Shown here piece after piece: positions 1 through 61,646 of a stretch of DNA of 61,646 bases. Origin of the DNA: Bdellovibrionales bacterium (GTDB taxonomy: Bacteria > Bdellovibrionota > Bdellovibrionia > Bdellovibrionales > UBA1609); the NCBI GenBank assembly GCA_028283955.1, contig JANQSP010000022.1:1-61646 (forward strand). The letters are read 5' to 3'. Within the stretch, counting starts at the first letter, position 1; each line of letters starts with the position of its first letter. Both the position numbers and the translations under genes were made by a program. The notes beneath the pieces were generated by a model, which had not been told where the DNA came from, did no database searches, and worked only from the letters and a program-made list of their open reading frames with translations.

Positions 1-509
1 TTTACTTCCACAAAAGAGCCTTTTTTTTGAAGCTCATAAAGGGTTTTAACAAGTTCCGGTTTTATTAACCTGTGTTTGTGATGTCTTTTTTTAGGCCAGG
101 GATCGGGAAAGTAAATATAAATGTTGTTCAGTTCTTCGGAGGCGAAAATATCTTTTAACATGCGGGCGTTGTATCTGAGGGTTTTGGCGTTTGTACAGCC
201 ACTGTTTTTTATTCTTCGGGTTGTCTGGATAAGAGCTTTGTATTTTAATTCGATAGCGATAAATAATCGGTCTTTGTTGTTTACGGCCATGTGTTCAAAA
301 AAACCACCGGAGCCCGGTCCTATTTCCACATCCAGTTTTTTGGATTCAAGCGCTTTAAACGCAAGTTTTCTCCACTTACCTTTAAACTGAAGACAGTCCT
401 CTTCATCAAAAACCCATGAGTGGTATTGGTCATACATGGCCTTGACATAAGTACTGGGCCGCAGGAGATTCTTACTTTGAATTAATTTGGTTTGAGCTCC
501 CTTGGACAT
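1..509 (-). CDS. trmB: tRNA (guanine-N7)-methyltransferase, 3' end runs off the window
   Basis: Not in the ORF track. Manual translation from ATG at 509 (minus strand) gives MSKGAQTKL...LDVEIGPGSGGFFEHMA...FIAIELKYK...IYIYFPDPWPKKRHHKHRLI, which carries the SAM-binding EIGxGxG and TrmB FPDPWPKxRHxKRR motifs. Open to the window edge. Confidence 0.9.
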   Translation of the reverse strand, partial: MSKGAQTKLIQSKNLLRPSTYVKAMYDQYHSWVFDEEDCLQFKGKWRKLAFKALESKKLDVEIGPGSGGFFEHMAVNNKDRLFIAIELKYKALIQTTRRIKNSGCTNAKTLRYNARMLKDIFASEELNNIYIYFPDPWPKKRHHKHRLIKPELVKTLYELQKKGSFVEV

Positions 510-559
510 TTTGATTCCTTTTGGTGAAGGCAGGATCTTTCTTTGTTTTCACCTTCATT

Positions 560-3190
560 TCACTTATAGTGGTGAATGTGCTTTTGGGATTGAAATTGTA
601 GAACTTTTAAACAGGCTTGTGCGACAGAATCCGCATCTATTCCATGATATTGATACACATCACTGGGGCGTCCGCAGCGGGAGTGTTTCCTCACAGCCAA
701 AGACTTATGGTGGACTCCCAGAATAGAACCAATGTTGTCCAATAAACCCGGCTCCCCGTCGTGTACGCTGACAACAGGGGCTTTTGTGTTTTCCAAATTT
801 AAACCTTTTTTTAAATATTCATAGTTATTGGCGAAGGCCAGGTTACCCAATAGCAAGTCCGGACTGGTGACAACGATCAGGTTCGCATAAATACCCTGCT
901 TCAAAAGCTTTTTTGAAGCCTCTATAGTGGAGGTGGAGGGAGATCCCATGGAAAAAATATGCACGACGTTGTCCTCTTCCATATAATCGGCGTAACCTCT
1001 GTAATCCAACAGGTGGTAAGCGCCTGCCAATACTTCCTCACGGATAGCGGAAAAGATTTCTTCGTCTGTTATAGGGGGCTCTTGGGATTCCTCTTTTGTA
1101 GAGGGGAGAAGATGATTTTTGGGGGTTAATAAAATATTCTGATTTTTTTTAAATCTTTTTTGGGTTTTTAAACAACTGAGGAACTGTTTTTGATCGGCTC
1201 CCCTCGTTACAGCCCGGATGAGGACACCTGTTCTGCCTTGGTTGTTTTCGGTAAAATGTCTTTGTAGAGCATCTGCAAAAATCCAGTCCATTTCCTGAAG
1301 AAAGAAAGGTTCCCAGGTGATTTGATTGGGGATCTGAAAATCAGACTTCCATCCATGTTGAGCCCCTTCCGGAGAAAGAGTGACACCGGAGGGAGTACCA
1401 CATAAAATAAAACTGGAATTCCAATAAAGTGCGTAAAAGTACTGATCCAGTGCCCGTTTGATAAAAAAATCATAGATGGTCATCAAAGGTAAAAGGGGAG
1501 CCCCTAAAATATCTTTCATTTTTCCAAAGGCGGCCATGCAGGAAATGCTGTTGGCTTCCGCAATTTCAAACCGGACAAAACGATTGTGTTCTGTCTGGTC
1601 ACCTATTAAGTTGGGGCTTTTTTTATCTTCCAATCCTTTTTTTAACTCTTCTTCCTCAATCCAATGCGGACTCAGTACCTTGTCGTTCATGGAAAAACCC
1701 AAATTAGTGGAAGTTCCTACATCCGGAGACATGGAATAAAGCAGCCGGGCCGGCTCTTTTAAATTTTGTTCGTCTGTTGTTTTTAAGTTACTCTTTTTTT
1801 CATTGGCGATACGGGAAAACTTGGCTGTTATCTGACCTAAGAACCACTGGGTATGAGGGTAGTTCATTCTTTGAAATGGGATGGAAAGACTGTCCGGCTG
1901 TGAAGATGAAAAAAGTTTATTAAACCGGGCCAGGTTATCTTTTTTAATTTGATGTTGAGAAAGGATTTCCTTGTACAGCTGCTCTTTTCTTTTTTCTAAA
2001 AACCGGCCGGCTGTTGAATCTTTGGTGAAAAGGGGAAATTCGGATTCTTTGTTTTCCACCTCTTCTCTTAGTTTATTTAATTCCGCTTTGGAAATAAGAT
2101 AAGAGTGGTTGCCACTCAGACCCGCCATCTCCAGTCCCCATCCTTTTATAGTGTGAGCAATAATAATGCAGGGGCGTTTGTGGTCTTTTTTACTTTCTTC
2201 CATGGCGGATATCAGGCTGGAAAAATCATGGCCTCCCAAATCCGTAAAGGCGGCTTTTAGTTCTTCCGCTGTTATGTTTTTTAAGAAAGTTTTTAATTTT
2301 TTGTTTTTTGATAAAATGTTTTTTAATTCTTTCGCCTCCTTTCGAAAAAGGGCCTGGAATTCATGGTCTGTCAGTTCCTTTTCGAGAAAAAACTGAAAAT
2401 CTTTTCCACCTGGTTTTTGAAACAAAGCGTTTCGGGTGGAGCCGTGTTTTAATTGAATCACCTGCCATCCATTGGCGGAAAGTGTTTTTTCAATTCTTAA
2501 GGCATCGGAACCTTCCATGATATCGTCATTTATTAACCTGTGCCCATCCAGGCTTTGTCGGTTGTAGTCCAAAATCCAAGTGAGATTACCCAACTCCCGT
2601 TCCGCCAGGTCAGGTACAGCTTCCATTAAAGAACCCTCTCTAAATTCAGAGTCTCCAATGACAGCCCAGAAGTGAGCCGGAGGCACTTTGTATCCCTGGA
2701 TTTGTACGGCCCTGTAAGCCAAAGCCAGGTAGCCCGCTATGACGGGAGGGATTCCCACTGTGCCGGAAGGTAAAAAATTATGGTGATCCGGATCATATAC
2801 AGAATGATAAGATTGAAAAGTAAACTCCTCTTTTTTTGGAAAAGCTCTTAAGCCTTTCATCGCTTGTTCCGCTTCTTTTTGAGACAAGGGTTGAAGCTCG
2901 TTATTCAATAAAAGTCCCAGTAGATAGTTGTAGGCATGGTCTGCCGGGGAGGCATGAGGTTTATTGGCAATATGATCGTATCCGGACTTAACAACAAGGT
3001 GTAAAGCTCCCAAAATATGTAAAGCACTGGTGCTGGCTGAACAGTGCCCTCCTACCTTGGGGTCTCCCGCCTCCTGATCTTCTCTATAGTTGGCTGTGTA
3101 GATCATCTGATTTAATATCAAATGCGCTCTTTTTGCGATTTCATTAAGAGTGGCTATTTTTTTTTCCGGTTTCATATTCTTTTTGTTCAT
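560..3190 (-). CDS. aceE: Pyruvate dehydrogenase E1, homodimeric AceE type
   Basis: 876 aa; KVGGHCSAS, KPHASP, TPP motif GDSEFREG...DYNRQSLDG, LSPEGAQHG. Confidence 0.85.
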   Translation of the reverse strand: MNKKNMKPEKKIATLNEIAKRAHLILNQMIYTANYREDQEAGDPKVGGHCSASTSALHILGALHLVVKSGYDHIANKPHASPADHAYNYLLGLLLNNELQPLSQKEAEQAMKGLRAFPKKEEFTFQSYHSVYDPDHHNFLPSGTVGIPPVIAGYLALAYRAVQIQGYKVPPAHFWAVIGDSEFREGSLMEAVPDLAERELGNLTWILDYNRQSLDGHRLINDDIMEGSDALRIEKTLSANGWQVIQLKHGSTRNALFQKPGGKDFQFFLEKELTDHEFQALFRKEAKELKNILSKNKKLKTFLKNITAEELKAAFTDLGGHDFSSLISAMEESKKDHKRPCIIIAHTIKGWGLEMAGLSGNHSYLISKAELNKLREEVENKESEFPLFTKDSTAGRFLEKRKEQLYKEILSQHQIKKDNLARFNKLFSSSQPDSLSIPFQRMNYPHTQWFLGQITAKFSRIANEKKSNLKTTDEQNLKEPARLLYSMSPDVGTSTNLGFSMNDKVLSPHWIEEEELKKGLEDKKSPNLIGDQTEHNRFVRFEIAEANSISCMAAFGKMKDILGAPLLPLMTIYDFFIKRALDQYFYALYWNSSFILCGTPSGVTLSPEGAQHGWKSDFQIPNQITWEPFFLQEMDWIFADALQRHFTENNQGRTGVLIRAVTRGADQKQFLSCLKTQKRFKKNQNILLTPKNHLLPSTKEESQEPPITDEEIFSAIREEVLAGAYHLLDYRGYADYMEEDNVVHIFSMGSPSTSTIEASKKLLKQGIYANLIVVTSPDLLLGNLAFANNYEYLKKGLNLENTKAPVVSVHDGEPGLLDNIGSILGVHHKSLAVRKHSRCGRPSDVYQYHGIDADSVAQACLKVLQFQSQKHIHHYK

Positions 3191-3213
3191 GTAATGTTTG
3201 GGGTGTTTTGAGT

Positions 3214-4134
3214 TTAGTTTTGTCTTGAAAACAAGTCTGCGGATGTAAAAGAATCGATATAAATATAAAAACTCTGTTTAATGTGTATGTAACCGTCTTC
3301 TTCTATCAGACCTGCCGGAGGATTTGGGAAGGGCGCTGCTGATAAAAAAGCGTGAAGAGCGGCGGAATCAACATTTTCTTCACCGGAGCTTTTTACCACT
3401 CTCATGTCCTGTATTTCTCCGTCTGTGGAAAGATAAACGTAAAGGCTGGTGGAGAATATTTGTTGTCTGTTTCCATGGTTTGATTTGAAAGCGGTAAGGG
3501 GCAGTTCTGTTTGAAGATATTGGTTCCACCTCCAATAGATCTGTTCCTTCATACGGGAAAAGTAGGAATAGTAAATAAATTCTCTTGTATTTAATAGAGT
3601 ATGGGAACCTCTTTCCACACCTGGTAGGAAATCCATAGTCCGACTAAGATCCTGCTTTTTTGGTTGTTGAGAAAAATCCATGTGTTCTAATTCCGTGATG
3701 TTTATTTTAAGGGGTTCTTCTATCACTTCTAATAAAGTGGAGCTTAAGGAGCTGATTTGCCTGTGGATGGGGGAAATGTTTTTCTTAGGCTTTTGGTTTT
3801 TGTTTAGGGCTTCTCTGGCTGAAGTCGGTGAATTTTCTGTTTTTGCCTGGTAAAAAAGCCCTTCTAACATGGCCTGTGTTTCTTTTTCCACGGCTTTATT
3901 TGCCTGGCTGAGGTAACGTGTTTGTTTTTTGGGAATAGTATTATTAAAAGTCTCCTGGCTGACAATTTGCTGGTGAACAGGGTATTCCACGAATACAAGA
4001 CTTTCTTCTTGCTGTTTTATTGTTTTTGTGGACTGTGGGGCCCAGTACAGTAACAGCAAAGGGGTATGTATCAATAGTGAACATAGAATGGCGAACAAGA
4101 AGGGCCTGAGTTTTGTCTGTTTATGATGAAGCAA
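3214..4134 (-). CDS. Membrane-anchored TonB/TolA C-terminal domain protein (energy transducer family)
   Basis: N-terminal TM with SLLIH motif; C-terminal DGEIQDMRVVKSSGEENVDSAALHAFLSAAPFPNPP typical of TonB_C/TolA_C. Confidence 0.75.
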   Translation of the reverse strand: MLHHKQTKLRPFLFAILCSLLIHTPLLLLYWAPQSTKTIKQQEESLVFVEYPVHQQIVSQETFNNTIPKKQTRYLSQANKAVEKETQAMLEGLFYQAKTENSPTSAREALNKNQKPKKNISPIHRQISSLSSTLLEVIEEPLKINITELEHMDFSQQPKKQDLSRTMDFLPGVERGSHTLLNTREFIYYSYFSRMKEQIYWRWNQYLQTELPLTAFKSNHGNRQQIFSTSLYVYLSTDGEIQDMRVVKSSGEENVDSAALHAFLSAAPFPNPPAGLIEEDGYIHIKQSFYIYIDSFTSADLFSRQN

Positions 4135-4207
4135 GAGGAGACCTCACTTTCTTATGTCGTAAAATATTAAGATCATATCCTAACACAGAAAATAAAAGTT
4201 TCATATA

Positions 4208-4960
4208 TTGAGTGTAAAAATGTATATTTTTGGTATGAAATTAGCGTTTTATTCTGCTACAGATGTGGGTTTGGTCAGACATAATAACCAGGATAGCTTA
4301 TTAGCGGATGGAGATAACAGGGTTTTTATGGTAGCGGACGGAATGGGTGGCCATCAAGGGGGAGAAGTGGCTTCCCGTTTGGCCGTTGAGGTTATTTCCC
4401 GCAAACTGGCTGGATTGGTAAGAAAAGAGGAATCTCTTATAGATGATGTTAGGCAGGCCTGTGTAGAGGCGAATAGAGTGATTTATAATGAAGGACGAAA
4501 AAATATTGAGTTAAGAGGTATGGGTACCACTTTGTGCCTGTTTCTTATAAAGGAGAATGGGCAGGCTTATATAGCTAATATCGGAGACTCCCGGTTGTAT
4601 ATGGAAAAGGACGATAAAATGTGGCTCTTGACAGAAGATCACAATTTTCTCACCAATCAATTAAAAGTGAATTTTTTGTCAGGAGAAAGCACTACATCCT
4701 CTTCGGCTGAAGAGAATGTGCTTACGAAAAGTGTTGGCTTTTTTCCTACTGTGGAGCCGGATATTTTTGAGAAAACCGTGGAAACAGGGGAAAAGTACTT
4801 AATTTGCTCTGATGGTTTAAGTGGTTTTGTGCCGGATGAGGAAATTCAAAATATTTTGAAGACTTGTGCTTTACACGATGTCCCTAAAGAATGTATTAAG
4901 AAAGCCCTTGATGCGGGTGGAGAGGATAATATTTCGGTGGTTGCTATTGAGGTTCAATAA
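4208..4960 (+). CDS. PP2C-family Ser/Thr protein phosphatase (Stp1/PrpC type)
   Basis: TDVGLVRHNNQD, VADGMGGHQGGEVAS, GMGTT, ANIGDSRLY, LTEDH, ICSDGL, GGEDNISV. True start may be 4220 or 4235. Confidence 0.93.
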   Translation: MSVKMYIFGMKLAFYSATDVGLVRHNNQDSLLADGDNRVFMVADGMGGHQGGEVASRLAVEVISRKLAGLVRKEESLIDDVRQACVEANRVIYNEGRKNIELRGMGTTLCLFLIKENGQAYIANIGDSRLYMEKDDKMWLLTEDHNFLTNQLKVNFLSGESTTSSSAEENVLTKSVGFFPTVEPDIFEKTVETGEKYLICSDGLSGFVPDEEIQNILKTCALHDVPKECIKKALDAGGEDNISVVAIEVQ

Positions 4961-4984
4961 AATTATAAATAGCTTGTTTTTGAG

Positions 4985-5971
4985 GTGAGTAAATTGATTG
5001 GAAGAGATTTAACAATATTCATTAGTTCTAAAAAAGGTTCTCTTAAGGAACTTCATATTTCCAAATCCCGGCTTCGTTATGGGTGTGTGGGGTTGATTGT
5101 TTTAGCTTTGTTTTTTTGTACTTTTGCCGCTGATTATTTTTTCTCTTTTTCAAACCGTCTTAATTATCAGAAATATCAGGTTGAGAATAAGGACTTAAAA
5201 TCTCAGTTGTCACATTTGCATCTTAAAATGGAGCGGTTAAATTCCCGTTTACATCAGATTGAAGATTTTTCTCATAAAATTAAATTAATTGCAGGGCTGG
5301 AGGAACACACTCATTCTGCCCTAGCTATGGGCCCTTTATCCGACCCTACCTTTCCTGATGTATCTTCTACATTTGATGCAAAATTAAAGGGAGATCGGAC
5401 GCATTCCCGAAAGCCCTCTTCTGTTCCATCTGTGTCTGATTCCAAGAATTTGCCCAACACTTCCATGGACTCCATTGTGGTATATATGGATCGTTTGGAT
5501 AAGAAATCAAAATTGGTACATCAGGATATCACTTTGATGATGGAGAAACTGTATGAAAAAAGAGATATCATAAGCAGCACTCCCAGTATTTTACCGGCTA
5601 AAGGCTGGATTAGTTCTCGTTTTGGTTATCGTCAGTACCCTTTTACAGGAGAAGTTTCTTTACATGAAGGAATGGATATTGCGGGTTTCCCGGGTACTCC
5701 CGTGTATGCACCGTCTGACGGAGTGGTTATGTTTGCCGGATATAAACAAGGTTATGGGAAGGTGATAGTTTTGGATCATGGTTACGAAATGTCCACTCTC
5801 TATGCACATTTAAAGGATATTATGGTATCGAAAAAACAGAAAGTGGAGAGGAAACAGGTCATTGGCACTATTGGTAATACTGGTCACTCTACCGGTCCTC
5901 ATTTACATTATGAAGTGCGAATTTCCAATGTGCCAGTGGATCCATCTGAATTTATTTTGGATTCTTTATAA
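4985..5971 (+). CDS. M23 family metallopeptidase with N-terminal TM and coiled coil
   Basis: HEGMDI (HxxxD), YAHL, STGPHLHYEV (HxH); SSRFGYR. Confidence 0.92.
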   Translation: MSKLIGRDLTIFISSKKGSLKELHISKSRLRYGCVGLIVLALFFCTFAADYFFSFSNRLNYQKYQVENKDLKSQLSHLHLKMERLNSRLHQIEDFSHKIKLIAGLEEHTHSALAMGPLSDPTFPDVSSTFDAKLKGDRTHSRKPSSVPSVSDSKNLPNTSMDSIVVYMDRLDKKSKLVHQDITLMMEKLYEKRDIISSTPSILPAKGWISSRFGYRQYPFTGEVSLHEGMDIAGFPGTPVYAPSDGVVMFAGYKQGYGKVIVLDHGYEMSTLYAHLKDIMVSKKQKVERKQVIGTIGNTGHSTGPHLHYEVRISNVPVDPSEFILDSL

Positions 5972-5986
5972 GAAAGGAAGGATTTT

Positions 5987-6652
5987 ATGAACTTTGTTGA
6001 AAACTTAAAAAAAGAACTGTTGCCTTATCATTTGCTTAAACATCCTTTTTATCAAATGTGGATGGAAGGAACTTTACCTGAGAAGTGTTTACAAAACTAT
6101 GCAACTCAATATTATCATCATGTATCCGCTTTTCCACGGTATATCAGTGCTTTACATTCTTTATGTGAGAGTCAGGAGGATCGAAAAGTATTACTGGAAA
6201 ATTTGAATGAGGAAGAAGGCTCACGTGGTAATTCACATCCGGATCTATGGATGTATTTTGCTGAAGGATTGGGTTTGGATCAAAAAGAGGTCAAAAACTC
6301 CGCTCCCTGTAAAAGTATTCAGGAATTAATAAATACTTTCTTTTCTCACTGTCGGCATTCTTATTCGAAAGGATTATCTGCATTGTACAGTTATGAGTAT
6401 CAAGTGCCCGAAGTGGCTGAAACAAAAATACAGGGTTTAAAAGAACATTATAATGTCACAGACAAAAAGACACTTTTGTTTTTTTTGGTGCATAAGGATG
6501 CTGATATTGAACACAGGGAAGCTATAGAAAAGTTATTGGAAAAATTACCGGAATCACAGCAGAGAGAAGCTATCGATTCAGCCGTGAGTATTGCAAAAAA
6601 TCTGTGGAATTTTTTGACAGAAATGCAACCCGCTCCTTCCGTTGCTGCGTAA
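5987..6652 (+). CDS. CADD-family (CT610-like) self-sacrificing p-aminobenzoate synthase, heme-oxygenase-like dimetal fold
   Basis: HPFY (Y22), YATQYYHHVSAFPRYISALHSLC, LLENLNEEE...H84, YSYE137YQ, K147, H169..D173..H176 all line up with the Chlamydia CT610 pattern; folate gene context. Confidence 0.9.
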   Translation: MNFVENLKKELLPYHLLKHPFYQMWMEGTLPEKCLQNYATQYYHHVSAFPRYISALHSLCESQEDRKVLLENLNEEEGSRGNSHPDLWMYFAEGLGLDQKEVKNSAPCKSIQELINTFFSHCRHSYSKGLSALYSYEYQVPEVAETKIQGLKEHYNVTDKKTLLFFLVHKDADIEHREAIEKLLEKLPESQQREAIDSAVSIAKNLWNFLTEMQPAPSVAA

Positions 6653-6659
6653 AAGATAA

Positions 6660-7025
6660 ATGTATTCCTTTTTAGAGATAAAGTCCCTTATATTGCCTGT
6701 TCATATAGGACGTACCAAAGAAGAGCGTCAGGAACCTCAGGATATTGCCTTTCATATTACTGTAGGTTTTACGAAAGCTTTGAATGATGAGCAGACAGAT
6801 ACATTGGAACAGTCTGTTTGTTACTTTAAAATATGTGAACAAATCAAAGTGCTGACATCCAAGAACCAATTTTCACTGATTGAGAAGTTGGGTTTTGATA
6901 CTTTGACTACGTTAAAAACATTGTTACCCTCCCGTGTTCGTGTGCGGGTGCGCGTGCATAAAATGCATCCTCCCATCTCTCATTTGGAAGGGGGTGTTTC
7001 TTATACCTGCGGTGACTTTCTGTAG
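6660..7025 (+). CDS. folB: Dihydroneopterin aldolase
   Basis: 121 aa; VHIGRTKEERQEPQDI, SVCYFKI, FSLIEKL, VRVHK; lies between CADD and folKP. Confidence 0.8.
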   Translation: MYSFLEIKSLILPVHIGRTKEERQEPQDIAFHITVGFTKALNDEQTDTLEQSVCYFKICEQIKVLTSKNQFSLIEKLGFDTLTTLKTLLPSRVRVRVRVHKMHPPISHLEGGVSYTCGDFL

Positions 7026-7128
7026 GAATCCGCAAAGTAAATTCATGTAGTGACTTTGTATTGTATAAGTATTACTTTCTTGTTTGGAAAATAACAGTGG
7101 AATATAAAAAACAAGTAAGAATATAATT

Positions 7129-8406
7129 ATGGGTGAAAACAAAACAGCCTGTATCGGTTTTGGTTCTAATATAGAAAATCGTTTAAGCTATATTGAGTCC
7201 GCTATAAAGGAGATGGAAAAGCAGGGGTTTTCTATCCTTAAAATTTCTCCGATTTATGAGACACCGGCTCTTCTTCCACCGAATGCTTTAGAAGGATGGG
7301 ATCGTCCTTTTTTAAATGGGGTAGCGCAAGTGCAATGTGGAACATCTCCACAACAGTTGCTCAATTCTTTGAAGATGATTGAAAAAAACCTGGGTCGAAA
7401 AACAAATCTCAAATGGGCACCCAGAACTATTGACTTGGATATTCTGCTTTTTAATGGACAGGTTATTAATACTGAAGAATTACAGATTCCTCATCCTGAA
7501 ATGATAAATAGAAATTTTGTTTTAACCCCTTTAAAAGAAATGGAGCCCTTCCTGGAAATACCGGGCAAGGGGAAAAATAATACAGTGTTGGAGCTTTTTC
7601 GTCGCTTGCCTTTGAAATTGCCTACATGGATGCATATTTTAAATGTGACTCCTGATTCTTTTTCTGATGGGGGTCAGTTGGATTTGAGTAATTATACTTC
7701 CATCTTACAAAGAATATCAGGTCAAAATATTCATATTGTTGATTTGGGAGCCGAGTCCACCCGGCCTGGAGCGATTCCTGTTTCTCCGGAAGAGGAATGG
7801 CAGAGACTCATGCCCTATATTCATTTATTTTTTGATTTTTATGAAAATAAAATATTCCGTCCCAAGCTGAGTTTGGACACGCGGTATCCACAGACAGCAA
7901 GAAAAGGTATTGATATGGGTGTTGATATCATTAATGATGTTGGTGGGTTGTCTGATGGAATGCTTGAGGTGCTTAAAGACACAAAAGTGGAATATATACT
8001 TATGCATAGTATGACTGTACCCGCTTCCCATGATAACACCTTGCCGATAGATAAAGATCCCGTGGATGAAATAAAAAAATGGCTGCATGAGAAAATAAGT
8101 ATTTTAAAAGAGCACAATATTTCCCTTGATCGTATTATTTTTGACCCGGGGATTGGATTTGGTAAAACAGCTGATCAGTCTTTAAATATCTTAAAGAGAA
8201 TTCGGGAGTTTTATTGTTTTCCCTTGCGGATTTTAGTGGGGCATTCCAGAAAGTCTTTTATGAAATTGTTTTATTCTGACAATCCTGTAGATAGGGATTG
8301 TGAAAGTGCCGGGTTATCCCTTTCTCTTGTAAAACAGGGAGTGGATATTCTACGTGTGCATGAGGCTGATTTTCATGCTCGTGTTTTACGGGGTTTTATA
8401 GCTTAG
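7129..8406 (+). CDS. folKP: Bifunctional HPPK / dihydropteroate synthase (FolK-FolP fusion)
   Basis: FolK motifs GFGSNI, SPIYET, FLNGV, WAPRTIDLDIL, IPHP; FolP motifs ILNVTPDSFSDGG, GAESTRPG, SLDT, INDV, FDPGIGFGK, GHSRKSF, RVHE. Confidence 0.95.
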   Translation: MGENKTACIGFGSNIENRLSYIESAIKEMEKQGFSILKISPIYETPALLPPNALEGWDRPFLNGVAQVQCGTSPQQLLNSLKMIEKNLGRKTNLKWAPRTIDLDILLFNGQVINTEELQIPHPEMINRNFVLTPLKEMEPFLEIPGKGKNNTVLELFRRLPLKLPTWMHILNVTPDSFSDGGQLDLSNYTSILQRISGQNIHIVDLGAESTRPGAIPVSPEEEWQRLMPYIHLFFDFYENKIFRPKLSLDTRYPQTARKGIDMGVDIINDVGGLSDGMLEVLKDTKVEYILMHSMTVPASHDNTLPIDKDPVDEIKKWLHEKISILKEHNISLDRIIFDPGIGFGKTADQSLNILKRIREFYCFPLRILVGHSRKSFMKLFYSDNPVDRDCESAGLSLSLVKQGVDILRVHEADFHARVLRGFIA

Positions 8407-8444
8407 TTGTTTTTTGGAACAGATATTAAAAAAGGCGTTTTTTT

Positions 8445-9164
8445 ATGCGAATGGAACCTATTTACACAGATATATTTTCTGAAGGTGAAAGTTTAATTAA
8501 TTTCATAATTAAACATGCTGAAGGTAAGTTAAAAGAAAAGTCAGTGCTGGCCATCACGTCTAAAATTGTCAGTCTGGCGGAAAACTGTACTCTTAATAAA
8601 GAGGGAATAGATAAAAAAAAGTTAATTCAAAAGGAATCTGAACGTTATCTTGGAGAAATAGGTTATGGTTGCCACCTGACTATTAAGCATGGTCTGTTAG
8701 TGCCTTCAGCAGGTATTGATGAATCCAACTCTGTTGATAATAAATATATTTTATATCCAAAAAACCCTTTTGCTTCCGCTGAAAAAATATGTAGAGAGGT
8801 TAAGAAAAAATTTTCTTTGAATGATTTCGGGGTGATCATTACGGATTCACGTACCTTTCCTCTGCGAAAAGGGGTAATAGGGGTGGCGTTGGCTTACAGT
8901 GGTTTTAAGGCCCTTAAGAGTTTAATAGGAAAAGAGGATCTTTTCGGTCGTCCGCTTCGAATAACAACAATTAATTTGGTGGATGCTTTAGCTGCTTCTG
9001 CTGTTTTGTTAATGGGAGAAGGAGCGGAACGGTGTCCTTTGGTGGGACTTTATGAAACTCCTGTGGTATTTACAAATAAAACGGATAAGACTGAGTTGGC
9101 CATTTCTGTGGAGGAGGATTTGTATAAGCCTTTATATCCCCCCCGGGTTTTTACAGATCGTTAA
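8445..9164 (+). CDS. CofE-like gamma-glutamate ligase, CT611-type folate ligase (alternative to FolC)
   Basis: TSKIVSLAE, LVPSAGIDESN, ILYPKNP, GVIITDS, PLRKGVIG, DLFGRPL, NLVDALAASAVLLMGEGAE match the CofE/CT611 family; folate context. Confidence 0.88.
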   Translation: MRMEPIYTDIFSEGESLINFIIKHAEGKLKEKSVLAITSKIVSLAENCTLNKEGIDKKKLIQKESERYLGEIGYGCHLTIKHGLLVPSAGIDESNSVDNKYILYPKNPFASAEKICREVKKKFSLNDFGVIITDSRTFPLRKGVIGVALAYSGFKALKSLIGKEDLFGRPLRITTINLVDALAASAVLLMGEGAERCPLVGLYETPVVFTNKTDKTELAISVEEDLYKPLYPPRVFTDR

Positions 9165-9884
9165 ATACTGTTGAACCACTGTTTTTAGTCCCTGATAAAG
9201 GGATTCACAGATCAGGGCATGGCCGATGGAAACCTCTTTGATTTGAGGAATCTTTTTCAGGAGCCAGGAAAGGTTATCCAGGTTCAAATCATGTCCGGCA
9301 TTAATTTCGATTTTTTCCTTAATTAATTTTTCTGCCGCATGGATATAGGTTTGGGTTACTTTTTCCCTTTGAGCAGTGTGATAGGCGGTGGCATAAGCTT
9401 CTGTGTAAAGTTCCACTCGTTCCGGTATTAGCTGAGTAAGAGAATCAAGTTCTGTTTCAGTGAGAGTGAAGGGATCTATAAACAAAGAGGTGCGAATATT
9501 ATACTTTTTTAAGGAAGTTAATACGTTGTCTAAAAAATCAAGGTTTTTGTGTACGGACCAACCGGCGTTGGATGTTAAGGCGGTGGGGGGGTCGGGTACC
9601 AAAGTACATTGATCTGGCCGTACTTTTTCCATAAGTTGTAAAAAATGAGGGCTCGGATAACCTTCCACATTTAGTTCTATTTCTTTGTGTGTTGTCAGGA
9701 GTTTTTTAATGTTCTGTACATCTGTATAAAGAATATGGCGTCCATCCGGACGGGGGTGGACGGTGATCCCTTTTACACCGAAATAGATCAATTTTTTTAC
9801 AGCCTCTATTAAATCCGGCTGATTTTTCCCTCTTGAATTGCGGAGAGTGGCAATTTTATTGACATTAACGCTGAGTCTGGTCAT
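9132..9884 (-). CDS. pdxJ: Pyridoxine 5'-phosphate synthase
   Basis: LSVNVNKIATLRNSRG, ITVHPRPDGRH, NVEG, TLVPD, SLFID, AGHDL, EVSIGHALI. Confidence 0.95.
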   Translation of the reverse strand: MTRLSVNVNKIATLRNSRGKNQPDLIEAVKKLIYFGVKGITVHPRPDGRHILYTDVQNIKKLLTTHKEIELNVEGYPSPHFLQLMEKVRPDQCTLVPDPPTALTSNAGWSVHKNLDFLDNVLTSLKKYNIRTSLFIDPFTLTETELDSLTQLIPERVELYTEAYATAYHTAQREKVTQTYIHAAEKLIKEKIEINAGHDLNLDNLSWLLKKIPQIKEVSIGHALICESLYQGLKTVVQQYLTICKNPGGI

Positions 9885-9908
9885 AAACTCCTCTTTCGGA
9901 TGGGAATT

Positions 9909-9930
9909 TTAACATAAATTTAATAAAGCT
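9909..9930 (+). promoter_or_regulatory. Candidate Pho box (direct repeat with 11-bp period)
   Basis: TTAACA at 9909-9914 and TTAATA at 9920-9925, exactly 11 bp apart, immediately upstream of pstS; resembles TT(A/T/C)ACA-type PhoP/PhoB half-sites. Confidence 0.4.
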
Positions 9931-9943
9931 TCACTCTGATCTG

Positions 9944-11038
9944 GTGTACTTTCAGGAGAGTGGTAAGAGGGTTTTAATTTTGCGTTCTTTCTGTTTTATT
10001 CTCATTTTAGCTTGTTTATTCCCGGTGATATCACAGGGCCAGCCCAGGCCGGTAAAATCAAAAAAACCTTTATTAATCAATGGAGCGGGCGCCTCTTTTC
10101 CTTACATTCTTTATTCTAAATGGTTTCTGGAGTATCGAAAGGTGGATCCGGATATCATGATTAATTATCGTTCTATCGGGAGTGGGGGCGGTATTCGTCA
10201 ATTTTTAACTGGCACTTTGGATTTTGGTGCTACTGATGTTCCTATGCAAAAAGAACAGATTCAAAAATCCAAAAAGGAGATATTGCATCTTCCAACCGCC
10301 CTGGGAGCGGTTGTAGTGAGTTATAACTTAAATTTGCCAAAAGAAGTGACTATTCGTTTAACAGGAGAAGTGCTTGCAGATATTTATATGGGGGAAATAA
10401 AAAAATGGAATCATCAAAGAATCATTGAGATTAATCCTGGTGTTTCTCTCCCCGCTCAAAATATTGTTCCTATTTATCGGGCTGATGGGAGTGGAACCAC
10501 AGCTGTTTTTACTGAATATCTGGGGCAATTTTCAGAAAATTGGATTAAAAAAGTGGGTAAGGGAAAATCGGTTAACTGGGCTACAGGTATCGGTGGTAAA
10601 GGAAATGAAGGGGTAATGGGTCTGGTTCAGAAAATACCGGGAAGTATAGGTTACCTGGCGATGAGCTATGCGATTAATCGTAAGCTGCCGATGGCGCACA
10701 TGCAGAACATGTCCGGACATTTTGTAAAAGCCAGTATTCACACTGTTAAAACTTCGGCAAAACAAATATTAAAAACAACAAATGATCTTTTTCATCCTCT
10801 CGTTGTTGCTAAAGGAGCGGATGTGTATCCTATGTCTTCTTATACTTACTTACTGGTGTACAAGGAGATGCTTTCAACAAAAGGACAGGCATTAGTGCAA
10901 TTTCTCAATTGGTCATTGGGAGCAGGGCAAAGTTTTTGCGAACAATTACACTACATATCCCTGCCTTCTGCAGTTGTGAAGAAAGTAAAAAACAAAGTTC
11001 GATCAATTAAAGTTGTTGATGATGACAAAAAAACCTAA
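9944..11038 (+). CDS. pstS: Phosphate ABC transporter substrate-binding protein
   Basis: GAGASFP, YRSIGSGGG, DFGATD, RADGSGTT, GKGNEGV. Probable start is TTG at 9980 after an AAGAGG RBS. Confidence 0.96.
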   Translation: MYFQESGKRVLILRSFCFILILACLFPVISQGQPRPVKSKKPLLINGAGASFPYILYSKWFLEYRKVDPDIMINYRSIGSGGGIRQFLTGTLDFGATDVPMQKEQIQKSKKEILHLPTALGAVVVSYNLNLPKEVTIRLTGEVLADIYMGEIKKWNHQRIIEINPGVSLPAQNIVPIYRADGSGTTAVFTEYLGQFSENWIKKVGKGKSVNWATGIGGKGNEGVMGLVQKIPGSIGYLAMSYAINRKLPMAHMQNMSGHFVKASIHTVKTSAKQILKTTNDLFHPLVVAKGADVYPMSSYTYLLVYKEMLSTKGQALVQFLNWSLGAGQSFCEQLHYISLPSAVVKKVKNKVRSIKVVDDDKKT

Positions 11039-12056
11039 TCCGGTTTTTATTTTTTCCTTCCTGTCCTTTCTAAAAAGAAAGCAGGAGAAAAGAGACATTC
11101 ACATTCAGGATCGTCTCTTTTATTTTTTTCTTAAAGGTCTTTCCTGGTCTCTTATCTTTTTGTTTTTTTACATGTTGTTTGTTATTTTTCAGATGTCCTG
11201 GCCGGCCTTTTCTCATTTTGGGATGAAGTTTTTTGTTAATATAGAATGGAACAGTTGGACAAAAAATTTTGGGGCCTTATCTCTGATTTATGGAACAGCT
11301 GTTACTTCTTTTTTAGCTTTGCTGTTGGCTGTTCCGGTGAGTGTGGGAGTGGCCCTTTTTCTGAATGAATTATCGCCGGGTTGGCTGGCAAGGCCGCTTG
11401 GTTTTGTTGTGGAAATGCTGGCAGCTGTGCCTTCCATTGTATATGGCTTGTGGGGTTTATTTGTACTGGCACCGGTATTGAGAGATTATGTCCAGTCCTT
11501 TCTTTCAAAATATCTTTCTTTTTTACCTATTTTTCAGGGAAATTATTATGGGGTCGGTATGATGTGTGGAGGTGTTATTTTGGCTATTATGATTATACCG
11601 ACTATTTCTTCTATTTGTAGAGAGGTGTTTCGTACTATTCCTGAAGCTAACAGGGAGGCTGTTTTAGGTTTAGGCACCACTCGTTGGGAAATGCTGAAAA
11701 TAGCCGTATTAAAAGGAAGTTCCACCGGTATTATTGGAGCGGTTATTATGGGATTGGGAAGAGCGTTGGGAGAGACTATGGCGGTTACTATGGTAATAGG
11801 TAATGCCACTTCTATTAAAGCTTCTCTTTTTGAACCCGCTCAAACTATGGCGAGCATTTTAGCCAATCAATATGCTGAAGCGGATAATGAATTACATCTG
11901 GCCTCTTTAACAGCTGTCGGGTTTTCTTTATTTTGTCTCTCTCTTATTATTAACATTTTGGCTTTATTATTAGTGTGGAGAATGGAGAAAAAATTTTACC
12001 CAAGGAGAAAAAATAGGAAAAATAATGTTTTCTCTATAGGAAAAGTGAAAGTGTAA
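11013..12056 (+). CDS. pstC: Phosphate ABC transporter permease
   Basis: LAAVPSIVYGLWG, LAIMIIPTI, LGRALGETMAV. Confidence 0.96.
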   Translation: MLMMTKKPNPVFIFSFLSFLKRKQEKRDIHIQDRLFYFFLKGLSWSLIFLFFYMLFVIFQMSWPAFSHFGMKFFVNIEWNSWTKNFGALSLIYGTAVTSFLALLLAVPVSVGVALFLNELSPGWLARPLGFVVEMLAAVPSIVYGLWGLFVLAPVLRDYVQSFLSKYLSFLPIFQGNYYGVGMMCGGVILAIMIIPTISSICREVFRTIPEANREAVLGLGTTRWEMLKIAVLKGSSTGIIGAVIMGLGRALGETMAVTMVIGNATSIKASLFEPAQTMASILANQYAEADNELHLASLTAVGFSLFCLSLIINILALLLVWRMEKKFYPRRKNRKNNVFSIGKVKV

Positions 12057-12074
12057 TACGGAAAGAGTTTTTTA

Positions 12075-12992
12075 ATGTCTTCGGAAAAAGAACTGAGTTT
12101 GGATAATGGTGCGGTAATATATTCTTACTCCCTTAGGGATAGGTGGCGTAAATGGTGTAATTACTTTATGCTTGGGTGTTTGTTTCTTCTCAGTTTAATT
12201 GCGGCTATTCCCTTTTTATTTATAGTGTATTATGTTTTGGCAAAGGGTATTTCTTCCGTTAATTGGGATTTTTTTACCCAGCTCCCGAAACCACCCGGAG
12301 AAGAGGGGGGGGGGATGTCGAATGCTCTTATTGGCAGTTTGGTTGTTGTAGGTATGGCCAGTCTTGTAGGTATTCCCTGGGGAATGGGGATGGGTGTTTA
12401 TCTGAGTGAGTACAGAGCTACCAGGACGGCCAAGGCACTAAGATTTGTGGTAGATTTACTTATCAGTGCTCCTTCTATTGTGATAGGTATTTTTATTTAT
12501 GGTTTTATCGTAGTCAGATATGGTTTTTCTTCTTATGCCGGTTCGGCAGCTTTATTGTTGATAATGTTACCTGTTGTTGCCAAAGGTACGGAGGAGATTT
12601 TAAAAATGGTGCCTAATCATATTCGTGAAGCCGGTTTGGCTTTAGGTATTCCCAGGTGGAAAGTCATTGTTCGTATTATTATTCCAAGTGTTTTAAGTAT
12701 GTGTGTGACAGTTATTATGCTGGCTATTGCCCGAATTGCAGGAGAGACGGCCCCTCTTTTGTTTACGGCTTTAGGAAACCAGTATCATATAAGGGATCTG
12801 AGTGAACCTATAGCCACTTTACCGGTTCAAATATATGAATTTTCCAAAAGTGGTTTTGAGCAAATGGAGAAGCAGGCCTGGGCGGGAGCTATGGTTTTAG
12901 TGCTTTTTGTGTTTTTTATTAATTTTTTTACAAGGATGTTTTTGTTTTTTTATAAGAAGGATAAAATAAAGCCTTTTCAAAAGGGGAAATAA
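12075..12992 (+). CDS. pstA: Phosphate ABC transporter permease
   Basis: [31 protein letters not shown]. Confidence 0.96.
12305..12314 (+). repeat. Homopolymer G10 tract inside pstA
   Basis: GAG GGG GGG GGG ATG; ten consecutive G, the longest G/C run I noticed in the window. Confidence 0.9.
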
Positions 12993-13750
12993 TGAGTGAT
13001 GTACTTGTAAAAATCCGGAATCTAAGCGCTTCTTTTTCTTCCGTGACGGTTTTAAAAAATATTAACCTGGAAATTCCCTCTCGAAAAGTGGTGGCTTTTA
13101 TTGGTCCTTCCGGTTGTGGGAAATCGACTTTTTTACGTTGTTTGAATCGTATGCATGAAGAAGTACCCGGTGCTGATATTCAAGGTCAGATTTTCCTGGA
13201 AGGCCAGAATATTTATGAAAAACATATTGATCCGGTTTTGGTTCGCAGAAAAGTGGGAATGGTGTTTCAAAAACCAAATCCGTTTCCAGGTCTTAGTATT
13301 TTTGATAACGTGGCGGTGGGTCTTAAATTGATGGGTGTTAAAAAGAGGGTTTTGTATGAAAGAGTGGAAGACTCTCTTAAACAGGCCGCTCTTTGGGGTG
13401 AAGTGAAAAATATTTTAAAACGTCAGGGTACTTCTCTGTCGGGTGGGCAGCAGCAGCGTCTTTGTATTGCCCGTGCTTTGGCTATTAATCCCTCCGTTGT
13501 GTTAATGGATGAACCTACATCGGCGTTGGATCCTATATCCACTGCTCGTATTGAAAATTTAATTAGAAGGTTAAAAGAGAAAGTAACAGTGATTATTGTT
13601 ACACACAATATGCAACAGGCTTCGCGTATATCAGATAAAACGGCTTTTTTGCTTTCCGGAGAATTGGTGGAATATGAAAAAACATCGAAGATATTTACTA
13701 ATCCATCAGAAGTCAGAACAGAATCCTACATTACAGGGAGATTTGGCTGA
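12992..13750 (+). CDS. pstB: Phosphate ABC transporter ATPase
   Basis: [51 protein letters not shown]. Confidence 0.97.
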
Positions 13751-13828
13751 GTATTTTTACTATCATCTGTTTTTTTGCGGGCAGTAGTGTATAATAGAGT
13801 TAATGGATTCCTTTTTTAAGAGGTTAAA

Positions 13829-14533
13829 ATGAGGAAAATACAAAACAAGCTGGATGAGCGACTTAATTATATTCGTTCATTAATTTTGGATATGGGTGGT
13901 TTTGTGGAGAAAACTATTGCCAGTGCTTGTGACTTATTATTAGACAAAAATCCAAACCCTAATATCATGCATGAACTCAAAATGAGGGAAGAGGAAATTA
14001 ATACCCTTCAGTTAAGAGTGTCCAGGGTGTGCTTTAAAATTTTGGCCCGGGAATCGCCTGTAGCCGGGGATTTGAGATTAATTTTGGCTATTGTAAACGC
14101 TAATACAGATTTGGAAAGAATGGGTGATTTGGCTTTTAATATCGCTATGAAGGTGGAATCAATTGAGAAAGATCCTATATTGGATGAAATCATTCATATG
14201 TATGAAAGTATGTTCGCTCAAGTGAGTAAGATGGTACATAGTTCTCTTGATGCTTTTGTAGCGGAAGATGAAAGGCTGTCTCGTAAAATTCTTATTCAGG
14301 ATGATAATGTGGATCAAATAAGAGATAAAGTTCGTAAAGGACTGGAAGATATTACTTTATCCCATAACCGTTTAATAAAACCTTGTATTGATTTAATTAT
14401 TATGGCTGGTGAGTTGGAAAGGATTGCTGATCACGCCACTAATATTGCAGAGGAAGTCATTTTTCTAAAGACGGGTGATGATATCAGACATCAGGATATT
14501 CCTGACCAACCTGAAGAGGAGTATAAAAAGTGA
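13829..14533 (+). CDS. phoU: Phosphate signalling protein PhoU
   Basis: PVAGDLR, DLERMGD, ELERIADHATNIAE. Confidence 0.95.
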   Translation: MRKIQNKLDERLNYIRSLILDMGGFVEKTIASACDLLLDKNPNPNIMHELKMREEEINTLQLRVSRVCFKILARESPVAGDLRLILAIVNANTDLERMGDLAFNIAMKVESIEKDPILDEIIHMYESMFAQVSKMVHSSLDAFVAEDERLSRKILIQDDNVDQIRDKVRKGLEDITLSHNRLIKPCIDLIIMAGELERIADHATNIAEEVIFLKTGDDIRHQDIPDQPEEEYKK

Positions 14534-15249
14534 ATGGTGTACTACTCCACTCCATACTTGTTGTTGAAGATGAGTTGGATATTCAAAATCTTATGTGTTT
14601 GCATTTATCACGTGAAGGGTATCATGTGGAGTCCGTTCAGACGGGTAAGGAAGCGTACAACATGCTTTCCAATCATTCTTATCAATTGGTTATACTGGAT
14701 TGGATGATACCGGATATTAGTGGTTTGGAGCTTTTAAGGTGGATGAGAAATACAAGTACTTCCTATAAAAACACTCCGGTTTTGTTTGTTACAGCAAAGT
14801 CGGACCCGGAGGATATTGTACAAGGTCTGGAGAATGGGGCGGACGATTACCTGACTAAACCTTTTGATTTTTCTGTGTTTAAAGCGCGTGTGAATAATTT
14901 GATAAGAAGATTAAAATTTATGGATACCCTTGAGGAATCAGATAAAGGAAAGGATTTAAAATTTAAATTAGGGGATCTTGTTGTTGATACAAGTGCCCAT
15001 AAAGTGTTTATTGAGAATAATGAAGTTGTTTTAACATTTTCAGAATTTCGTCTATTGGAGATTCTCCTTAGAAATCAAGGTAAAGCTCTATCGAGAAAGC
15101 AGATGATTAGTTTTATTCAGGGTGAGGATATAAATGTGACAGGCCGGACGGTAGATACTCATATTTCCATTTTAAGAAAAAAAATAGGAAAATACGGTAA
15201 GTTTATTGAAACAGTCAGGGGTATAGGTTATCGAATTGGATTTATCTAA
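14530..15249 (+). CDS. phoB: OmpR/PhoB-family response regulator, probable PhoB
   Basis: VVEDE, LDWMIP, GADDYLTKPF, EFRLL, RTVDTHI, ETVRGIGY; follows phoU. Confidence 0.88.
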   Translation: MNGVLLHSILVVEDELDIQNLMCLHLSREGYHVESVQTGKEAYNMLSNHSYQLVILDWMIPDISGLELLRWMRNTSTSYKNTPVLFVTAKSDPEDIVQGLENGADDYLTKPFDFSVFKARVNNLIRRLKFMDTLEESDKGKDLKFKLGDLVVDTSAHKVFIENNEVVLTFSEFRLLEILLRNQGKALSRKQMISFIQGEDINVTGRTVDTHISILRKKIGKYGKFIETVRGIGYRIGFI

Positions 15250-16495
15250 CTTAGGTCTTTTATTTTTTTTTGCTATTTTGTTTTTTATTGTTGGTGCTTT
15301 TTCTGTTTATATTCCTTTTCGAAATTTAAAAAGGAAAATTGTCACGTTCATCAAAACGTCTGATCTCCCTCCTGATTTTTCAAAAAGTTTGTTGGAATTG
15401 GATATAATGGCTCAATTGAACCGTTATGCCACACAGATTAAAAATCAGGTTAAACATCAATCTGATCAACTTCTTTTTTTACAAAAAAAAATGGATAGTG
15501 TTACTTCCATGACGAAAGAGGCTATCATTATTTTAAATGAACAGGGCCAGTTACTGTTTCATAATCCTCAAAGTTGTGAAATATTTCATTTGGATGAGAA
15601 AAAGCAAGTTCACTATTTAAATGAGATGACCCGATCCCCTGATATAATGAATATATTTAAACAGTGTGTGCAAAGGGAGAGTGTGGTCAAGAAAGAATGT
15701 GTATTTGGTAAAAAGAATCAATATATTAAAAGTAACTTTCAAGTGACGGCTGTGCCAATTATTTATAAAAGCGTGGAAATTAAAAATGTAGTTTTATTAT
15801 TTTATGATCAAACCGATATTAAAGAATCACAGCAGGCACATATTGATTTTGTATCCAATGTTTCTCATGAATTAAAGACACCTCTCACTGCTATCCAGGG
15901 ATATGTGGAAATGCTTATTCATGATTGCTCACAGGGAAAATTTGATCAATTTAACAGTTTTTTGCAAATTTTATTAAGAAACAGTAAGCGAATGGGAGAT
16001 CTGGTGGATGATCTTATGAGCTTATCCAATTTAACCTCGCAATCTTATTTGGAAAAGAAAAGGCTCGATACAAAAGAAATCACAAGTAATGTTATAAAAC
16101 AAATAAAGCCTGTTGATCATGAATTGCATTACTTTTTTTCCGCTCCTTATGTAATGGCGAATCCTACATGGGTGGAAACAGTCTTGTATAATTTAGTGGA
16201 CAATGCCTGCCGCCATACAGCTAAGGGTTGTGATGTGTATGTTCGGTGGGAGAAAATGAAAGATCGGGTTGTTCTTAAAGTAAAAGATAGTGGAGAGGGA
16301 ATTTCAGAAAAGTACAGGCAGAGAATTTTTGAACGTTTTTTTAGAATAGATTCTGCCCGGTCCAGGAAAAGAGGAGGCACAGGAGTGGGCCTGGCCCTGG
16401 TTAAACAGTGTATGGAGAAACATGGCGGTTGTGTACGTGTTGTTTCCGCTCCATCCAGTGGTACTGAGTTTATATGTGAATTTCCCAATGCCTGA
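15236..16495 (+). CDS. phoR: Sensor histidine kinase with PAS-like region, probable PhoR
   Basis: H-box NVSHELKTPLT, N-box NLVDNA, DSGEGI, FERFFR, GTGVGL; pst-pho context. Confidence 0.88.
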   Translation: MDLSNLGLLFFFAILFFIVGAFSVYIPFRNLKRKIVTFIKTSDLPPDFSKSLLELDIMAQLNRYATQIKNQVKHQSDQLLFLQKKMDSVTSMTKEAIIILNEQGQLLFHNPQSCEIFHLDEKKQVHYLNEMTRSPDIMNIFKQCVQRESVVKKECVFGKKNQYIKSNFQVTAVPIIYKSVEIKNVVLLFYDQTDIKESQQAHIDFVSNVSHELKTPLTAIQGYVEMLIHDCSQGKFDQFNSFLQILLRNSKRMGDLVDDLMSLSNLTSQSYLEKKRLDTKEITSNVIKQIKPVDHELHYFFSAPYVMANPTWVETVLYNLVDNACRHTAKGCDVYVRWEKMKDRVVLKVKDSGEGISEKYRQRIFERFFRIDSARSRKRGGTGVGLALVKQCMEKHGGCVRVVSAPSSGTEFICEFPNA

Positions 16496-16496
16496 G

Positions 16497-17492
16497 TTAT
16501 TGTTTTGTAAGTTCATTAATGGCTTTTAAAATTTCAGGTTTTGGGTTGTGTTTGTAATTATTTAAAATAGCTCCAGAAGAGGTAATATGTCCTCCTCCAT
16601 TAAATAATTCAGCTAACTTTAACACATTCCATTTTTTGCTTCTAAAACTCAGCTTATATTTGTTTTCTGATAGATTGATAATGAGTACAGACAGTTGGGT
16701 GGAATGCACTTCCAGGGTTATATCCAGGAAATCGCATGCGTCTTCTATATTGAGGTCTTTTTTTCTTAATTCTTCTTCTGTTATTTCTATTATGGCTACT
16801 TTACTTTGATGAAAGTATTCTGTTTCTTTAATTATTTCAGAGAGCAGGTTCATTTTTTCCAGTGAATTCATGCCGAATAATTGATTATAAATGTTTTCAT
16901 TGTCTGTAATGTATTGGCATAAATCAGCACAAATTTTATGGGATGTTTCAGAATTTTTAATAAACTGGAATCTTTGAGTATCAAATACAATACTGACGTA
17001 AAGGGGTGTTGCTATAGATGGATCCATACTTATCCCCATTTCCTTTAATAGAAAATAGGATATTTCACCTGTACTGGCAGCTGTAGTATCTACTATAGAG
17101 TTTGTGGAAAGCTCAGGACTTGTCTTTAAGATAGGGTGGTGGTCGATATAAATAATTTCTTTGCATTTTTCCTGTAGTTCTTCATAAAGAGGTTGAATCC
17201 TTCGGTAGTCATTTGTATCAAAGACCAAAGCTATTTCCGCCGGTTCAATAGTATTTTTGAGTTGATCAAACCTCTCCGTGTATTTTTCAGGTGATAGGAA
17301 ATGATATTTACTTGATACTCTATCTACCGTGATGGCTCTAACCGGTTTGTTTACTTTATTAAGGGCGTGATAGACACCCAACATGGATCCCAAACCGTCT
17401 CCATCACACATTTTGTGAGTGCTGAGTATGACGTTTTTAGCTTCGTTGATTTTGCGAGCCAGCCCTTTCAGCTGCACTTGTATGTCAGACAT
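16497..17492 (-). CDS. nrnA: DHH/DHHA1 phosphoesterase (NrnA / pAp phosphatase family)
   Basis: THKMCDGDG, FDTN, IDHH, SFRS, GGGH. Confidence 0.82.
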   Translation of the reverse strand: MSDIQVQLKGLARKINEAKNVILSTHKMCDGDGLGSMLGVYHALNKVNKPVRAITVDRVSSKYHFLSPEKYTERFDQLKNTIEPAEIALVFDTNDYRRIQPLYEELQEKCKEIIYIDHHPILKTSPELSTNSIVDTTAASTGEISYFLLKEMGISMDPSIATPLYVSIVFDTQRFQFIKNSETSHKICADLCQYITDNENIYNQLFGMNSLEKMNLLSEIIKETEYFHQSKVAIIEITEEELRKKDLNIEDACDFLDITLEVHSTQLSVLIINLSENKYKLSFRSKKWNVLKLAELFNGGGHITSSGAILNNYKHNPKPEILKAINELTKQ

Positions 17493-17766
17493 TATGGCAT
17501 CCTTAATTTATTTGGTGAGTAATAGATAAGTTTTCTGTCCTTTTACTGTAATCATACCTATATTTTTCGTTTTTATTAACGACAAACTAAAATAATATGT
17601 TTTGAGGGTTTGTCGGCTGTTTTTTTTATTTTAAGAATAAGGAAAAATATAGTAATTTTAAATACTTATGAGTAATTCAGAAAATAAAGACGTTTTTTGT
17701 ACTTTCTATCTTGTCTTGTTGTAATTTTTTAATAATATAAGGATTTTTAACAAAGAGGGATCAAAA

Positions 17767-18249
17767 GTGGCTGGTAATAGAAAACCCATGACTTTACATG
17801 GCAAAGCTTTATTGGAAAAAGAATTGAAGCATCTTATAGAGGTGGAACGACCTCAGATTATTTCTGCCATTGAAGTGGCCCGTGGACATGGAGACTTAAG
17901 CGAGAATGCGGATTACTCAGCAGCCAAGGAACGACAGGCTCATATTGAGGGCCGTATTTCCACTATTAGTGATACTTTAAGTAATGCTGAAGTGGTGGAC
18001 ACTTCAAAAATTAACTCCGATAAAGTGACTTTTGGTGCCTATGTTCACATAAAAGAAGAAGAGACGGGCCGAAAGAAGCTCTATCAAATAGTGGGAGAGG
18101 ATGAGGCGGATGTCAGTCAGGGAAAAATTTCCATTAATTCTCCATTGGCCCGTAGTCTTATTGGTCGAAAAAAAGAGGAAGAGTTTGAGTTTCACAGCCC
18201 GGGGGGAAGGGAAAAAATTTATCAAATTTTGGAGTTCTACTTTAAATAA
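17767..18249 (+). CDS. greA: Transcription elongation factor GreA
   Basis: ARGHGDLSENADYSAAK, YQIVGEDEAD, ISINSPLARSL. Confidence 0.96.
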   Translation: MAGNRKPMTLHGKALLEKELKHLIEVERPQIISAIEVARGHGDLSENADYSAAKERQAHIEGRISTISDTLSNAEVVDTSKINSDKVTFGAYVHIKEEETGRKKLYQIVGEDEADVSQGKISINSPLARSLIGRKKEEEFEFHSPGGREKIYQILEFYFK

Positions 18250-18363
18250 ACAGTATCAAAATACATCTTGTTTTAAGAAACAGTGCATCAGGTCAGAGTA
18301 AAAATATAAGGAAGAGTTTAAAAGAAAGTGACAGCTTTCCTGTTTTTAATTTAAGACATCAGA

Positions 18364-19710
18364 ATGAAAAAAAAATTCTGGTTGAATTTGTCTGGGATTT
18401 TGCTGGCGGGTACTTTGTCTCTTTCATTTTCTCTAGCATGGTTTTTTTCTATTTATCAAAGTCGTCAGTTTAATAATCATGCCCGGTATTATTTATCTGA
18501 GAACTTTTCCTTTTTATATAATCACATTCAATCGTATTTGAAAAAAAAAGAGGACCCCTCTTTTTCTCAATTACAAAAAATATTATCTCTTTATGTTGTC
18601 GATGTACTTAATTCCGGGGAAGGAAAATCAGGTATTTCAGGACAGGAGATCGGCCCTCACCTTTCCTCCTCTTTTTTGGAAAATGTAAAAAAGAAGTTTG
18701 TTTTTCTATTACATGATTCCGGTCTCATATTGGCTCATTCTGAGCCGGAGTATAATGGAAAAAGTTTACCGAAATCGTCTGCTTTTTTTTCTTTAATTAA
18801 ACAACATTCAAAAGGATGGAATCAAATTGTTAAAGAAAACGAGTCAGATTTTTTAGTCACAGTAGCTCAGCCGATTTATATCAAATCTGTAAAACATTTT
18901 ATTGTTGCGGGGCAGCCTGCACAAACGCCTGGGACTTTATTTTTATCTTATTTTAAGTGGATTTTGTTGTTTAGTGTATTGTCTTTTTTATTTTTACTTT
19001 TGGTTGTCTTTTTGTATTTAAATTCTTTTGTCTATGCCGCTCATTTTTTATTTCGTCTTTTTGGAAAGCATTCTTTGGTGGAGAGAAAAAAGTTTCTTTC
19101 TTACCTCGCTCATACAGGTAATGTATACTTAAAAAGGAGTCGAATCGCTTTACTGTCTGTTTTACAAGCAGGTCAAAAAAAAGAGAAGAAAGATACATTG
19201 GCGTCGGAGATTTCCTTCTCGGATGTTGTTTATAAAGTTGTATATCAAAGTCGTTCTCTGTATCCGGATTTACTTATAGATAAGGAACTGAGTGCGGATG
19301 TAAATCTTCCTGTTTTTTCGGATAAACTCTTTCAGTCTCTTTGGGAGTTGATTAAAAACGTGGCTCAGACTACGCCAGCCGGTCAATCCGGGGAAGTGAA
19401 AATTCGTACATTTAAAAAAAGTAATAATTGGTTTTGTTGTGAAGTGGAAGATAAAGGGCCTGGAATGGATAGAAGTACAATGGAAAAAGCAACACAACTT
19501 TATTTCACAACGAACAAAGACTCTACGGGATTAGGGCTGCCTTTTGTACAATCTGTCCTGTCTCGTATGGGAGGTATAATGAAGTTGCAATCTTCTGAAA
19601 GCGGGGGACTGAAGGTTTGTTTATTTATCCCTATAGATTATATTAGTTATATCCAAAATCTCAAAACATCTTCTCAAGAAAAGGTTAGTCATATTGAAAT
19701 CAATTATTAA
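18364..19710 (+). CDS. Membrane sensor kinase-like protein (Cache-like sensor, HATPase) with divergent H-box
   Basis: Two TM segments; FLLHDSGLILAH Cache-like motif; HATPase boxes ELIKN, EDKGPGM, YFTT, STGLGL; H-box candidate FLSYLAHTGNVYL. Confidence 0.72.
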   Translation: MKKKFWLNLSGILLAGTLSLSFSLAWFFSIYQSRQFNNHARYYLSENFSFLYNHIQSYLKKKEDPSFSQLQKILSLYVVDVLNSGEGKSGISGQEIGPHLSSSFLENVKKKFVFLLHDSGLILAHSEPEYNGKSLPKSSAFFSLIKQHSKGWNQIVKENESDFLVTVAQPIYIKSVKHFIVAGQPAQTPGTLFLSYFKWILLFSVLSFLFLLLVVFLYLNSFVYAAHFLFRLFGKHSLVERKKFLSYLAHTGNVYLKRSRIALLSVLQAGQKKEKKDTLASEISFSDVVYKVVYQSRSLYPDLLIDKELSADVNLPVFSDKLFQSLWELIKNVAQTTPAGQSGEVKIRTFKKSNNWFCCEVEDKGPGMDRSTMEKATQLYFTTNKDSTGLGLPFVQSVLSRMGGIMKLQSSESGGLKVCLFIPIDYISYIQNLKTSSQEKVSHIEINY

Positions 19711-20719
19711 CAAAACAAATAACTCTGCTACCCCCTTTACGAAATGGGTGGCAGCTCTAAAAAAGCAGAATTCTTTTTCCACCTCTATTGATTATTTTGT
19801 GGAAACAGCTAATTTCCCGGTTTTATACTTTGAATATCAGGACTCCAAAGCCTGGCTGTCTTTGAAAAAAAGTTCAAATCTGGTAGTTGAGGATTTTTTG
19901 TGTTTGCGTTTGCCTGAATCAGGCTCTGTATTTGATCCAATACAACTGTATAAACCAAAACAAATTCCGATATTTCATTCTCATGTACAAAGGCTATTTG
20001 GTACACAGGAGTATCGATGTTTCCCTCTTATATTTAACAGGAGAGTGGTAGGGGTTTTTGCTTATCTATCGGATTCTGTTTTAGTCAAAGATCAATTATT
20101 TGTTTTAAACAGTTACATAAAGGATTTTCTATGGCGGGAGAAGTGGGAGAGGGATGGTACTATGGATGACCTGACAGGCTGTTTGAATAAAAAAGCTTTT
20201 TTGAAACAATTATTTATTGAAATTTCCAGAGCCCGTCGTCTTCAATTGCCTTTAAGTCTCATTTTATTGCAGCTGGATCAGTTTGAAACTTTGGAGTCTA
20301 ACTATAGTTCTTATAAGGCGAATATTTTTATTAAATCCCTTGTGAATAATTTAATAAAAGACAGCAGGTCTTATGATCTTTTTGGATGTTGGCCGACAGG
20401 ACAGGTAGGTGTCATTTTGCCCCATACCTCTGAAAGAGGAGCCGGCATGAAAGCGGAAAAAATAAGATGGTCTGTACAGTCTGCTGATTTTTCCAAAGTG
20501 TTTCCCTCTCATACTCATTTAACACTCAGTTTAGGGCTGTCTGAATACCCTCGTGCCAGTCGTTCGGCAGAGAGTCTTTTTCATTCGACCTTAAAAGCTT
20601 TGTCTTTTGCCGGTAAGGAATGCGGGGGTAACATGACAGCTGTTGCTACACCGCCAGTTGGATTTAAACCGGACTTTTCTGTTCAAAATACTGTGAACAA
20701 CTTGAGGGATTTAACTTAA
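19694..20719 (+). CDS. Degenerate GGDEF-domain protein, probable c-di-GMP receptor
   Basis: DDLTGCLNKKAF, LSLILLQLDQF, RSYD (I-site) followed by PTGQV in place of GG(D/E)EF, TLSLGLSEYP. Confidence 0.82.
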   Translation: MKSIINKTNNSATPFTKWVAALKKQNSFSTSIDYFVETANFPVLYFEYQDSKAWLSLKKSSNLVVEDFLCLRLPESGSVFDPIQLYKPKQIPIFHSHVQRLFGTQEYRCFPLIFNRRVVGVFAYLSDSVLVKDQLFVLNSYIKDFLWREKWERDGTMDDLTGCLNKKAFLKQLFIEISRARRLQLPLSLILLQLDQFETLESNYSSYKANIFIKSLVNNLIKDSRSYDLFGCWPTGQVGVILPHTSERGAGMKAEKIRWSVQSADFSKVFPSHTHLTLSLGLSEYPRASRSAESLFHSTLKALSFAGKECGGNMTAVATPPVGFKPDFSVQNTVNNLRDLT

Positions 20720-21873
20720 TGAGAGCTTGTTTGGAGGTGGATGTACAAGCCTTCAGTGAGAATGTAAGGACACTGTCAACCCTGGCTGGTAAAAATAGTT
20801 TCTTCTGTCCTATGATTAAAGCGGATAGCTATGGTCATGGGGCATTGGTTATGGCAAAAAAACTGCAATCTATGGGATGTAAAAGACTGGGAGTTATTTC
20901 TGTTGAAGAAGGATTACAGTTAAAGAGTATCTCCAATGAGGTGGATGTTTATGTTTTCGGTTCTTATGATAGAGATCAGATTAATGTTATTGATTCTTGC
21001 CGCTTTATTCCTGTAGTGGGACAATGGACAGATTTAAAAAATCTGTTAAAGTCAGAGAGAAAAGAAATACCTTTTCATATTAAATTTAATTTGGGAATGA
21101 ATCGACTTGGGTTTTCATTATCCGAGCTTTCCTCTATAGCTGAGTATGTTCAAAGTTGTCCACATTTGAAGTTAAAAGGTATTTGTTCTCATTTAGGTGA
21201 AGGAGATAAGATACATAAAACATTACAGAAGATTGTTTCTTTTAAGGATGTTTGTCGTTATTTTCAAAGTTTTTTTCCTTTTGAGAAGTTACAGTGTCAT
21301 TTGTTAGGGAGTGCAGGCTGGTGGAATTTATGGAGTTATTCCAAGTTGGAACCAAACCTGGGGTTTAGACCGGGTATTTGTTTGTATGGAATTAAGCCTC
21401 CTATGATTTTTGAATATGAGGAAGCAAAAAAGAAATATAATTCTGTAAGTTTAAAAAATGTTTCTGTTTTAAAATCGTTTGTTGTACAGTCACGTGTCTT
21501 ATCTGCCGGTCAATCGGTTTCTTATGGAGGTACATGGACGGCAGAAAAGCGATCAGTATTGGCAGTGGTTTCTATGGGATATGCAGATGGGCTTCCTTAT
21601 AGATTGTCTAATAAAGCTGATGTGTTATTTCGTGGTAAAAAAGTGCCTATTGTCGGTCGCATTTGCATGGATTTTTTTATGATAGATGTGACAATGGTTG
21701 TAGAAGAACAGGAAGAAGTGGGTAAAGGGGAAGAGGTGGTTATTTTTGGTTCTCAGGGGAATAATTTTATTTCTGTTGAAGAGCAGGCTGAAAAAGCGGG
21801 GTCTATTCCTTATGAATTGTTGACCAGGATTGGAAACAGAGTACATAGAGAATATTTGTTGAAGCCGGATTAA
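20719..21873 (+). CDS. alr: Alanine racemase
   Basis: MIKADSYGHG (PLP lysine), GMNRLG, RPGICLYG, VSYGG, GYADG, GRICMD, IPYE. Confidence 0.96.
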   Translation: MRACLEVDVQAFSENVRTLSTLAGKNSFFCPMIKADSYGHGALVMAKKLQSMGCKRLGVISVEEGLQLKSISNEVDVYVFGSYDRDQINVIDSCRFIPVVGQWTDLKNLLKSERKEIPFHIKFNLGMNRLGFSLSELSSIAEYVQSCPHLKLKGICSHLGEGDKIHKTLQKIVSFKDVCRYFQSFFPFEKLQCHLLGSAGWWNLWSYSKLEPNLGFRPGICLYGIKPPMIFEYEEAKKKYNSVSLKNVSVLKSFVVQSRVLSAGQSVSYGGTWTAEKRSVLAVVSMGYADGLPYRLSNKADVLFRGKKVPIVGRICMDFFMIDVTMVVEEQEEVGKGEEVVIFGSQGNNFISVEEQAEKAGSIPYELLTRIGNRVHREYLLKPD

Positions 21874-21894
21874 TTTTGTTGAAGCCGGATTAAT
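21855..21894 (+). repeat. Perfect 2 x 20-bp tandem duplication spanning the alr stop codon
   Basis: TTTGTTGAAGCCGGATTAAT at 21855-21874 and again at 21875-21894. Confidence 0.95.
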
Positions 21895-21909
21895 AAGGAG
21901 AAAGCGGAT

Positions 21910-23475
21910 TTGGAAAAAGAATCTAATAAACATTCCTATTCCACGGTTGTGGCAGGATTTAAAAATGCTTTGGTTAGCGTCAGTAATAAAGAAGGATTGG
22001 TGGATTTTATTTATCCTCTGGCTAAGAATGGTATGAGGGTGGTCTCAACGGGTGGCACGGCTGCTCAGCTTAAACAGGCGGGTGTTTCCGTTGTAGAGGT
22101 AAGTGAACAAACCGGCTTTGATGAGGTAATGGACGGGAGGGTGAAGTCTCTTCATCCATATATTTATATGCCTCTTTTAGCTCGCCCGAATCATACAGGC
22201 GATCAGGAAACTTTGGGACAAAAAGGACTGTCCCATTTTGATTTGGTGGTGTGTAATTTATATCCTTTTAAGGAAAAGAGAAAACAAGGGCATAAGGATT
22301 TAGTGGAACTAATAGATGTGGGTGGCCCTTCTTTGTTGCGGGCGGCAGCTAAGAACTTTGAGCAAATAACTGTATTGTGTGATCCTGCTGATTATCAGCA
22401 AATTTTAAAAGAAGGGAAGATTCCCACCTTGGAGAAGAGAAAGCAGTTAGCTGGAAAGGCTTTTTCCCTGTTAGCTGATTATAATTCCTGTATTGTTGAT
22501 TGGATCCGGGGAAACTCCCGGGAAGAAGGGGAAGACTTAAATCTAAAAGGGTATTTTTATAAAAAACTTCGTTATGGTGAAAATCCGGATCAAAGGGCCA
22601 GTTGGTTTCATTTTAAACGAACAGGACTTCAACAAGCTTCATGTCTGCAGGGAAAAGAGTTATCTTTTAATAATATTTGTGATTTGGATTCGGCTGTTTC
22701 TGTAGTGAGGGAATTTTCAACTCCCTGTAGTGTAGCTATAAAACATAATAACCCTTGTGGGGTTGCTTGTGGTGACACGATAGAGCAGGCTATAGCTTTG
22801 TCATTAAAAGCAGATCCATTAAGTGTTTTTGGGGCTGTTGTAGCTATAAATCAACCTGTTTCTAAAGAGGCCGCTCTGGCTTTGTGCTCTCTTTTTTTGG
22901 AGGCGGTGATCGCTCCTGATTATAGTTCTTCCGCCTTGGAGGTTTTTAAACATAAGAAAAAAAATCTGCGTGTAATGAAATGGGCTGAATTGATGAATCA
23001 GAGTTCAGACTCCCTTAAGATACGTTGTGTAGATGGTGGTTTACTGGTACAGGAAAACCAGAAATTAGCAGAGGAATGGAAATCGGATTGGCAATGTGTA
23101 CAAAAGGTCCCTGATTCTTCTGTGCAGGCTGAACTTTTAATGGCATGGAAAGTGTGTGCTCATCTAAAAAGTAACGCCATTGCTTTGGTTTCAAATAATC
23201 AAACTGTGGGTTTGGGTATGGGACAGGTGGATCGTGTATCAGCAGTGGAATCGGCTATTCAAAGATGGAAGAAATTTCACCCTCATATCCGGGCACCTGT
23301 ATTGGCGAGTGATGGTTTTTTTCCTTTTCCGGATTCTATAGAAGCGGCGGCTGCAGCTGGTGTGAAATGGATTATCCAACCAGGCGGTTCTATCAGAGAT
23401 TCAGAAGTAATTAAAAGAGCTGAAGAATTGTCAGTTAATATGGTGTTAACTGGGCAAAGATGTTTTTCACATTAA
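21910..23475 (+). CDS. purH: AICAR transformylase / IMP cyclohydrolase
   Basis: ALVSVSNK, STGGTA, GRVKSLHP, IDVGGPSLLRAAAKN, LRYGENPDQ, KHNNPCG, KSNAI, ASDGFFPFPD. Confidence 0.97.
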   Translation: MEKESNKHSYSTVVAGFKNALVSVSNKEGLVDFIYPLAKNGMRVVSTGGTAAQLKQAGVSVVEVSEQTGFDEVMDGRVKSLHPYIYMPLLARPNHTGDQETLGQKGLSHFDLVVCNLYPFKEKRKQGHKDLVELIDVGGPSLLRAAAKNFEQITVLCDPADYQQILKEGKIPTLEKRKQLAGKAFSLLADYNSCIVDWIRGNSREEGEDLNLKGYFYKKLRYGENPDQRASWFHFKRTGLQQASCLQGKELSFNNICDLDSAVSVVREFSTPCSVAIKHNNPCGVACGDTIEQAIALSLKADPLSVFGAVVAINQPVSKEAALALCSLFLEAVIAPDYSSSALEVFKHKKKNLRVMKWAELMNQSSDSLKIRCVDGGLLVQENQKLAEEWKSDWQCVQKVPDSSVQAELLMAWKVCAHLKSNAIALVSNNQTVGLGMGQVDRVSAVESAIQRWKKFHPHIRAPVLASDGFFPFPDSIEAAAAAGVKWIIQPGGSIRDSEVIKRAEELSVNMVLTGQRCFSH

Positions 23476-23510
23476 AATACTAAAAAGCAGTAAAATAATA
23501 GAAAGTCTTC

Positions 23511-23560
23511 AAAAAAAGGGGATAAGGTGGAAGCGTCGCGATACCTTATAAAAAAAGGGG
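23511..23560. repeat. 11-bp direct repeats flanking a 28-bp hairpin
   Basis: AAAAAAAGGGG at 23511-23521 and 23550-23560 directly bracket ATAAGGT-N14-ACCTTAT (23522-23549). Confidence 0.7.
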
Positions 23561-23611
23561 CTATATTTTTCTGTTTTTGCAGGTGACAAAATAATTTAAA
23601 GTAAGGAAAAT

Positions 23612-25309
23612 ATGTTTATGTCAGATAAAAATGAAGAAAAAAAATGGCTGGTAAAAAATAACACCCAGATTATTGGTCCTTTTACTGAGAGTGAACTGAC
23701 AGAAGAGTTAAAAAAAGGTTATCTCTCGCCTTTTGCTACGGCTTGTGTTCCGGGGCAGATATTCTGGGGGTTTATAGCCGCTTATCCTGAGTTTGCCAGT
23801 CATACGGATATTACCAAGTTAACACAATTTACAAAATCATTAAGTGCTACAAATACATATACGTTTGGTACGCAGACAATCCCTCATGACTTGGAAAACA
23901 AAGTAGCCACTCCTGATTCCGGCTCTCCTTCCGATGTGCAGGACTTACCCTATGCGGAAATAGAAAAAACACCGGAGGTTATCCAAACAGAAACAAGAAA
24001 AAAGAAAATAAATTTATTTTTACTGTTAGGTTCTGTTGTGGTGTTTTTTGTATGGGTCTTTTTTATTTTTTCTAATAAAGAATCCGGCCTGCATAAATCC
24101 AAAGAGCAATTGAAGTCTGCTTTTGGTCAGGCTTATTTTTTTACCGGCGATTATTCAAATGCAATGAAAATATGGGGAGAGGAAAAGGAAAAGGGTAAAA
24201 TAAGTCAAGATAATGAACTGTTATTTCAGACTTTAAAATTTCAATTAAATAATAATATCTCCCAGAGTGAGGGGATAATAAAAGTATATGAAGATCAAAA
24301 CCCTGAATTGGCAAAAATGGTGAGAGCTTTAGTGCAGCTAAAAACCGGTAATTTACAATCTGCCAGGCAACTCTTTAATGAGTTAATCAGTGGTGGTCAA
24401 TCGGAGGAAATGAGAAGAGCGGCCTTTGCAAATTTGGCACTTTTATCCGCGAAACAGGGAGATTGTCAGTTTTTTGAACAGTATAAAGAGGATCAGTTTG
24501 GAAATAGAAAATTAATTCACTTTTCCTTTTCTTTATGTCTTTTACAATTAAACTTTGCAACTGTTGATCAGCAAATGAAAGCGGAGTATTTTTTACAGGA
24601 AATTTCCAGGAAGCCGGAGGATTACTATCAGGAGGCTATGGTCGGATTGATTTACATAGAATATCAAAGAGGTAAGTCAGTACTGAATTTGATTGAAACA
24701 CTGTTAGATAGCGATCCTGAATTGACGGATAATTATTATTATAATGTCTATATTGACAGGAGGTTTTACTCATGGCCTGAGTTGCTTCCTGTGTGTGAAA
24801 AAGTTTATTCTACTAATCAAAACAACCAATTAATGATTGCTTTTTATGCTTACTGTTTGGTTCGGGCTCATCGGTATGAGTTGGCTCAGGAGTTCATACA
24901 AAAAGCTGTTTTAATTGATTCCAGGAATGTGTTAATCAAAACTGTTCATGCTTATATCACTGGTTTTATTAATTTAAGGGATCAATCTGTTTTAATTTTG
25001 GGTGACGCTATCCAATCTAACTCTGATATGAAGTATGTGCTTCCTTATATTTTACAGGCTCAGTTTTGTGAGGAAAATGAGGATTGGGAGTGTGCTGTTC
25101 AAAACTGGCGGCTTGTTTTAAAAAATACTCCTAACTCTGTTTCCGCTTTGGGTGGCCTGGCATATGCCAAATATAACCAGGATCACCATGGAGAGGCAAA
25201 AGTATATATGGAACGTGGTTTTGAGATAGATGATAGGGGATTGTATAGCCGTCTTTTATTTGTTGAGAAAATGTTACAAGAGATGGAAAACAGGGGTTTA
25301 CAGCAGTAA
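23612..25309 (+). CDS. Membrane-anchored TPR protein with N-terminal GYF-like domain
   Basis: WLVKNNTQIIGPFTESEL resembles GYF_2; single TM (INLFLLLGSVVVFFVWVFFIF); C-terminal helical TPR-like repeats. Confidence 0.65.
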   Translation: MFMSDKNEEKKWLVKNNTQIIGPFTESELTEELKKGYLSPFATACVPGQIFWGFIAAYPEFASHTDITKLTQFTKSLSATNTYTFGTQTIPHDLENKVATPDSGSPSDVQDLPYAEIEKTPEVIQTETRKKKINLFLLLGSVVVFFVWVFFIFSNKESGLHKSKEQLKSAFGQAYFFTGDYSNAMKIWGEEKEKGKISQDNELLFQTLKFQLNNNISQSEGIIKVYEDQNPELAKMVRALVQLKTGNLQSARQLFNELISGGQSEEMRRAAFANLALLSAKQGDCQFFEQYKEDQFGNRKLIHFSFSLCLLQLNFATVDQQMKAEYFLQEISRKPEDYYQEAMVGLIYIEYQRGKSVLNLIETLLDSDPELTDNYYYNVYIDRRFYSWPELLPVCEKVYSTNQNNQLMIAFYAYCLVRAHRYELAQEFIQKAVLIDSRNVLIKTVHAYITGFINLRDQSVLILGDAIQSNSDMKYVLPYILQAQFCEENEDWECAVQNWRLVLKNTPNSVSALGGLAYAKYNQDHHGEAKVYMERGFEIDDRGLYSRLLFVEKMLQEMENRGLQQ

Positions 25310-25373
25310 GCTTGTAAAAAAGAGCAAATTATAGGAGCTTAGGTCATATAATGATTAAATTTTGTTGCTATAT

Positions 25374-27656
25374 TTATGTATGGCTTACGTAATAAGTGTA
25401 GTGTTCTGTCTGATGATGACCTGGTTTCAGACTGGATAAAAAAGGAAAACGACTGGGCCAACTGTTTTTTTCCGGTTTACCTGAACCAATAAGTGTAACA
25501 GTTTCTTTGGCCCTGGTTAAGGCTACATAAAGTAGCCGGTCAAACTCCTGCAGTTCGATATTTTTTTGTTCAGCCTGGATTTTTTTATGCAGTGAAGATT
25601 TTATTCTTTTATCTTCTGTTTGTGATCTAACGGATACAGTCCAATTATCTGTTTCTTTTTGATTGATAAAGTATTGATCTTTTTCTGCTTGTTTAAACCC
25701 GGAGCATAGTTTTATAAGGATGATGTGTTTAAACTCCAGGCCTTTAGCTGCGTGGATGGTCATTATTTGTATACCTGAGTTTTCAATAGCGGATACAGCA
25801 TTTTGGGAGTAATTTATTTCAGAATCTGTAGTGAGACTGTCGTGCAGAAGATAGTCCACAAAAGCAGATAGATTACCCTCCCTTTTTGATTCGTATTCTT
25901 TTAAACAGTAAATTAATTTCCATAAATTAGCTTCTCGTACTCCTGTTGGATCCTGGTAATAGGATAAGTCAATGAAACCCAAAGACTCCAGAGCGTTTTG
26001 AAAACTTTGTATGATACCTGTTTTTTCTGTGTTTTCAAAATGACTTTTTATCTTTTGGATAGTGTGTTTTGCAGGTTCTTTATTAAGGTTTGCCGTTAGC
26101 AGAAAGCTCCAAATCGATTTTTTGCTTTGTTTCCCCCTTTCTGCATCTGTTTTTTTAGCTATCCAGTCAGCAAGTGTTTGATCGGGTATGCGACAATAAG
26201 GTGTCCTTAGAAGACCAATGAGGTTTTCATCATCATGAGGGTTTAGTAAAAACCGCAAAAGAAACAAGGAGTCTATCACTTCTCTTCTGTTTGTGAAACT
26301 ACCGGAGGAATGTAGATGAATGGGCCGTTTTTTGTTTTTTAGATATTGAGCTAATTGATATAGAGGTTTATTTTGCCTTGCTAACACAGCTATGTCTTCC
26401 GGTTTTACTTTTTGTTTTAGAAGTTCGTTAATTCTGCTTTCCGCCTCCTGTAGTTCTATTTCCTCTCTATTGATTTTTTTTTGAGAGGAACTATGTAAAA
26501 TCAGACGTGCCACTTCTTTTTCTTTTTTATATATTGTATTTACAGGTTTCATTTTTTTAAATGTGTCTTCGGGAAAAAAATCATTGAAGAAAGATATTAA
26601 TTCAGAGCAAGAACGGTAATTTGTATTTAAGTGTTTGATTTCAGATAGAGATGTTTTTTCGGCTTCTTGTTCTTTTTGTTGAAACACGGATACATCTGCA
26701 CCACGAAAGTAGTAAATACTTTGCTGTGGGTCTCCCACGATAAACATCTGACTGTTTTTACTTAACAGGTCTAAGATATTTTTTTGTATTTGACTGGTGT
26801 CCTGGTACTCATCCAGAAACCAAAAATCCCAGATAGGGTCTTTAAATGGTGTGCTGTTTCCCTTTTTTTTAAGAATTTCCATGGTCATTGTTTCCAGGTC
26901 ATTTAATGTGATCTGGCTTAATTCTCTTTTCTTTTGATTCCAGACGGGTATAATTTCTTTACTTAGTTTTTCTAATTCCAGGGAAAGAAATGTAAATGTA
27001 TCTATATGGATTTCTTCATTTTGTAATTCCAGTAGTGCTTCACTTTGTTTTTTACTCTGTTTTATTTTTAACTCTTTTAATAAAATATTTTTTTTCTCAT
27101 TCAGGGTGTCTTGTATCTCTTTTTTGCTTATAGGGGATCCTTTTGGTTGATTTTGGATATGTAAGATATATTGTTTTACAATGGCGGCCATTTCTTTAAA
27201 GGAATAATGGTCCAGAATAGCTGTTCCTGTTTTTTGCTCAAAGACGATATATTTAAGTATGGAAATGAATAGTTCGTGAGAATCTTTTTCATTTGTTATT
27301 GTAGTACCCGGGCTGAAATTAATTTTATATCCATATGTTTGGATGAAACGGTTAAAAATGCCATGAAGGGTGGAAATTTGCAGTGAAGGTGAGTAGTTGA
27401 TATATTGAATAAAGTCTGTATTTTGTCTTTCGAGTGCTTTTATCAGCATTCGTTCTTTAATCTCCCGGGTGGCTTTGCGTGTGAAGGTACTAACCGCAAC
27501 ACGAGGAAATATTTTTTTCTCTGCGTGATATGATAATATGCAGTTTATCACATTATCAATTAAAGCTGTTGTTTTTCCTGCCCCGGCACCGGCTCTAATT
27601 AATGTTAGTTTAAATGGCTCGCCCGACATATTTTCCTCCATTTGCATTTGATACAC
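25374..27656 (-). CDS. addA: UvrD-type (SF1A) helicase, AddA-like, without a C-terminal nuclease domain
   Basis: AGAGAGKTT, STLHG, LDEYQDTS, VGDPQQSIYYFRGA, NYRS, TIHAAKGLEF, LLYVALTRAK; overlaps the addB-like gene. Confidence 0.82.
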   Translation of the reverse strand: MYQMQMEENMSGEPFKLTLIRAGAGAGKTTALIDNVINCILSYHAEKKIFPRVAVSTFTRKATREIKERMLIKALERQNTDFIQYINYSPSLQISTLHGIFNRFIQTYGYKINFSPGTTITNEKDSHELFISILKYIVFEQKTGTAILDHYSFKEMAAIVKQYILHIQNQPKGSPISKKEIQDTLNEKKNILLKELKIKQSKKQSEALLELQNEEIHIDTFTFLSLELEKLSKEIIPVWNQKKRELSQITLNDLETMTMEILKKKGNSTPFKDPIWDFWFLDEYQDTSQIQKNILDLLSKNSQMFIVGDPQQSIYYFRGADVSVFQQKEQEAEKTSLSEIKHLNTNYRSCSELISFFNDFFPEDTFKKMKPVNTIYKKEKEVARLILHSSSQKKINREEIELQEAESRINELLKQKVKPEDIAVLARQNKPLYQLAQYLKNKKRPIHLHSSGSFTNRREVIDSLFLLRFLLNPHDDENLIGLLRTPYCRIPDQTLADWIAKKTDAERGKQSKKSIWSFLLTANLNKEPAKHTIQKIKSHFENTEKTGIIQSFQNALESLGFIDLSYYQDPTGVREANLWKLIYCLKEYESKREGNLSAFVDYLLHDSLTTDSEINYSQNAVSAIENSGIQIMTIHAAKGLEFKHIILIKLCSGFKQAEKDQYFINQKETDNWTVSVRSQTEDKRIKSSLHKKIQAEQKNIELQEFDRLLYVALTRAKETVTLIGSGKPEKNSWPSRFPFLSSLKPGHHQTEHYTYYVSHT

Positions 27657-30349
27657 AGTCGTTTATTTTTAGGTTGAGCAGGGAACTTCCCACTGTGGAT
27701 ATTTGAAATCAGGGAATCCATTTTTTTACTTACACCGTCCATGATGGATTCTTTTTTTTCTTCTGAAACAAGAGATCTTTTTTTAGGACCACCAAGAAGT
27801 GTGATGTAATCAGGTTCTTTTATAGCCAACCCCCGGTGTTCAAAATTTTTATAGCTTAAGTAAAGTGCTGATTTTACAGGAAGGGCGGGAAGGTTGGCCA
27901 GGCCTGATTCCAGGACTTGCATATAAAATGCCATTTGAAAATTTTCCTGAGTTTCCCATGAAGTGGCTGCGGACCCTGTAGCTAAAGAGTTTTTATAATC
28001 AATAATCTGGTAAAACTGATTGTTTGAGTCAATGCGATCTATTTTTCCTGTAAACAGGATATCACCCTCTTTGGCGGTAGATTTTGTTTTAAAATTCCAG
28101 TAACACTGATATTTTTTTTCACAGGCAATAGTTTGATAATTTTTAAATAGAGATTTTTTTATTTTTTCCTGTTCCAAAAACTTTAAGGCTTTTTTTAATA
28201 AATCATTTTTCTCTTTTTCCCATATAAAGGGGTGTACTTTTAATATTTGTTTAAAAGGTTTACTGCTTTTTATTTCATCTATTATTTGTAAAATTTCCTG
28301 ATCGGAAAGTGGGTGTTTTTTTGTCAATAGCAATACTTCAAAAAGTTTATGAACAAAGCTTCCATGTTCTGTCGGAGGAATATCTACATCTCTTTCCGGG
28401 CCATCCCATAGGTAAAACAGTTTTTTGGCGGCAAAAATAAAAGGGCATTTAATGTATTCATTTAATGAGGAAGGGGATAAACTTTTTATTCTTTTTTGAA
28501 AAAATGGTGTGTTGTTTTCATTCCCTGTGTCTTGCTGAATGGATTGATTTATTAACTCCATTTCAGATTGTTTAATATCATGGTGAATTAAAATTTCTTT
28601 CACTGAAAGTTTTCTCTGTTGTTGGTCCCATGCAGAGATGTTTGGAGTGTCAAAGTGGCTTATATCTTTTTCGTACTCTATAGCTTTTTCCAACCATAGG
28701 CAGGAGGGGTTTAGAGGTGTGCCTAAAAAATCTGTAGAGGAAAAAGATAGGACTAATTCTTTGTGTTCCTGATTTGTGAAATAGGAGATAGCCTGTTCCA
28801 TCTTTTCAGAAGGTTCGGTTTTTATAAAAAAACCAAGGTCTTTCATGATAGAGTGGGCTTCTAAAGAGGAAAGTATTGTGTGTTTTTCTTTTTTTATGTT
28901 TTGCTCACTCAGTCCGGCGATATAAGTAAAATCCGGTTCCACCCATCCAAGAGCATTAAAACTTAAACAATTTATACCTTCTGTGTCTCCTTTGTGTATT
29001 TCTATCTCTTTCTTTCCAATGAGCAATTCCAGTATCTTTAACCAGGATTCCCATTTTAATTGTAAATGAGTTACCGCATCGGATTCGGGGAATTCATTTA
29101 AGCAATCTTTTATGGAATGGTGAATAACAGCATTTTTTATATTTTCCGGTAATAGTTTTTTAGTCCATTGAATAAAAACAGGTAGAGAGGTTAATTCATC
29201 TTTGTCTTTCAATTGGTCTTTTTTATAGAATCCGGAAGGACAATCCTCTATTTTTTTAACATTATACAGTTCCGCTTTTAATTGGCTGAAATTTGTATAT
29301 TGATTTTGATGAGATTGAATCATTTCCAGATTTTCATAATTGATAATAGATAAATGTGTACGCATTTTAGCAAGCCATAGTTGAACAGCAGGAAAACTGT
29401 GTAGAAAAACAGTTTCGCTTTTATTAACAGGAATATTTTCTTTTTTTAAATAGCTTTTCAAACAGGTCCAATAGTCTTCAATATGAGGCACCAGGATGTA
29501 AATTTTATTTGGCTGTATGCCTTTATTTAAAGAGTGCTTAATATGGTAACTGATGTCTTTTATTTCCGCCAGTGGAGTGGCAAATTTCTTAATCTTTATA
29601 GAATGAGTTTGTGGTTGAGAGTGTTTTATAAAAGAGGTGTTTTTCTCTTCATAAAAATCATCATAAATGTTATGTGAAAAACTTTGATTTTTCTTATTAA
29701 AAAATGTAGGGATTAAAACTTTTGTTTTTATTTTTATTGATATTTGACGAATGAGTTCAACTTCCACTTTATTTATATCAAAACCCAAATCAAAGATGAC
29801 TTCTTTGGATTTAAAGTATTCAAAAGGAATATGGTCCAATAAAAGAGCACTGGCCCATGAAGTTTCAATGATTTGCTTTTGAGATAAATAATTCCAAAAC
29901 TCAGAAGCCAGATTGTACCATATTGTCCAATAGGTTTCTTTTTTGTTTTCTGTGATATTTTTCCACTCTGTTATTAAATTATCTCTTAGAGGATGTTGTA
30001 ACAGATGAGCCAGCACTTCTATGTACTGGCAAATGAGATTTCCTGTTTCTTTGGTTTTTTCCCATTCTTGCTTTCGGGATTTAGCCCACTCATGGTAAAC
30101 AAAAGTTAAAAAAGATCTGTTGACAATAGATTTTTCAGGATAGGCAGTGGATAGCATATGAGCCCAAAGATCTGTGGCCCTTATTACACAGCTCTTTTTT
30201 ACAAGGGTGTTATTTTTATTATGTAATTCACTTAATATGGAGAGTTGGGATTTAATATCTGTAGTGACCCATAAACTATTATCAGGATTAAAGTCCTGTA
30301 ATATTCTTTTTTTGTCTTTAGTGTCTAAAAATTGAACTAACTCCAACAT
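27605..30349 (-). CDS. addB: AddB-like PD-(D/E)XK nuclease subunit with 4Fe-4S cysteines
   Basis: LSPSSLNEYIKCPF, EKKY, GKIDRID, IIDYK, FQMAFY, C-terminal CIKCKWRKIC. Confidence 0.82.
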   Translation of the reverse strand: MLELVQFLDTKDKKRILQDFNPDNSLWVTTDIKSQLSILSELHNKNNTLVKKSCVIRATDLWAHMLSTAYPEKSIVNRSFLTFVYHEWAKSRKQEWEKTKETGNLICQYIEVLAHLLQHPLRDNLITEWKNITENKKETYWTIWYNLASEFWNYLSQKQIIETSWASALLLDHIPFEYFKSKEVIFDLGFDINKVEVELIRQISIKIKTKVLIPTFFNKKNQSFSHNIYDDFYEEKNTSFIKHSQPQTHSIKIKKFATPLAEIKDISYHIKHSLNKGIQPNKIYILVPHIEDYWTCLKSYLKKENIPVNKSETVFLHSFPAVQLWLAKMRTHLSIINYENLEMIQSHQNQYTNFSQLKAELYNVKKIEDCPSGFYKKDQLKDKDELTSLPVFIQWTKKLLPENIKNAVIHHSIKDCLNEFPESDAVTHLQLKWESWLKILELLIGKKEIEIHKGDTEGINCLSFNALGWVEPDFTYIAGLSEQNIKKEKHTILSSLEAHSIMKDLGFFIKTEPSEKMEQAISYFTNQEHKELVLSFSSTDFLGTPLNPSCLWLEKAIEYEKDISHFDTPNISAWDQQQRKLSVKEILIHHDIKQSEMELINQSIQQDTGNENNTPFFQKRIKSLSPSSLNEYIKCPFIFAAKKLFYLWDGPERDVDIPPTEHGSFVHKLFEVLLLTKKHPLSDQEILQIIDEIKSSKPFKQILKVHPFIWEKEKNDLLKKALKFLEQEKIKKSLFKNYQTIACEKKYQCYWNFKTKSTAKEGDILFTGKIDRIDSNNQFYQIIDYKNSLATGSAATSWETQENFQMAFYMQVLESGLANLPALPVKSALYLSYKNFEHRGLAIKEPDYITLLGGPKKRSLVSEEKKESIMDGVSKKMDSLISNIHSGKFPAQPKNKRLCIKCKWRKICRASHLN

Positions 30350-30363
30350 AAATTAATACTTTC

Positions 30364-30960
30364 TCAGTCTGTCTTTAGTGAATGAATCAGACTAAAGACC
30401 TGTTTCTCCAATACTTTTAATGATGAGCTGTTCCATATAACATGATCCGCTTTTTTAATTTTTTCTTCTTGGGAGATTTGAAATTGCATGCGATTTTTAA
30501 TTTCTTCACAACTAAAATTACGATATTGCTGCAGGCGTTTTTTTTGTACCTGAAGGTCAATGGCGATGACAATAATCAGGTTAAAAAAGTGTTCCCATTT
30601 TTTTTCAAATAGCAGTGGAATTTCATAAAAAACAATCTTTTTGCCTGAAAGACGTAATTTTTGTTCTTCTTTTTGCATTAAATCCCAGACAATAGGATGG
30701 ATAATTGATTCAATTTGATACAATAAGGCTTTATTTTGAAAAACCGCTTTAGCGATTTTCTGAGTGTTAAAATATCCTTTGGAGTCTAAATATTCCGGAC
30801 CCAGTAGTGTAAGAAGTTTGGTGTGACCAGGGTTGTTAGGGGCTATGGTTTTTGTCACTAATTCATCAGCGGAGATAAAACTCATTCCTTTTTTCTTAAG
30901 TATTAAACCAACGGTAGATTTCCCTGATCCCATTATACCTGTGATAGCTATTTTGCGCAT
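30364..30960 (-). CDS. coaE: Dephospho-CoA kinase
   Basis: IAITGIMGSGKST, SIIHPIV, YEIPLLFE, ADHVIWN. Confidence 0.94.
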   Translation of the reverse strand: MRKIAITGIMGSGKSTVGLILKKKGMSFISADELVTKTIAPNNPGHTKLLTLLGPEYLDSKGYFNTQKIAKAVFQNKALLYQIESIIHPIVWDLMQKEEQKLRLSGKKIVFYEIPLLFEKKWEHFFNLIIVIAIDLQVQKKRLQQYRNFSCEEIKNRMQFQISQEEKIKKADHVIWNSSSLKVLEKQVFSLIHSLKTD

Positions 30961-31072
30961 AAAGTTCCTATTTTTTGTAACCGATAAGAGGTAGAGGAAT
31001 ATTTTTATACTATAAATGTGTTTATTTTTTAAATCAATATAGCGAGTATTAAGGACCTAAAGAAAGTTAATT

Positions 31073-33094
31073 ATGGACTTGCAAATAAAAAAGTTTGGAA
31101 AATTCAAATTGTTAAAGCAAGTGGCTCGAGGTGGTATGGCCGAGATTTTTCTTGGCTGTGCGGGAACACTCGAAAGTGCTCATAAGTTTGTAGTCATAAA
31201 GAGAATATTATTAGCTCACTCTCATAATAAAGAATTTAATAAAATGTTTCAAAATGAGGGTAAAATTGCTGTTAATCTCAATCATAGCAATATTTGCTCT
31301 ATTTATGAGTTTGGAATAGAAAACGATCAGTATTTTATATGTATGGAGTATATTTCAGGTAGAAATATGCGCCAGTTGATTAAGAAGTTAAAAAGCCAAA
31401 AGAAAAATCTTAGCGTAGCTATGTGTGCTTATATTATGAAGTATGTTTGTAACGGTCTTGATTACGCACATAATTGCACGGATAGTATAACAGGCCAGCC
31501 CCTTAATATTATTCATCGTGATATTAGTCCTCAAAACATAATGGTGAGTTTTAATGGGGATGTAAAGGTTATCGATTTTGGTATAGCTAAGATAGATGAT
31601 TCTGAATCTACAAAAGTGGGAGTGTTAAAAGGAAAGTTTGAGTATATGAGTCCTGAGCAGGCAAGAGGGAAAGCGTTAGACCGGCAAACGGATATTTTTT
31701 CTCTTGGAAATGTATTATGGGAATTGCTTGCAGGTAGAAAACTTTTTATAGGATCCAATGAGATTCAGTTGCTAAAAAAAATCAGAGAATGTCAAATTCC
31801 TGATTTAAAAAAAATTAACCCCAATGTGCCTGACCGGCTTATTCAAATAGTTAATAAAGCATTAAGTGCAAATAAAAATCTCAGATATAAAACAGTTGCG
31901 GAGATGGGAAATGATATTTCTGTTTTCCTGAATAAAACTTATCCTGATTTTACAAATACTGATTTCAGTTCTTTTATAAAGGAAGTGTATGTAGAGGAAA
32001 TTTTGGAGGAAAGACAAAACTTAAAGAAGTATTCGCAAGCATTACTGTCAAAGAAAGCGGCCGTAAAAGGAAGGTTGTTACCTCCCAGAGGATCCTCCTC
32101 ATTAGACATGGATCATTCTCATTCTACGTTTGTGGGATATCAGGAGGGGATAAATAAGCCGGTAAAAGCAGTTGAAGAGCAAGAAGAAGAGTACACAGAA
32201 ACACTGAATAGTGTTGCCACAGAAGGTTCTAAAGGGCGTGCAGAGCACACTGTTACGCAGACTCAAGGAAATACAGGAAAAGCTCCTTTGGTAACGGAAG
32301 AAATAACCAAAACGGAATTTGATGATGAACTGGAAGATCGTGACACTCTGTATACAAAACCCACAGCAGGGTACGAAATGACAGAATCAGATGGAGGTTA
32401 TAGGAATATTACTGACAGTTTAAATAATGATGTTGGTTCAGATGAAGAATATGAACTTCGTAATACTAATATTGTAAAAGAAGATGAGTTAGCCTTAAAA
32501 AAGCGTTTACCTCGTCGGAGACATGGTAATCGTAGCGGTTCTTTTTTTCAAAAGGTTATAGTAGGGTTATTTGTTTTTGGGATCATTGGATCAATTTATC
32601 TTTTTCGATCAGATATTAAAAATTATGTTTCTCATATAGTACAAAAAATCAGTCAATATAACGGTAAAGGGAACACCGCTAGTAGTAAAGTACAAACTTC
32701 TGAATCGTCTGTAGTGGATCAATCCGAATCAGCCATATCTTCTTCTGTTAATGGAGATACTCCCAGAGTCAGACAACCCACCTCTGTCCAAAGTAAATCA
32801 AAACAGCCGGTAGCACTGGAACAGAGGAATATAGCTGTTTTTGGAAAAAGTGTTTTTGTTACCACGCAACCGTCTGGGGCCCAGGTGTATGTTGATGATA
32901 AAAATATAGGTCGCCTCACACCTACATCAATAACAGTGCCATTTGATGGCAAATTTAAATTAACTTTTAAAAGATCAGGTTACTATGATAAAAGCCTGAC
33001 ACTTTCTTCAGGTTCTATAAAAAGGGTAATGAATTTTCCTTTACAAAAGGATAAAAAACAAAGGAAGAGAAATGAAACAATTATTATCAGATAA
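31073..33094 (+). CDS. Hanks-type Ser/Thr protein kinase with TM and extracytoplasmic PEGA-like domain
   Basis: ARGGMAEIF, VVIKR, HRDISPQN, IDFGIAK, GKFEYMSPE, DIFSLG; TM VIVGLFVFGIIGSIYLF; VTTQPSGAQVYVD PEGA-like motif. Confidence 0.93.
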   Translation: MDLQIKKFGKFKLLKQVARGGMAEIFLGCAGTLESAHKFVVIKRILLAHSHNKEFNKMFQNEGKIAVNLNHSNICSIYEFGIENDQYFICMEYISGRNMRQLIKKLKSQKKNLSVAMCAYIMKYVCNGLDYAHNCTDSITGQPLNIIHRDISPQNIMVSFNGDVKVIDFGIAKIDDSESTKVGVLKGKFEYMSPEQARGKALDRQTDIFSLGNVLWELLAGRKLFIGSNEIQLLKKIRECQIPDLKKINPNVPDRLIQIVNKALSANKNLRYKTVAEMGNDISVFLNKTYPDFTNTDFSSFIKEVYVEEILEERQNLKKYSQALLSKKAAVKGRLLPPRGSSSLDMDHSHSTFVGYQEGINKPVKAVEEQEEEYTETLNSVATEGSKGRAEHTVTQTQGNTGKAPLVTEEITKTEFDDELEDRDTLYTKPTAGYEMTESDGGYRNITDSLNNDVGSDEEYELRNTNIVKEDELALKKRLPRRRHGNRSGSFFQKVIVGLFVFGIIGSIYLFRSDIKNYVSHIVQKISQYNGKGNTASSKVQTSESSVVDQSESAISSSVNGDTPRVRQPTSVQSKSKQPVALEQRNIAVFGKSVFVTTQPSGAQVYVDDKNIGRLTPTSITVPFDGKFKLTFKRSGYYDKSLTLSSGSIKRVMNFPLQKDKKQRKRNETIIIR

Positions 33095-33578
33095 TTATCG
33101 GTTATTTACATACTCTGTTGTTTGTTTGATCTTTGTATTTCTGTTTTCTTCGTGTCCAGGTGGTTTTGGAACTGGAAGTTCACAGCATTGTAGCATGTAT
33201 AAGTACGATGATCAGAAAAAAATATGGGTAGATTCATTAGGAAAAGAGGTATCCTGTACCATAGCGGATAACAACAGGATATTTGAGTATCTTCCTGGAA
33301 AGGGATGCGGTTTTTGGAAAGAATTATATCCGGATGACACAGTTCAGTTTGTGGAGATGCCAATCAGGTTAGGTTCAGGAGCACATTCTATTGCCCGAAT
33401 GTATTGTGTAAAGCAAAGATATGTTAGTCATGATAATACAGGTCAGGTGTTGCTTATAGATGAAGGTGTATTTTGTTTTACAGAGCATCCGGAAGTGAAA
33501 GGTGAATATCTGTTTAAAAGCTGTGAAGGTGTGCAAAGAAAAAGGCCGGAAGATAATGGCCAGGAAAAGGGTGAGTGA
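33072..33578 (+). CDS. Hypothetical cysteine-rich lipoprotein
   Basis: Hydrophobic stretch ending in lipobox-like FSSC (C28); six further Cys; overlaps the kinase 3' end by 23 bp. Confidence 0.6.
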   Translation: MKQLLSDNYRLFTYSVVCLIFVFLFSSCPGGFGTGSSQHCSMYKYDDQKKIWVDSLGKEVSCTIADNNRIFEYLPGKGCGFWKELYPDDTVQFVEMPIRLGSGAHSIARMYCVKQRYVSHDNTGQVLLIDEGVFCFTEHPEVKGEYLFKSCEGVQRKRPEDNGQEKGE

Positions 33579-33615
33579 GTGTATAACTTTTCTATTAAAA
33601 GATTATAATTAAAAA

Positions 33616-34470
33616 TTACTGGGAAAACTTTAATTTATCCTTTAACAGTAAGAAGTCGTTGTGCTCCACTTGTCTGAGTGTTCTGTGTTTCATAGTGGAT
33701 TTTTTTATCTTTACTGATTGTTCTTTTGACATTTTTGCCATTTTTTGTCCGTCAATTGTCAGGAAAGCGCTTTGTTTTTCGTTATTAATTCTAAAAAACA
33801 TTTCATAAGTGTCAGGCACAATGACAGGACGGTTTGTCAGACTGTGAGAGCAGATAGGAGTAATGGCAAATGAGTTTACCTGAGGATGCAGAATAGGTCC
33901 CCCTGCAGCTAAATTATAAGCAGTGGAACCTGTGGGTGAAGAAATAATTACACCATCGGCTGTTACAGAATAAATATCCTGATCTTGAATAGTAATCGAA
34001 ATATTTATTAATTGGCTGAATGATCCTCTTTCAATAACCACATCATTAAGGGCCAGGAATGTCTGTTCTTCTTTCGTTATAAGGGAAGCATCTATTAAAG
34101 ACCTTTCTTCTAACACCATTTTTCCCTGCAGAGTGGATTCTAAACAATGAATAATGAGTTCCTGACGATGAACAGTGAGAAATCCAAAGGAGCCCATATT
34201 GATTCCTAAGAATGGCACTGAGTGGTCAGGCGTGCACTGAACCGCTTTTAAGTAGGTACCGTCTCCTCCCAACACCAGAACCAAATCGATATCAGAATGT
34301 ATAGAAGGGTTGTTTGATAGGGATGATTGAGAGAAAGTATGTGTGTGAATTTTGTGCTTTTCAAGCCACTTTTCGGCTTGATTAACTATGTGAATAATAC
34401 CTGGTGAATTGTTTCTATAGACAATCAGAATATTTTTAATTTGTTTTTTAAAAAATTGATTTTGTGTCAA
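33616..34470 (-). CDS. nadK: NAD kinase
   Basis: LGGDGT, GINMGSFGFL, ALNDV, ADGVIISSPTGSTAYNLAAGGP, IDGQ. Confidence 0.96.
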   Translation of the reverse strand: MTQNQFFKKQIKNILIVYRNNSPGIIHIVNQAEKWLEKHKIHTHTFSQSSLSNNPSIHSDIDLVLVLGGDGTYLKAVQCTPDHSVPFLGINMGSFGFLTVHRQELIIHCLESTLQGKMVLEERSLIDASLITKEEQTFLALNDVVIERGSFSQLINISITIQDQDIYSVTADGVIISSPTGSTAYNLAAGGPILHPQVNSFAITPICSHSLTNRPVIVPDTYEMFFRINNEKQSAFLTIDGQKMAKMSKEQSVKIKKSTMKHRTLRQVEHNDFLLLKDKLKFSQ

Positions 34471-34480
34471 TTGTCAGCTC

Positions 34481-35818
34481 TCAGAAAATCTTCTCTGACT
34501 TTTTGAATAAGCCTATTAAACTGGATTTGTGTCTTTTGAAGGGGGATTGTTGTTTGTATTCCGTTGGTTGTTTTTTGTTATTGATATTCATCTTAAGCTG
34601 TTGATGATCCTGGTTAATTTTGGCTGGCTTTCCTTTAGCTTGTTCTCTGTAAGCCTGGGCTTTTTCTATTAAAATATCTCTCGGTAGTTTTGAGGATTTT
34701 TGATTGTCACTGGTGAAAGGTTGTTGTTGTTGTGGATTTATTTCCGATGGATTGGGTGGTTGTTGATTGTTGGAAAACTTTAGATTTTCCTGAACATTTG
34801 TTTTAGGATTCTTTTTGTATTTCATATCCTTTTTTTGTGAATTTTGATTATGTTTACCTTCAAATCCGGTGGCAATCACCGTTACCTTTATCTGATCGGA
34901 TGATTCATTAGGGTCTACTATAGCGCCAAAAATAATTTCAGCATCGGGATGGGATTCAGCTGTAATCAGTTCAGCGGTTTGATTGACTTCTTTTAGGGAC
35001 AGGTCAGGCCCGCCGGTGATGTTGATGATTAAACCCAGTGCACCTTTAAATGAAGTGTCTTCCAATAGAGGTGAAGAGATAGCCATACGACCGGCGGACA
35101 AGGCTCTATCTTCTCCCGAAGCCGCACCTGTACCGATAATCGCCAGGCCTTTTTCAGACATGATGGTTTTTATATCTGCAAAATCCAGGTTGATTAAACC
35201 TTTTTGGTTAATGAGGTCTACAATACCTTGAACAGCTTGTAATAAGATATTATCCACGCTTTTAAAAGCGGATAATAAGGAGGTATTTTCGTCCGTTGTT
35301 TTAAGTAGTTTTTGGTTAGGAATGACAATAAGTGTATCTACGTTTTCTTTTAAAAATCGGATACCCATTTCCGCATGTCTTGCCCTTCTTTGGCCTTCAA
35401 AAAAGAAAGGACGAGTCACTACACCTACAGTCAAAGCCCCTTGTTCTTTGGCGATTCGGGCAATCACGCCGGCAGCACCGGTTCCAGTCCCTCCCCCCAT
35501 GCCGGCAGTAATGAAAACCATATCGGCTCCTTTTAGGGCTTCAACTATTTCATTGCAGGATTCAATAGCAGCCTGTCTGCCAATTTCAGGGTTGGCACCA
35601 GCACCAAGACCTTTTGTTAATTGAGTGCCAAGCTGAATAGTGCTGTCCAGGTTTTCATGTTCTTCCAGAGCCTGAAGGTCTGTATTTGCAGCGATAAACT
35701 GTACACCTTCCAAGCCGGATCGATGCATTGTTTTAATAGCATTACCCCCACCACCTCCAATGCCGACTACTTTAATGTCAGCTCTGGATTTTATATTTTC
35801 TTCGTCAATTTGAAACAT
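34481..35818 (-). CDS. ftsZ: Cell division GTPase FtsZ
   Basis: GIGGGGGNA, ANTD, GAGANP, GMGGGTGTG, PFFFEG, NLDFAD, TVIATG. Confidence 0.98.
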   Translation of the reverse strand: MFQIDEENIKSRADIKVVGIGGGGGNAIKTMHRSGLEGVQFIAANTDLQALEEHENLDSTIQLGTQLTKGLGAGANPEIGRQAAIESCNEIVEALKGADMVFITAGMGGGTGTGAAGVIARIAKEQGALTVGVVTRPFFFEGQRRARHAEMGIRFLKENVDTLIVIPNQKLLKTTDENTSLLSAFKSVDNILLQAVQGIVDLINQKGLINLDFADIKTIMSEKGLAIIGTGAASGEDRALSAGRMAISSPLLEDTSFKGALGLIINITGGPDLSLKEVNQTAELITAESHPDAEIIFGAIVDPNESSDQIKVTVIATGFEGKHNQNSQKKDMKYKKNPKTNVQENLKFSNNQQPPNPSEINPQQQQPFTSDNQKSSKLPRDILIEKAQAYREQAKGKPAKINQDHQQLKMNINNKKQPTEYKQQSPFKRHKSSLIGLFKKSEKIF

Positions 35819-35853
35819 AAATACTCCTAGCCGGTCTTTCCTTCATTACCTGT

Positions 35854-37077
35854 TTAGATGAAAAGATCCTGTACCCACTTTTTTATTTTAAGTGCCCTTC
35901 CATAAGGATGATTGGAACGATAGTCCAATGTTTTTTCGTTTTGAATGTAACATAAGATACCCAGAGCTGTAGTAAAATCGCTTCTGTTTTCCAGTTCATT
36001 AATACCGAAGAACTCTTTAATGACAGCTTTTTTAACAGGTTTTTCCATAAGAGAACGACCTGTTTCCACTAAGCCCTTTAATGTGCTTCCCCCTCCGGTG
36101 AGGATAATGCCTCCCTCAAGCTGGTTAAGATAAGTCAGGGACTCCAATTGTGCTTTTGCCTCCTCAAATAGTAATTCAGCCCGGGCTGCCAAAATAGAAT
36201 TTATTTTTTGTGTATTTGTATTGATTTCCCATTTTTGTAGCTCTTCCAAAATTTCTTCATCATTATCCCATTCTTCAGTTGGCAGAAGATTTCCATAATT
36301 TAATTTTATATTTTCTGCCAGGTCTCTTGGTATTTTTAACTCAGACATTAAGTCATGGGTAAAATCTTCTCCTCCCATAGAGAGGGAACCAATATGATGT
36401 ATACGTGAATCAATAACAACAGTAAAATAAGTCTGATCTTGTCCAATATCCAGGACACACACTCCGGATTTTTTTTCGCTTTCATCTATTATAGATAAAC
36501 TGGTTGCCAAAGGTTGCAGCACCAGGCCTTTGGCAGAACAACCTGCGTAGCGTAGACATTGAAGCGCATTTTGTACATTGGTTTCAGGAATGGAAATCAT
36601 CATAACTGAGGTTTCCAGTCGCAAACCGGATAATCCTAGAGGGTTAAAAAAAGGTCCTTCACGATCTACGGTAAAACTCTTTGGGAGAACATGTAAAAGG
36701 CGATGACCTGTAGGGAGCGAGACAGCTTTTGCTGTTTCTACGGCTTTGTTCAGATCATCCCCGGTGACTTGTTGTGAGGGAATAATGGACATTCCCTGTG
36801 AAGAGAAAATATGGTGTTCCCCACTGATTCCCAAAAAGAGTTGGGAAACTTGTAACCCGGCCATCACTTGAGCTTCTTCTATTGATTGTTGCAAGGCCTC
36901 GGCCGTTTCTTTCATATTGACAATACGACCTTTATATAAACCTTTATGTGGGATACGAGCCGCACCAGCAAGAGTCAGCTCGTTTGATGACAGGGTACCA
37001 ATTAAACATCTCACATTGGTTGCACCCAAGTCGATACCGGCTACTATTTTCTTGTCTTCAATATTAAAACGGCCCAT
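35854..37077 (-). CDS. ftsA: Cell division protein FtsA
   Basis: AGIDLGATNV, VLDIGQDQT, GGEDFT, LTGGGS, amphipathic tail KIKKWVQDLF. Confidence 0.95.
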   Translation of the reverse strand: MGRFNIEDKKIVAGIDLGATNVRCLIGTLSSNELTLAGAARIPHKGLYKGRIVNMKETAEALQQSIEEAQVMAGLQVSQLFLGISGEHHIFSSQGMSIIPSQQVTGDDLNKAVETAKAVSLPTGHRLLHVLPKSFTVDREGPFFNPLGLSGLRLETSVMMISIPETNVQNALQCLRYAGCSAKGLVLQPLATSLSIIDESEKKSGVCVLDIGQDQTYFTVVIDSRIHHIGSLSMGGEDFTHDLMSELKIPRDLAENIKLNYGNLLPTEEWDNDEEILEELQKWEINTNTQKINSILAARAELLFEEAKAQLESLTYLNQLEGGIILTGGGSTLKGLVETGRSLMEKPVKKAVIKEFFGINELENRSDFTTALGILCYIQNEKTLDYRSNHPYGRALKIKKWVQDLFI

Positions 37078-37100
37078 TATATATACCCTTAACTTTAAGG

Positions 37101-37847
37101 TTAGATGGCCTTACTTGTACCCACAACAATTTTTTGAGAGAATCGTGCATCAATAACGCGCCATTTAATATTTTTTTGGTCTAAATATCTTAATACACTC
37201 TCAATCCTTTTGGTTTTCATCTGCTTTGGATCGTAACCAACCTTTATTGGTTTTCCGTTTTTAGATAAAATGAGAATTACACTTTTTTCACTGGCTGAAT
37301 ATTTCACCTCTGAGATTTCCTGTCGGCTAAATTCACCTTGTTCCGGCATAAGATTAAGAAAATGAATAGCTAATTTACGGATGGCCTTTTGTTTTAGGAA
37401 TACAGAACCTCTTAAAAGAGGAAGATTGGGAATTTGATCAGAGGGTACAGGTGGAAGTACTTGTCCATCCATGGAAAGAGGATGGATTTTTCCATTATTA
37501 GGGTCTAACAGGACTACTAGAGGTTTTCTGGGTTGTATTTGAATAAAGAATCGGTTGGGAAGAAGTCTGAGAATTTTTACAGAACCTACACGGGGCTCAG
37601 AACGTAAAATCTTTTTTAGTTCACTAAATGACACCTGCCACATTTTTTTCCCGATAAATTTTTGTAATTTTGAATGTAACGCAGACTGAATATCCTGCAT
37701 GGAATCCTCCCATACGGGTTCTTTTTGCAGTTCCAGTTGGATTTCGCTGACAACCAGCCATTTATTTAAGCCATAATAAAAAATGCCAATAAAAAGGAAA
37801 AAGCAGACAGACAGGATAGGAATAAGATATGGATGGAATATCTTCAT
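37101..37847 (-). CDS. ftsQ: Cell division protein FtsQ/DivIB
   Basis: N-terminal TM, POTRA-like region, LLPNR, IDARF; lies between ddl and ftsA. Confidence 0.88.
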   Translation of the reverse strand: MKIFHPYLIPILSVCFFLFIGIFYYGLNKWLVVSEIQLELQKEPVWEDSMQDIQSALHSKLQKFIGKKMWQVSFSELKKILRSEPRVGSVKILRLLPNRFFIQIQPRKPLVVLLDPNNGKIHPLSMDGQVLPPVPSDQIPNLPLLRGSVFLKQKAIRKLAIHFLNLMPEQGEFSRQEISEVKYSASEKSVILILSKNGKPIKVGYDPKQMKTKRIESVLRYLDQKNIKWRVIDARFSQKIVVGTSKAI

Positions 37848-37855
37848 ATTCTTCC

Positions 37856-38785
37856 CTATTTAAAAGCATAGTCCAAGCGGGCACCCTGTAGGATTTTTAA
37901 CACAAGCATATTAAAATGAATACCATCATGTTGAGCTGACTTGGGTAGTAAGGAATGTGTTGTGAGACCTGGTAGAGTATTCATTTCCAGTACTAAAGGG
38001 ACAGTATTATTTTTTATAATAAAGTCCAATCGACAATAAGTTCTAATATGTGAAAGATGTGCAGTTTGACACACTATTTCTTTACATTGTCTGGTGATTT
38101 TTTCATCCAGGCGTGGAGGTAAAATGTACTTTGTTTCTTCTGATTCATATTTGCTTGTATAATCATAAAAACCACTTTTAGGGACAATTTCTACAGGAGT
38201 AAGGGCTTTTCCTGTCAGTAAGGATGCAGCTATCTCCATACCTTTGATATAAGATTCCACCAGGATTTTTTTATCGTATTGGAGGGCTTTTTTCAAAGCA
38301 GGCACCAATTCCTCTTTCTTCTTACAGATGCTGATACCCAATGTGGAGCCTTCTCTGGATGGCTTTATTACGAGGGGTAAGGGAATATTTATTTTCACCT
38401 CTTGAGGGTTTTGATTTTCCAGGTTTAGGTTTTGATAATCAGGGGTGGGAATACCATACCTGGAGATATAATCTTTAAAAAAACATTTATCCATACAAAG
38501 GGTGCTAGCCAGTATTCCACTTCCTGTATAGGGAATTTTTAGATATTCACAAATTCCCTGTAAAGTGCCGTCTTCCGCATATTGGCCGTGAACAGCCAGG
38601 AAAGCACAGTCGGGATTTAGTTTTTTTAAATTTTTGGTTAAATCCGTGTCGGCTTCAATAAAGGTGTAAGATATATTCAGTTCATCAAAGGCTTTTGCCA
38701 CTGATTGAGCGGACATGAGGCTGACTTCCCTCTCCGCTCCCAAGCCGCCTTGAATAAGAGCCACTTTTTTTATTTTTGTGTTCAT
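37856..38785 (-). CDS. ddl: D-alanine--D-alanine ligase
   Basis: GGLGAEREVS, LAVHGQYAEDG, PYTGSG, CMDK, KPSREGS, FYDYTSKY, LEMNTLPG. Confidence 0.96.
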   Translation of the reverse strand: MNTKIKKVALIQGGLGAEREVSLMSAQSVAKAFDELNISYTFIEADTDLTKNLKKLNPDCAFLAVHGQYAEDGTLQGICEYLKIPYTGSGILASTLCMDKCFFKDYISRYGIPTPDYQNLNLENQNPQEVKINIPLPLVIKPSREGSTLGISICKKKEELVPALKKALQYDKKILVESYIKGMEIAASLLTGKALTPVEIVPKSGFYDYTSKYESEETKYILPPRLDEKITRQCKEIVCQTAHLSHIRTYCRLDFIIKNNTVPLVLEMNTLPGLTTHSLLPKSAQHDGIHFNMLVLKILQGARLDYAFK

Positions 38786-38826
38786 GGTGAGTGAATGCTC
38801 TTCTTATTTGGTTAAGTTTATTTATT

Positions 38827-38904
38827 ACAGACAAAGAAATTTTTTTATCTATTTCCTGTCTGTTATAGTGTAGAGCAAAATGAGAGATTTCTCATTGATT
38901 TGCT
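38827..38904. terminator. Two adjacent imperfect hairpins upstream of ddl (possible terminator or leader)
   Basis: ACAGACA..GAAAT / ATTTC..TGTCTGT (38827-38863) and AATGAGA-GATT-TCTCATT with an AGCAAA/TTTGCT extension (38874-38904). Confidence 0.35.
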
Positions 38905-38951
38905 TTATACATTGAGCCATCTCTATTTTATGGGTACTTGAAGCTGTGATT

Positions 38952-39434
38952 TTACCATGAACTTATGTGGCCATTGAATAACAGAACTCCAAAGGAATAG
39001 CATTTACAGTATGATCCAATGGGAGCTATATAAGGTAAGTGGCAGTAAAACCCACCACTTCTGCAAATATAACTCTGTGGAGCCGCAGGAACAGGAACAG
39101 GAACGGGAACGGGAACAGGTATAGGAACTATAATATCACCGTGGTGATGGTGATCATCGTAACCACAACCTCCATGCCCATGTCTTCTCCTGCATTCCTG
39201 GTCTTCATCTCCATGAGCCAACTGTATTTCTTCACCTCTTTCAAAATTTTCATTTTCTAAATCCAGTACAATACCCACCATTTCTTCCAAAGGAGGTAAG
39301 TCTTCGACACTTAAGTTATAAAGATCCACTGCAGTTGTTTCCGAGTGATCTTCAGGTAAATTGGCAAATGCAAAACAGGAAAGGGTCAGTGATAAAAAAA
39401 GTGATAAAAAAAGTGTAATGATTTTCATATTCAA
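38952..39434 (-). CDS. Small secreted His-, Pro-Val- and Cys-rich hypothetical protein
   Basis: Signal peptide ending AFA; acidic region; HGHGG and HHHH; (VP)n; C-terminal C-x6-C-x11-C-x-C. Confidence 0.7.
   Translation of the reverse strand: MNMKIITLFLSLFLSLTLSCFAFANLPEDHSETTAVDLYNLSVEDLPPLEEMVGIVLDLENENFERGEEIQLAHGDEDQECRRRHGHGGCGYDDHHHHGDIIVPIPVPVPVPVPVPAAPQSYICRSGGFYCHLPYIAPIGSYCKCYSFGVLLFNGHISSW
39088..39129. repeat. Hexamer tandem repeat (GGAACR)n encoding the Pro-Val linker
   Basis: ggaaca ggaaca ggaacg ggaacg ggaaca ggtata ggaact. Confidence 0.9.
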
Positions 39435-39624
39435 CTCCTTTTGGATTTAACTATTTTTATAATAAACAGGAGCTTTTTTTAAGTAAAAAAATAACAAAAC
39501 ATCAATATAGGACATGAAGGGTGTATTTTTTTCATTTTTGTTTATCAATTGGACATTTTTTGATTTGAAAGAATGTACTCTACCATTTTATGTGGAGTGG
39601 GTAGTCGCGGCCCTGAGTAAACAA

Positions 39625-40701
39625 CTAAAGCCATTTTCTTTTTTTGAAGAGGAGGACCATACCTCCACTGACAAGAAAGATGAGCACCCATACTATCAGG
39701 TAGCCATACTTCCAGTTTAATTCAGGCATGAACTTAAAGTTCATACCATAAATACCTACGATAAAAGTAAGGGGAATAAAAATAGCTGCAAAGATAGTCA
39801 GGACTTTCATAATCTCGTTCATTTTTCTGTTTATCGTGTTTTGATAAAAATCCATAAGAGAAGTGGTCAGTTCATTATAATAATCAATCACTTCAATAAT
39901 TTGAATAGTGTGATCCAGAATATCTTTGAAGTAACGCAGATTTTTAGTTTCGATCCATGGGTGGTTGCTGATAATAATTTTGTTTAAAGCTTCCTTGACG
40001 GGGAAGGCGGTTTTTCTCAGGTATAAAAACTCGCCTTTTAAGGAAAGAATATCTACCGGATTTAATTTATTCAGATTGGCTGTCACACATGTTTCCAGCT
40101 CTTCAAAATAGTCTCCCATTTTTTCAAGTGTGATATAATATTGATCAATAAGTAAATCTATCAATGCGTAAAACAGATAATCCGCTTTTAGAGATCTGAT
40201 TCTCCATATTGATTTTCTAAGGCGCTCTTTTACCGGTTCGAAAATGTCATCTTTTGTATCATGGAAGGAAAGTACAAAATTCTGACCAAAGAAGATACTG
40301 GTCTGGGAAACTTTTATCTGCATTCTTCCTTCTTTTCTTTCTGTTGAAACATATTTTATAATGGAAAAAAGCATATTATCCAACTCTTCCACTTTTGGGC
40401 GGTGATCTGTATTCAGTACATCTTCCAGCCAAAGCCGGTGAATGCCAAATTGGTTTCCAATTTCTTCGATGACTTTTTTATCGGATAATCCCTGAAATTC
40501 AATCCAGGTAATTTGACTGCTGTCTTTTACGTGTTCAATGCATTTTTCAAAACTGGCTGAATGGGATTCAAAAAAGGAATCTTTGGTATAATTAATCAGA
40601 TTGATATGTATCTTTTCTTTATCCCCTTTTTCCCCAATATAGACGAGAGATCCGGGGTGGAGACCCAGCACCTTTGTTCGGGTTTTTAAAAATCGAGCCA
40701 T
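39625..40701 (-). CDS. corA: Magnesium/cobalt transporter CorA
   Basis: GLHPGSLVYIG, LWLEDVLNT, HRPKVE, PLTFIVGIYGMNFKFMPEL. Confidence 0.96.
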   Translation of the reverse strand: MARFLKTRTKVLGLHPGSLVYIGEKGDKEKIHINLINYTKDSFFESHSASFEKCIEHVKDSSQITWIEFQGLSDKKVIEEIGNQFGIHRLWLEDVLNTDHRPKVEELDNMLFSIIKYVSTERKEGRMQIKVSQTSIFFGQNFVLSFHDTKDDIFEPVKERLRKSIWRIRSLKADYLFYALIDLLIDQYYITLEKMGDYFEELETCVTANLNKLNPVDILSLKGEFLYLRKTAFPVKEALNKIIISNHPWIETKNLRYFKDILDHTIQIIEVIDYYNELTTSLMDFYQNTINRKMNEIMKVLTIFAAIFIPLTFIVGIYGMNFKFMPELNWKYGYLIVWVLIFLVSGGMVLLFKKRKWL

Positions 40702-40829
40702 TGCACACCTTAGCTCCTATAAATATCTTGAGGCGGGAAAAATGCCAAGAGAAGTCATGTTAAGACTAAAGACCGGAAAGCCTGTAAAAATCAGGTAAAG
40801 GTAATTCTTCTGTTCGGATTGATTATCTT

Positions 40830-42053
40830 TTACTTCAAGTAAACCAGTTTTTTGGTTTTTACTAAGTATTTTTCAAAGTGATCAAATGGAGTTGATACTT
40901 TTACATTTTTGTAATCAGGGATTATTAAGGATGTCTTTTTATCGTATAAACGGCTGGAGAATTCTAATATATCGTTGGAAGATACCTTATTATGAGGTCG
41001 TTTGAGTATCTTTATAAAATTTTTTGCATTTATAATAATAAATATATGCTGGTCTGTTATTTTTCGAATAAAACGTTTTAATTCGTATAGTTTATTAAAA
41101 TCAGATACTAATATGTATTGGTTCCTGTTTTTTTTGGAGGAAGAAGTATATTTTTTTAAGTAGTGGGACATATTCCTGTTTTTTAGATATTGGGTGGGGA
41201 TATTGACCAATGAAACAGGATCACTTTTTATTTTTTTTGTGTTGTTTATATAGGAAACAACTTTTTTTATATGGGAAGGTGTTAGTTTATCTGCAGTAGA
41301 GAATTGTTGAATCAGTATATGTTTTCCATATAAAGCGTCTGAAGGAAGAATAATTTTTCCTTTATTTTGAAATAATAGGGCTTCTGTTGATCGCTGATGA
41401 ATAAGTTCCAGATTTAATTTATGATGATTAAGGTTTTTAAAGATTTTTCCGGAACAGCGAAGAAAGTCAATATCAACACGGCTGGATTCAAAATTATCAA
41501 AAAGAGACTTTATGATATTTTTGTGATCCTTTTTTCCATAAAACGCGGAGTAAATTAAGTTCACTCCCAAAACACCCAGTATTTCATATTGTTGTAAACG
41601 TGTTTTATCCAGTAAATTTACGTGTAAGATTATCTCGTTATAAGGCGCTTTATATTCACTTTGAAAACGAATTCCCATCCATCCGTGATGGTAAGATGTA
41701 TTATTGGATTTTCCAACTGTACTGACAGCCACTGTGTCGGCAAAAGCAAAAAATTTTGTATTATGTCCTCTTTTTTTTTTGAGTCGTTTTTGAAGTAATG
41801 TGTATTCGTGTTCCAGCATTTTGGAAAGCCGGCTTTCAGAAACATACCTTCCCGATCCCCCATATATTTGATCACTAAAAGTCATATCATAAGCTGACAT
41901 GCTTTTTGCCACTGTTTTTGAAGCCTGTCCGGCCTTGAAGAAATGGTTTACCACCTCCTGGCCAGCGCCAATTTCGGCAAAGGTGCCGTAAATAGCAGGT
42001 GAGCTGTTTATTTTTCTGGCTTTTTCTATAGCTATTTTTTCGATATAAGGCAT
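40830..42053 (-). CDS. Conserved hypothetical protein (AIYGTFAEIGAGQEV family), possible CinA/PncC-fold N-terminal domain
   Basis: IYGTFAEIGAGQEV, AKSMSAYDMTFSDQIYG, RYVSESRL, FFAFADTV, HGWMGIRFQ, IILHV. I recognise this as a widespread family usually given unreliable labels. Confidence 0.6.
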   Translation of the reverse strand: MPYIEKIAIEKARKINSSPAIYGTFAEIGAGQEVVNHFFKAGQASKTVAKSMSAYDMTFSDQIYGGSGRYVSESRLSKMLEHEYTLLQKRLKKKRGHNTKFFAFADTVAVSTVGKSNNTSYHHGWMGIRFQSEYKAPYNEIILHVNLLDKTRLQQYEILGVLGVNLIYSAFYGKKDHKNIIKSLFDNFESSRVDIDFLRCSGKIFKNLNHHKLNLELIHQRSTEALLFQNKGKIILPSDALYGKHILIQQFSTADKLTPSHIKKVVSYINNTKKIKSDPVSLVNIPTQYLKNRNMSHYLKKYTSSSKKNRNQYILVSDFNKLYELKRFIRKITDQHIFIIINAKNFIKILKRPHNKVSSNDILEFSSRLYDKKTSLIIPDYKNVKVSTPFDHFEKYLVKTKKLVYLK

Positions 42054-42080
42054 GTGTGTATAGTACCAGATGAGCCGGTT

Positions 42081-42815
42081 TTATAAAAGGATTTTTCTTC
42101 CCTCTCTTACTTCAAGATTTTTTTTTGAAAGTGTGTAAGCAACGGGTACTCCTGTTGGAATTTCCACTTTTGTAATAGCTTCATTACTAAGCTGTTCTAT
42201 ATGTTTGATTAAAGCTCTTATACTGTTTCCATGAGCTGCGATGAGCACTGTTTTACCTTGCTGTAAGTAAGGATTAACAGTCGTCGTCCAAAACGGAAGA
42301 ACCCTTTGTTTTGTTTGTTCCAGGGACTCTCCGGTCGGGATAGTTGTTAGGTCTTTATATCGCCTGTCTATATCGTTCTTTTCTGAAGTAGGTAAGGGTG
42401 GAGGAGTGGTCTTGTAGTCTCTTCTCCAAAGTTGTACCTGTTTCTCTCCGTATTTTTCTATAGTTTCTTTTTTATTTAATCCGGTTAAATTACCATAGTG
42501 TCTTTCGTTCAATCTCCATGATTTTATGACAGGAATCCACATTTGGTCCATTTCATCTAAGATGATCCATAGAGTGCGAATGGCTCTTTTTAGAAAAGAT
42601 GTGCAGGCTAAGTCAAAATGAAGATGATTCTTCTTTAATGATTCAGCTGCTTTTTTTGCTTCTTTTTCACCTTGTGTACTTAGATCAATATCTTTCCAAC
42701 CAGTGAAGCGATTTTCCTGGTTCCATTGACTCTGTCCGTGCCGGATTAAAATTAAATTGTAAGAAGACATAATAGTAGCATATGATGAAATATCATTTAG
42801 GGGAATATGAATCAA
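42081..42815 (-). CDS. gpmA: 2,3-bisphosphoglycerate-dependent phosphoglycerate mutase
   Basis: [38 protein letters not shown]. Confidence 0.97.
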
Positions 42816-42876
42816 TGTTTTTTAGTTAATTTTAAATTATGAGAAGAAAAGTGAATATTGAACTGAATATTTATGA

Positions 42877-45366
42877 TTAAAATGAGCCAAAGGAGAGGTG
42901 AGGGACAATAGGAAATTCGTTCTTTTTTGGAGAAATTTTAAAGGCAATATATCCTGCAATAGGCCCTAATGGTGTTTTATATCTAAGACCAAATCCAGCG
43001 GAATGTCGATAGGGTTGTTCAAATTTTTTACCTGAAATCGTAACAATCCCCCCGTCGTAAAATAAAGTACCGGTAAAGTTTGTACTAATGGAGAAACGTA
43101 GCTCTGTTTTTAAAAGCATATAAAAAGATGCACGACTGGAAATTAATTCATTGGCATTATCAATAGGAAGTTCATTTTTGTCGGGGACTCTTTCACCATG
43201 AATCAAGCCATCAAAACCTCTTAGTGAGTTAACTCCACCGAGAATAAACGCTCTGCTGACAGGGAATCCCCCTGTATTGAGGCTGTTCATATTTGTAATA
43301 AAGCCGCCATGAATACTGTTAGCCCAAACCCAGTCATTGAAAAGAGGGCGAAAATCAAAGTGTTTGACTTCCATTTTTATAAATTTGATTTCCTCTGAAG
43401 AACTAATGATATAAAAAGGCCCTGCATATTCAATGGACATTTGTGATAAAAAACCATCAGAGGTGGATAAGATATCGTTTCTTTTATCAATGTTAAGAGA
43501 GATTCCCGTAGAAGCAATATTTAATATGTCACTATCACATAAAATAGCATTGGAATTAGAACTTCTACTGATTTGACAACTCCTGGTTTTTGTAAATTCC
43601 TCTCTTCCTTCCCAACTTAATATAGTCCATGTCAGGTTGATAAAATTGTTAATTGTTCTTTTTAAAAGAAAATTAATTTGTGTAGACTCTACGATGTCTG
43701 TTATACCCCCTTCCTTTGTTTGAAGATGTGAAAATATTTGATCTGAATTTGATAAGTTAATTTGACCATTAAATCCTGATTTAAACAGAAAAGGTTCTAC
43801 ATAACTGATAGAAGCCTGATGTTCCAAATATTCAGGTTCAGAAGAACTAATTTGTATATGTTTTGCAATATTGGATTGCAGTTTTACCCTTGAAAATATA
43901 TGTCTTCCCGTACCGAAAATATTTCTGTTTGAAAACTCGACGAAACCTCTGGCTGTTAAAGTCCTTTCCGTGTTCACACCTAAGGAAAAACGAATAGATC
44001 GGGGTTTTCTTTCTTCTACTTGAATAATCAATATCCTCTCTTCCGGGTTTTTGTTGTCATTTTTAGTTAATATATTGATAGATGAAAAAATACCTAAGTT
44101 TCTTAATTTATTGATTGAAAGTTCTATTTTTTTTGGTGTTAAAATATCTCCTTTTTTCAAAGGCAGACTGGTAATGATGAGATCTTTTTTTGTAATTTTA
44201 TTTCCTTTGACTAAAATATCAGAAATCCTGATCTTATTACTTTCTGTAATATTGATATGTAAAGTGGCCGTGGAGTCTTTCCTGTCGTATTGGACAATTT
44301 TTTCTGTGTTGTTTAACTTCACTTCAATGAACCCCGCATCCCTATATGTGGAAATCAGGTTTTTAATATCTTGTTCGAGAATATTGATATTTAAGCCTTT
44401 ATTTATTTTTATTTTCATTACATCCATTAGTTGTTGACTGGAAAAATGTTTATTTCCCGTGAAATGTATGGCCCTTACCCTGGTAAGGGGGCCTTCATTG
44501 AGAATAATATCAATAATGACCTTGTTATCTGAAGTATTTGTAATCCTGGCATGTGCTGTAGCTTTTAAATAACCTTCATTTTTTAATGAATTCACAAGGT
44601 TTTTTAATCCTTTTTGAATGTCTGTATTGTAAAATAATCCTTTTTTAATAAGAGAGCCGCTATAACGTCTGATGAATTTGATGTAATATCTATCTGATTT
44701 TGAAAACTGTCCGAATATTTTTATTTCTTTTACTTCTGTCTGTTGGCCCTCCTTAATTGTAATGAAAACATTTTTTATAAAATGTTTATGATCTATTTTA
44801 ATCTGATGTTTTAAATGGATATTTGCATAACCTTTTTTTAAGTAAGCTTCTTTTATGTATGCCAGGATTTTTCTGATGAGTTGAGTGTTGTTAAAATATT
44901 TTTTATAGTTCTGTTTAGGCAATAATGTGTATCTATCCAGGGATTGAGTCCCTTTTAAAATAAAACCATATTTATAAGGATTTGTTATTTCATAGGAAAT
45001 ATTGACTCTATTATTCGATAGATCAAATAATGGTCCTCTTACTTCCGGCAGAAGGATTTTTTTTTCTTTTAAAAGATAAAATATTTCATTATGGATTTTG
45101 TCGGATAATTTTTTTGAAAACTGCTGGTTTTTATATTTGGATAGTGTTTTTTTAATATCCTGTTTTAGCTTTTTATTTGTCGTTTTTATATTAATGTTTG
45201 CTATAATGTTATTTATTTTTTCAGATTTTACTGTTTGTGTTTTTTTGAAAGAGTCAGCTGATTTATCATCCTCAGTTTTTGGGTTTGTATTCCGGTTCGG
45301 GACAGGTGTTGAGTAAACTGCACAGTGTAATATTACGATGAAATATAGGATTTTTTTAAAAATCAA
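42877..45366 (-). CDS. Omp85-family outer-membrane protein with POTRA domains (TamA/BamA-like)
   Basis: Signal peptide; POTRA-like repeats (LNEGP, FTGNKHFS, VKGNKIT); barrel motifs LGGVNSLRGF, GFGLRYKTPLGPI; terminal Phe. Confidence 0.88.
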   Translation of the reverse strand: MIFKKILYFIVILHCAVYSTPVPNRNTNPKTEDDKSADSFKKTQTVKSEKINNIIANINIKTTNKKLKQDIKKTLSKYKNQQFSKKLSDKIHNEIFYLLKEKKILLPEVRGPLFDLSNNRVNISYEITNPYKYGFILKGTQSLDRYTLLPKQNYKKYFNNTQLIRKILAYIKEAYLKKGYANIHLKHQIKIDHKHFIKNVFITIKEGQQTEVKEIKIFGQFSKSDRYYIKFIRRYSGSLIKKGLFYNTDIQKGLKNLVNSLKNEGYLKATAHARITNTSDNKVIIDIILNEGPLTRVRAIHFTGNKHFSSQQLMDVMKIKINKGLNINILEQDIKNLISTYRDAGFIEVKLNNTEKIVQYDRKDSTATLHINITESNKIRISDILVKGNKITKKDLIITSLPLKKGDILTPKKIELSINKLRNLGIFSSINILTKNDNKNPEERILIIQVEERKPRSIRFSLGVNTERTLTARGFVEFSNRNIFGTGRHIFSRVKLQSNIAKHIQISSSEPEYLEHQASISYVEPFLFKSGFNGQINLSNSDQIFSHLQTKEGGITDIVESTQINFLLKRTINNFINLTWTILSWEGREEFTKTRSCQISRSSNSNAILCDSDILNIASTGISLNIDKRNDILSTSDGFLSQMSIEYAGPFYIISSSEEIKFIKMEVKHFDFRPLFNDWVWANSIHGGFITNMNSLNTGGFPVSRAFILGGVNSLRGFDGLIHGERVPDKNELPIDNANELISSRASFYMLLKTELRFSISTNFTGTLFYDGGIVTISGKKFEQPYRHSAGFGLRYKTPLGPIAGYIAFKISPKKNEFPIVPHLSFGSF

Positions 45367-48300
45367 TTTGATACTCCAAATCCAAACCTATGGTGTTAGT
45401 TTCCAGGTCGCTGCCTTCAACAGGATCTTCGTTTTGCCAAAGGCCAATAATGGATATGTTTTTATTTATTTGATATTCTGCTTTTATGTCGCTTTCCGGA
45501 TGATTATCCAAAATAGTCTGACTGGCTGAAAGATTTAATCTGTTAAACATTTTTTTTCTAACAATTAGTTTTGTTGCGGTGGAGTTGGTTTTTGAGCTAA
45601 TGTGCGGGACAATCAGGAATTGATCCACCCCTAAAGTGTCTTTTAACTCCCGGCCAATCGCTTTTTGAAAAAGAGCCGGTCCCAAGTGGTAATAGGAGTA
45701 TTTAGCTATATTATTAATTGTACTCCCCGGTTCAAAACGAATAGAACGCACTCCGAATGTTAAGAGAGAAACAATCTGTTTTTCGGTCATGGCGGGTGTG
45801 CTGGTCAGCTGAAATACAGGAGCGCTTCCTCTTCCTTTTACTCTTAGGAGAATGCTATATTCATTATCAAAATCATTGCGAAAATCATTCACCTCTGTTT
45901 CTTCCAGTGTACTGGAAAAATCATTTATATCCGCTTCCTCTCGTATAAAAGTTTTGGCTCTTAAGTCAATTAAGGGGTTAGAAGGTTTATCATTAAAGTA
46001 GGTTATTTGGGAGGATAGAATATCAAATTCATGGTCTCTAAAAATGATAGTTCCTCCCGGAAGAGCTGTCAATTTTCCATATAAAAGAGGGTGGGAGGGG
46101 TATCCTGTCACTTTTACTTTTCCGGAAAATGATGATTTCATTGTGGAGTTTTCTATCTGTACCGGGTCTTTAAGGTAAAAATTAAATCTCATTTGGATCG
46201 GTTCAAAATTTTCTATATCTTCTTCCAGTAGAGCAATTCTTGGACTGACTTGCACTTGATCAGACTGATTGGATACAAATTCTTTTTCTATCCTGGATTC
46301 TTTAATATCCGCGGTTATCCCTAATGTATATGGGAATGTTTTTCCTGTTAAGAGTATTTGTCCTGAGCCTTTTGTGTAAATTCCCTGCAAAGTTCCGAAT
46401 TGCACTTCATTAAATGAACCTTTTATATCGACAGGAGTGTATCCGTCTTTGTTTAGGAAATGGATATTTCCCGTAGCCTGTAAGGTGCCTCCTCCTATTT
46501 TTGTATAGAAAGATTGAAAGAATAGTTTGTGATTATCGACTTTCATATCTGAATATATTTCTTCAAAAGGCTCTATATTGGAATGCAATTGAATGAAACC
46601 GCTTTTTAATTGTATTTGTCCTTTAGGTGATAATTGAGACAATTGTGGATTTAAAGTTAGGTCTGCTGTTAAATCCCCTTCCCATGTTCTCATAAAAGGG
46701 AAAACAAAAATAAAAAAATCTAATTTAATATTACCGTTAAAAAAAACTTCTTTTTGTTTGGTTGGGCTTTGCGTGATATTGAGAAAATCATCCCCTGATT
46801 GAAGTAGTATAGGATCTGTATTTAGAAAACCTTTTTTTAGTTTAACTGTAAAGGGTGACTTGTTAATGAGTTTATAAGCATTCGCATGTATGGCCATATC
46901 CTGTACTGTTATGTAGCCTGTGGCAGAACGGGAAAATTGGTTTTTTTGATAAGACAAGTCTATTATGCTGTTTATACTTGATTGAAATTGGTTGTATAGT
47001 TGGGTGGATTCTCCTTGTGAAAGAAACAGCTCTTTTATATTAAAGTTATTTGTAGTGGCCTGTAATTTAATAAGCCCGTCTTTTTTATATGGGAAAATCA
47101 GATTTTGAATATTTAGTTTGTCGGCTATAGATCCTTTCACTTCTACCTGGTGTCGTCTTAACTTTAAGTTGATGTTTGAATTCTTAACAGGATAGCCTTT
47201 GTAAAAAGAATTTTTTATTAGTACCGTTGCTGTAGTTAATGGGTTTAAAAAGTAACCTTTTAAATTCATATTGAAATCTATTACACCTGTTGTTTCAGGG
47301 CCTGTAATTCTTGAAATGTTTTTGGATTCCTGTAAATGAAGCCCTATCCCGGTCATTTTTGCAATCATATCCCCTTTTGGATTTACTTGTCCCTGGAAAA
47401 GGATTTTTCCATTGTTTTTTAATAGTTCGACTTTTTTTGTTTTCACATAGCCATCTTTGGACTCCAGTTGGACGATGGCTTTATCAAAAATTTCTTTCTC
47501 CCACTTTACTTTAAATAACTGAGTTTGCAGATTGTAACTTAAAGCATTGATTTTTAAAGGGCCGTTTAAGTATGCGCTTAATGTACCTGAACCCGTAATG
47601 TCAAACGGGAAATATACTCTGTCTTTTAATGCGTCCTTTAAATCTTCTAAAGTGATATAGGGAAAATGAGCAAACAACTGTATGGTGTTTTCCAGGATGT
47701 TGATATTCAGGTTTCCTTTATATTGGGATTTTTTGATTTGGGCCTTGATTTTTCGAAAGCTAAGAAGGCCTTTCTCTGTATATTGTAATTTTGTGCTCAC
47801 ATTTCCCATTTGAAACTGACTTAAAACCAATTGTTCTATATTAAGCTCTGACTGGATATTCAATTTTTTGTTAAATGCGGTGATTGAGCCATTTGCAATA
47901 TTTACTATTCCCTGTGGTTCAAGTTTGACCAGATCTTTAATGTCAGACAGGTGGACGACTCCCTTATACTGCGATACGAACTTATTTTTTTCATCCAATA
48001 TGCTTTCTATATTGATCTCGGACTGAGATCCGATTTGTGCCACTGTGTAGCTTGTAAAAATTTTATCGTTGAAATTGATCAGGCTGTTTACTTTTAGTTT
48101 TGGTATATCCAAAACAATGTGTTTTTTTCCACCATATACGGTAAACCTGTTTAGGTGAGCGGTTCCTTCACATTTAAATTCCTGTTTTGACAGAAACACT
48201 CCATTGCATTTCCACTTTCCATTTGTTGTAGAGGTAATGGGAATGTTATTTAGTTTAAAAGCCTTGAAAAAAGCCTCCAATTGGCTGTTTTTGATTACCA

Positions 48301-57446: not shown

Positions 57447-58991
57447 TTAATGAGAGGAAGGAAAAATTAAGTTATCGCGGCTGAGGTCAAGAAACTTTAC
57501 TTCCCCCATGGCCGCCAGCATTTCATAATGATGATAATCTAAGTTTAAAGCATAGTTTTTTACTCGCTCTGATTTTTCTTCAATGTCCAATCCATATTGT
57601 AATTTTTCAGAGTGAGTCGTGATTCCGACAGGGCAGGTATTGTTATTACATCTCAATGCCTGTATACAACCCAAAGCCAGCATAAACCCACGGGCTGTAT
57701 AAATGGCGGAAGCTCCCATGCAAAGAGCCATCATTTGTTTTCCGGCACTAATCAATTTTCCTGAAGTCACTAATTTAAACTTATCTCTTATTTTATGTTC
57801 TTCCATCAGAGAAGTTATTTTTTCCAGGGCGGGAAATAAAGGATAGCCCAGATCATCCATAAAGGTTTTAGGGGCCGCTCCTGTGCCTCCCTCTGATCCA
57901 TCTATAGCGACATAATCAGGGTATATATTTTGTTTTTTCATCTCCAGGAACATTTGCCCTAATTCTTTTGTGGAGCCCAGGCAAAATTTAATTCCTGTTG
58001 GCAGAAGAGACACTTCCTGGATTTTCCTGAGGAATTGCACGGTGGATTCGGCTGAATAACATTCTGTGTGCCCGGCCGGGGAAATAACATCTTTTCCCAT
58101 GGGAATGGCTCTTAATTCGGCAATTTCCTGTGTGATTTTTTCCTTGGGTAAAAGCCCTCCCTTTCCCGGTTTCGCTCCCTGGGAAAATTTAATTTCGATC
58201 ATTTTAACCTGTTCCAGCCTTGATATTTTTTCCAGGAGGTCAGGGTTAAAGGAACCATCCTCGTTTCTTACTCCGAATTTGGCTGTGCCCATCTGAAAAA
58301 TAAGATCCGCTCCATCCATAAGATGATATTTCGGGTAACCACCTTCTCCGGTGTTTAAAGGGATACCCGCTTTTTTTGCGCCGGCGGATAAAGCCCTGAT
58401 AGCTTTTCTTCCAAGAGCACCGTAACTCATTCCTCCAATCATAATGGCTTTGTTAATAGTATAGCTTTGTTTCAATTGACGTTCTTCACCAAAACATAGG
58501 TGAAAGGGGTGTAGTTTTTTGGGGTCAATAGGATAAAAAGAGTGTTTTAACTTTAAAGCTTTATTGTCGAACTCAAGTAGTGAGCCAAAGGCGGATGATT
58601 TTTCGGAGTTTTTTGCCTGCTTATAAACATCCGCTCGTTCCATTCTGTTAAAAGGTTTTTCTTCTGTGTCACTGGAATACAGATATTGCCGAAATTCCGG
58701 TCCAATGCTTTCCACAAGATATCGAAATAAGGCTAAAACGCCAAAATTCGCCAGGAGAGCATGTTGTTTTTGAATGTATAGGTAGTAGCCGTTTAAAATA
58801 TTTAATATTAATACAGAGCCGGCTAACCAGTACCATCCTGTATTCCACAAAAAACCGGCTAACCCGAAAAATACCATGAGTATTACCAGAAAACCGTTTA
58901 AAAAGCGGGAGATTTTTTCCAGATTAAGACTGATTTTTCTTTCATTGGAAAAGGCCATTGTAAGTTTATGATAGAAAAAAAATATCTTCAT
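57447..58991 (-). CDS. Membrane-anchored FMN-binding glutamate synthase-family protein
   Basis: GMSYGALG, NTGEGG, IEIKFSQGAKPGKGG, IDGSEGGTGAAP, GCIQALRCNNNTCPVG (3Fe-4S cysteines); N-terminal TM segments. Confidence 0.88.
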   Translation of the reverse strand: MKIFFFYHKLTMAFSNERKISLNLEKISRFLNGFLVILMVFFGLAGFLWNTGWYWLAGSVLILNILNGYYLYIQKQHALLANFGVLALFRYLVESIGPEFRQYLYSSDTEEKPFNRMERADVYKQAKNSEKSSAFGSLLEFDNKALKLKHSFYPIDPKKLHPFHLCFGEERQLKQSYTINKAIMIGGMSYGALGRKAIRALSAGAKKAGIPLNTGEGGYPKYHLMDGADLIFQMGTAKFGVRNEDGSFNPDLLEKISRLEQVKMIEIKFSQGAKPGKGGLLPKEKITQEIAELRAIPMGKDVISPAGHTECYSAESTVQFLRKIQEVSLLPTGIKFCLGSTKELGQMFLEMKKQNIYPDYVAIDGSEGGTGAAPKTFMDDLGYPLFPALEKITSLMEEHKIRDKFKLVTSGKLISAGKQMMALCMGASAIYTARGFMLALGCIQALRCNNNTCPVGITTHSEKLQYGLDIEEKSERVKNYALNLDYHHYEMLAAMGEVKFLDLSRDNLIFPSSH

Positions 58992-59212
58992 GTAAAACTA
59001 TAAAGGATATTGTGATGCTGTAGTTGTTTGTTTAGATGTTGTTTTCTTATAGGATTCAACTTTTTAGAGCTATTCTTAAGCAAAAAAGCTCTTAATTTGC
59101 TTTAAATAAAAAAATATTTGATCCTTTTATTTGGATATTCTAAAAAGATTTTTTATAAAGCGAAAAAGAATTACAGCCTGATTATGGTTGCTTTTAAAGA
59201 GTACCAATTCAG

Positions 59213-59962
59213 ATGTGGGAGGAACTTATGAGTACAGTACACACAGAAGTCTTGACTATGCATTTGGGTGAACATGTGTCTAAATCTTATTTGGCTTATC
59301 CCGCCGGCCAACAAAGTCCGCAGCCGGGTGTGTTGGTCATTCCTGAATTTTGGGGCTTGACAGAACACACTAAAAGTCGGGCTTACAGGCTGGCTGAACT
59401 AGGTTATTGTGCCTTGGCTTTGGACGTATATGGAGAAGGATGGGTAGGTAGCACAGCTGAGGAAGCAGCAGCCGCAATGAATAAATTATTTTCTAATATG
59501 CAGGTCACTTCTGAAAGAATGCTTTCGTATTTACAGGCTTTGAAGGATCTGAAACAGATAGATGAAACAAAAACAGCCTCTATTGGTTATTGTTTGGGGG
59601 GAGCTTTATCCTTGCATTTGGCTCGTATGGGCGCGGATGTGACAGGAGTGGCCAGCTTTCACGGAAGCCTGGATCCACGTACAACCGCTAAACAAGGTGG
59701 TGTTAAAGCGAAGATTTTGGTTTGCCATGGGGATGCGGATTCCATGATTCCGGAAGAAAAAGTTAATAACTTTAAAAAGGAAATGGAAGAGGCCGGAGCG
59801 GATTATAAGTTTATCAGTTATCCGGAGGCTCAGCATGGGTTTACCAATCCGCAGGCAACTGAAAACGGAAAGAAATTCGGTATTCCCACAGCCTATAACG
59901 AAAAGGCGGATAAAGGCTCCTGGGAAGAATTGTTGAAATTTTTTAGTCGTATTTTTAGTTAG
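59213..59962 (+). CDS. Dienelactone hydrolase-family protein
   Basis: IPEFWG, GYCLGG (Cys nucleophile), FHG, HGDAD, HGFT. Probable start is ATG 59228. Confidence 0.92.
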   Translation: MWEELMSTVHTEVLTMHLGEHVSKSYLAYPAGQQSPQPGVLVIPEFWGLTEHTKSRAYRLAELGYCALALDVYGEGWVGSTAEEAAAAMNKLFSNMQVTSERMLSYLQALKDLKQIDETKTASIGYCLGGALSLHLARMGADVTGVASFHGSLDPRTTAKQGGVKAKILVCHGDADSMIPEEKVNNFKKEMEEAGADYKFISYPEAQHGFTNPQATENGKKFGIPTAYNEKADKGSWEELLKFFSRIFS

Positions 59963-60005
59963 AACAGTTTTTTTATTTACTTCCATTCTTTTTCTTATTG
60001 CTTGT

Positions 60006-60133
60006 TCATTCTACGAAGACAAAGTTAGCTCGGCTTTGATCACAGAGCGGCTGATCCCCGCCTTCACGGGGTGACGGCTCTGTGGCAAAACGCATGTCTG
60101 AACTTTTGAGCTAATTTTGTCTTCGTAGAATGA
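60006..60133. mobile_element. 128-bp inverted-repeat element (candidate MITE, or a structured ncRNA)
   Basis: 26-bp terminal inverted repeats with 1 mismatch (TCATTCTACGAAGACAAAGTTAGCTC at 60006-60031; GAGCTAATTTTGTCTTCGTAGAATGA at 60108-60133). Inner stems CACAGAGC/GCTCTGTG and CCCCG/CGGGG. GC-richer than its flanks. Confidence 0.55.
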
Positions 60134-61476
60134 CGATAAGGGATAAAATGTTTAAAGATAAATTTATTATAAGGTTTTTCCTGTTTATTTGCTCCATTTT
60201 AATATTAACCTCATATTTTGTGTCTGCAAATCAGGGTGATAAATGTGAGGGATTTCTGCCTCCTCTGGTTCCTCCACCACCATTACCGGAAGGGATCAAA
60301 ATAGAACCTGATTTAGGACAAGAATTTACTTTTACTGCAAATCTAAAAGGGAAAAATATACCTGTAAGATATTCCAAATATCGAGCAACAATGATTCCCA
60401 GGAAAGGAACAATAATATTCTTGTGTGGAGGGCCGGGAGTTCCTTGTACGGGAGCCAGACCACAAAACATTCCCAAGGAATACGATGTGGTCACTTTGGA
60501 TTATCTGGGTATTGGCAGAAATGCCAGGCATAATAAACCAGCATATATGGCCATTGAATCTCAAGGAGATATTGTAGCTCAAGTAGCTAAACGCTTAAAA
60601 GAGCCAAACTTACTCATTTTCGCTCAATCATTTGGAACAACTGTTGCAACTGTTGCGGGCTCTTTAATTAATACGGCGGCAAACGATACTAAGGAAACTG
60701 TTCTAAAAGGTGTGGTTTTAGAAGGGGTTGTGGGACCGGATTCCGGGCAAAGTTATTCTGAAGGGTACTCATCTACAGCTAAACATGCCTGGTCCTATTT
60801 GTCTCCAAAACAAAAAAAACGCTTCAGAATACAATATGCCAAAGCTGTTAAAGGTTTATCTCCTGAAGAGAAATTTAACATTGATGCGACAATAGTGATG
60901 AATATGCAGTCAGGAACAAAAGCTACTGTGGAATTTTTAAAGCATATAAATTCTGAGCAACTTCGATATGCAGCTCAATCCGATTTTTATACAAATTTTA
61001 TAAATAGGCCAGGTGTCCGGGATATTTTTCAGGCAGCAGGGTGCCAATTACACTTTAAGGATTCTGAGACAGGGATGAAAATTTTTGGTGGCACTGTTGA
61101 TTTAATTACAATGGGATCTGGAGCTGATAAAATCTGTAAATGTAGAACTGTTGCAAATAACTTTAATCCGAATACTCATCAGATTAAGGCTCCCATTGTA
61201 TATATTAATGGTGGTCAAGACCCTGCCACACCACTTGCTGGAGCAAAAGAGCACATGGAAGGACAAAGTCACCCTAATAAAGTTCTCATATCTTCTCCAA
61301 ATGGAGGTCACATTGATTCATCTGGATTATTGAAAAATTGCATGCCTATTTTCTTTGAAGAGCTGAACAAAGGACGTTTCGAGAACTTAGTATCTTCAGC
61401 TACGTCGATGTCTAATGGGAGATGTGAAAGTCAGACTAACCTCCCTGGAAATGGACAGCAAAAAGCTGTGCAATAA
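60130..61476 (+). CDS. Secreted alpha/beta hydrolase (S33 / TAP-like peptidase)
   Basis: Signal peptide; GGPG, nucleophile AQSFG, GGQDPATP, GGH. Likely true start is ATG 60148 with AAGGGA RBS. Confidence 0.8.
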   Translation: MTIRDKMFKDKFIIRFFLFICSILILTSYFVSANQGDKCEGFLPPLVPPPPLPEGIKIEPDLGQEFTFTANLKGKNIPVRYSKYRATMIPRKGTIIFLCGGPGVPCTGARPQNIPKEYDVVTLDYLGIGRNARHNKPAYMAIESQGDIVAQVAKRLKEPNLLIFAQSFGTTVATVAGSLINTAANDTKETVLKGVVLEGVVGPDSGQSYSEGYSSTAKHAWSYLSPKQKKRFRIQYAKAVKGLSPEEKFNIDATIVMNMQSGTKATVEFLKHINSEQLRYAAQSDFYTNFINRPGVRDIFQAAGCQLHFKDSETGMKIFGGTVDLITMGSGADKICKCRTVANNFNPNTHQIKAPIVYINGGQDPATPLAGAKEHMEGQSHPNKVLISSPNGGHIDSSGLLKNCMPIFFEELNKGRFENLVSSATSMSNGRCESQTNLPGNGQQKAVQ

Positions 61477-61488
61477 GTATGGATAACT

Positions 61489-61504
61489 GTTCCGCCACAT
61501 CCGC
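61489..61504 (-). pseudogene. 5' remnant of a second tRNA gene (Leu-like)
   Basis: Minus strand reads GCGGATGTGGCGGAAC, an acceptor 5' strand plus the start of a D-arm, 17 nt downstream of tRNA-Leu. No anticodon arm or T-arm follows. Confidence 0.45.
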
Positions 61505-61521
61505 AAACAATTAAAATAGAA

Positions 61522-61608
61522 TGCCCGAGGTCAGACTTGAACTGACACGGTTTGTTACAAACCCCAGGATTTTAAGTCCTGTGCGTCTACCGGTTCCGCC
61601 ACTCGGGC
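61522..61608 (-). tRNA. tRNA-Leu (anticodon UAA)
   Basis: GCCCGAG/CTCGGGC acceptor stem, D-arm GTGGCGGAACCGGTAGACGC, CAGGA-CTTAAAA-TCCTG anticodon arm, long variable arm, GTCAG-TTCAAGT-CTGAC T-arm, discriminator A; CCA not encoded. Confidence 0.97.
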
Positions 61609-61646
61609 TTTAGAAATACACTGTTTTTTTAAAAAAAATATGTCAA

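Follow-up and report, generated by a model that had tools for sequence, protein, structure and literature searches.

Four adjacent genes in a Bdellovibrionales genome resemble those with which Chlamydia trachomatis makes folate. Their presence in this host raises the question of whether the cassette was acquired recently from an intracellular bacterium, whether it constitutes an undescribed system, or whether it belongs to the ordinary equipment of its lineage. We examined the window, a stretch of 61,646 nucleotides (contig JANQSP010000022.1), along with the remainder of its genome and the genomes of its relatives. The locus is very probably an operon for folate synthesis that is native to a small-genome Bdellovibrionales bacterium, is inherited vertically, and uses two known non-orthologous replacements.

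The four-gene locus

The four co-oriented genes described in the first-pass annotation are present as open reading frames, all on the plus strand, and the identities given to them there agree with family profile matches that are far beyond chance. The genes and their convergent neighbor are as follows.

5987..6652, plus strand: predicted CADD-type self-sacrificing pABA synthase (221 amino acids; heme-oxygenase-like dimetal oxygenase; TIGR04305)
6660..7025, plus strand: FolB-family protein, probably dihydroneopterin aldolase (121 amino acids; PF02152, TIGR00526)
7129..8406, plus strand: predicted fused FolK-FolP (425 amino acids; HPPK residues 9–140, dihydropteroate synthase residues 168–421)
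8445..9164, plus strand: CofE-fold gamma-glutamate ligase, putatively FolC2-type (239 amino acids; PF01996, TIGR04132)
9132–9884, minus strand: pdxJ, convergent and overlapping the last 33 bp of the ligase gene

The gaps between the four genes are 7, 103, and 38 bp, and it is this spacing that suggests their co-transcription as an operon. Promoter and terminator counts in positions 4000–10000 were no better than those in shuffled sequence. Across the whole window, an Rfam scan matched only a tRNA (61522–61608), and the cassette itself gave no riboswitch or other RNA element. The host is non-chlamydial and Bdellovibrionota-like, as had been surmised, its nearest named relatives being metagenome-assembled genomes (MAGs) labeled ‘Bdellovibrionales bacterium’. 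A chimeric contig or contamination is ruled out by the even G+C content across the window and by a genome of the same genus (L015), in which PP2C-M23-CADD-folB-folKP-ligase-pdxJ-pstS is collinear at 63–80% identity.

The product of the first gene scored 276 bits against TIGR04305 (cut-off 200; 1.9e-82), and 275.5 bits in a scan of the whole genome. It matched the structure of CT610 (PDB 1rcw, 1.8e-44) and two structures designated ‘4-aminobenzoate synthase’, 8va9 (4.6e-44) and 9pj4 (5e-35), the latter of which we take to be Nitrosomonas europaea NePabS (NE1434). In the alignment with 1rcw, E76, H84, E137, H169, D173, and H176 correspond to E81, H88, E142, H174, D178, and H181, the three histidine and three carboxylate ligands of the dimetal site of 1RCW. 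Likewise, Y22, Y38, and K147 correspond to Y27, Y43, and K152 of the C. trachomatis protein, and both sets of residues are invariant in 19 homologues. Tyr27 is the sacrificial tyrosine of C. trachomatis CADD, with Lys152 its neighbor and Tyr43 in the relay (PMC9522330). By this alignment, the window protein retains all CADD residues of known importance. CT610 complements E. coli pabA/B/C mutants (PMC4161248, PMC1971073), and the window gene lies directly upstream of folB-folKP in a genome without PabB. A Death-domain match on one CADD homologue (P0031) is probably spurious; it scored 28 bits upon re-scanning, with no stretch passing alone.

The second protein is assigned to the FolB family by PF02152 (7e-17; 62.4 vs. 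31.8 bits) and TIGR00526 (66.3 bits, cut-off 45.05), and falls below the cut-off of the TIGR00525 folB equivalog (53.6 vs. 72.15). Its matches by sequence in the PDB are to FolX epimerases only and are weak, and the residues conserved with respect to these structures (E21/E22, Y55, E75, and K101) are common to FolB and FolX. Chlamydia CT614, which has the same FolB/FolX ambiguity, complements E. coli folB (PMC4161248). On the basis of operon context and the CT614 precedent, the window protein is probably a dihydroneopterin aldolase. The third protein passes two equivalog models in one polypeptide, TIGR01498 for FolK (123.4 bits, cut-off 54.1, residues 8–140) and TIGR01496 for dihydropteroate synthase (DHPS; 230.6 bits, cut-off 162.6, residues 168–421), and its matches to the two Pfam domains cover their full length. 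It is the sole DHPS in the window genome.

The ligase and the remainder of the pathway

The fourth protein, encoded 38 bp downstream of folKP, has the F420_ligase fold (PF01996, 4e-40). Its best NCBIfam match, with 230.8 bits (below the cut-off of 350), was TIGR04132, ‘putative folate metabolism gamma-glutamate ligase’, while TIGR01916, the CofE model, gave only 132.8 bits (below the cut-off of 180.65). None of the 19 ligase copies of relatives reached the TIGR04132 cut-off, and a Chlamydiota representative scored 334.8. TIGR04132 also outscored TIGR01916 for 10 representatives across a ligase tree of about 150 proteins. The window ligase is accordingly regarded as FolC2-like in function and is kept out of the narrowly defined TIGR04132 equivalog. 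CT611 complements an E. coli folC mutant (PMC4161248, PMC1971073), and we infer that the window ligase acts as both a DHFS and an FPGS. A genuine F420 CofE is ruled out by the score below the CofE cut-off and by the absence of CofD from all 40 genomes searched (the window genome and 39 relatives). Among 40 relatives, the ligase occurs in 19 and FolC in 10, with both in none. NCBI names the Bdellovibrio homologues of the ligase ‘coenzyme F420-0:L-glutamate ligase’. Because ligase and FolC are never found together and CofD is absent from the 40 genomes, this label is probably wrong, and the homologues so labeled are probably folate ligases.

That FolC and PabB are missing from the whole genome, a point which the first-pass annotation had put forward for checking, is confirmed. 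In the window genome the best match to TIGR01499 is MurE, and the only chorismate-binding enzyme is a MenF-type isochorismate synthase adjoining menD. As this genome (1.35 Mb) is 91% complete, the absences lean on closed genomes of the same genus, in which they are repeated. FolE2 is encoded on another contig (C25:1404–2336; PF02649, 211 bits) and is present in 14 of 14 genomes of the genus, with no FolE-I in the window genome; DHFR (folA) is encoded on a third (C19:4116–4823). With FolE2 and DHFR supplied by these other contigs, the route to tetrahydrofolate is predicted to be complete.

In the proposed route, FolE2 would provide dihydroneopterin triphosphate, FolB would cleave dihydroneopterin, and the FolK half of FolKP would pyrophosphorylate the pterin. 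CADD would provide pABA without chorismate, using an Fe/Mn site to cleave the side chain of its Tyr22 oxidatively, and by the precedent of C. trachomatis CADD each protein molecule would turn over once. The FolP half of FolKP would join pterin and pABA, the CofE-fold ligase would stand in for FolC in adding the glutamate(s), and DHFR would reduce the resulting dihydrofolate. The activities of all four window proteins are predictions from sequence.

Alternatively, the ligase, CADD, or both might serve a non-folate role, with the ligase glutamylating some other substrate or CADD being a different HDO oxygenase, and with pABA or folate coming from prey. The ligase does fall below the TIGR04132 cut-off, and its Bdellovibrio homologues do carry the F420 label; however, CofD is missing from all 40 genomes, the ligase adjoins folKP, and ligase and FolC never share a genome. 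This last pattern extends to the 23 DHPS-containing genomes among the 40 relatives, 17 of which have the ligase and six FolC, and none both. In two relatives (G018 and G020) the ligase persists although DHPS is missing, an arrangement that could point away from folate synthesis but that also fits folate salvage, in which scavenged folate would be glutamylated. Likewise, while CADD is dispensed with in five congeners, none of its pABA-synthase residues varies, and CADD is confined to genomes with DHPS (15 of 15 among the 40 relatives). We consider a non-folate role improbable, and a role in folate synthesis is the reading followed below.

Distribution and origin

CADD occurs in 61 of 401 (15%) sampled Bdellovibrionota genomes and in more than 500 GTDB species beyond the phylum, SAR11 among them, and the NCBI annotation of these proteins already reads ‘CADD family putative folate metabolism protein’. 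The suggestion that the cassette is an undescribed system does not survive these counts, whereas the wider distribution that had been offered as an alternative to lateral transfer is borne out. A literature search found no description of the pathway in Bdellovibrio or SAR11.

The order CADD-folB-folKP-ligase recurs in at least 12 other Bdellovibrionota genomes at 43–80% protein identity. It is seen in G010, G011, G012, G013, G016, and G031, and in the named MAGs L039, L044, L045, L051, L056, L057, and L107. Within the genus, PP2C-M23-CADD-folB-folKP-ligase is conserved and the flanks (PP2C-M23 and pdxJ-pstS) are kept, some congeners having a TonB-dependent receptor, a C5 DNA methylase, or an NYN-domain protein inserted inside the cassette. 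The ligase has been relocated in three genomes (G003, G005, and G015). Five of 14 congeners (G002, G004, G006, G007, and G009) have lost CADD and kept FolKP; as these five lack PabB as well, a non-CADD source of pABA is possible in the genus.

The CADD and FolKP trees share the same shape, with the window protein grouping first with G010 and G013, then with the genus clade, and then with other Bdellovibrionales; both follow kinship at the level of genus, family, and order. The scan for CADD copies kept the best 80 loci, all with at least 48% identity, a level below which the chlamydial copies fall, so that the CADD tree leaves out Chlamydia. The cassette is common in this lineage, where it is conserved, has co-evolved, and has been passed on vertically, and the proposal that a chlamydia or rickettsia in the same cell donated it is not supported. 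In favor of a recent transfer from Chlamydiae, Wolbachia, or Rickettsiales living in the same host cell, the same enzyme set typifies those bacteria (PMC4161248), but the gene order is unlike that of Chlamydia, folA lies outside the cluster, and FolE2 is present. Window CADD is ~36% identical to C. trachomatis CADD (in the alignment to 1rcw only), as compared with 64–80% to congener and family copies and 49–56% to SAR11 and Myxococcota copies among the matches listed. A Chlamydiota-containing clade (P0257) adjoins the Bdellovibrionota clade in the ligase tree, in which clades were named by cluster look-up with an organism name for three of 10 representatives; the CADD and FolKP trees, on the other hand, mirror kinship. 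The small genome (1.35 Mb) also speaks for such a transfer, yet the cassette occupies one and the same place, between M23 and pdxJ, across the genus, and G+C is uniform. Taken together, these observations make a recent transfer extremely unlikely.

Older events are another matter. Modules may have moved between phyla long ago, from or to Bdellovibrionota, with Alphaproteobacteria, Myxococcota, or Chlamydiota as partners, CADD and the ligase each moving more than once, followed by long vertical descent. This scenario concerns origin only and is compatible with a native operon at the present locus. Bdellovibrionota CADDs fall into at least three to four clades, one of which (G027/G029/G039) groups with Myxococcota and Bradymonadales, and an alphaproteobacterial clade sits among them; backbone support is weak in both the CADD and ligase trees, however, and MAG taxon labels are unreliable (for example, L070 ‘archaeon’ and L054 ‘Rhodospirillales’). 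CADD is paired with FolC in some families and with a CofE-like ligase in others. Its patchy distribution in the phylum (15% of genomes) fits such transfers, but repeated loss, of which the genus itself offers direct examples, explains it equally well. We regard ancient transfer as a credible though not favored account. Given the weak backbone of the ligase tree, any ancient exchange between Chlamydiota and Bdellovibrionota may have run in either direction.

The native operon thus extends a known system to a new host lineage; it is neither a new system nor the product of recent gene transfer, and no new enzyme or mechanism is indicated. The suicide pABA synthase and the CofE-fold substitute for FolC are not markers of obligate intracellular life. 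Both belong to the normal, vertically transmitted gene complement of a large Bdellovibrio-like group, and CADD alone occurs in SAR11 and many other free-living lineages. The presence of CADD, FolKP, and ligase differs between close relatives and could help predict which uncultured predators depend on prey for pABA or folate.

Among Pseudobdellovibrionaceae, folB, folP, and folC are kept by epibiotic members alone (PMC11870529). More speculatively, and at less than even odds, the CADD/FolKP/CofE-like module may be ancestral in Bdellovibrionales and have eroded stepwise in keeping with lifestyle. Full de novo synthesis, as in the window genome, would be the first state. In the second, CADD would be lost and FolB-FolKP kept (as in five of 14 congeners), with pABA supplied by prey or by a third route. 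In the third, the ligase alone would remain (as in the periplasmic Bdellovibrio-type G018 and G020) and would trap folate scavenged from prey. If this is true, the state of the folate pathway would be a genomic marker of predator feeding mode, and the ‘F420 ligase’ of cultured B. bacteriovorus would be its only folate-glutamylating enzyme.

Comparison with known systems

The window locus is most like the C. trachomatis operon. The two have in common a pABA synthase of the CADD type, whose catalytic residues are all retained in the window protein, a FolX-like FolB, a fused FolK-FolP, and a CofE-fold ligase that would replace FolC. In both, the folate genes are clustered on one strand, and pabABC and folC are missing from the genome. 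The order differs, as the first-pass annotation had correctly pointed out: folB(ct614)-folKP(ct613)-folA(ct612)-folC2(ct611)-ct610(CADD) in Chlamydia (PMC4161248), as opposed to CADD-folB-folKP-ligase in the window, with folA unlinked on contig C19. Chlamydia and Wolbachia have no FolE2 (PMC1971073), whereas the window genome does, such that its pterin branch would start conventionally rather than by a RibA/TrpF bypass. A pathway wholly of the Chlamydia/Wolbachia type would have neither FolE nor FolE2. Window CADD is only ~36% identical to its C. trachomatis counterpart, the ligase scores 231 bits on TIGR04132 (under 350), and the operon belongs to a Bdellovibrionales bacterium of free-living or predatory type rather than to an obligate intracellular pathogen. 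To call the cassette a complete Chlamydia/Wolbachia-type pathway, as was done at first, is therefore an overstatement, given FolE2, the different order, and a folA outside the cluster; the window route is a hybrid and not a copy of the Chlamydia pathway.

Window CADD is also likened by its sequence to NE1434 (NePabS), a CADD-family pABA synthase of the free-living Nitrosomonas europaea (PMC11965152). As its host is free-living, enzymes of this family are not tied to intracellular life. NePabS has a different metal preference, Fe/Fe versus Mn/Fe (PMC11965152), and unlike window CADD it has no reported CofE-like ligase as a partner. The ligase, in turn, shares the PF01996 fold with archaeal and actinobacterial CofE/FbiB (PDB 2g9i and 7uld; PMC10861534), matching Archaeoglobus fulgidus CofE at 1.5e-23, and by analogy probably carries out the same GTP/Mn-dependent gamma-glutamyl ligation. 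It differs from these enzymes in its score on TIGR01916 (133 bits, cut-off 181), in occurring without CofD, and in its predicted substrate, which is dihydropteroate or folate.

Composition of the cassette and CADD residues

The four-gene observation of the first-pass annotation stands: four open reading frames, all on the forward strand and separated by intergenic gaps of 7, 103, and 38 bp, lie within window positions 5987-9164 and match the expected families.

Upstream of the cassette: PP2C phosphatase and M23 peptidase
5987-6652, +: CADD family, 221 aa (TIGR04305, 276 bits against a cut-off of 200)
6660-7025, +: FolB-domain protein, 121 aa (PF02152, 7e-17; TIGR00526 cut-off passed)
7129-8406, +: FolKP, HPPK and DHPS fused in a single chain, 425 aa (both equivalog cut-offs passed)
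8445-9164, +: CofE-like ligase, F420_ligase fold, 239 aa (PF01996, 4e-40)
9132-9164: overlap of convergent pdxJ (-) with the last 33 bp of the ligase gene
Beyond pdxJ: pstS-pstC
61522-61608, -: tRNA gene, the sole Rfam match in the whole window

The FolB frame failed the folB equivalog TIGR00525 (53.6 against a cut-off of 72). The top NCBIfam match of the ligase is the folate-type model TIGR04132, and because its score of 230.8 bits is under that model's cut-off of 350, the protein is kept out of the equivalog; on the CofE model TIGR01916 it scores 132.8 bits, under the cut-off of 181.

The mechanism of CADD, the pABA synthase family of Chlamydia trachomatis CT610, was published in 2022, and the HTFYVKW peptide of the chlamydial enzyme loses 108 Da (PMC9522330). 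We compared the window CADD by alignment with two structures, 1rcw of C. trachomatis (1.8e-44) and the '4-aminobenzoate synthase' 8va9. In the alignment to 1rcw, Y22 corresponds to the sacrificial tyrosine Tyr27, Y38 to Tyr43, and K147 to Lys152, and the motif HPFYQMW aligns with HTFYVKW. These three residues and the six positions that we take to be metal ligands (E76, H84, E137, H169, D173, and H176) are invariant across 19 aligned homologues of 47–80% identity.

Distribution and descent

CADD scores above cut-off in 15 of 40 related genomes, with 9 of the 14 congeners among them, and in 61 of 401 genomes (43 of 204 genera) in a sample drawn evenly from the phylum. The order PP2C-M23-CADD-folB-folKP-ligase is collinear in congeners, extending through pdxJ and pstS in G010. 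Outside the genus, the four genes stand in this order in a member of a different genus of the family (G016), in a member of a different family (G031), and, at 43–57% identity, in seven named MAGs of Bdellovibrionota. For CADD and the ligase alike, the closest named homologues belong to 'Bdellovibrionales bacterium', 'Oligoflexia', and 'Bdellovibrio sp.' records, and the Bdellovibrionota-like host proposed from the flanking genes was right; the top named CADD locus is on a closed 2.31-Mb Bdellovibrionales MAG chromosome (76% CADD identity).

In the CADD tree, the window sequence groups with G010 and G013 (support 96/82), nested in the genus clade (98/79). G015, from the same family, is sister to that clade (99/99), and other Bdellovibrionales branch next. 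FolKP gives a tree of matching topology. Beyond the phylum, a search of one genome per GTDB species confirmed CADD at 507 or more loci. The top 80 of these are 48–56% identical to the window CADD and comprise scores of Pelagibacterales (SAR11), very many genomes of which carry CADD, plus Myxococcota, Bradymonadales, Rickettsiales, and Legionellales, whereas identity to C. trachomatis CADD, counted from the alignment, is ~36%. The SAR11 copies (L049-L117) are solitary, adjoining none of folB, folKP, or a CofE-like ligase.

The first-pass annotation had offered lateral transfer or a wider distribution as the origin of the cassette. The two trees, the synteny, and the contrast in identity lend no support to the idea that a chlamydial or rickettsial neighbour recently donated the cassette. 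Older exchanges of CADD between phyla are possible, as Bdellovibrionota CADDs split into several clades and one of these (G027, G029, and G039, in which CADD is paired with FolC) groups with Myxococcota, but the deep branches of the tree are too weak to decide this. For the cassette itself, distribution, synteny, and trees show that this lineage carries it widely and passes it on by vertical descent, and the phylum-wide and GTDB-wide counts bear out the wider distribution.

Two loci, L070 (OY969558.1) and L054 (CAYOGS010000129.1), are titled 'uncultured archaeon' and 'Rhodospirillales', respectively. Their CADDs cluster tightly with Bdellovibrionales copies, and the taxonomic labels of these MAGs may be wrong. 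The 'Death domain' that precomputed Pfam annotation assigns to a 359-aa CADD homologue (P0031) is probably spurious; the match on re-scanning was weak (28 bits), with no stretch passing alone.

Folate genes of the host and the role of the ligase

The source genome amounts to 1.35 Mb in 85 contigs and is 91% complete. Neither FolC nor PabB was found in it: the top match of the FolC model is MurE, and the sole chorismate-binding enzyme is an isochorismate synthase, its gene lying between menD and a DAHP synthase gene. A type-I GTP cyclohydrolase was likewise not found in this genome. Two further folate genes lie on other contigs.

C25:1404-2336: FolE2 (211 bits)
C19:4116-4823: DHFR, outside the window

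The Pfam match to DHFR is broken into two segments by an insert of ~25–35 residues, and translation from the first start codon would give the protein a low-complexity N-terminal extension of 40 residues. Because the assembly is incomplete, we also looked for the missing genes in congeners with closed or near-closed genomes. All 14 genus genomes are without FolC and possess FolE2, and none contains more than one chorismate-binding enzyme, which is MenF-type where present. The genome-wide absence of FolC and PabB holds in the source genome and across the genus.

Among the 40 relatives, the ligase occurs in 19 and bona fide FolC in 10, never together, and each of the 23 DHPS-bearing genomes carries either the ligase or FolC. 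CofD, a universal enzyme of the F420 pathway, was found in none of the 40, while control genomes scored as expected. We built a ligase tree from the best 150 cluster representatives out of 1.8 billion proteins; in 10 of 10 representatives spread over it, the TIGR04132 score exceeds the CofE score. A Chlamydiota protein in the tree (334.8 bits) is named 'putative folate metabolism gamma-glutamate ligase' by NCBI, and the clade containing it neighbours rather than encloses the Bdellovibrionota clade, with weak backbone support. CT611, of the same family, rescues an E. coli folC mutant (PMC1971073). We conclude from this comparative evidence that the window ligase would work like FolC2. A homologue in cultured B. 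bacteriovorus (P0173) and many in Bdellovibrio MAGs bear the NCBI name 'coenzyme F420-0:L-glutamate ligase', and are probably misannotated folate ligases.

In one 463-aa cluster representative (P0247), a Vut_1 'putative vitamin uptake transporter' domain (45-203) is fused to a CofE-like ligase (224-422). Such a domain arrangement suggests that the vitamin would be taken up and then trapped by glutamylation, in line with folate salvage as a role of this ligase family.

Variation among relatives and comparison with known folate systems

Five congeners (G002, G004, G006, G007, and G009) keep FolKP and the ligase but are without CADD, and no second chorismate-binding enzyme or PabB candidate was found in them. 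At four loci, M23 is followed directly by folB-folKP, with CADD absent.

L030:3608-4956 (G004)
L119:4449-5850 (G002)
L120:4755-6122 (G006)
L121:7887-9277 (G007)

CADD presence requires at least two changes on the FolKP tree. The CADD-less congeners are probably pABA scavengers or users of another pABA source. Two larger genomes of the same family (G018 and G020) have the ligase only, without DHPS. We give modest odds to a stepwise erosion of de novo folate synthesis in predators taking pABA or folate from prey, which the loss pattern fits; the pattern also fits the remark that, among Pseudobdellovibrionaceae, only epibiotic ones keep folB, folP, and folC (PMC11870529).

Other congeners carry insertions, of which the TonB-dependent receptors occupy the position of the 103-bp gap in the window and may import a folate-related compound or a metal.

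L039:8411-10318 (G008) and L020:9057-10985 (G001), +: TonB-dependent receptor between folB and folKP, 635–642 aa, Plug and beta-barrel
L039:12116-12988 (G008), -: C5 cytosine DNA methylase between folKP and ligase
L020:7577-8278 (G001), +: NYN-domain protein after CADD

In G016 (L024:7616-9571; G016:C1:480089-481582), the coding sequence for DHPS within FolKP lies in two different frames, changing at ~8668, and a single 710-aa open frame takes in the CofE-like ligase together with the N-terminal portion of DHPS. A frameshift, a fusion, or an assembly error could account for this.

The proposal of an undescribed system does not survive comparison with the literature: papers of 2007 and 2014 reported these enzymes and their joint use in Chlamydia and Wolbachia (PMC1971073, PMC4161248), a free-living example of CADD was reported in Nitrosomonas in 2025 (PMC11965152), and Bdellovibrionota CADD proteins are already named by the NCBI pipeline. 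Our literature search found no description of the pathway in Bdellovibrionota or SAR11; the host range is therefore under-reported, while the system itself is not new. The label 'complete Chlamydia/Wolbachia-type' overstates the match, as the source genome also has FolE2 and an unlinked folA. With these alongside the two 'Chlamydia-type' replacements, the pathway predicted from the source genome is complete but hybrid. Chlamydia and Wolbachia are without both FolE and FolE2 (PMC1971073), and whereas the pterin branch of Chlamydia uses a RibA/TrpF bypass (PMC4161248), the source genome has the conventional FolE2 entry.

Follow-up and report, generated by a model that had tools for sequence, protein, structure and literature searches.

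Predicted PncC-like and NadD-like folds in a widespread, uncharacterised bacterial protein family with a truncated member in Bdellovibrionales

Open reading frame and homology searches

The DNA window analysed here, a 61,646-nucleotide stretch of a Bdellovibrionales contig, contains a gene whose relatives carry contradictory database names, and the question raised by this locus is what kind of protein it encodes. The ORF list and translation revealed a genuine open reading frame (40830..42053, minus strand) of 407 amino acids plus stop codon, which the homologues and an AlphaFold2 model placed in a two-domain PncC-like/NadD-like family. An earlier note on this DNA had read a hidden PncC/CinA fold from five short strings (TFAEIGAG, AGQASKTV, SMSAYD, DQIYG and RYVSESRLSKML), all of which are present in the translation.

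The window protein matched no Pfam family at E values up to 1, five relatives were likewise without a Pfam match, and comparison of the window protein with the NCBIfam models gave no match. For PF01467 (cytidylyltransferase-like) the window protein was unmatched, and the best relative, P0114, reached an E value of only 0.069, under the cut-off. The PADLOC and PHROG models of anti-phage defence and phage proteins matched neither the window protein nor a full-length relative at E up to 0.01. The search of PDB sequences by phmmer and by profile returned nothing significant, the top match being PPAT at E 0.17, and promoter and terminator signals scanned for near the gene stayed at chance level.

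The family comprises more than 7380 homologues in 1657 clusters at 50% identity, spread over at least 582 representative species of about eight phyla, including Bacteroidota, Verrucomicrobiota, Bdellovibrionota and Acidobacteriota. Its members are named 'TonB-dependent receptor', 'nicotinate-nucleotide adenylyltransferase', 'nicotinamide mononucleotide adenylyltransferase' or hypothetical, and the first two of these labels are the ones given in the earlier note. The ESM Atlas gave unnamed or 'TonB-dependent receptor' clusters only, below 0.9, and the literature search found no published work on the family. The gene product is cytoplasmic and belongs to a family that is widespread and uncharacterised.

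Predicted fold of the two domains

The AlphaFold2 model of the window protein was confident (pLDDT 86.3, pTM 0.86). Residues 1-176 (41526..42053, minus strand), a core domain that the family conserves strongly, superposed in VIA on the PncC/CinA_C structure 2a9s_B with Z 16.1 and an rmsd of 2.8 Å for 151 of 165 residues. Further PncC/CinA_C matches were 6l19 (Z 15.4), 6mr3 (14.5) and 4ct8 (14.4), while unrelated folds scored Z 6.5 or less; Foldseek matched the model to the same fold with an E value of 5.5e-6. Superposition on CinA_C was the test that the earlier note had set for its own claim, and the predicted structure did superpose (Z 14.4-16.1), which supports a hidden PncC/CinA fold in the N-terminal half. 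Likeness to PncC/CinA_C (PF02464; A. tumefaciens 2A9S, T. thermophilus CinA 4CT8) extends over the whole alpha/beta domain in the models, with Z 14.4-16.5 and rmsd 2.2-3.0 over about 150 residues.

The C-terminal residues 242-407 (40833..41330, minus strand) were matched by VIA to NadD, with Z 10.1 for 4wso, 9.7 for 1k4k and 9.6 for 1yul, and form a degenerate Rossmann-type domain without the C-terminal subdomain. An independent model of a full-length relative (pLDDT 95.8) showed two complete domains, of which the N-terminal one matched PncC at Z 16.5 and the C-terminal one matched NadD 2h29 at Z 16.3 for 175 of 188 residues, that is, the entire NadD chain. The latter domain scored Z 14-16.3 with NadD/NMNAT structures, whereas PPAT reached only 10.9 and GCT 7. 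Between the two domains lies a middle segment (residues 177-241; 41331..41525, minus strand) of helix, strand, helix and short strands by DSSP of the model, scarcely covered by the fold-search rows and with a family identity of 0.34.

The predicted fold also refuted the identity given by the commonly found receptor label. The relatives' label is what speaks for a TonB-dependent outer-membrane receptor, and this reading has a practically negligible probability: the Pfam models Plug (PF07715) and TonB_dep_Rec (PF00593) gave no match at E up to 1, the N-terminus is hydrophilic with no hydrophobic signal sequence, and the model shows two alpha/beta domains resembling cytoplasmic enzymes, not the 22-strand beta-barrel of such receptors.

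HcgF was among the fold matches of both models at Z 10.1-10.3. This protein of PncC fold is not an NMN deamidase and binds guanylyl-pyridinol, so that a shared fold does not imply a shared ligand. It differs from the present family in being a single-domain archaeal protein of cofactor biosynthesis. The inactive CinA paralogues YdeJ and YfaY of E. coli similarly have the PncC fold and are not NMN deamidases (PMC3855486), but they are still matched by PF02464. From this group of PncC-fold proteins, 5kol and 3wva were among the fold matches. All three are without the conserved motifs and the NadD-like domain of the family.

Sequence comparison of the N-terminal domain with PncC/CinA_C

The earlier note had drawn a motif-by-motif parallel with PncC. 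When the N-terminal domain was forced into a global profile alignment with 31 CinA_C domains, these pairings were recovered (E27-E32, I28-S33, S45-S50, Y55-Y60, S60-K65 and T107-T107), but their significance was no better than chance, the global profile score having z = 1.2 against 200 column shuffles. The hhalign comparison of the family with the 31-sequence CinA_C alignment was not significant (E 0.14), nor was the profile comparison of the family with a single PncC or NadD, and hhalign in global mode and semi-global profile alignment gave trivial overlaps only. Since no significance was obtained at the sequence level, the residue equivalences are positional and good to about one residue; the parallel becomes significant only through the predicted structure.

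In the A. tumefaciens enzyme the catalytic Ser is S31 of the E-S-C-T-G-G block and the catalytic Lys is K63, five residues after a conserved Tyr; S31A and K63A are both inactive, and Y58 of PncC is the phosphate-binding Tyr (PMC5384747). The catalytic roles are also supported by PMC4246079. The positional counterpart of the first block (P-I) in the forced alignment is TFAEIGAGQ (residues 24-32; 41958..41984, minus strand), in which Ile28 occupies the place of the catalytic Ser (S33 of the alignment), as the earlier note had proposed, and does so family-wide. The stretch A26 E27 I28 G29 A30 G31 Q32 is at least 85% conserved across the family and residues 26-32 contain no Ser, Thr or Cys. The counterpart of block P-III, from the forced alignment and conservation, is SAYDMTFSDQIYG (residues 53-65; 41859..41897, minus strand), where the position of the catalytic Lys (K65) is taken by an invariant Ser60 and no Lys is found among residues 56-65. 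The two blocks read A-E-I-G-A-G-Q-E and Y-D-M-x-x-S-D family-wide.

The conserved blocks of the family and of PncC are collinear, and in the forced alignment the P-I Glu, the P-III Tyr and the TG-block Thr keep their positions. In this alignment, which is not significant, the invariant Tyr55 pairs with the phosphate-binding Tyr, and G42 and S45 pair with the phosphate-binding Gly/Ser loop. R152, the counterpart of the phosphate-binding Arg (Arg145) of PncC, lacks conservation in the broad family. Unlike PncC/CinA_C, the family has no Pfam match or significant profile-profile similarity, it carries Ile for Ser, Ser for Lys and another invariant polar set, and its N-terminal domain is always followed by the middle segment and the NadD-like domain. 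The pairwise identity of the N-terminal domain across phyla is 0.51; that of the window copy has 52% identity with the domain in other phyla and retains every family-conserved position.

NadD likeness and decay of the C-terminal domain

The C-terminal domain of the full-length family spans the chain of NadD/NMNAT (PF01467; S. aureus 2H29, E. coli 1K4K) and retains collinear remnants of its motifs, G-x-F-x-P and I-S-S-x-x-I-R...L-V-P..V..Y-I. The NadD motif G-x-F-x-P-x-H-x-G-H corresponds in the family to R-G-x-F-R-P-x-T-x-x-N/H-x-D, the first His being replaced by Thr in 65 of 79 sequences and the second position being Asn in 32 and His in 27; 38 of the 79 have Leu in place of the ISSTxIR Arg. 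In the window protein the alignment column composition located the lost nucleotidyltransferase motif, (H/T)xGH after the first strand, at residues 250-261 (QFSTADKLTPSH; 41271..41306, minus strand), which read Q-F-S-T-A-D-K-L-T-P-S-H, and the lack of a clear HxGH stated in the earlier note was thereby borne out.

The window protein is also without ISSTxIR and the whole C-terminal helical subdomain, ends about 55 residues early, and reaches a NadD Z score of only about 10. Its C-terminal domain shares 18% identity with the broad family, where the mean is 31%, and seven of the nine family-conserved positions of residues 242-407 are altered. These results confirm that the C-terminal half is eroded and support its assignment as NadD-like. 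Relatives from the GTDB family to which the window belongs have the full length, whereas the window copy stops at model position 420 of 466; inspected by eye, the 128 bp 3' of the stop codon showed no evident trace of the missing tail.

Erosion and truncation relative to the relatives from larger genomes, together with the small genome (1.35 Mb), would fit a functionless relic heading towards a pseudogene. This outcome is highly improbable, as the reading frame is intact, the model is confidently folded, and the N-terminal domain has kept the conserved positions and the cross-phylum identity described above. Moreover, a whole clade of about 400-residue forms shares the truncated architecture with 78% identity in the N-terminal domain.

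NAD enzymes encoded in the same genome

PncC followed by NadD catalyses the consecutive steps NMN to NaMN and NaMN to NaAD. The protein could accordingly be imagined as a working bifunctional enzyme of NAD salvage, converting NMN to NaMN in the N-terminal domain and NaMN to NaAD in the C-terminal domain and feeding NadE. Both folds match exactly PncC and NadD, relatives are labelled as NaMN or NMN adenylyltransferases, and the genome appears to depend on NMN salvage, since its 91%-complete assembly yielded NadE but neither NAPRTase nor QRPTase. The replacement of the essential Ser and Lys by Ile and Ser family-wide, the T-x-x-N/H sequence at the HxGH site, which is gone altogether in the window protein, and the loss of its ISSTxIR subdomain nevertheless make this reading very unlikely. 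The same genome encodes canonical PncC, NadD-RsfS and NadE separately: its own PncC scored 154.8 bits against the Pfam CinA model, its own NadD has HLGH and its own CoaD has GSFDPITKGH. Further, PncC occurs together with the family in 15 of 16 sampled family-carrying genomes of the phylum.

A known fusion offers a comparison. Bifunctional CinA joins a COG1058 ADP-ribose pyrophosphatase to PncC, likewise two fused domains of pyridine-nucleotide recycling, separated by a small domain (PMC4246079). In the present family the partner is NadD-like and not COG1058/MocF, it lies C-terminal and not N-terminal to the PncC-like domain, and neither domain retains canonical catalytic residues. Judged by its sequence, the family protein is neither PncC nor NadD, both canonical catalytic sets being missing.

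Proposed function

The protein is most likely a remodelled, putative nucleotide-binding protein. The explanation preferred as a whole, held with moderate confidence, is that a PncC fold and a NadD fold were joined in a protein that is neither enzyme and whose PncC-like part works on a pyridine nucleotide. According to the predicted folds, the family was assembled from a PncC/CinA_C-fold and a NadD/NMNAT-fold domain. In the reduced-genome Bdellovibrionota lineage of the window, conserved residues and the C-terminal subdomain have disappeared from the NadD-like half, and the PncC-like half is as conserved as elsewhere in the family. The working part would be the PncC-like domain. The retention of this domain while the NadD-like domain decays amounts to a natural domain deletion, which makes the N-terminal domain the part to study.

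The ancestral PncC cleft may still hold a phosphoribosyl nucleotide, probably a pyridine nucleotide; the counterparts of the phosphate-binding Gly/Ser loop, Tyr and Thr appear to be kept by position. A new polar set, invariant in the family (E27, K50, D56, S60, D61, R69, R75, E83, H144 and Q155), appears to be placed so as to sense this ligand or catalyse chemistry different from amide hydrolysis by Ser/Lys. Between a remodelled enzyme and an inert sensor we slightly favour the enzyme, since conservation within the protein is highest in the blocks of the former active site. The more specific proposal, an unrecognised player in pyridine-nucleotide metabolism derived from a PncC-NadD gene fusion, with both active sites rewired and the PncC-like pocket performing new chemistry on, or sensing, an NAD-related mononucleotide, is put forward tentatively.

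The analysis corrects the annotation of a family that combines PncC and NadD folds without either catalytic signature, is covered by neither Pfam nor NCBIfam models and bears contradictory names, and it yields a testable ligand shortlist of NMN, NaMN, NaAD, NAD(P)(H), ADP-ribose and ATP. If a new pyridine-nucleotide enzyme or sensor is indeed present, a step or control point would be added to bacterial NAD metabolism, a protein conserved in hundreds of species would receive its first function, and the family would be a clear case of two enzymes of consecutive pathway steps being fused and then repurposed.

Fusion partners and gene neighbourhood

The whole family protein is fused, independently, to two unrelated families of NAD(P)-dependent dehydrogenases. 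These fusions are rare (three of five long clusters), and such dehydrogenases are the only recognisable large fusion partners. One variant of the family carries an Hpt domain, which hints at signalling more than catalysis.

The gene neighbourhood analysis suggested in the earlier note (80 loci, clustered) brought out neither a cross-phylum partner nor a conserved NAD-salvage neighbour, the loci being heterogeneous. Neighbourhoods without NAD-salvage genes agree with a ligand unrelated to NAD, for example another nucleotide-linked cofactor intermediate as in HcgF, or with a macromolecular partner, in which case ancestry would be uninformative on function. The HcgF fold matches and the Hpt fusion point the same way, and the strongly conserved polar residues of surface type could mean a conserved partner. 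This alternative, which deserves more weight than any other rival, is considered rather unlikely, as the two domains indicate one pathway, the resemblance of the C-terminal domain is specific to NadD/NMNAT over PPAT and GCT, and the large fusion partners are NAD(P)-dependent. The commonest neighbour was a generic ABC ATPase, at 10 of the 80 loci, and synteny, confined to the clade level, involved GpmA, acyl-CoA ligase, DUF502, TPR/BatD and SppA.

Predicted fold and domain architecture

The AlphaFold2 model of the window protein was obtained with a pLDDT of 86.3 and a pTM of 0.86 from a 34-sequence alignment. The Foldseek search against the PDB placed CinA/PncC structures on top (2a9s_B, E 5.5e-6, target TM 0.66), followed by NadD structures at E ~4e-3. 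In the comparison by VIA, which is independent of Foldseek, residues 1-172 of the model superposed on 2a9s_B with a Z of 16.1 and an rmsd of 2.8 Å over 151/165 residues. Other PncC-fold matches were 6l19 (Z 15.4), 6mr3 (14.5) and the PncC domain of T. thermophilus CinA (14.4), whereas unrelated folds scored at most 6.5 on the N-domain. The hidden PncC/CinA fold proposed in the earlier note is thus borne out by superposition of the model on CinA_C. Residues 242-407 matched a block of NadD/NMNAT structures with Z values of 8-10.

A second independent model, that of the full-length relative P0093 (465 aa; pLDDT 95.8, pTM 0.93, 79-sequence alignment), revealed two complete domains. The first matched PncC (Z 16.5, 153/164 residues) and the second S. 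aureus NadD of the NadD/NMNAT group (Z 16.3, 175/188 residues), with clearly lower scores for PPAT (10.9), NadM (9.8) and glycerol-3-phosphate cytidylyltransferase (7.1). The models show the predicted architecture of the family to be a PncC-fold domain joined to a NadD-fold domain.

Distribution, locus and fusions of the family

The window protein gave no match in Pfam, NCBIfam, PADLOC or PHROGs, nor in a PDB sequence search, and literature searches found no paper on the family. A word-indexed search returned more than 7380 homologues and an exhaustive phmmer search 1657 clusters at 50% identity, of which 267 had E <1e-30. At least 582 species of a species-representative genome collection encode the family, covering Bdellovibrionota, Bacteroidota (Cytophagales, Sphingobacteriales and Chitinophagales), Verrucomicrobiota, Acidobacteriota, Nitrospirota, NC10, Spirochaetota and Fibrobacterota. 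Within the window's phylum it was detected in 16/61 sampled genomes: all four of the window's GTDB family, all three of the remaining order and all seven of one further family, while most other families of this sample lacked a detectable copy. The database names clash, being 'TonB-dependent receptor', 'nicotinate-nucleotide adenylyltransferase', 'nicotinamide mononucleotide adenylyltransferase' and 'hypothetical protein', and one protein of Dyadobacter jejuensis bears three of them; the two labels given in the earlier note are both in use. That the protein is a TonB receptor, as the first of these names would have it, is improbable; the modelled folds are those of PncC and NadD.

The family gene is an intact ORF at 40830..42053 (-), and every motif string quoted from it earlier is present in the 407-aa translation. 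The gene of a GpmA-type phosphoglycerate mutase (gpmA, 42081..42815) ends 27 nt upstream and is preceded by bamA (42877..45366), and corA (39625..40701) lies 128 nt downstream, all four on the minus strand. Since promoter-like and terminator-like sites around the family gene were at no more than chance level in a scan of the region, co-transcription with gpmA is only plausible. The 160-aa product of an ORF at 38952-39434 (-), between corA and ddl, matches no Pfam family. It combines a hydrophobic N-terminal segment resembling a signal sequence with a stretch rich in His (HGHGGCGYDDHHHHGD) and a (PV)n repeat, and may be a small secreted metal-binding protein encoded beside the Mg/Co transporter gene.

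The neighbourhood comparison of 80 family loci gave no partner common across phyla. A DUF502 membrane protein (~203 aa) is encoded directly upstream, on the same strand and with a gap of a few bases, at five loci (L036, L039, L041, L044 and L064), a clade-specific synteny of Bdellovibrio-type loci. Longer fused forms are rare (five clusters). Three of the five join the complete family protein to an NAD(P)-dependent dehydrogenase; the two dehydrogenase families involved are unrelated and sit at opposite ends. The D-2-hydroxyacid/phosphoglycerate dehydrogenase-like domain (2-Hacid_dh) is N-terminal, in a cluster of 40 members, and the Zn-ADH/quinone-oxidoreductase-like domain (ADH_N/ADH_zinc_N) is C-terminal. 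These are metagenomic proteins of 785-824 aa (P0273, P0274 and P0275). In a single case (P0242, 616 aa) the protein ends in an Hpt histidine-phosphotransfer domain (PF01627, E 1.2e-7). As weak hints, the fusions are compatible with a connection to NAD(P)(H) and perhaps with a part in signalling.

Catalytic signatures

The 72-sequence family alignment was compared by hhalign with 31 CinA_C domains of the phylum, giving E 0.14, and the global profile alignment scored 1.2 standard deviations over column shuffles. The latter pairs E27-E32, I28-S33, S45-S50, Y55-Y60, S60-K65 and T107-T107, the second number being that of the genome's own PncC. The motif parallel drawn in the earlier note therefore holds in the pairing of the blocks, and its sequence score is no better than chance; statistical support for the parallel comes from the predicted fold.

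In A. tumefaciens PncC, mutagenesis found S31 and K63 to be essential and also revealed contributions to the site from C32 and G106 (oxyanion hole) and from G46, S48, Y58 and R145 (phosphate binding) (PMC5384747); the key base of the T. thermophilus enzyme is K301 (PMC4246079). In place of the E-S-C-T-G-G block the family has A-E-I-G-A-G-Q, and the block following the conserved Tyr reads Y-D-M-x-x-S-D-x-I-Y-G, both at least 85% conserved across phyla. Since the first block has no Ser/Thr/Cys and the second no Lys in any register, the Ser/Lys dyad is absent, and identity of the family with PncC was rejected. By positional equivalence, taken from the collinear, non-significant alignment and the order of secondary structures, the family would keep E27 for the P-I Glu, G42 and S45 for the Gly/Ser loop, Y55 for the Tyr and T107 for the Thr. 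Near-invariant polar residues new to the family are K50, D56, S60, D61, R69, R75, E83, H144 and Q155.

At the HxGH site of the NadD-like domain the family consensus is R-G-x-F-R-P-x-T-x-x-(N/H)-x-D; among 79 sequences the first His position is Thr in 65, and the second is Asn in 32 and His in 27. The ISSTxIR site reads I-x-S-x-x-V, and the next position is Leu in 38 sequences, Arg in 11 and His in 4. Sequences of PPAT and NadD match collinearly but weakly, short of significance, and lend support to a remote homology. At the HxGH site the window protein reads Q-F-S-T-A-D-K-L-T-P-S-H; it stops ~55 residues short of the family C-terminus and so lacks both the ISSTxIR site and the helical subdomain. 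Identity with NadD was likewise rejected, both signatures being altered in the family and missing from the window protein.

NAD metabolism and possible role

The window's own genome encodes a canonical PncC of 172 aa with A-E-S-C-T-G-G (PF02464, 154.8 bits), whose gene adjoins recA. NadD is canonical as well, with H-L-G-H, and is fused to RsfS; CoaD and a glutamine-dependent NadE are also encoded. The fusion is a 357-aa ORF at L003:910-1980 (-) on contig C62, with PF01467 at 19-207 and PF02410 (ribosome silencing factor RsfS) at 251-347; NadD and RsfS are usually encoded by separate, neighbouring genes. No NAPRTase/NAMPT (PF04095) or QRPTase (PF01729) was found in this small assembly (G000; 1.35 Mb, 91% complete), yet PncC, NadD and NadE are present, which suggests that the cell relies on the uptake of NMN or a related precursor. 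In the visible route the canonical enzymes convert NMN via NaMN and NaAD to NAD, so the family protein is an addition to them and does not replace them. PncC is also present in 15/16 genomes of the phylum sample that carry the family.

The union of the two folds could suggest a working bifunctional enzyme from NMN to NaAD; with both canonical catalytic signatures absent and canonical paralogues present in the genome, this is considered unlikely. The N-domain, as modelled, probably keeps a nucleotide pocket, and it may sense a pyridine mononucleotide-like ligand or catalyse a different reaction. A remodelled enzyme is slightly favoured over a sensor, since no part of the protein is better conserved than the former active-site blocks. 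A non-NAD ligand, by analogy with HcgF, a known PncC-fold protein, is a serious alternative; the window protein scored a Z of 10.1 against HcgF in the VIA comparison, and the dehydrogenase fusions are a weak hint of NAD(P)(H).

Decay of the C-terminal domain

Mean pairwise identity in the broad family falls from 0.51 in the N-domain to 0.34 in the middle segment (177-241) and 0.31 in the C-domain; when the window protein was compared with this broad family, the respective values were 0.52, 0.29 and 0.18. It keeps all family-conserved positions through residue 228, and in the C-domain (242-407) seven of nine are changed (R250Q, P253T, E284N, R301K, G361D, P380D and L393F). With the tail also lost, this is in accordance with the eroded C-terminal half, lacking a clear HxGH, that had been described from the sequence. 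The N-domain is thus under strong constraint while the C-domain is decaying in the window's lineage. Such decay might be read as that of a functionless relic, which the constraint on the N-domain makes improbable.

Full-length copies (model positions 4-465) occur in the same GTDB family in genomes of 2.1-3.1 Mb, and the window copy ends at 420. The truncation is common to a clade of ~400-aa forms, with further loss in some ~360-aa relatives. In genome G017 (97% complete), which gave no PF02464 match, the N-domain stands alone at C83:2015-2743 (-); it covers model positions 7-248 and lies within a frame of 363 aa. The copy of another relative (G024:C1:941062-942447, -) carries an in-frame TAA.

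Follow-up and report, generated by a model that had tools for sequence, protein, structure and literature searches.

The window analysed here, a stretch of 61,646 nt from a Bdellovibrionales bacterium, contains a long palindrome directly in front of a gene start, which raises the question of whether such a structure belongs to that gene, as its regulator or as an RNA in its own right, or is one copy of a repeat that moves around the genome. The initial annotation, made from the letters alone, had offered a new MITE family, a domesticated repeat controlling the downstream gene and a short 6S-like rod RNA. The palindrome, a fold-back element of 128 nt (coordinates 60006–60133, plus strand), occupies most of a 185-nt spacer between a gene for a dienelactone hydrolase (DLH) family protein (59213–59962, plus strand; Pfam PF01738, E = 1.9e-48), whose stop codon is located 43 nt upstream of the element, and a gene for an exported alpha/beta-hydrolase (60148–61476, plus strand; PF00561). 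A few kb upstream of the element, the window also contains a repeat with a spacing of 102 nt and a G-TALH-A pattern (56094–56734), which is typical of a gene for an ankyrin-repeat protein.

The fold-back element and its neighbouring genes

On folding, the element forms a near-perfect rod of 128 nt, with an energy of -67.7 kcal/mol for the RNA of the plus strand (z = -9.8; none of 200 shuffles was as good), -65.4 kcal/mol for the RNA of the minus strand and -38.6 for the DNA (z = -9.3). The closing stem is made of two arms of 26 nt that are 96% complementary, with one G-T pair, the left arm (60006–60031) being a near-exact reverse complement of the right arm (60108–60133). A second stem pairs GGCTTTGATCACAGAGC (60032–60048) with GCTCTGTGGCAAA (60077–60089); its 5′ strand can be divided as GGCTTTGA-TCACAGAGC, conserved among the copies compared below, and its 3′ strand as GCTCTGTG-GCAAA. 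A one-sided bulge of 18 nt, ACGCATGTCTGAACTTTT (60090–60107), separates the second stem from the right arm, and CCCCG-CCTTCA-CGGGG forms the hairpin at the apex. All these parts had been described in the initial annotation and were recovered at the same positions, as was the lack of a direct target duplication flanking this copy.

The right arm is situated just before the ribosome binding site of the hydrolase gene and includes an ATG (60130) in frame with its ORF, as had also been pointed out. This codon is not accompanied by a Shine-Dalgarno sequence; the ATG at 60148 is preceded by one (AAGGGA, 60138–60143) and opens a signal-peptide-like N-terminus. Judging from the sequence, the ATG at 60148 is the likely start of the hydrolase, and the one in the arm is probably not a start codon. 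A scan of positions 59800–60300 did not reveal matches to the consensus of sigma-70-like promoters or of intrinsic terminators, so that transcripts of the DLH gene may extend into the hydrolase gene. If both genes were co-transcribed, their mRNA would contain a very stable hairpin, of -68 kcal/mol, ending 4 nt before the Shine-Dalgarno sequence of the hydrolase (60138). In Correia elements, RNase III can cut or protect, and these elements can also create promoters (PMC2649163); by analogy, a cis effect of the window copy on the hydrolase gene is possible. The more specific proposal of a domesticated repeat that controls this gene finds no support, given the lack of promoter and terminator consensus sequences, the degenerate state of the copy and the lack of a hydrolase orthologue in 13 genomes of the genus. 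Scanning metagenomes with the hydrolase did not retrieve any relative, and exact-protein look-ups of the DLH and GlmM proteins returned no record.

A repeat family with a fixed core and variable, paired arms

The genome searched comprises 1.35 Mb in 85 contigs, with 38.7% G+C and an estimated completeness of about 91%. Blast comparison of the 128-nt element against this genome, a check suggested in the initial annotation, retrieved 56 matches in about 53 places, indicating that the element is multi-copy. A covariance model built from 33 copies (R1) identified 46 copies in the 1.35 Mb, which amounts to one copy per about 29 kb and to about 0.4% of the genome. A chance or decayed single palindrome is refuted by this copy number.

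A canonical member of the family is about 115–125 nt long and is organized as CTATGAAGTCAAAAG-CAGGTCAAAACGAGTTCGGCTTTGA-(stem-loop)-GGCAAAACGCATGTCTGAGCTTTTGAGCTGA-CTTTTGACTTCATAG. Sequence variation is not evenly distributed along it: there is hardly any among copies in the right core and in most of the left core, which together constitute a single, asymmetric core in two parts, CG-AGTTCGG ... CGNA-TGTYTGAG, whereas the outer 10–20 bp of the closing stem vary from copy to copy and yet remain complementary, with end pairs such as CTATGAAG/CTTCATAG, TCTCTCAAGG/CCTTGAGAGA, CATTTTTTCAGG/CCTGAAAAAATG, CCATGAGGGAAC/GTTCCCTCATGG and CTCAAATCACAAT/ATTGTGATTTGAG. In the alignment of 33 sequences, 93.5% of cells formed standard pairs, versus 84.2% after shuffling (0 of 500 shuffles as good), and double-sided changes were seen in 109 cells versus 31.5 expected; sliding the partner columns, as a control, reduced pairing to 31–60%. 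Additionally, the plus strand consistently forms a short helix, GAGUUCGG/CUGARCUU, with three G-U pairs, because of which this helix would not form on the complement. In 95 of 98 copies, the plus strand folds better than the minus strand, with an average advantage of 7.4 kcal/mol, although these copies are not independent observations, since much of the asymmetry comes from the shared core. The tips of the copies are often GNRA-like (GAAA), and some copies contain other inserts at this point.

Certain copies are shortened or disturb the annotation of their surroundings. In three short derivatives (C82:11434, C30:1373 and C73:708), everything between two CAAAACG direct repeats is apparently gone (AAAGCAGGTCAAAACGCATGTCTGAGC...), as if deleted internally by slippage or recombination. 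In a biotin gene cluster (C23:10122–10778), an ORF of 219 aa located between two inverted copies of the element ends inside a truncated one, its last residues (...FCGKTHV) being encoded by the repeat and thus representing a repeat-made extension of the ORF. Six contigs begin or end inside a copy, which is expected because the repeat breaks assemblies; this behaviour and the generation of spurious ORF extensions make it advisable that annotators mask the family.

The R1 model also matches the window copy (C47:60005–60135), with 70.5 bits and a significant E value (3.8e-16), while canonical copies score 110–141 bits. This copy retains the closing stem and the inner stem-loop, together with an intact right half of the core (GGCAAAACGCATGTCTGAACTTTTGAG, 60084–60110), every position of which agrees with the right core of the family, GGCAAAACGCATGTYTGARCTTTTGAG. 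From the left core, CAAAAYGAGTTCGGCTTTGA, it retains only GGCTTTGA: the left invariant CGAGTTC appears in the left arm as TTAGCTC, and a unit of 11 nt, AAAAGCAGGTC, is absent. The whole element (60006–60133) is therefore a degenerate member of the family, and positions 60090–60107 protrude as a one-sided bulge because their normal partner in the left arm is gone.

The more parsimonious origin for this arrangement is a single event in which the right arm served as template for the left one, since otherwise a deletion and a further four or five substitutions, independent of each other, would all have had to create complementarity by chance. The event could have been a template switch or a fold-back repair that rebuilt the left arm as the complement of the right arm; the left half of the core would thereby have been lost, and 18 nt of the right core would have remained as an unpaired bulge. 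The rearrangement is also a hint that the palindromic state of the arms is maintained on the level of DNA, even at the expense of the core. Having lost the left half of the core in the rebuilding of the left arm, the window copy is probably immobile.

The apical part of the window copy contains a smaller repeat of a different class. The minus strand of positions 60053–60076 reads CGTCACCCCGTGAAGGCGGGGATC, which probably corresponds to a slightly decayed CGTC-1 (dRS3-class) REP, CGTC-A(T lost)CCCCGT-GAAG-GCGGGGAT, with a CGTC tag, a GAAG loop, a stem formed by A-CCCCGT/GCGGGGAT (one base lost and one G-T) and a CAG tail in place of CCA. The CGTC-1 class is defined by a CGTC or TGTC tag, a stem of 8 bp starting with AT, a loop of 4 nt and a CCA tail (PMC3733652); according to Di Nocera et al. 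(2013), it corresponds to the Neisseria dRS3 repeats, CGTC REPs lack a dedicated transposase, and REPs occur nested in longer palindromes (PMC3733652). The genome contains at least 67 strict copies of the REP CGTC-ATTCCCGC-GAAG-GCGGGAAT-CCA, and 99 copies within three substitutions; these copies agree with the class in the AT-starting stem of 8 bp and the loop of 4 nt, all 67 strict copies have the CGTC or TGTC tag and 60 of them the CCA tail. The apical loop of four elements (the window copy, C12:43070, C30:24674 and C55:7493) contains a REP at an identical point and with a shared orientation, and one further copy of the element contains two nested REPs. The REP/dRS3-like core proposed in the initial annotation thus holds for an insert of 24 nt in the tip, and does not extend to the 128-bp element as a whole.

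Elsewhere in the genome, CGTC-1 REPs (e.g., at C23:10786–10860 and C8:12621–12685) often adjoin hairpin elements; their variants covary (ATTCCGGA...TCCGGAAT, ATCCCCG...CGGGGAT) and they include a tandem array of truncated units. A second palindromic family (TACATACAGGAAAATAG ... CCCGATAGAGGCAAAGCTATTTTCCTGTATGTAAC) is found at C19:1560–1840, C63:1380–1640, C48:4470–4545 and C85:~21010, enclosing a hairpin element in the first of these places and occurring without it in the second. The intergenic regions of this genome are mosaics of at least three repeat families. The assembly also contains two sets of ribosomal-protein genes from the rplW/rplB region (C61:1773–4468 and C8:11711–13799) with a DNA identity of only 78–83%, which could mean that DNA of another, related organism has contaminated the bin; the CheckM-type contamination is 2.5%.

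Distribution, insertion sites and candidate mobility enzymes

An exact 27-mer of the core was found only in genomes titled 'MAG: Bdellovibrionales bacterium'. Within the GTDB genus of this bacterium, 9 of 14 genomes gave Blast matches to the repeat, as did one other genus. At the level of the GTDB family, the covariance model detected the core in 16 of 41 genomes, representing 14 of 35 genera; carriers identified with the model include genomes of 3–4.5 Mb. This distribution, together with the 46 copies retrieved from a single genome, leaves no room for the single-copy sequence that the initial annotation had considered. Inspection of 60-odd copies from 15 further genomes showed that CG-AGTTCGG and CGNA-TGTYTGAG are the sole invariants. 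Across genera, the closing stem is genus-specific or copy-specific and the helix adjacent to the core appears as TTTG/CAAA, TTGG/CCAA, TCGG/CCGA or, with a G-U pair, TTGG/CCGG. In one relative (G003), the elements form regular tandem arrays of five or more units with a period of about 213 nt (C1:736995–738034 and 355484–355797).

Searches of Rfam with the window copy returned no relevant match at E <= 10, and those with nine canonical copies from eight genomes returned only sub-threshold look-alikes of miRNA precursors. These searches, which had been suggested with 6S and SRP RNAs in mind, leave the proposed 6S-like rod RNA without a counterpart, and the copy number also argues against it. Searches of the literature on Bdellovibrio repeats or MITEs yielded nothing relevant. 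Neither Rfam nor the searchable literature contains a description of the family.

All copies in the genome are intergenic. With respect to the flanking genes, 14 lie between tandem genes in the same orientation and 15 in the opposite one, six between divergent genes and five between convergent genes, which shows no bias in orientation and, in raw counts unscaled to the mix of spacers in the genome, no strong skew to any type of spacer. The spacer between glmM and nnr contains a copy in this genome and none in eight relatives with the same gene order, whose spacers have diverged so far that an exact empty site is not definable. A filled and an empty site with orthologous flanks were found in another, distant genus, between genomes G066 and G016, which are 95% identical in orthologous DNA: the site comprises 358 nt in G066, including the element, which is there a longer composite, versus 7 nt in G016, and its flanks align at 89% and 76%. 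The block inserted in G066 starts with ACTGGCC and ends with GGCCAGT, and lies in a possibly duplicated, A/T-rich site (CTTTTAAWA). Among 34 copies of the genome under study, repeats in the flanks were no commoner than in shuffled pairs, a comparison weakened by the imprecise ends of the element, and a search for paralogous empty sites within this genome gave only mosaics with a second repeat family. An orientation linked to the replichores was not obvious by eye in two complete relatives, inspected with the origin unmapped.

Blast comparison of the genome against itself did not reveal any multi-copy IS. An arrangement of left end, ORF and right end, as would be typical of a parent IS, was not found in this genome, nor was a transposase gene with matching ends, which the initial annotation had proposed to look for. 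Genes for Y1_Tnp proteins (IS200/RAYT) are absent from this genome (G000) and from four other carriers of the element (G012, G015, G016 and G047), and are present in many genomes without the element, being abundant in three of these, G014, G044 and G064. Across the family, none of Y1_Tnp, IS110 DEDD and Y2_Tnp (IS91) proteins co-occurs with the element, and no gene recurrently flanks it across genomes among 771 ORFs from the sampled loci. Since the genome is about 91% complete, the gene for a single-copy enzyme could be missing from the assembly. Many of the larger genomes of the family, such as G014, G044, G060, G064 and G063, contain 10–17 weak Y1_Tnp-like ORFs, of 170–260 aa and scoring 25–37 bits; these could represent a RAYT-like or divergent HUH family, and do not co-occur with the element.

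Nature of the family and its relation to known repeats

We consider that the 128-bp fold-back is probably a passenger copy of a lineage-specific, non-coding, hairpin-forming intergenic repeat, similar to REPIN, Correia and ERIC elements, that multiplies as DNA. The working part of the repeat would be its core, with CG-AGUUCGG as the 5′ part and CGNA-UGUYUGAG as the 3′ part, held at the junction between the closing stem and the inner stem-loop. The stems would need pairing alone, such that their sequence could drift while the core is retained, and the complementarity of the arms would be kept both by this structural requirement and by templated copying from arm to arm. We infer that the plus strand folds as a single strand and would then be recognised by a putative trans-acting factor that copies or moves the element. 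More tentatively, the junction that is invariant in at least 14 genera might be the recognition structure of a vertically inherited enzyme, or of an RNA-binding protein, that reads one folded strand.

The family shares features with several known systems, without coinciding with any of them. Like the REPINs associated with RAYTs (Bertels and Rainey, 2011; PMC3116915), the elements are intergenic, non-autonomous and lineage-persistent hairpin-forming sequences of around 100 nt, combine conserved recognition sequences with parts that are conserved only in their pairing, with frequent compensatory changes, and occur in clusters and arrays. However, they are not composed of two inverted REPs, having instead a single asymmetric core at a junction in the middle of the stem and variable outermost arms, and a RAYT/Y1 gene was not found in this genome or in its small-genome relatives. 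The Correia (CREE/nemis) elements of Neisseria (PMC2649163) are likewise inverted-repeat elements of 100–150 bp with a conserved core and dozens to hundreds of intergenic copies, which show insertion polymorphism between close genomes, form a long hairpin that can enter transcripts, and occur alongside dRS3/CGTC-1 REPs, with which they interleave; outward-facing -35-like hexamers in the arms are also common to both, albeit weak here. Conversely, Correia elements have conserved terminal inverted repeats of 26 bp and a TA duplication, while the arms are variable and no duplication was seen in the present family. The ERIC/IRU elements of Enterobacteria (reviewed in PMC3184786) are likewise imperfect palindromes, about 127 bp long, that are conserved in different genera and whose size varies through internal deletions or insertions at fixed points. 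They are unrelated in sequence to the elements described here, whose copy density is far higher (one per about 29 kb). To our knowledge, no transposase has been assigned to ERIC/IRU, which is also the situation of the present element.

One alternative is that the family is primarily a structured RNA, consisting either of small RNA genes or of a cis module (for processing, for stability or as a protein-binding site), in which the core would be an RNA motif and the DNA copies would be spread by a mobile vehicle. Helices that covary around invariant junction nucleotides in 14 genera, frequent GNRA-like (GAAA) tips, G-U pairs restricted to one strand and a more stable plus strand in 95 of 98 copies would all be expected from such an RNA, although the strand asymmetry and the G-U pairs fit a role as single-stranded DNA equally well. 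We nevertheless regard it as unlikely, because the copies are oriented at random with respect to genes, with no strong skew to tandem, divergent or convergent spacers (unscaled to the mix of the genome), lack synteny and do not match any Rfam family. Nor is there a conserved upstream promoter: weak outward promoter-like matches, TTGAC(T/C) in the arms, appear in around one third of the canonical copies, and none in the window copy. Furthermore, the window copy is a near-perfect hairpin despite the loss of half of its core, which points to maintenance at the DNA level.

Among the options of the initial annotation, a new MITE family came closest, in that the element does not code for protein, occurs in 46 intergenic copies and is lacking at orthologous sites in relatives. 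Nevertheless, a MITE in the classical sense, that is, an internally deleted derivative of a DDE-type IS with terminal inverted repeats (TIRs) recognised by a transposase in trans and moved by cut-and-paste, appears improbable to us. The small size and the inverted repeats at the boundaries agree with it, as do the ACTGGCC...GGCCAGT limits of the block in G066 and its possibly duplicated A/T-rich site (CTTTTAAWA), whereas the terminal 10–15 bp vary (CTATGAAG, TCTCTCAAGG, CATTTTTTCAGG, CCATGAGGGAAC and others), both in this genome and in the genus, around an invariant core. Variable ends with an invariant interior are the reverse of a TIR recognised by a transposase. Additionally, target duplications were not above chance, and neither a parent IS with matching ends nor any multi-copy IS was found. 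It is harder still to credit a palindrome without a family, arisen by chance or decayed, or a sequence present once and dedicated to the hydrolase gene, as its regulator or as a 6S-like RNA: the position directly upstream of the gene start and the overlap with an in-frame ATG would suit it, but the genome contains 46 to 53 related copies, there is no Rfam match and no promoter or terminator consensus, and the hydrolase is without an orthologue in the genus.

The locus itself is of little consequence, as it contains a worn passenger copy and no dedicated regulator. The repeat family, which we favour as one that multiplies as DNA, is of more interest because it extends over many genera and is not accompanied by any known single-strand or IS110 transposase. 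It inverts the usual logic of MITEs, with an interior that is conserved and ends that are free to vary as long as they pair, and it offers a clean system to examine by what means orphan palindromic repeats are recognised and copied, and how they stay palindromic. If the invariant junction were indeed the recognition structure of a vertically inherited factor, the family would constitute a RAYT-independent, REPIN-like system of replicator and host across a family-level clade of Bdellovibrio-like bacteria, and might provide a route to how CGTC REPs, ERIC and Correia elements move.
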